A stretch of DNA of 64,000 nt, from assembly GCF_009914755.1 (NCBI RefSeq), contig NC_060933.1; one strand, 5' to 3'. This document shows, in pieces, positions 1 through 64,000 of the stretch (position 1 is the stretch's first letter; every line of letters begins with the position of its first letter). The position numbers and the translations under genes are program-made. The DNA is from the human T2T-CHM13v2.0 reference genome, Homo sapiens. The notes beneath the pieces are model-generated. The model was not told the DNA's origin. It ran no database searches and was given only the letters and a program-made list of their open reading frames with translations.

Positions 1-102
1 ATTCATTGACTGCCATTAATATCTGATAGGGTTTTGTGGTTTTAACATGAGAAGTATATGAAAAGAAGCAGAACTCATCAAGTCTCAAAGTCTTAAGAAT
101 TA

Positions 103-1545
<1,443 letters not shown>

Positions 1546-1549
1546 GAAA

Positions 1550-1960
1550 TACAGCTATATCCAACAACCAGAATAAATCTTGGAAATATAATTTGCAGTG
1601 AAAAGAGCTGGTTGCAGAAGACTACATAGAGTGTGATTCCATTTTTATAAAGAAGCTCAAAACCAAGCTAATCCAAACAACATATTGTTTAGGAAGACAT
1701 ACATGTTTGTTAAAACTGTTTTTTTTTTTTAAATGAATGCATAATTTAGGATGGTGATTACCTCGAAATGGATGGAGAAGATGGGTTTAGGATTTGGAAG
1801 GCACATGGTAGCTTTAAAAGCAATGGCAATGCTTTATGCATAAATTGTTTGGTGGGTTCATGTATTCATTTTATTATATACTCCTAAGCTTACAGAGATG
1901 TTACTTATTTTATATATATCAAATATTGTATAATAAAATGTAAGTGAAAAAATGCTACTT
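1550..1960 (+). mobile_element. Ancient L1M (L1ME-like) 3' fragment
   Basis: Motifs AGTGAAAAGAGC...ATTCCATTTTTATAAAG...GTGATTACCT typical of old L1 3' ends. Confidence 0.6.
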
Positions 1961-2201
1961 TTATAAAATGGAATAATCAAGCAAACATGTTAAGTTAAAA
2001 CCTAGAGAAAGGGTTTTAGACTTGTAACTTTAACTAATTGGATACTCATTTTGGAACCAAAGCAAACATCTGAATAGTCCATACAGAAAAACATTTAACA
2101 CATCATATAGCGTACCATTGTTTATCCTGCCATTCTTTTGGTGGCTAAAAATGTAATTTTAATTTTTGCTATTTCAGATACACAGGAATAAGCATTTTTG
2201 A

Positions 2202-3120
<919 letters not shown>

Positions 3121-3696
3121 AAACATTGGTCCTGTCAAAACGAGTGCTCCACTTTCCACTTTGATTTGACTCTTTCCCATTCTTGTTTGCCCAGACTGCA
3201 GGTGAAGCTCAGTATTGATTTCAGGACCTCAGGATACAGAACACAAGAGCTCCCTGTCACGAGAGGCACAGAATAGAGCTTTGTCTCTTAAAAAGGCTTG
3301 ATTGCTTCTACGTGACTGTCTTGCTGCCAGTGGCAGGGAGGGAGGCTTTGCTGAGCACCAAGTCAGAACTCAGAGTTCCTGCGCCATTTTTCATAGTGCT
3401 GCCCTTGTAACCCAAGGAGGCGTCCCATTTTATTTCCCTGGGCAGATTTTGCAATGCTCAGTCGTCAAAATGGAAATGTTTATTAGCTACGGAAAATGCT
3501 GTTTTGCTGATTACAGAAAAACACAGACAAAGAAATACATACAACATGGACCTACAATGACAAGAAAAACAAAGATGTCAGTTACCACCTATGCTTGCCA
3601 GAGTCCCTGTCTTCCTATCTGAACACATTCCAGAACAATCCAATTCTTCTTTGAAATGTTCATTTTATTTCAGATACAGAAAGAAATTAAACAAGA

Positions 3697-4622
<926 letters not shown>

Positions 4623-4870
4623 TTAGTATGCCACTCAGACACAGGTAGTAGCAACATCAACTCTATATACTAAATCAGTGGTATGTGAATAAAACATGCC
4701 ATTAAATAATTTTCCTAAAATTTTTACCAACTTAGAGAATATAGAATTTCTTCAAATATCTCATAATTTTTCCTAGAGTTTTTTTTTTTTAACCCAAGAC
4801 CCAAACAAGATTTACACATTGTATTTCACTGATCTCTCTTAAGTATTTTAGTCTGTAGGTTTCTCCTCCA

Positions 4871-5528
<658 letters not shown>

Positions 5529-5909
5529 TGATTTTTCTTTTAGAGTTTTTTACATCCTGGACTTCATTTACTGTACCTAGCAGTAGTGTAGTGTTGTTTA
5601 ACACATTCCTCTATTTCAAGAGTTTTTCTAAACAGTTAATTGGATCTAGATGCTGGGTCAGACACTAGTTTGCTCTTTTTGGCAAGAATATGTCATTTGT
5701 GGTTGTATATTTCTATCAGATGGTACATAATGCCTGGTGATCTCCTTTTCTGTGATGTGAGTGGCTATTCAATGACCACTGCCTGGATCTGTTATTTTAT
5801 TAGAGTTTTACAAAATGCTGGTAATTCAAATGTCATTCCTTATTTATTGACTGACATAATTCCCTCATCAAGTCTTCAGTTAGTTACTCTGAGATACAAG
5901 TGGTACATA

Positions 5910-6300
5910 CACATCTTAGCTTGGGTCTTCCAGGAAGCAGAGCCTAGAGACAAAGGCTTGACTGGAGAATGTGGTGATCCTAGGGAAAGAAGTGAGGGAT
6001 GGGGAAGCAGGAGAGACAATTCAAGGGAGCCTCACTGAATAGGCTGCTGCTTCAGGTTCCTGAATGGTTGGCTGTGTGTGACCATATGAGTTGTATAGAA
6101 TGAGTCTCGGGCTCCTTCATCTTGCGGGGAAAAGGGAGGAAGTTTTATCAGTTCCTGTCCCCCACTCGTTAAAGGTTAGACCATGAAACATTAACTCCCC
6201 CACACTTCAGGGTGCTGGGTTCATGGGCACCCTGATAGCTTCCATAGATCCCCACACTGTCATTAAGAGAGAACCCCTGGAATGGGAGGTAAGAGGTAAG
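5910..6300. mobile_element. MLT1-type MaLR LTR fragment
   Basis: TCTTAGCTTGGGTCTTCCAGGAAGCAGAGCCTAGAGACAAAGG resembles an MLT1I/J terminus. Confidence 0.5.
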
Positions 6301-6301
6301 G

Positions 6302-10810
<4,509 letters not shown>

Positions 10811-10845
10811 GTTTTAACCATTTTTAAGTGTACAGTGTAAGGCAC

Positions 10846-11905
10846 TGAAACCGCCTTTGCAAAAGTATAACTGAGGAAATTATGACAGTGAAAGAAATCA
10901 GACCTAACTGACTCTATCTTGCTTCTAACCCTTAAGCTGTCCTTGTTCGTTCCTGGGTGTAGGCGGAACTAACTTTGGGAAGGAATTCCGTTCATGATTT
11001 GACTCTGAAACAAAGTTGCTAACAGCCCTTTCCTGAAAAAGACTCCCTTCTTGCCTGGGGTCCAGTCTGCCTTTGCAGGACTAACAAATTAGCTACAAGA
11101 TTAGAAATTACAGTTTAGGGGTCTTGCTGCTTCCGGATCCAAGAGTCTGAACCTCTCCAAATTTGCTCCTGTGGATAACATCACTATTGTAAAACCTAAG
11201 AGCAGTGCTTGAGATATTTTGCAGACCCTGCACTCGATGGATCAGCTGACACCACCTGGACCAGTAACCTGGCCCAACCAGTTCTGCCATCGCAGATAGG
11301 AACAGAAGACATATGAAAACCTAACTTCGACCCCCGCCTGATTCCATCTCCAACCTGACCAATCAGCACTCCCCACTTCTCAAGCCCCTACCCGCCAAAT
11401 TATCTTTAAAAACTCAGGGCGGGTTGCGGTGGCTCATGCCTGTAATCCCAGCACTTTGGGATGCGAGGCGGGTGGATCACCTGAGGTCAGGAGTTTGAGA
11501 CCAGCCTGGCCAACGTGGTGAAATCCTTCTCCACTAAAACTACTAAAATTAGTTGGGCGTGGTGGCGGGCGCCCCTAATCCCAGCTACTCAGGAGGCTGA
11601 GGCGGGACAATCGCTTGAACTCAGGCGAAGGTTGCAGTGGGCCGAGATCGCCCGTGCCACTGCACTGCAGTCTGGGCGACAAGAGCGAAACTCGGTCTCA
11701 AACAAAACAAAACAAAAAAACCCGAAAACCAACCAAACAAAATCTGATCCCCGAATGCTCGAAGAAACTGATTTGAGTAATAATAAAACTCCGGTCTCCC
11801 GCACAGCTGGCTCTGCGTGAATTACTCTTTCGCCATTGGAATTCCCCTGTCTTGACAAATCGGCTGTCTACGCAGCCGGCAAGGTGGACCCACTGGGCGG
11901 TTACA
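10846..11905 (+). mobile_element. LTR8-family (ERV1) solo LTR interrupted by an Alu (~11417-11742)
   Basis: Starts TGAAACCGCCTTTGCAAAA, ends GGGCGGTTACA, AATAAA at ~11783, near-perfect 4-bp TSD GCAC/GCAT. Confidence 0.85.
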
Positions 11906-12099
11906 GCATTATTAGGTATATTAACACTGTTGTGCAAACACCCCCACTCTCGGTCTCCAGAACTTTTTGTCATCCCACATTGAAACTCTACCGATTAAGC
12001 ACTAAGTTCCCATTCCCTTCCCAGGGTTTTTAACAAGGCCACGTTAAACAGAAGGGGCACCTGCTTGCCAGGTGGAGGCCTGGGCACTGGCAGGGTTCT

Positions 12100-13830
12100 G
12101 CCCTCCCGACTGAGCAGGGGCTCCCGAGGTGACTAAGCAGGCTCTCTGGGTAGTGCTCCCGCCCTCACCTATTGTCCGGGTGGAGGAACCGGTATTTCCG
12201 GATGGGGGCCTCAGACCCAGTGATCCCGGCTAAGGGTGAGGCTGGCGGGGGAGGGGAACGGAAGCGGGTCGTAAAAGTTAACTTTACACTAAAATCATTA
12301 ACTTTTCTCACACCCCCCAATAAAAGCAGTCACCTCCCCCCCCCAAGAGCCCCCCACGCACCCACAGTGGCCCACAACCATGCTTCCCGGGGGCTTTGAA
12401 GGGTAGAGGAGCTGACATCCTCCTTGCCCAGACCCTGGAAAGGATTAGGAAGCGGACCTGGGCACGAATAGAGAAAGAAGCCCAGCAAATTCCTCTTGCA
12501 CCAGCTCTGGGAGGAAGCTCAGCTGCAGTTCTACGTAGAAGAAAAGAGGCGGCAAAGTAGGCGCGCGGGCTCCAGTGACAAAGGTCTCCCAGGCAGCCGC
12601 GGCCCCTGCCCCACCGCTGAGTGGCGTGCGTGCAGGCCCACCCTCTCCGCCTTTCCCGACACCCCAAAGTAGCGCTGCGAGCAGCTGCGTCTCCCTCCCG
12701 GGGCTCGCGCGCCCAGAACCCTCCGGTCTCAAGGAAGCAGGTGACAGCCGCCGCCCACCCCCTTCCCCTCCCCGCCGCTGCTCTCTGGCTCGCCACCGCC
12801 CAACTCCCCCTGCCCCCACCCTGGATTTTTTTTCCCCTTCTCTCAAACCTCTAAACAGGAAATAGCCCGAATCACAATAATATACGGGAGCAGCCGCGGA
12901 GGCCGCTGGCGCCCTCCCATTCCCGGGGAGCTTCCCGCACTCCGGCTTGGGTGAAGTGCAGCCAGCGACGCGCGCAGGGAGCGCAGGGGGACACCAGCCC
13001 AGCAGCTAGCGCCGCGCCGCCCAGCGCCCCGGAGAGCCGCCTTCGCCCTCGCCCAGCGCCCGACACCGCCGGCCGCGGCGGCGGCCGCCACCGGCTCTAG
13101 GCAAGTACCCTCCTCTCTCTCCCTCCCCGGCCCAGGTGCTGCCTGCCGCACGCCCCGGGAGAGCCGCCGAGGCGCGGCAGCCTGTGCCCAGGCGTCGCCG
13201 GGATGCCTTCCCTCCTGTCCCGACTTTGGCCAGGGAATGATTTGGTGGGCGCGAATTCGCGCTGGTGCCCTGGGTCGTTTGTGCAGGCGGGGTGAGGGGC
13301 AGCGCGAGTAAACGGGTTGACATCCCCTAGGTTTCTCTGCAGAGTGCGCTGTGTACTTCATCGGGCATTTACTTTTTCACTGCTTCCTCATCGCCCCCGG
13401 GGCGGCAGCGCCTCACAGGGTCTCTCTGGGGGAATCATCAACAGGTGTGCCTGAACACGCACCTGCGGCAGCCACAGGTGTCTGGGAGCCACCTTTTTTC
13501 TTCTCCCTGGCCTGGCACCCTTTCACTCAAGGGATGGAAACTGTTTCACTTTCTGCTGAGCTTCTCTTTTACCCGATTAAAAGGGCCTTTGAATTTCTGT
13601 TGGCGCAGCCAACTGCATCGGGTGGGGGCAGGAGCCGGTGCCTTGGAGTGACGCGGGCGGAGCGCGGCGCTGGTTATTGGAAGCTGGTGGGGCTGCTTGA
13701 GTGCCCGCTGAGCCTCCGCCGCGGGGCTTGAAAACTCCGCACTCCAGAAAGCTTGACCGTACAGCCCTGGGGGTGCTCGCCCTGCCCGCGTGGTCCGCAA
13801 AACGGGGATCTCCTCCGCCTAACGCGGCAG
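12100..13830 (+). promoter_or_regulatory. TJP2: Distal CpG-island promoter of TJP2 (upstream, isoform C-type promoter)
   Basis: Repeat-free CpG-dense island ~47 kb upstream of exon 1A; TJP2 is known to have an upstream promoter whose transcripts lack the isoform-A N-terminus. Confidence 0.85.
12640..13100 (+). other. TJP2: Non-coding first exon of the distal TJP2 transcript (start approximate), ending in a GC donor
   Basis: No ATG in this interval; ends CTCTAG|GCAAGT, a perfect GC-AG donor consensus. Confidence 0.7.
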
Positions 13831-14339
13831 AGACTTAGAAAACATTTAAACAACAAAAAAATTTTCACTTATTGACCCATTTGTAAGGGAGGGGCCGAGC
13901 TTGTCAGCATATACAGGGCGTTGTAAGTTTCCCAGGGCTGCATTGCAAGGTTCTTCTATAGGGAGCTCTCAGTCAAAACCGAGTTGGAGATCTTTATGTT
14001 GGAAAAAGGCCACTGAATTCCAGGCATTCTTCGAGCTTGAGAAGGGCATTTTCAAGACTATTTTGAAGTTTGCACGAGGGCTTTCTGCGCAACTGAGTAT
14101 CTCAACTATCCTTATTGTCTGTGGCTACTTCCCAGTCCCAGAGGTGGGCGAGTTCCGTAGGGAGGCCTCCGCAGGCAGGTCTTCTGTCCAGGTTTCTGAA
14201 CGCATTTCCACAAACGTGGTCGGTAGGTAAGTTAAGCCCTTAACCAATCCACTTGAGAGATACTACCTATCCTCTTCGTTTCCTGGTGAGGAACCTGTTA
14301 TTCTAGTTGCTGATAGGGTGACATTCTGGGTACTTTCAA

Positions 14340-16306
<1,967 letters not shown>

Positions 16307-16529
16307 TCATTCTCTACAGTCACAAGCCAGTATTGAGTTTCTTAAATATCTGTTGTGTTTTGGAGGCTCGCTATAACCTGACCTCAGGTTATACTGTTTG
16401 GATCTTGTATTATGGGGAAATGTTGGTAATAGCAGAGAACTAGGGAAGTCAGCTGGATTTAGAAAAAGAAAACTTCCATTTGAGGGTTCTTTGAGACAGT
16501 AGTGGGATAGGTGAGTGGAAGTGTGTAGC

Positions 16530-16725
16530 GCAGTGATTCTCAAACATTAGTTTGCATCTGAACCATCTGGAAGGCTTGTCAAAATACAGATTGCAGGCCC
16601 CCCTCCTGGAGTTTCTGATTGCGTAGATCTGGGGCGGGGGCTCAAGAATCTGTGTCTCTAACGAGTGCCCACCCAGGTCATGCTGCTGCTGCTGCTCTGG
16701 GAATCCCGCTTTGAGAACCAGTGCT
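16530..16725. mobile_element. MER5A, near full length
   Basis: Terminal inverted repeats CAGTGATTCTCAAAC...TTTGAGAACCAGTG and MER5A core. Confidence 0.8.
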
Positions 16726-17989
16726 TTGGAGGCCTTTGGAAGTGCAGGTCTGGAACTTGCATGACGGAAGGGGCCGGGCTTGAGGCTGGTCTGGGCATCC
16801 TGTGTGTGCAGGGGCTTGGTGGAGCTGTGGAAGTGGGTACCAGCCAAAGCAGGGCGCATAGACAAGTGCTGAGGACGAATTCAGAAATACTGTGGGGAGG
16901 GGTGGCTGTGAGGAAGAACAGAGCTGAGAGATAAGGAAGAAATGGACAGAGGGTTATGAGGAGACCTGGGTGAGTGAAGACCCACAAACTCCTATGTAAA
17001 GGTTCAGGAGAGTGAGGACATGTATGGGTATTGGTGTCAGGGGAGGGACTGAGTGGTCACCCGGATGGTAGGTGTTGTAGCTGTGCAGGCCTGGCCTTTC
17101 CACCATTCTTTCAGGAAGGGCAGCATCCCCGGGCAGTGGGATGTGCTGCTTGTGGCCACAGAGTCACATGTGGACTTTCCTGTAAGAAAGGGAATTCTTT
17201 TAGTCTTTCTGGCCGTAGTCCCAGGGGTCATGACTAAGTTCTCTCCCTCTTTCTGCCTGTCACTGATAATTAACCTAAAACCAGGATGAGTTTTGCAAAC
17301 CAGAAGCAAGATTTCTTTGTGCGAGGAGTGACTGTCATCTCTAAAACTGGAGTTTGTGTCCTTGTGTGTATTTGCCTGCTCAGCTTAATAGCTTTAGGCA
17401 TGCAGTCATCTTAGCATAACTTGATATAAGCCGATTCTGAGAGTGGGTGCTGACATATGGAAGTGTTTTTGACAATCCACGTTGTGAAGGTCAGGAGGTT
17501 TGCTACAGGAAAGAAATCCAAGAAGGGCAGTGGCCCACTGGTGTTGGGTCCTCTGAGAGTGAGCTGTGTTCTACTCTTCCCACTCACGTCACAAAGTCGA
17601 GAGAAACATCCCCTAATTTGATTGTATATTTCATTTTAAAGGAATCCTCATTGCGTCTGAGGATGTAAAATATTTCTCTTGGGTTTCGGAAAGAGGCCAA
17701 AGCCTGCCCCAAGGTGTTCTCTGTTATCATTTGGGGCATCTGTTGTTAGTAGAGAGCAAAGTGATTTAATATCAGTGCTTGTAAACCAACTGCCTGGTGA
17801 CTTGCTGTATGGTCAGGAACTGAGTAGCAGCTCCTTAGTTTAGACTTTCCAATTTGCCTTTGATCCCACTCAGCCCTTTGCACAGATGAACATTCCTGCT
17901 GGCCCCTGTAGGCCCTGGGTGTGTGATTCCTCTGGTTAATGGACAGGACTGGAAAGGAAATATTTCACAACCCTGCATCTGTGGAGAGG

Positions 17990-18525
17990 GAGTGTCCTGG
18001 AATCCCCAAGACCACCCCCAGTTTCAATGATTCACTAGGAGGACTCACAGTACTCAGCATAGAGTTGTACTCATGGCTATGATTTATTATGGTTCAAAGA
18101 TGCAAAGCAAAATAAGCCAAGGGGAGAAGTACTGGAGCGAAGTCCAAGGCAAGCAGGCACAAGCTTCCAAGGCTCCTCTCCCAGTAGAGTTACACATGAT
18201 GTGCTTAATTCCCTGGCAACTAGTTGTGACCACACATGTGAAATGTTATCAACCAGGGAAGCTTATAAGGGACTCACTGCCCCGGGTTTTTACTGGGGGA
18301 TTGTTACACTGGTGTCCTCTGCCTACCAGCTACCCAAATTTCAGACTCACACAAGGAAAGCAGCTGTTCAGCATAAACCACATGGTTGTACAGCTTAAGG
18401 ACAGTGTGAGACTCTTACCAGTCCTGGCAATGGTGGGAATCCAAATTCCCAGGCATCAGCTGAGAGCCACCTTGTAAGTGGATCTTTCAAAGGATAACAG
18501 TCAGGCTTGCTATGTTACCTTTTGG
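17990..18525 (-). mobile_element. MER21-family LTR (partial)
   Basis: CCCAAGACCACCCCCAGTTTCAATGATTCACTAGGAGGACTCACAG...CAGGCTTGCTATGTTA matches MER21. Confidence 0.75.
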
Positions 18526-18734
18526 ATGGGGATGAGAGTGGCAGGTGAGGATGGTGGTGGGGACCCCTGAACTTGGAGAAGGGATCTGTTAATGCAGCCT
18601 CGGGGCCTGGTGCTGCGGGAGAAGGTGGAAGGAAGTGAACTGGGGTTTTGCACCTAGATCCTGGGTTCAGAATGATAACTGGGATTCCTGCACTACACGG
18701 ATAGAGAAGGGTGGAAAAGAGTTCAAAGTCCTGT

Positions 18735-20520
<1,786 letters not shown>

Positions 20521-20857
20521 GCAGGGAGTCTCTCCTGGGAAGAGGGAGAAATAGGAAGTTGGAATGTTGATACCCTGGGCAATGTGGGGCTGTTGTCTGG
20601 AGTGTGAGTGGTGTTGGAGGCCTGAAGGGCTGGTCCTGTGGGGTGCACACCTGGAGAGCTAGGAGGCGGATAGTGAAGCAGTGGTCACTGGCACCTCAGC
20701 TGCCAGAGGGCAGGATTGCAGCAAGATCTAAGTGTCCACTTGGAAGGCTGAAGTGCTCCACTCAAGCTAGACAAACTGAGTTCGAGGAACCCAGGGTCAA
20801 TAGAGGAAGTACCACCCAGCGAGCTGAAAGACCTGTCTGAGCTGGGCCTACGACCTG

Positions 20858-21321
20858 TGTCTTAGTCAGCTCGGGCTGCTATAATGAAGTACCAATGACT
20901 GGGTGGGTTAAGTAACAGACATTTGTTTCTCAGCGCTCTGGAGACATGAGGTTTGATACCAGGTGCCAGGATGGTCAGGTTCGTGGTGAGAACCCTTTTC
21001 CTGGCTTGCAGACAGCCACCATCTTGCTGTATGCTCACATGGCCTTTCCTGGATGCATTGTGTATGGAGAGAGAGGGAGAAGAGAGAAGAGGAGAGAGAG
21101 AGAGAGAGAAGAGAGAAGAGGAGAGAGAGAGAGAGAGAGATCTGTTTCTCTCATTCTCTCTCTTGTTGTAGGGACACTAATCCTATCATGAGAGTCCCAC
21201 CCTCATGACCTCATCTAAACCTGATTACCTCCCAAAAGTCCTATCTCCAAATAGCATCACACTGGAGGTTAGGGCTTCAACATATGAATTTTGGGGAGAT
21301 ACAAACACTCAGTCCTTAGCA
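20858..21321 (-). mobile_element. MLT1A-type MaLR solo LTR with internal (GA)n tract (21067-21140)
   Basis: TGTCTTAGTCAGCTCGGGCTGCTATA...GATACAAACACTCAGTCCTTAGCA. Confidence 0.8.
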
Positions 21322-21349
21322 ACCCAGGCCAATAACGATTTGCTGAGTA

Positions 21350-22551
<1,202 letters not shown>

Positions 22552-23354
22552 TCATTTTAGTAGAGTGTATACTATAATGACAATAACTTCAATGATGGTA
22601 AAAGGTATCCTAAAATTTATAATACTAATCAAATCATAATACAGTTTGAGAAAATATAGAACCATTTATGTAAAAAAGTTTTTTTTTAGCTAAAAATAAA
22701 TGTAGATGATTTGGAAATATTTTATAGGAAAATTTAGAACAAAGTGTCTTAAAGACTTTGCGGTGTTTCTGGATCTTGACTACTAGGGTCATGTGCAAGC
22801 TCAGTGAATGCAGGAGGAAACTACATCCATTTCCTGGTTGGGGGTGTCTGGGAAAAACTCAGCCCATGAGGGAGAAGGAGAGGATGAGGAGGACAGCGGC
22901 CCTTTGGTGAGAAGCCTGGTGATGGTGGTAGGGTGTGTTCACTCAGGCTTCCTGGAGAAGGAGAAGGAAGAGGATATCCTCTTGTCATGAACTCCACATT
23001 TGGATTCACTGGAAACAGATTTGGGAAAGAGCAGGAGGAGAGGGAAGAGGTTGGGGGTGTGGGACCCTCCTGTCTCCGAGGAAGCAGCACCACTGCTCAG
23101 GGCAACGCTTTGTGTGTGTCATCAGATGCTAGAGGATCCACTTCCAGAAGGCACTGAGCAGAGTGGAAGGAGTCAGCCCTGCTGCGTAGGAGCTGTGCGA
23201 TCCAGGCCAGGTTCCTTAGCTCTGCCTGATCCCTGAATTATGTGGCTCGAGTTTCATTGTTCTGTTGGTTATTCTCTTTCTCAGGTCGGCAGCCTCTCGT
23301 CATGAGCTGAGGTTTTGTCCAGCTGCCCACACTCTTCAACCAATGATCTTTGTT

Positions 23355-23379
23355 TTCTTTCCTTCTTTCTTTCTTTCTC

Positions 23380-23423
<44 letters not shown>

Positions 23424-23472
23424 TTCTTTTCTTTTCTTTTCTTTTCTTTTCTTTTCTTTTCTTTTCTTTTTT
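23355..23472. repeat. Compound (CTTT)n(CTTTT)n microsatellite forming the tail of an antisense AluJ (23473-23795)
   Basis: (CTTT)10 at 23381-23420 and (CTTTT)10 at 23421-23470. Confidence 0.95.
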
Positions 23473-24616
23473 TGAGACAGGGTTTCGCTTTGTTGCCCAG
23501 GCTGGATGGAGTGTGCAGTGGTGTGATCACAGCTCACTGCAACGTGTGCAGTGGTGTGATCACAGCTCACTGCAATGTCTGCCTCCCAGGCTCAAACGAT
23601 CCTCTCGCCTCAGCCTCCTGAGTAGCTGGAACCACAGATGCGCACCACCAGGCCCGGCCAATTTTTGTATTTTTTTGTTGAGATGGAGTTTTGTCATGTT
23701 GCCCAGGCTGGTCTCGAACTCCTGGGCTCAAGTGATCTGCCCGCTTCGGCCTCCCAAAGTGCTGGGAATACAAGCATGAGCCACTGTACTCAGCTGAGCT
23801 TTTTTTTTCAAGGGACAGAATCTGGCCTTGAGAAGAAGAAACTTTCCAGCTTTTCTTCAAGGTCTTTGAATCTCTTTCTGTGGGTCCCCAGATCTCCTGG
23901 TCACAGCTCATCTTGTCATTTGCCTCAGATCTTTCCTCCTCTTCCTCTACTTTGACAGGTAATATCTCAGCAGGCTCCATTTCTTTCTCGTGACAATGTG
24001 CAGTCATTTCATTTCCTCTCTCCAGAAGACTTTGGGCAGCTCAATCCAGACATCTTAAGATGCCCCTTTGGGTCTGCTTTTCTGTTCTGTTCTTCCACAG
24101 GGTTAGTATAGAATTGATTTTTCTCTCCCACTTGGTTGGTCAGAGGCATGCTTGACTTTGGAACATCAATCACTTTCTGGCCTCATCGTTCTGCCTGTCA
24201 TCAACAGGATCTCCATCCTGATTCCAACTTAACAGCCCTGTTCTCTTCTCCAAGAGGCATTACCAGTTCTCTCATCTTGAACCAACGTTCCGCCCGTTCC
24301 ATACCCAGACCCTCCATGCTGTCTGGAGGTCCCATGTCTTTGTTTGCTCATAATAGTTATAAGTGGGTTTTAGCTTCTTCCTCTTGAGTTTGGATGGATT
24401 TGGCTTCTGCTGCCAGAGCCTAGATTGTTCTCACGTATCAGACATTGGCTTATCTTGAGGGTGGAGGATTTTCTTTTCCCAGCTGATTTGCTATAAAGTA
24501 TATAATGGGCTCAGTCACAGGGCTGGACAGATCCAGGCCATCAGGAACTTCTGGGCTTTCACCTTTTTCCATCACAAGACAAAACTGGATGAGAACTTTA
24601 CAAAAAAAAAAAAAAG

Positions 24617-25793
<1,177 letters not shown>

Positions 25794-26364
25794 GGCAGAA
25801 TAAGAAATTCTACCTAAAACCAAGAGAGCTATTAATGCAGCAGCTCATGGCACAGCCACCATCTCCCATTGATGAGCAGTGAGAGCGAGACCAGGTCTCC
25901 CATAGCCAGGTCCTTGTCTCGAACTCGGCCGTGTCTTCTAGGTTTACCAAGAGCAATAGCTCTGTAGCAGGACAAAGTTCCTCCATAGGGCCCTATACTG
26001 CCACAGAGTCCCCTGGGGCCTTCCTGGCCAGCAGGAAGGTCACAACACTGTGGTCACTGGGCAGGCTTCTGTCTGGAGCCAAACCTTCGTCTAGAGCAAG
26101 TAGGCGACCGCTGCCGTGAGCGTTGGGGGCAGGCTTAGATCAGTATGGAACTCAAACACCCTCAGAGCTGCCCTGGCCTCCTTCTTTCCTCCTCAGGTGC
26201 TTAAACACATTTTAAGTCATCGTGTTCCAGTTTTAATTGATGAAGCCCAAAGTATGTGAGAGGGCAGAATAGGAACACCAAACCCAGTCTGGGGATTCAA
26301 CGAAAGAAAGCTTTTTGGAAGAAATGAAGCCACAACTAGTCAGCAAAGAAATTAAAATACACTT

Positions 26365-28160
<1,796 letters not shown>

Positions 28161-29964
28161 TCCCCTGTGTCATGGGGTTGGTATGACTGGGGACACACAG
28201 GAATGGATGAGGGTGTCTTCAAGGTCTCATGCTGGGTGAACCAGGAGGTGGATGCACAGAAGCCGGAAAAGGCAAGGGGCACTGTAGCTGGCGCTGGGCA
28301 CATGGGTTATTTCCAATAGATACTGGGTTGTGCCAGAGGACAGGATTGGAACGATAAATTTGATGACATCCAGTTGAAGGTAATAGTTTAAACCTAGTAG
28401 TGAATATGTTCTGAGGATGAATGACTCTGAGGAGAGAAGGCTAGTTTGGGCTGAGCAGGTGAGTCTAAAAGAGCCACACTAAACTTTATTAACTCTTTGG
28501 TAATTCTTTTACATCACGTAATCTGCTTTTCTTACAGTGTATTGGTGGGGCATCTGAGTAGCAAATATGTAAAGATATTATTTATGAGCATATTAAGGAG
28601 GAGAGAAATGAAATGCTTTTTTCAGTAGAGCTAAAAAAGCAAAAACAAAAAAATTGCTGTTTCCCTAACTCTTCTACTTTTAGTTAAAGCTTTTTTCAGC
28701 TCCTGAAAAGCAGACCACACCCTATAAAACAGACTGTACAGGGCATTAGTTCATTTCCCTTTTTATACTTCCAAAGCACAGTAACTGTTAAAACACCCAG
28801 TGAAGAAGCATGGCCACTGTCTTTCTCCAGAAGAAATAAAGTAGAAATATTAGTTGAAAGGAAATGTCAGTCTGATCTGTGAAGTTTTATGTTCAATTTT
28901 AATCATCCAGAAAGAAAACTTGAGCATCCTGACTTAAAAGCTTTTTTTGGATCATGTATATTTAAAAACACTTTTAATAGATAAATGATTTTTAGTTAAT
29001 AGTTCCAGTTATAAACAATTTCTAGAATTGTAAGGGAATTAACCCAATATATGCATATTTCTAAATAATTTCTAGAATTATGAAGTGTCATATCTGGAAG
29101 GGGTATTTTGGCTAGATTTGTTATTTCCTGTGTTATTAACCTTATGTATAATTATGAGAGATTCCACACAAAGATGACAATTTTAAAAAATGAATAAATA
29201 AATTAGCAAGTTGAACAGTCTGATTTATGGAAGAAAAGCAAATTCTTTCTAATATTTGCTAAGGCAGAATTATTTTCCTAATGAAAGACACAATTTTAAT
29301 TTTATGTGAAATCATCATAGATAAGAATCACTTTGTAAGAGCTGCATGTTAAATGCATCGAAAATTCCAATAAAAAATGAAACTTTAAAACATCCCATTT
29401 GCAAAATATCATGTCACTTTTCACTGCAGGAGAACAGCTTCCAATGGGTAACAAGTTTAAGTTGATTTTTTCTTGTTGTTAGCTCAGGCTTTGTTACTTA
29501 TTTAGAGTGTTGTATAGTAATTTTTATCATGCGTCATCAGAAATACAATTTGTTAGAACAATGACTGTTGTGTGAGTGTAATTACATCTTCCTGTATGAT
29601 TAAATGAGGGCTGTATGGGACCTTTACTCAGAGGTGGCAGCTGTAGCCAACCAAGTTCAGCCTATAAAAGAATTCCTGGGACTAACTGGTACTAATTGTT
29701 TGCAGAACAACCAGTGGGAGTAATATTCATGAATACTATGGAAATGAAATATTCCAAGACCAAATGCTTTAGCCCTTGTTTTTTACTTTATTGTGGTCAG
29801 ATTATATTAATTGCATAATCAGGCCAAGTGAAGTGGGAGCTCTTGGTCTTTTGTTGTTTTTGGAAGAAAACTTAGCCTTCATCTATTCAGTCCTCTCATC
29901 TTATAAACAGGGAAATTGAGGCTTAGGGAGTAGTTGAAGGGTTATTTAAAGTCACCAAACTGTA

Positions 29965-30025
29965 ATATACCCTGTCAGAGTTTTAAGTACACTCATATAC
30001 CCCTGTCAGATTTTTAAGTACACTC
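29965..30025. repeat. Two-copy ~30-bp tandem duplication
   Basis: ATATACCCTGTCAGAGTTTTAAGTACACTC followed by ATATACCCCTGTCAGATTTTTAAGTACACTC. Confidence 0.9.
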
Positions 30026-30669
30026 TACCGTATACATGAGTATATTAGTTTGTAAATAGTGTACCTTATTACAATTTAAAAGATATTAGTTCTCAAGGTA
30101 AATATTATGAATATTCAAAACACAAACATTCAATTTTATTTTTTATTTTTTTGAGACAGAGTCTCTCTCTGTCACCCAGGCTGGAATAAAATGACACGAT
30201 TATAGCTTACTGCAGCCTCGAACTTGTGGGCTCAAGTGATCCTCCTGCCTCAGCCTCCTAAAGTGCTAGGAGTACAGATGTGAGCCACGTGCCCAGCAAC
30301 ACTCAAATTTTTAAAGCATGAGAGAAGAAAAGAGGAAATAGATGGCATAATACTTTCTTCCCACATCCCAAAGATTGTTGGTATGTGCACCTCACTTTGG
30401 AGATTTAGGTCATTTAGGTCAAAAGAAACTTGCTATTGAGGAAAGAGAATCTGTAGAAGTAGGGTTTAAGATTTGCGGGGATGGGGAAGGGTTTGGGACA
30501 CTCACTTTGGACATCTAGGTTAATCAGAGTTACTGCATAATGGCTCCCCTTCTATTTTGCTTCCCTTTATGTATGGGTTTGTTTAGACAAGGAGCAGCAT
30601 GACTCTTGTATGTTGCCATAGCACATCAAATAGGAAAAAAAAATAGCTTGAAGAAGTTGGTGAGGAAGG

Positions 30670-31090
30670 AGCTATTTAAGTCAGAACTCTCAGAGTGACA
30701 AACTCAACTAAAATTAAATTTCACAAAAGTCAATTTATTAGCTTTCATAAACGATAACTGTAATCTCCTAGGGTGACAGTGGCCTCCGGCATAGCTGGAT
30801 CCAGAAGCTCGAGTGATGTCATGACATTTTTCTTGGTACTGTTTTTCTCAACTATTGTAATACTAGTGAAGAGCCCTCTCCATGTGGCGGGGCACATGAC
30901 TACTATCAAGAGCTCCAACTTCCTATCAGCCCTGGTTAGCAAATCCAATGGAAACAGGACATTTCCCTCCTACAGTCATCTGTTCACCCCAGGGAAGACT
31001 GGTTGACCCAGTATGTGGATCATGTGTACCATGGCCCATTGAGTGGGCCACCATGATAGGTGGTCCACCTTTACCCATGGACAAAGGGTA
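30670..31090. mobile_element. Old MLT1 (K/L-like) LTR fragment
   Basis: AATTTATTAGCT...GGCATAGCTGGATCCAGAAGCTC motif. Confidence 0.5.
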
Positions 31091-31835
31091 AGGAAGCTCT
31101 TCAAAGCCAAGAGGAGACTTAAAGAAAATGGAGATGAGGTAGATTCTGAACCTCTCCAAACGATATATTTTCATGATGGCAGGGATCACACATGTTGGGT
31201 TCTAGAGGTATTTAAAAAGTTGTTTTTAATAATAATTTTAAAAACCCACCAAATTGTTTCTTAATTAATTAATCTTTGCTATTGACCCAAGCAAGGAGTT
31301 TATAGTGCTTAGAAATGCATTGCTATAAAATGACAACTAGAATTCCTTCCTCACTTGTCAAAGCACAGGCTTTTAGAGAGAGAGATATTTGTAGAAAGAG
31401 CAAATCTGTTTCTGATTTTAGTTCATCCAGTGGCAGGCAGGCTTTTTGGACCAATTATTACCAGACCTTGAGATAAATCACCTCATGAGCCATTAGTTCT
31501 TGAAGGATTAGCGGCCTCAAAGATTTATGTGCGGATTAATTGGAGTGTACATTAGATCGCCGTGTTTAAAACCGCAGTCATTCCTGCAAATCATTTTCAT
31601 TAGTGCTTTATTCAGAATTATTTAGCCTTGTATAATACTGCCATTGCAGGGAAATCTGAAAGACGTTCTCTTTATTTGTGGTCTGCCCCCCCATCACCAC
31701 GGTTGTGTTTAATAGATCTAGCTAGGGCTACATAGAGAACATCCAAAGGAACAGCAGCTTCCATTAAAGATTAGTTCAGTTGCTTCAGGTGAACAGTGAC
31801 TGAAATTTACAGGACCTTGTACCGAGAGAGACAAG

Positions 31836-31951
31836 ATGAGGTACAAGAAATATATCGGTATTCTGGAAGCAGCAGTTGGTATTACCCCACTTAACAAAAG
31901 AGAACTTCTACCTGAGAGCAGAAGACACGTGAACCTTTGGCAACAACCTGG
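31836..31951 (+). CDS. TJP2: Alternative N-terminal coding exon of TJP2: MRYKKYIGILEAAVGITPLNKRELLPESRRHVNLWQQP(G), phase-2 donor
   Basis: ATG with A at -3 (AAGATGA); in-frame upstream stop at 31797; possible acceptor TTTACAG at 31812; donor GG|GTAAGC at 31952; repeat-free context; resembles the TJP1 alternative N-terminus MKYQKYLTVLQMAIGVTPSN (from memory). Confidence 0.75.
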
Positions 31952-32793
31952 GTAAGCAGAGGAGGCTGGAAGCTTCTCACTATAGATGTAAATACTTTTT
32001 GTCTGTTTTGGGGACCCATATAGAAAAAAGGGTCCTCTGTCTTGTGGGGATAATAAATGAGTTCTTCATTAAGAACTTGTTTCTTCTTGGTGGAGAATGT
32101 AACTCCTAGACTGATTTAAAAATAGGAATGAAATTGTTGGATAATATTCTAATACCCAAGAAGATGAATAATGGGTGTGTCTAGAGCCCATTTTTACAAT
32201 CTAGACATTTAATTTTCTGATTTTGAAAATGTTTTTTTAACATGGTTTACAAATGTAGCAATTCTTAAGAATGAAGAAAATATGCCTTATTACTATAATG
32301 TTTTTCAACAATACAAGTGTTTTTCTGATTAAAGTGTATGTGCAGACTATGCTTCGGGGAAATACTTTGCTTGAAACAGCAGTTTTCCTTCCACATCTCT
32401 TTCTGCAGCCCCACTGATTTACCATGATGAAGAAAGGTTGAGAAGTTCTTTATGCATAGCTACAAGCCTTAGTTCTAACTTTCTTCTCTGAAGTCTTCTT
32501 TTGTGCTTCTTACACATTAAAGACAAGGTGAATTTAAGGTGCCTTTATGGTAGACGATATTTTTAGGGCCTGAATTTAATTTTCAAACTGAATGAGTCAC
32601 ACAGTAGCATGTACTGATCAACTTGCATCTGTGTAGCAAATATTTCTTTTTAACAATTAGATAGTTACTAGCTTATTTTTATCATATGAGCAATGTACAT
32701 TCATTATAGAAGATTTAGAAAATACAGAAAAATAAGGGGGAAAATTACCCATTGTCCTATCTCCCCAAGAGAACTACTAGAATCGTTTAGGTC

Positions 32794-33018
32794 AGTGGTT
32801 GTCAACGGGGAGGTGGAAATAGGGAATTTTGCTCCCCAGGGGACAATTGTCAATGTCTGGGGGCATTTTTTTTGTTGTTATAGCCCAGGGGTTGCTATTG
32901 GCATCTAGTTGGTAGAGTCTGGGGATACTGCCCAACATCCCACAAGGTACAGGACAGCCCCCTGCAACAACGAATTATCCAGCCCACAGTGTCAACGGTG
33001 CCACTGGTGAGACATTTG
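32794..33018. mobile_element. MER20 hAT DNA transposon
   Basis: CAGTGGTTGTCAAC...GGCATCTAGTTGGTAGAG...AATTATCCAGCCCACAGTGTCAA. Confidence 0.85.
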
Positions 33019-33381
33019 ATTTAGATAGGTTTTCTTCCCATCTGTAAAAGGGTACATTTTATTAGAAAAAAATAAATATTTCTTTGGGAAATCTTAGAGA
33101 TGCTTTAGAATGGAATTCTGAGGCAACATTTTAATTATATTATTGTTATTCTACTGTTATTGTCTTGAAAGTAAATGGAAGTGTGTATATGCGTGGAGAG
33201 GGCAGGGGGCATACAGAGACTCTATCAGAGTCCATGTAGGTTAATGCTGTTCAGCCAGGGCTGTGGAAAACATTGTAATGACTAAACTGAGATTCTCCAA
33301 GTAGCCTCTCGTGATTGGGCATGCGGTAGCCTAGACCTTAGTCTCAGAATGACGAAAGTTTAGAACTGGGAGGACCTTTGC

Positions 33382-33582
33382 CAGGGATGGCAAACAGGTT
33401 TCATGTGGAAGACAGGTGCCAGTTGATGGTTGGCTGCTTGGAGTATCTAGCTAGGAGGACCTGGAGGCCAAACCTGGGCTTAGCGGGAAAGGAATATCGC
33501 AACTGATTAGGGATGTTTGTTCTGAACCTATGATTAGGGAATTGGGGAGATGCAAGCCGTGGCCTATATATTTACCATTCCT
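33382..33582. mobile_element. MER102-like hAT element
   Basis: Termini CAGGGATGGCAAACAGGTTTCAT and ATTTACCATTCCTG. Confidence 0.55.
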
Positions 33583-33932
33583 GAATTCTAGTTTAGTGTT
33601 CGAATTTTACAAGTGGGAAACTCAGCCTCATTGGAGTCATCCTGATCAAGGGCCTGGCTCTCAGACAGAAACGGGATGTTCTTAGTTTCTGCCTCAGGGT
33701 CTTTCATGAAGGGATTCGGCCTAAACAAGCTCCCATGATTCAGATGTGCAAGTTGATTGCTAGATTATTAATTTTTGTTCAGAGATAACCTCTACTAGCA
33801 ATTGGAATAAGTACCCTAAATAGACCTAAATAGATCTCTGCTTCTCCTCATTTCCCCAAATCAAACCAAACAGAAGTCAAATTATTACAAAGTAGCCCTT
33901 AATAAGGGAAGTTGAATGTGCCTTTTTTTTGA

Positions 33933-36731
<2,799 letters not shown>

Positions 36732-36894
36732 AAAATATTTTGTTCTAGCTATTTTCTCACCCGCTGATATTTGTTTAACCTGAAAGGCGAATTCTTATAA
36801 GATCTTGTTTCTCAGAGTGACCCTCAGGTGGACTGGTGATACCAAAGTTTAGGTGGCAATTCACTTTCTCCATTTTTTGAAGACTGAAAACAGG

Positions 36895-37715
36895 GGCAGC
36901 AATTCCATTATTTCTGAGAGAAATGAAAACATATGTCCACATAAACAATTGTACACAAGTGTTCATAATGACCAAAGAGTAGAAACAACCCAAACTTCCA
37001 CCAACTGAAGAATAGATAATAAAATGTGGTATATCCATACAATGTAATATTATTTGGCCATAAAAAGGAATGAAGTGCTGATGTATGCTATAACATCAAT
37101 GAACCCTGAATACATTATGCTAAGTAAAAGAAGGCAGTCACAAAAGGCCTCATATCATATGAGTCCATTCATATGAAATATCCAGAATAGATAAATCTAT
37201 AGAGTAAAAAATTAGATTGGTGGTTGCCTAGGGCCAAGAGGCAGAGAGAGAATTGGGGGCTCAGGGAATGATGGCTAATGGTTATGGGGCTTTTCTTATG
37301 GGGTTAAGGAAGATCTTCTAAAATGGATTGTGGGCCGGGCGCAGTGGCTGACGCCTGTAATCCCAGCACTTTGGGAAGTCGAGGTGGGTGGATCACCTGA
37401 GGTCGGGAGTTCAAGACCAGCCTGACCAACATGGAGAAACCCCGTCTCTACTAAAAATACAAAATTAGCCGGGTGTGGTGGCGCATGCCTGTAATCCCAG
37501 CTTTCCGGGAGGTTGAGGCAGGAGAATTGCTTGAACCAGCAGGCAGAGGTTGCGGTGAGCCGATATCACACCATTGCACTCTAGCCTGGGCAACGAGCAA
37601 AACTCCGTCTCAAAAAAAAAAAAAAAGGATTGTGGTGACAGTTGCATAACTCTGTGAAGGTACTAAAAGCCATCCTAAAAACGGGCAAATTGTATGGTAT
37701 GTGGACTTCAGTGCA
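36895..37715 (+). mobile_element. L1MB-type 3' end interrupted by AluS (37332-37626, TSD GGATTGTGG)
   Basis: AGAAATGAAAACATATGTCCAC...ATAAAAAGGAATGAAGTGCTGAT...; L1 sequence resumes after the Alu. Confidence 0.85.
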
Positions 37716-37781
37716 TTTCCCAAAATCTTACCATTGCAGGGAATGAGCATGTTGGATTTTTAACAACACTGTCTTTTCCAG

Positions 37782-37902
37782 GGTGCGAAGTACCACATTA
37801 CTGTCATCTCCCTGTGAGTGGGATTGGCACCCCGGCTGCAGCTCCAGGAGCAAGTACTCCAGGAAGCACAGAGCTGTACCAGTACACGGCCCACGTTGCC
37901 AG
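37782..37902 (+). CDS. TJP2: 121-nt TJP2 exon: 5'UTR when joined to the distal first exon, coding (G)VRSTTLLSSPCEWDWHPGCSSRSKYSRKHRAVPVHGPRCQ when joined to 31836-31951
   Basis: Acceptor GTCTTTTCCAG|, donor CAG|GTATTT; 1 nt + 40 stop-free codons; ends in phase 0 like exon 1A. Confidence 0.8.
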
Positions 37903-38944
37903 GTATTTGCTTATTTAATCTCTCATCAACCTAGTTACTGGTCTCCCCCAAAATTTGTTCGAATAGTTACCGTTTTCACATTCTAGAGGTAGTCAGAGTT
38001 ACCATTTTTGATGTTGCTGATATATACATTTTCATAGAAAATTTAATGGTAATGTCCTATTTACCAAAGAATAGAAACATCTTACCTGAATTAATGGACT
38101 GAATTGATAGGTATAACTTTGCCATGGTTGGTGAATGCTTATTGAGGATGACCTTTCTGGCATGTAAGTAAGTACAACTTCTGTGGTTCAAAATAAATGC
38201 CTAAATTGGCATTTGGTGCTGATGATGTCTGGGATTGGAGGTCATTTTAATAGGTTATATTTTTTCATTATCATTGAGGTAGTAAAATTATATAACAGTG
38301 GTAAGCACTTTGATGAAAAGATAAAGGACATCAGTCACACTGGCTTCTAAAGATTAATTATGTCCAAGCTTTTAGTGAAAGAGCTAGGAGCGAGTATTAT
38401 CTATTTACTGATTCACTTTTAAGAGTGAATCAAATGAGATTTACAAGGTCTTAAATTTTGACAGATGTGGGATGCATTTGTTTTTTGTTACACTTTGACC
38501 TCTGTTTATAGGCCAGGCCATGGCTAGCTGGAATGGGGTTGTAATTTTTTTCATGTGCTTGTTTTATAATTCCTGTCTGTTGAAGTTGGCAGCCCCTACT
38601 TGGGTGGATTCCAGATAAATGTGTGAACTGGAGTTTAGTGGAGTGTGAATGGCACACTCCAGAAGAGCAGATAGTCGTTCAGATCCTAGTCCTGCTGCCT
38701 TCTAATTGTGTGATCTTGGGCACATGTCTTAATGCTTCTGAGCCTCAGATCCTTCATCTGTAAAAAGGGAACGTCGACATGAAACTAAATGAGTTAATGG
38801 GCCCAGCAAGTACCAGGCCCATGCTAAGGCCTTTCTCAGTGTCTAGTTGTCCAAATGAGGACATTCAAGTGGGGGAAGTCCTCATTTTCCACTGAATTAA
38901 CAGGGCTGGATGTGGGTTTTGTTTACTGAAATGTTCTCTCTGGA

Positions 38945-38947
<3 letters not shown>

Positions 38948-38980
<33 letters not shown>

Positions 38981-39050
38981 AGACGGAGTCTTGCTCTGTC
39001 GCCCAGGCTGGAGTGCAGTGGTGCGATCTCGGCTCACTGCAAGCTCCGCC
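38948..39050 (-). mobile_element. 5'-truncated AluY with 13-bp TSD
   Basis: About 30 uninterrupted T plus ~70 bp of AluY 3' end (GCAAGCTCCGCC); TSD CTCTGGAGCTCTT on both sides. Confidence 0.88.
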
Positions 39051-39072
39051 CTCTGGAGCTCTTAAAGGTCCC

Positions 39073-41398
<2,326 letters not shown>

Positions 41399-41554
41399 GT
41401 GAGTTGAAGGTGAAAGCTCGAAACTTTTACTTCTGTGCACCTGGGAGCCCCTCTATAGCTTCTTTCCCTCTTCCCTAGGGGCTCCTCGGTTTACAGGAAT
41501 TCTCAGGGAAATCACTCCAGCAGCCAAACTTCCATACTGGGATGGACAGACCCA

Positions 41555-41700
41555 GAGCAGTGGCACATCGGTATCGCCTGGAGGGCGTGTTAAAACACGG
41601 ATTCCTGGGCCCCACCCCCAGGGTTTCTGCTTCAGGCAGTCTGGGGTAAGTCCCAGGAATTTGCATGTCTGGTTTCCACTACTTTGACAACCACTAACCT
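41555..41700. mobile_element. MER5A fragment
   Basis: GATTCCTGGGCCCCACCCCCAGGGTTTCTGCTTCAGGCAGTCTGGGG. Confidence 0.7.
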
Positions 41701-42162
41701 GGAGAGTACTTGTAATGGCTGGTTTAGAGCATGGGCTTGTTTACAGATGGTGTGTGTGGCCAGTTTCTCTATCTGTGGGGAAGGGATTCTGTCCTCAAAT
41801 ATTTAATGAGCATCTCGCACTGTGCTGCTGAGGGAAATGTAGAGGAATATTAAGCTTGTCCCTGGTAGACTTTGGAGCCTAATTTGGAATCAGTAAATTG
41901 CATTGCTGTGTGTAAAGTACTGCCCTCACCCCCTTAAGAGGATGTGGCAGAAGGCCTGAAGCAGTGACTAAGTCAGGGGAGGATTCCTGCGGCAGGTGAT
42001 ATTTGAAAGGAAACCTGAGGCTAAAAAGTTATTGGCTATGTGCACTTATGGGGGAAGAGAAACTCGGAGCAGAGGCTGTACATTAAAAGAGTCTGGAGAT
42101 GCTGCACTAGGTGAGAAGAAAAGGTTTGTGTTTGTTCTGAGAATTCCATTGTGACTCCTATA

Positions 42163-43308
<1,146 letters not shown>

Positions 43309-43469
43309 GATATGAAATAAAGATGCAACTGTATAATGATCATGATGAAATGTGGGTGCTTACTGTGTAGTTGGTGCTGTGCTAAACATGTTACTCAAAC
43401 ATGTTACTTCCATCGTCTTATTTCTCATACCCATCCCATGAGGTGGAGGTCCAACTCTAATCCCCATTT

Positions 43470-46045
<2,576 letters not shown>

Positions 46046-46759
46046 TTTTTTTTTCCTAGAGTGTGTATATATATATAGCAATAAAGAGGGATGCTTTCCC
46101 AAGACTTAGAACAAGAAATCAAAATACTTTAGCAACTGAAGGATGATTCAAGCAAAGGCAGAACTCGATCAAGAAGGGAGAAGATATGTAAAAAATAAAG
46201 TGTCATTGGGAAGAATAGCTAGGATTGGCTCTGGAAAAAATAATAGAAAACCACTCTGCTTATGTGATTTAGTGTTTACAATGTAAATCTGAAGGACTTC
46301 TGAATCTTTTGGAAATAAACCTGGATTGACTTGTTTAAAAACTTAGATCATGTCTCAGTGACAGAGCTCAGCAAAAAACAAAAACAAAAACAAAAAACAG
46401 AAACAAACAAAAACTTAGCTTATGACTTTGGAGGTAGGAAAAGCTGAAAGCTCCCTACATTCCTGAAATTAAATGAAAGATTTCACTCTTGTGTTTAACC
46501 TGGCCTTCAGATCCTAGATTAGCAAAGAATTTGATGTACCTTCTACAAACCTGATTTTGTTCATTATGACTCCACACCTTGCTTGCTTTCCTTCACTACT
46601 CTAGGAATGTGGAAAAGTTTAGCTGGATGTAGTCCTGGCCTACCAGCAAGCTCTCCCAGAGAGCATGGGACAGAAAAGCTCAGAGACCAAAACCAGGTGT
46701 TAAAATCACACGATTCACTCAACTTGAAAACATAGTGAGAAGCAAGGGGAAAAAGATGG

Positions 46760-47104
46760 TGTATTAGTCTATTTTCATGCTGCTGATAAAGACATACCCA
46801 AGGCTGGGCAATTTACAAAAGAAAGAGGTTTAATTGGACTCACAGTTCCACATGGCTGGGGAGGCCTCACAATCATGGCAGAAGGTAAAAAGCACGTCTC
46901 ACATGGCAGCAGACAAGAGAAGAGAGCTTGTGCAGGGAAACTCCCTTTTTTAAAACCATCAGATCTCGTGAGACTTATTCACTATCATGAGAACAGGATG
47001 GGAGAGACTTGCCCCCTTGATTCAATTACCTCCTACTGGGTCCCTCCCATACCTTGTGGGAATTCAAGATGAGATTTGGGTGGGGACACAGCCAAACCAT
47101 ATCA
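46760..47104 (-). mobile_element. THE1 (MaLR) solo LTR with perfect 5-bp TSD GATGG
   Basis: TGTATTAGTCTATTTTCATGCTGCTGATAAAGAC...GGGGACACAGCCAAACCATATCA. Confidence 0.93.
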
Positions 47105-47261
47105 GATGGAGACTAACAGGTAGGTGAGGATACAAATGGGGTGAGAGATCCACACTTCTGGAACCCTATGCTTGCAGTGTCAGCTTTCCCTGCTGATGGT
47201 GTGGTCACAAAAACCAAAGTTAAGGTTGAACAAGGGGCTTCAACGGATGGGAAGTATCTGA

Positions 47262-49577
<2,316 letters not shown>

Positions 49578-49671
49578 GCAAATAATTATTTTTTTAAACT
49601 TCAAAATGTTTTACCTGACTTCAAAATTGTAATCTTTCTGTCTTGTGTCAGAGAATTGTAATGATGTCCCT

Positions 49672-49855
49672 TTAGCAGAATTTCCTAAACCTCTCCCATG
49701 ATGAGAATCACCTGGGGGGGCATGTGAACGCTGTCAGATCCCAACGCCCTTCTCAGACCCACTGAATTGGAATCTCTAGCAAGGGACCTAGGACACTGGT
49801 TTTAACAAGTGCCTCTGGTGATTCCTATCGTCAGAGAAATTTAGGACACTGTCTT
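49672..49855. mobile_element. MER5-type element
   Basis: GAATCACCTGGGG...CAGACCCACTGAATTGGAATCTCT...TTTTAACAAG. Confidence 0.65.
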
Positions 49856-50597
49856 ATAGAACCATAAATTTTATGAGCCACGTTTTCAATTTTTATTGAA
49901 CATCTCCCGGAGGTGCCTTTTCCAGGCCAGTTTCCTTTGTTTAAAGAGGCCCATGCAAATTTGCATGGCTACCCTGGAAAGCTATTTGCTTGCAGGTTTT
50001 TTCTAAGGCCACTTTCAGATCCGAAAATTCTTTGTGAATCTAAGATACTCTTCAACTTTAATCTGTGTTGATCGAGGATCCTGAATTCTTAGAGCTAGCC
50101 GATTCTGGTGATAAGTTTTTTAAAGCAATTCAGGAATGCAGAGGGCCCTCTGGTTTCCCCAGAGTACTGGACAGTCCCCTGGGCCTTGCTCACCTTATAT
50201 TCCCTCTTAGAGCCCCTGAGAGGAGGGCCTTTTTATTTAGTGAAAATTTTTGTTTACTGAAGTGTTTTTCTTAAAGTATTTTGGGGGTGAAGGGAGCTCT
50301 GAAACTCAGTTAGACAATAGAACGGCATTTGAATCAAGGATTCTCTCGTTGGAGTCAAATCGCATTTGTGGCATTGACCTTTTTAATATTTCATAGGAAG
50401 AGTTTCACAAACTTGATTCCCCAGCATTGCTTGGATAAAACTCACTTTAGTTGCTGCGAGAGCAAAAATCGTCTTGCATTCTGTTAAAAGAAGCTAAAAG
50501 GAAAGCAACAATAACAGCCACACCTCTCCTCCCACCCCATGCAATTGTTTTACTGGGTAGAGGCAAAGAATAGAGGGGCCGGAAAGCCGGGAAGTGA

Positions 50598-55945
<5,348 letters not shown>

Positions 55946-56339
55946 ACCAACCTATTTCAGAGACCTTATATATTGTAATATACACTGAAAAGTTGAAAAA
56001 AATTGTCCATTGCACAAACAATAACTAAATTTAAAAAGAAAAATATATGCACAAGCCTGTCTTTTCATGAAGTCATTTTTTTGCATACTTTCCAGTTTTT
56101 ATTTTTTTTATAATTTTATCACTGTCATCATCATACATTAGATGTAATTTGTGTTTTTTTGTTGATAATTATAGCATTATCATTCTCCTTGTTGTATAGA
56201 CTTCCTTATTACAATTTTAAATGATGGTCTGCTATGCCAATTATGTTGATTTACTGTAATTTAATAGCCCAGCCCACCATCATTGGACATTGGTGGTTTC
56301 CATCATTCATTATTAGATACAGGCATATAGTGAAGTGCT

Positions 56340-58672
<2,333 letters not shown>

Positions 58673-59539
58673 AGATTTGGGAAACATTTTATAAATAGGT
58701 GCTTAGATCAGGAGAGCAATGCCTTACATCAGGAATACAACCAAAATGTCTAAGTCCGGAGACTCGAGGCAAAGTGGGAAACGTTACTCACAGTGCTTTT
58801 TATCCAGAGGTGTGGACTTAGTTACTCCAAAGGAGTCCAGAAGCATAACACTTCTGGAGAGGCATCTACTGGACTTGTTTTTCCACGAAACTTCTAGACT
58901 TGTTTTGATCAGGCAGGAAGTGAAGCAACTTTTCAGGGAGAGAGCCCAGCATCTGCATCTCCTCTGGGACAGACCACACCTTTTACCTTCTACTTGTGAG
59001 CCTAGGACGAGTTTTGCTTTCCAATTAAGGGAAGAGCAGGGCAGGCAAAACTATTCTCTTACAAGATGGTTTTTTAAGATTTCAAACCCAAGGTTATATT
59101 TTTAATCGGTACCTGTTTGGATTCTCCAAATTAATTTATATGCTCTTAAAATAAAGACACTTAACGTCACTGCACAATTCTTTGCACATGGAGGACTTCG
59201 AAAGGAATAAGCACACTGAATTGCATTAGATGAATCCTGTCAGATAAGCACTTGTGACCTACTGGCAACCTTTTATAAGCTGATGATGGGAGAGGAGTTT
59301 CAATCTCTTTATTGGAGTTGTTGGAAATGTGCCAAAGAGATAACCTGGAATATATTGTCCTGAAAAGTCCTGTTTTAATATTTAATACGAACATCTTATA
59401 ACCCTCGGAATTCGGGTAGGCAGTTGTTGGGCTGAGAAATGTGGGGTACAAGGCCGTGTATGTGTTGGTTAGCCGGGCAGGCCTCTAGACAGGACCTAAA
59501 ACTTTGAGGTTTTCCCAGTTCGACTCTTCGTAGGAGAAC

Positions 59540-60490
<951 letters not shown>

Positions 60491-63419
60491 GGACACTGTC
60501 TTGAACCCGGTGTCCTGGATTTCTGCTGGCTTGGAGGCATCTCGTGTCTGTTGTGTCGCTTGCATGTCTTTGTGTTTTCCTTATTTCAAACCACACTCGG
60601 TATTGATGCAAAGTTACAGGCTTGTGTACGTGAGAGAAACTGAAAACTCATCACAGAGCAGAATCCCTTTTCCCTTTCAATCAGCTGCGTCTGTAATAGA
60701 AGTAAAAGTTGTTTTTTTTTTTTTTTCCAGTAGGGAATGGGGATGAAGGTTTGGAAGGACCCACAAAAGAGGAGTGTGATGAATGCTTTGTATTCTAGTA
60801 CTAGCCTACCTGTCACCAGTTCTTTTTATGTCTTCATTTGTCAAGTTTCTGCTTTTACACGGTAGTTTAAGTTATAAATAATCAGGGATTTCTACCACAG
60901 GGTTTTAACATTCTTGAAATGTGGACAAACTTGGGAGTGAGTGCTCCCGCGCTTAGTAATGGAATACAGCCTCCCACCTCTATTTCAGCTTCAGTTCTTA
61001 GGCTAGGCTGCTTTTCTGGCAGCTGTCTGGCCTGAGTAATGATGGTTGTGGTTTCCCTGAAGTTCCCAGCGGAGAGTCATCCCATGATAGAAACTGCCTT
61101 GCGCTTCTCACTCACGCTCTCAGCCCGGGGAATCCCAGCGGGGAGGAGGGAGGGAGGTCGTTTTCTTCAGCTCCCCAGATGGTCTGTGCTGGGTGTGCTG
61201 ACGGTCCTTTTGGGAAAACAGGTCCACCTTTGCCAGCGTAATTCAGAAAGAGATGTAATTTTCTGAGAGCACACACCTGGGCAGGAGATCGCTTGAAGTG
61301 AGAAATTCGTAGTGGTAAATGTATTTGTAGCAAAGTACCACTGCATATCCTGCTTGAGAGGATGAAATTTGATTATTTAGTAAGTTTTCATGAACAACTC
61401 CACTTCAGTGTGGGGATTACGCAGATGAGCAAGAGCGTGGCTCTGTCACACAGTCCCGTTGGGAAAGCCTGCAACTCATTAAGAATCCGATGAGTGCCAT
61501 TTAGAAATGTGGACAGGGTACTGGAGCTTCCTCATTGTGGGGAGATGGCAGAAGCGGAGGTGCTTTACTAAAGCACCGGTGGCTTTTGAGGTGTTTCTTG
61601 TGTTTTTTTCAGAACTACTTCTGCAGTGGGGCCACTTTATTTCTTTTCAGAGCTACTTATGCAGATTGATGAAGGGGAACTTTCCCCTCTGAAATGCTGC
61701 TGTAACTTTTTCAGTACCATCCAGATATTATAATACTGAATGAGCCCCTACTCCTGCCAGTCACTGTGGGGGATACAAAGATGAACAAGATTCAATTTCT
61801 GCATTTAGGGGTCTAGTGGACCTGAAACTGTTAGACTTTACTCTGCAATATGTGTCGGGATTCCTGAGACTGAGGGAGGGAATGTATGATGCCGATGCAC
61901 ACTCTGCAATACAGAAATTTAGCAAAGAGTGGGATTGGTCCTATATGCATTCCCTTCAGGGGATTCTTGCTGGGAATAAAGGGCATTTGAACAGTTACCT
62001 CACCCGAGCAAGCCACTATAGAAAATGGGGCCAGTAATGCGCCCACCTCACCGGGCTGAGTGAGGTCTGAATGAAATGACAGAGAGTACAAGGCATGTGG
62101 TGGATGCTACGTAAATGGTGGTAGCTAGTAATAGGAACAAAACGGGTGCTGAAAACTCTTAAGTGTTGGGTCCTGGGTTGATAAGGGAGGTGAGATCTAA
62201 AGATACAAGTAGGAGGTGCCAGGTAGGTGTCCAGGAAAAAACTGAAAGAGTTGTTGTTCACACTCTGTTAAAAGGCCTTGAAGGCCATAACGAAGCTTTG
62301 GGTGGGGGGAAGTCAGAAATCCCTCATGTATTAAATGACTTGACTTTCCCTACAAAAGAAGCGAACCAGTTTCCCAGTAAACATCCCACCCCATAACTAT
62401 TTTTGAGGCATTCATAGGCTTAAGACCAATGAATTTTTACATCACCCCCGGGGGAATTGCATTTGCAATGACTTCTGCCTACATTTAACTTTTGATCTAG
62501 TTCTTTGTACACTGACAAAAGTTCACAGCCAACCATTTCTCTTCAGGACAAGTGTGAGAACTTTCTGCATACTGCTGAAGGCAAGGGAGATTTTGAGTTT
62601 AGCAAGGTTTTCTCTCCTTAAGAAGGTTATCTTTTTACGAGACACAAGTTATTGAAACTAGGCGGGGCCACTTTAGTCCTGTGTACAATAATATGTGTAG
62701 TAATATAAATAGTAATTTAAAAAGTCATGCAGACTTGGTTGGGGAGAGGCATGAAGTTTGGGTGTGGTGGGGGCGGGGTGAAGCGGTAGAAGGGTTCGCA
62801 ATCACTGCTGAAACTTTCAACATATTCTACCAACAATATGAGCCACCAGGGAATTCCTTGCCTCATCTCTAGAACGAATCCCATTAAGCAGTTGTGGCTA
62901 CAGATGAATTTATCTAGGTTGAGAGCTGATTCCCAATAACATGCCTCATTGATTTGACTCTAAGCAGTAATCAGGGGCCCAACAGTTGTTGGACCAACCA
63001 GCCTTGATTTTCCAGAGAAGGTGATTTGGTATATGGTAGTGTCTGAGGGTGAGATTGCCCCAGATGGGAGTGGAGGGAAGCAGAACAGTTTTCTCTGGTG
63101 TTTTACTGAGTTTTTGTCTTGATCCTAAATCCAAGGGTTAGGGTCAGAAACACAGACTCAGAGGTTAGATTTAACACCCATTTAGTGGGTTAAACACATC
63201 AATGGTTATGTGAACTTTGTTAAGGTTTAAAAAGCTATTTAGGGCCTGTTTCTCCCTCATAGGAATTTTTGCAATCAGCCTTTTTAGTAGATGCCCATAT
63301 AGAAAGTGAATTTGGGAGGGTCTAAGGTGGTATTACTATTAAACTTTTTGAAAAGGCTGTGTGATAGCAATGGAAAAAAAAATTCAGGCATGGAAATCCA
63401 ATATGCAGTATTGCAGTAG

Positions 63420-63632
<213 letters not shown>

Positions 63633-64000
63633 TAGGAAAGCAGTTGAGCTAGTATGCTGCATACATTGTAGTGTGAGAGGCAGAGTTCCGAGTTGGAGAG
63701 TGTCTGCTTCCACTTTTTCCATTTGATTAGGAAAAGCACTTCTTAGAACTGGGTGACTGACAGCTAGAGCCCCAGAAGACCTGCACAAGCTGGGGCAATG
63801 GCTACCCATAACAGTGACGGCTCCATTCTGTTTTTTAAAGGGATTGGTGTCTCTATCATCCAGCTGGCCATTAAACAACCAAAGCTTCATCATCCTAGAT
63901 AACCTGTGAGCTCTCAGAGGAGACAGAGTAAGGACTATCATACCCCCAAAATACCTAATCATTTAATAAAGCATTTTCTCTACCTTTTATGCTATCCCAA

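What the first reader, a model, noticed from the sequence alone, without database searches (positions are those of the whole stretch)
31836..37902. Hidden two-exon 79-aa alternative N-terminus of ZO-2, apparently paralogous to the TJP1 long N-terminus
Seen: ATG 31836 opens 38 codons plus 2 nt up to a GTAAGC donor. Splicing to the 121-nt exon (37782-37902) gives MRYKKYIGILEAAVGITPLNKRELLPESRRHVNLWQQPGVRSTTLLSSPCEWDWHPGCSSRSKYSRKHRAVPVHGPRCQ with no stop. It ends in phase 0, so it can replace exon 1A on the common PDZ1 exon. The ORF track misses the first exon. From memory: TJP1 has an alternative start RDKMKYQKYLTVLQMAIGVTPSN, and here the codons before the ATG also read RDK. Inference: this is an N-terminal module retained since the ZO-1/ZO-2 duplication, with a basic-then-hydrophobic segment that could act as a targeting or binding helix. 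It may exist as a minor predicted isoform in Ensembl/TrEMBL, but I know of no functional description.
Basis: partly seen in the sequence, partly recalled or inferred. Interest (0 to 1): 0.85.

Follow-up and report, generated by a model that had tools for sequence, protein, structure and literature searches.

The report
Unannotated ancient start exon in TJP2
An intact but unannotated exon in the first long intron of the human ZO-2 gene is the ancient sister of a known alternative start exon of ZO-1, though whether human cells still use it, and the second half of the proposed 79-residue extension, remain unproven.

Summary
The sequence facts hold. ATG 31836 opens 38 codons plus 2 nt, followed by a GTAAGC donor. 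Joined to the RefSeq 121-nt exon (37782-37902) this gives 79 codons without a stop, ending in phase 0.

The first exon is real homology. A six-frame search of the whole genome finds only itself and the 5'-most exon of TJP1. The two share 16 of 32 residues, show coding-type divergence by codon position, and end in the same intron phase.

The TJP1 version is widely predicted in vertebrates. In zebrafish it is the published ZO1b-Beta start, needed for connexin localisation at electrical synapses.

The second half is unsupported. The 121-nt exon shows no similarity to the highly conserved TJP1 second exon, two of its three frames are open, and RefSeq treats it as 5'UTR.

None of 20 RefSeq TJP2 transcripts contains the first exon, and 0 of 59 retrieved module-bearing proteins is TJP2-like. 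Full-length isoforms and other vertebrate genomes could not be searched.

Verdict: a true ancient paralogous start exon. I put a rarely used isoform at 0.45 and a recently retired relic at 0.40.

The parts
31836..31951 (+). Exon A coding part. It holds the ATG, 38 codons and 2 nt, and is the homologue of the TJP1 'Beta-type' alternative first coding exon.
   Evidence: ORF and donor. Genome-wide, the only paralogous hit is the TJP1 5' exon, E 6.7e-4. BLASTP gives 16/32 identical and 25/32 positive, pairwise E 4e-13. A profile of 43 TJP1-type exons scores E 1.9e-8, with the next best piece at 1.1. Identity by codon position is 59/72/31 % and dS is saturated.
31789..31835 (+). Possible 5' leader of exon A. 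Candidate acceptors are ttgcttcag|G at 31788/31789 and tttacag|G at 31812/31813. It holds no ATG. Whether the exon is internal or a first exon is unknown.
   Evidence: Read. No ATG in 31789-31835. The acceptors were judged by eye only and were not scored.
31797..31799 (+). In-frame TGA upstream of the ATG. Translation in this frame cannot start further upstream within this exon.
31952..31957 (+). GTAAGC splice donor, phase 2. It lies 12 nt downstream of the position that aligns with the TJP1 donor, which in TJP2 reads TG|GC.
37782..37902 (+). Exon B. A RefSeq 5'UTR exon of upstream-promoter (ZO-2C type) transcripts, 1 + 40 codons in the required frame. It matches TJP1's second alternative exon in position and phase but shows no sequence similarity to it.
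   Evidence: Annotation. Frames. No BLASTP alignment at E <= 100. 3443 of 5000 shuffles reach the local score. It is not among the 162 rows at E <= 100 of the exon-2L profile search.
12639..13100 (+). Upstream GC-rich promoter region and its non-coding first exons (12639-12740 and 12859-13100). These are the likely source of transcripts that could include exon A. Neither exon contains an ATG.
   Evidence: Annotation. GC 0.66, CpG o/e 0.72 and no ATG in these exons. The review PMC6747478 (passages) places promoter PC upstream of PA.
59855..60232 (+). Canonical first exon (ZO-2A; coding part 60173-60232). The proposed extension would replace its 20 codons.

Best explanation
Exon A (31836-31951) is the ZO-2 copy of an alternative first coding exon that already existed in the ancestral ZO gene before ZO-1 and ZO-2 separated. 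In ZO-1 the same exon starts the 'long' or Beta-type isoform. It supplies the initiator Met and about 31 residues, ends after 2 nt of a codon, and joins a second short exon (phase 2 to 0) and then the common PDZ1 exon.

The human TJP2 copy keeps the Met, the sequence around it, the residues that are nearly invariant in ZO-1, the reading frame and the intron phase.

My preferred reading is that it still works as a rarely or tissue-restrictedly included start exon. A transcript from the upstream GC-rich promoter that includes exon A before the 121-nt exon would carry ATG 31836 as its first AUG. It would be translated into ZO-2 with a 79-residue extension in place of the 20 residues encoded by the canonical first exon. 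That extension would be a short N-terminal helix (residues 4-14) followed by a poorly conserved linker from the 121-nt exon.

Shown: homology, frame, phase and splice-compatible geometry. Inferred: inclusion in mRNA, translation and any function. By analogy with zebrafish ZO1b-Beta, the function would be isoform-specific placement or partner choice of the scaffold.
For: 1. A whole-genome six-frame search with the 41 residues around the start returns two places at E <= 10: itself and chr15:27760298-27760393(-). The second lies inside the 5'-most exon of TJP1, 288 nt from the annotated gene end.
2. 16/32 residues are identical and 25/32 positive. Identity by codon position is 59/72/31 %, dN is 0.49 and dS is saturated.
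3. The only alignment gap is 3 codons. TJP1 ends after 31 codons + 2 nt and TJP2 after 38 codons + 2 nt, so the phase is the same. The second exons are 133 nt and 121 nt, both running from phase 2 to phase 0.
4. A profile of 43 vertebrate TJP1-type exons picks exon A out of 5652 six-frame pieces of the 109-kb TJP2 5' region. It scores E 1.9e-8 and the next best scores 1.1.
5. Exon A is conserved between the paralogues more than a real coding exon is. TJP2 exon 5 (203 aa) has no paralogue hit at E <= 0.001 genome-wide. The PDZ1 exon is 84 % identical.
6. There is no ATG in 12639-12740, 12859-13100, 31789-31835 or exon B.
7. AlphaFold2 predicts the same helix for the TJP2 and TJP1 versions, with block-mean pLDDT of 81-89 over the first 20 residues.
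8. The zebrafish counterpart is functional (PMC10703405, passages). Its published Beta-exon primers translate to peptides found in 15 and in 4 of the stored fish proteins.
Against: 1. None of the 20 RefSeq TJP2 transcripts in the annotation file, Gnomon models included, contains exon A.
2. None of the proteins retrieved in three profile searches is TJP2-like. Of 84 stored proteins, 59 carry the module and 0 of those 59 is closer to exon A than to TJP1. This is a weak negative. Only proteins of roughly 28-304 aa could be candidates. In addition, 4, 372 and 1325 candidates without a named source were left out before scoring.
3. Exon B lacks the motif that is nearly invariant in ZO-1's second exon, which 80 of the 84 stored proteins carry. 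It shows no similarity to that exon. Its conceptual peptide has 3 Cys and 2 Trp in 40 residues.
4. Exon A is not in a CpG island (GC 0.37, CpG o/e 0.29), whereas the TJP1 exon is (GC 0.76, o/e 1.0). No promoter or acceptor has been demonstrated.
5. Alternative ZO start exons can die. The human TJP1 CARD-type exon carries 3 stops in 115 codons. At that density a 38-codon relic would still be stop-free about one time in three (my arithmetic).
Confidence: 0.45

Rival explanations
1. Relic exon. Exon A was a working start exon of ZO-2 for most of vertebrate history. It has been retired in the lineage leading to humans, recently enough that the ATG, frame and donor have not yet decayed. Exon B survives only as a 5'UTR exon of ZO-2C transcripts, and its open frame is fortuitous.
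For: Exon A is absent from all 20 RefSeq transcripts. No TJP2-type protein was found among the 84 retrieved. Exon B lacks the motif that is nearly invariant in ZO-1 and has two of three frames open. Exon A sits in AT-rich, CpG-poor DNA with no CpG-island signature. There is a precedent: the human TJP1 CARD-type start exon is broken by 3 stops.
Against: The exon has an intact ATG, 38 open codons and a good GTAAG donor in the ancestral phase. Of the 16 differing residues, 9 are conservative. The donor moved by exactly 12 nt and the indel is exactly 9 nt, as expected while the frame still mattered. All of these could also be inherited from a recently functional ancestor.
Confidence: 0.4
2. Regulatory cassette. 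Exon A is included now and then in upstream-promoter transcripts. It matters mainly by changing which AUG is used: it moves initiation from the internal Met of ZO-2C to an upstream AUG. The added peptide itself would have no specific function.
For: The upstream leader exons and exon B are free of ATG, so inclusion of exon A would bring in the first AUG, with A at -3. Ten bases around the ATG are identical in TJP1 and TJP2.
Against: The divergence pattern shows constraint on the encoded residues along the whole 32-residue block, not only at the start site. No transcript evidence exists for this reading either.
Confidence: 0.1
3. Chance ORF. The similarity to TJP1 is accidental and the exon is ordinary intron.
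For: The exon is short (38 codons), lies in AT-rich intron and is unannotated.
Against: The only non-self hit in 3.1 Gb falls in the alternative start exon of the paralogous gene. The profile E-value is 1.9e-8. The intron phase is shared.
Confidence: 0.01

Closest known systems
Human TJP1 (ZO-1) long N-terminus. First exon chr15:27760293-27760675(-), second exon chr15:27747862-27747994(-) in T2T-CHM13.
   Same: It has a start Met in the same sequence context. It shares 16/32 identical residues, a predicted helix at residues 4-13, an exon end in phase 2, and a second short exon running from phase 2 to 0 before the common PDZ1 exon.
   Different: The TJP1 exon is a first exon inside a CpG island and lies within the annotated gene. 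Exon A is AT-rich, lies 19 kb downstream of the TJP2 upstream promoter and is unannotated. TJP1's second exon carries a nearly invariant basic/serine motif that the TJP2 121-nt exon lacks. The TJP2 donor lies 12 nt further downstream.
Zebrafish tjp1b ZO1b-Beta isoform (PLoS Genet 2023, PMC10703405; abstract and passages read).
   Same: It is the same module. The paper's Beta-exon forward primer translates to a peptide present in 15 stored fish proteins that carry the module. The exon-3 reverse primer translates to a peptide present in 4 of them. It is an alternative start exon followed by exons shared with a CARD-type start.
   Different: It is a ZO-1 gene, not ZO-2. [quoted passage not shown] Nothing of the kind is known for TJP2. 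The authors state that the Beta sequence 'fails to predict function'. The N-terminal sequences appear only in figures, which I could not see.
ZO-2A / ZO-2C alternative promoters of TJP2 (review PMC6747478, passages read; it cites Chlenski et al., which I did not read).
   Same: It uses the same upstream promoter region and the same 121-nt exon. In RefSeq, upstream-promoter transcripts carry it as 5'UTR and start at the internal Met of the common exon.
   Different: ZO-2C lacks an N-terminal extension. The reading proposed here adds exon A and would turn that 5'UTR into coding sequence.
Alpha/beta alternative N-termini of SAP97 and PSD-95 (as summarised in PMC10703405).
   Same: It is a MAGUK scaffold whose alternative first exons give short N-terminal modules that direct the protein to different sites.
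   Different: There is no sequence relationship. Those modules are a palmitoylated motif or an L27 domain. Pfam finds nothing at E <= 1 in exon A or in the TJP1 long N-termini.

Membership tests
ZO 'Beta-type' alternative N-terminus (TJP1 long form / ZO1b-Beta) | Initiator Met followed by the conserved block. Y3, Y6, A13, G15, N20 and P26 are invariant. Q4, K5, T8, V9, Q11, V16, T17 and the junction Trp are conserved in at least 90% of 34 aligned sequences. | tested here: met
   All six invariant positions are kept in exon A. Of the eight nearly invariant positions, exon A keeps K5, T17 and the Trp and differs at five. Profile match E 1.9e-8. BLASTP 16/32 identical.
ZO 'Beta-type' alternative N-terminus (TJP1 long form / ZO1b-Beta) | The exon ends 2 nt into a codon (phase 2), right at the conserved Leu/Met-Trp. 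| tested here: met
   The phase is identical: 31 codons + 2 nt versus 38 codons + 2 nt. The Leu-Trp is kept but the donor lies 12 nt downstream of it. The aligned ancestral position reads TG|GC in TJP2.
ZO 'Beta-type' alternative N-terminus (TJP1 long form / ZO1b-Beta) | It is followed by a second exon with the nearly invariant basic/serine motif (K-P-S-L-R-R-I-K-G-R-x-H-R-S-K-S-L-D-S). | tested here: not met
   Exon B gives no BLASTP alignment at E <= 100. 3443 of 5000 shuffles reach the local score. Exon B is absent from the 162 rows at E <= 100 of the profile search. No such motif was found elsewhere upstream of the canonical exon. The best local match (E 0.21) lies in another annotated TJP2 start exon, at chr9:81372961.
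ZO 'Beta-type' alternative N-terminus (TJP1 long form / ZO1b-Beta) | The second exon runs from phase 2 to phase 0 and joins the common PDZ1 exon in frame. | tested here: met
   121 nt (1 + 40 codons) in TJP2 and 133 nt (1 + 44 codons) in TJP1. The common exon starts in phase 0.
ZO 'Beta-type' alternative N-terminus (TJP1 long form / ZO1b-Beta) | It is a first exon with its own CpG-island promoter. | tested here: not met
   Around exon A: GC 0.37, CpG o/e 0.29. Around the TJP1 exon: GC 0.76, o/e 1.0. Composition only; no CAGE or TSS data were available.
ZO 'Beta-type' alternative N-terminus (TJP1 long form / ZO1b-Beta) | It is present in annotated or observed transcripts as coding sequence. | tested here: not met
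   0 of 20 RefSeq TJP2 transcripts contain it. Ensembl/GENCODE, reads, Ribo-seq and proteomics could not be tested with these tools.
ZO 'Beta-type' alternative N-terminus (TJP1 long form / ZO1b-Beta) | It is conserved in orthologues, here the TJP2 genes of other vertebrates. | tested here: inconclusive
   0 of the 59 module-bearing proteins is closer to exon A than to TJP1. Only fragments of about 28-304 aa with a named source could be found. No vertebrate genomes were available.

The most novel reading that the evidence does not exclude
Human ZO-2 makes a so far unannotated 'Beta-type' isoform, the counterpart of zebrafish ZO1b-Beta. Transcripts from the upstream promoter would include exon A in particular cell types, with neurons that have electrical synapses, inner ear and liver as the obvious candidates. 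The conserved N-terminal helix would give ZO-2 an isoform-specific location or partner. Variants in exon A, now classed as deep intronic, would then be coding variants of a disease gene. It would also mean that the ancestral vertebrate ZO gene already had the multi-start architecture seen in zebrafish tjp1b.
Probability: 0.3. Interest if true: 0.65.

Novelty: new member of a known kind. Interest (0 to 1): 0.45.

Why it matters
TJP2 is a disease gene. Its loss is linked to severe liver disease (passage in PMC12522691). It is also listed among hearing-loss genes, which I saw only in the search listing.

If exon A is used, ZO-2 has an N-terminal isoform that nobody has studied, and a stretch of 'intron' becomes coding for variant interpretation.

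In zebrafish the same module marks the ZO-1 isoform that electrical synapses need, so there is a concrete hypothesis to test.

Even if the exon is a relic, it shows that the Beta-type start predates the ZO-1/ZO-2 duplication. It also shows that ZO genes shed alternative starts lineage by lineage. The human TJP1 CARD-type exon is another example.

Tried and rejected
1. Full-length TJP2 isoforms of other species. The protein word search admits only candidates near the query's length, and a spliced query may not be typed. I therefore ran three profile searches with progressively longer first rows. They reached about 28-304 aa and found only TJP1-type fragments. This leaves the key cross-species question open.

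2. Homology of exon B to TJP1's second exon. I tried BLASTP, a DNA alignment, a shuffle test and a profile of 59 sequences against the 109-kb region. All were negative. As a control, a real 203-aa TJP2 coding exon also has no paralogue hit. So these negatives do not show that exon B is non-coding.

3. Other partners for exon A. The 118-nt exon at chr9:81352884-81353001 has a stop in the required frame. The start exon at chr9:81372961 has no acceptor in the right frame (by eye).

4. A CARD-type exon in TJP2. tblastn with 5 CARD-bearing proteins against the 109-kb region gave nothing better than E 0.29.

5. A TJP3 counterpart. Nothing was found genome-wide or in 40 kb of its 5' region.

6. Pfam found no family for exon A or for the TJP1 long N-termini. 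Exon B gave one chance-level match (E 0.13, 12.5 bits against a cut-off of 27). The Atlas gave no usable hit.

7. Amphipathic-helix idea. The hydrophobic moment is not above shuffles: 537 and 295 of 2000 shuffles reach it. The hydrophobicity scale was recalled from memory.

8. Literature. Searches found no paper on such a TJP2 exon. PMC11317171 does not mention TJP1 or TJP2. PMC5898269 only lists Tjp2 among genes with alternative promoters. Isoform tables and the N-terminal alignment (S2 Fig) of PMC10703405 could bear on this.

9. Splice sites were judged by eye only, because no scoring tool was available.
Full report
**Observation**

The window is the 5' part of TJP2. ATG 31836 opens 38 codons plus 2 nt, followed by GTAAGC at 31952. 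The RefSeq exon 37782-37902 is 121 nt. Translated from its second base it gives 40 codons without a stop. Joined in a script, the two give 79 codons with no stop.

The canonical first exon contributes 60 coding nt, so the common exon at chr9:81380352 starts in phase 0 and the frame runs on. An in-frame TGA lies 12 codons upstream of the ATG.

In RefSeq the 121-nt exon occurs in 8 of the 20 TJP2 transcripts, always as 5'UTR, and the coding sequence then starts at the internal Met of the common exon. No transcript contains 31836-31951.

**The first exon is a true paralogue of a TJP1 exon**

I ran a six-frame search of the whole T2T genome with the 41 residues around the start. At E <= 10 it returned two places: the query itself and chr15:27760298-27760393 on the minus strand (E 6.7e-4, 50 % over 32 residues). 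That place is inside the 5'-most exon of TJP1, and its ATG lies 288 nt from the annotated gene end.

- Pairwise BLASTP gives 16/32 identical and 25/32 positive, with no gaps.
- Over those 32 codons, identity at codon positions 1, 2 and 3 is 59, 72 and 31 %.
- GC3 is 0.38 in TJP2 against 0.97 in TJP1, dN is 0.49 and dS is saturated. This is how two coding sequences diverge, not two pieces of intron.
- Ten bases around the ATG are identical.
- The only gap in the protein alignment is three codons.
- TJP1's exon ends after 31 codons + 2 nt at TG|GTGAGG, and TJP2's ends after 38 codons + 2 nt, so the intron phase is the same.
- The conserved Leu-Trp that sits on the TJP1 junction is present in TJP2, but there the junction position reads TG|GC. 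The GTAAGC donor lies exactly 12 nt further on.

**The TJP1 module is widespread and, in fish, functionally described**

I ran three profile searches of the protein database.
- 3 of 3 scored candidates passed; 4 were left out.
- 62 of 77 passed; 372 were left out.
- 84 of 172 passed; 1325 were left out.

They returned 84 different proteins of 31-279 aa from mammals, an alligator, a frog, a snake and many ray-finned fishes, mostly teleosts. Most are named 'hypothetical'; several are named ZO-1 by their source.

- 59 of the 84 carry the first-exon block and 80 carry the core of the second-exon motif.
- In an alignment of 34 of them, the second exon's motif K-P-S-L-R-R-I-K-G-R-x-H-R-S-K-S-L-D-S is nearly invariant from fish to man.
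- Human TJP1's second exon lies at chr15:27747862-27747994(-). It is 133 nt (1 + 44 codons) and ends in phase 0.
- One squirrel TJP1 fragment shows it running on into PDZ1 (P0034).

A PLoS Genetics paper (PMC10703405; abstract and passages read) describes three alternative starts of zebrafish tjp1b:
- Alpha, which has a CARD domain;
- Beta;
- Gamma.

Alpha and Beta share exons 3-4. [quoted passage not shown] The authors say its sequence 'fails to predict function'.

The isoform sequences are only in figures, which I could not see. However, the paper's Beta qPCR primers translate to V-M-Q-L-A-L, found in 15 stored fish proteins, and to K-Y-G-P-A-V, found in 4.

**How strong is the TJP2 copy?**

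A profile built from 43 TJP1-type first exons was run against all 5652 six-frame pieces of the 109-kb TJP2 5' region (chr9:81272001-81381000). Exon A came first at E 1.9e-8 and the next piece scored 1.1.

All six positions that are invariant in the 34-sequence alignment are kept in exon A.

For calibration, TJP2's PDZ1 exon is 84 % identical to TJP1 and 69 % to TJP3. TJP2's 203-residue exon 5 has no paralogue hit at all at E <= 0.001. Exon A is therefore better conserved between the paralogues than a real coding linker exon.

TJP3 shows no counterpart genome-wide or in 40 kb of its 5' region.

AlphaFold2 with the family alignment predicts a helix at residues 4-14 for exon A and 4-13 for the TJP1 form. 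Block-mean pLDDT is 81-89 over the first 20 residues, and the rest is disordered. The helix is hydrophobic after a basic start. Its hydrophobic moment is not above shuffles: 537 and 295 of 2000 shuffles reach it.

**The second half is not supported as a conserved module**

Exon B matches TJP1's second exon in position and phase. It lies between the Beta-type exon and the canonical first exon and runs from phase 2 to phase 0. No sequence similarity supports it:
- no BLASTP alignment at E <= 100;
- 3443 of 5000 shuffles reach the local score;
- exon B is not among the 162 rows at E <= 100 of the second-exon profile search.

Two of its three frames are open, so the open frame means little.

The control shows that lack of paralogue similarity does not prove an exon is non-coding. 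But the part that is most conserved in ZO-1 is missing here.

The best local match of the second-exon profile (E 0.21, seven of twelve residues identical) falls in another annotated TJP2 start exon, at chr9:81372961. That is suggestive at most.

**Context for use**

The upstream promoter region (about 12.3-13.5 kb in the window) is GC-rich (0.66, CpG o/e 0.72). Exon A sits in AT-rich DNA (0.37, o/e 0.29), whereas the TJP1 exon is in a CpG island (0.76, o/e 1.0).

Candidate acceptors lie at 31788|31789 and 31812|31813 (judged by eye). The leader exons 12639-12740 and 12859-13100, the stretch 31789-31835 and exon B contain no ATG. In a transcript made of an upstream exon, exon A and exon B, ATG 31836 (A at -3) would therefore be the first AUG.

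The ZO-2 review PMC6747478 (passages) describes ZO-2C as coming from the upstream promoter and lacking 23 residues of ZO-2A. This fits the RefSeq models.

**Weighing**

Homology and long-term coding constraint are, in my view, settled (about 0.95).

Present-day use is not.
- Against it: absence from all 20 RefSeq transcripts, no TJP2-type protein among the 84, the unconserved exon B, and no CpG-island or other promoter signature.
- For it: an intact ATG, frame and donor; in-frame indel and donor shift; and conservation above that of a real linker exon.

A recently retired exon would look the same. The human TJP1 CARD-type exon (chr15:27864340-27864684) is still 55 % identical to a bat protein but carries three stops in 115 codons. 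At that density a 38-codon relic would be stop-free about one time in three.

I put a rarely used functional start exon at 0.45, a relic at 0.40, a mainly regulatory cassette at 0.10 and chance at 0.01.

**Limits**

- No vertebrate genomes, reads, Ensembl models or supplementary files were available.
- The protein search could not see full-length isoforms.
- Splice sites were not scored.
- That TJP1 and TJP2 separated in the early vertebrate genome duplications is recalled knowledge, not tested here.

**Novelty**

The kind of feature is known: the ZO-1 Beta-type start, annotated and studied in zebrafish. A ZO-2 member of it appears in none of the 20 RefSeq transcripts, in none of the papers found by searches, and in none of the 84 proteins. 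I therefore file it as a new member of a known kind. It may still exist in catalogues that I could not query.

Noticed in passing
L018 1501-1845 (-) = chr15:27864340-27864684, about 104 kb upstream of the annotated TJP1 5' end: Five predicted proteins (a bat, a snake and three teleosts; Pfam CARD precomputed) join an N-terminal CARD domain directly to the TJP1 second alternative exon. This matches the published zebrafish ZO1b-Alpha. The human counterpart of the CARD exon is recognisable (55 % identical to the bat protein) but carries three stop codons. Humans therefore seem to have lost this ZO-1 start. No gene is annotated there.
   Followed up: partly
L014 8961-9032 = chr9:81372961-81373032 (outside the window): In the whole 109-kb TJP2 5' region, the best match of the ZO-1 second-exon profile is the annotated alternative TJP2 start exon. 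L-R-R-W-K-G-R-V there aligns with L-R-R-I-K-G-R-I, E 0.21 locally. It is weak. It might be a remnant of the missing motif, or it might be chance.
   Followed up: partly
Stored proteins P0007, P0008, P0010, P0011, P0035, P0036, P0071 (fish): In several fish models of both tjp1 copies the open frame continues upstream of the module's Met, with a similar hydrophobic stretch ending in V-A-V-D-[KN]. Three of these are auto-named 'Secreted protein'. This is either a conserved 5' leader or an upstream start. The human TJP1 and TJP2 leaders share D-K before the Met and 10 identical bases around the ATG.
   Followed up: no
L013 6884-7001 = chr9:81352884-81353001 (outside the window): The 118-nt exon of NM_001369871 translates like an Alu-derived sequence and has a stop in the frame that exon A would need. 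The ZO-2 review mentions a TJP2-Alu transcript.
   Followed up: partly
Stored protein P0003 (Apodemus): This ZO-1 fragment has 24 extra residues between the first and second alternative exons. This suggests a further cassette exon in some rodents.
   Followed up: no
L021 4772-5380 = chr9:81388772-81389380 (TJP2 exon 5): This 203-residue coding exon has no detectable match in TJP1 or TJP3 in a genome-wide six-frame search at E <= 0.001. It was useful as a control for how fast ZO linker regions diverge.
   Followed up: yes
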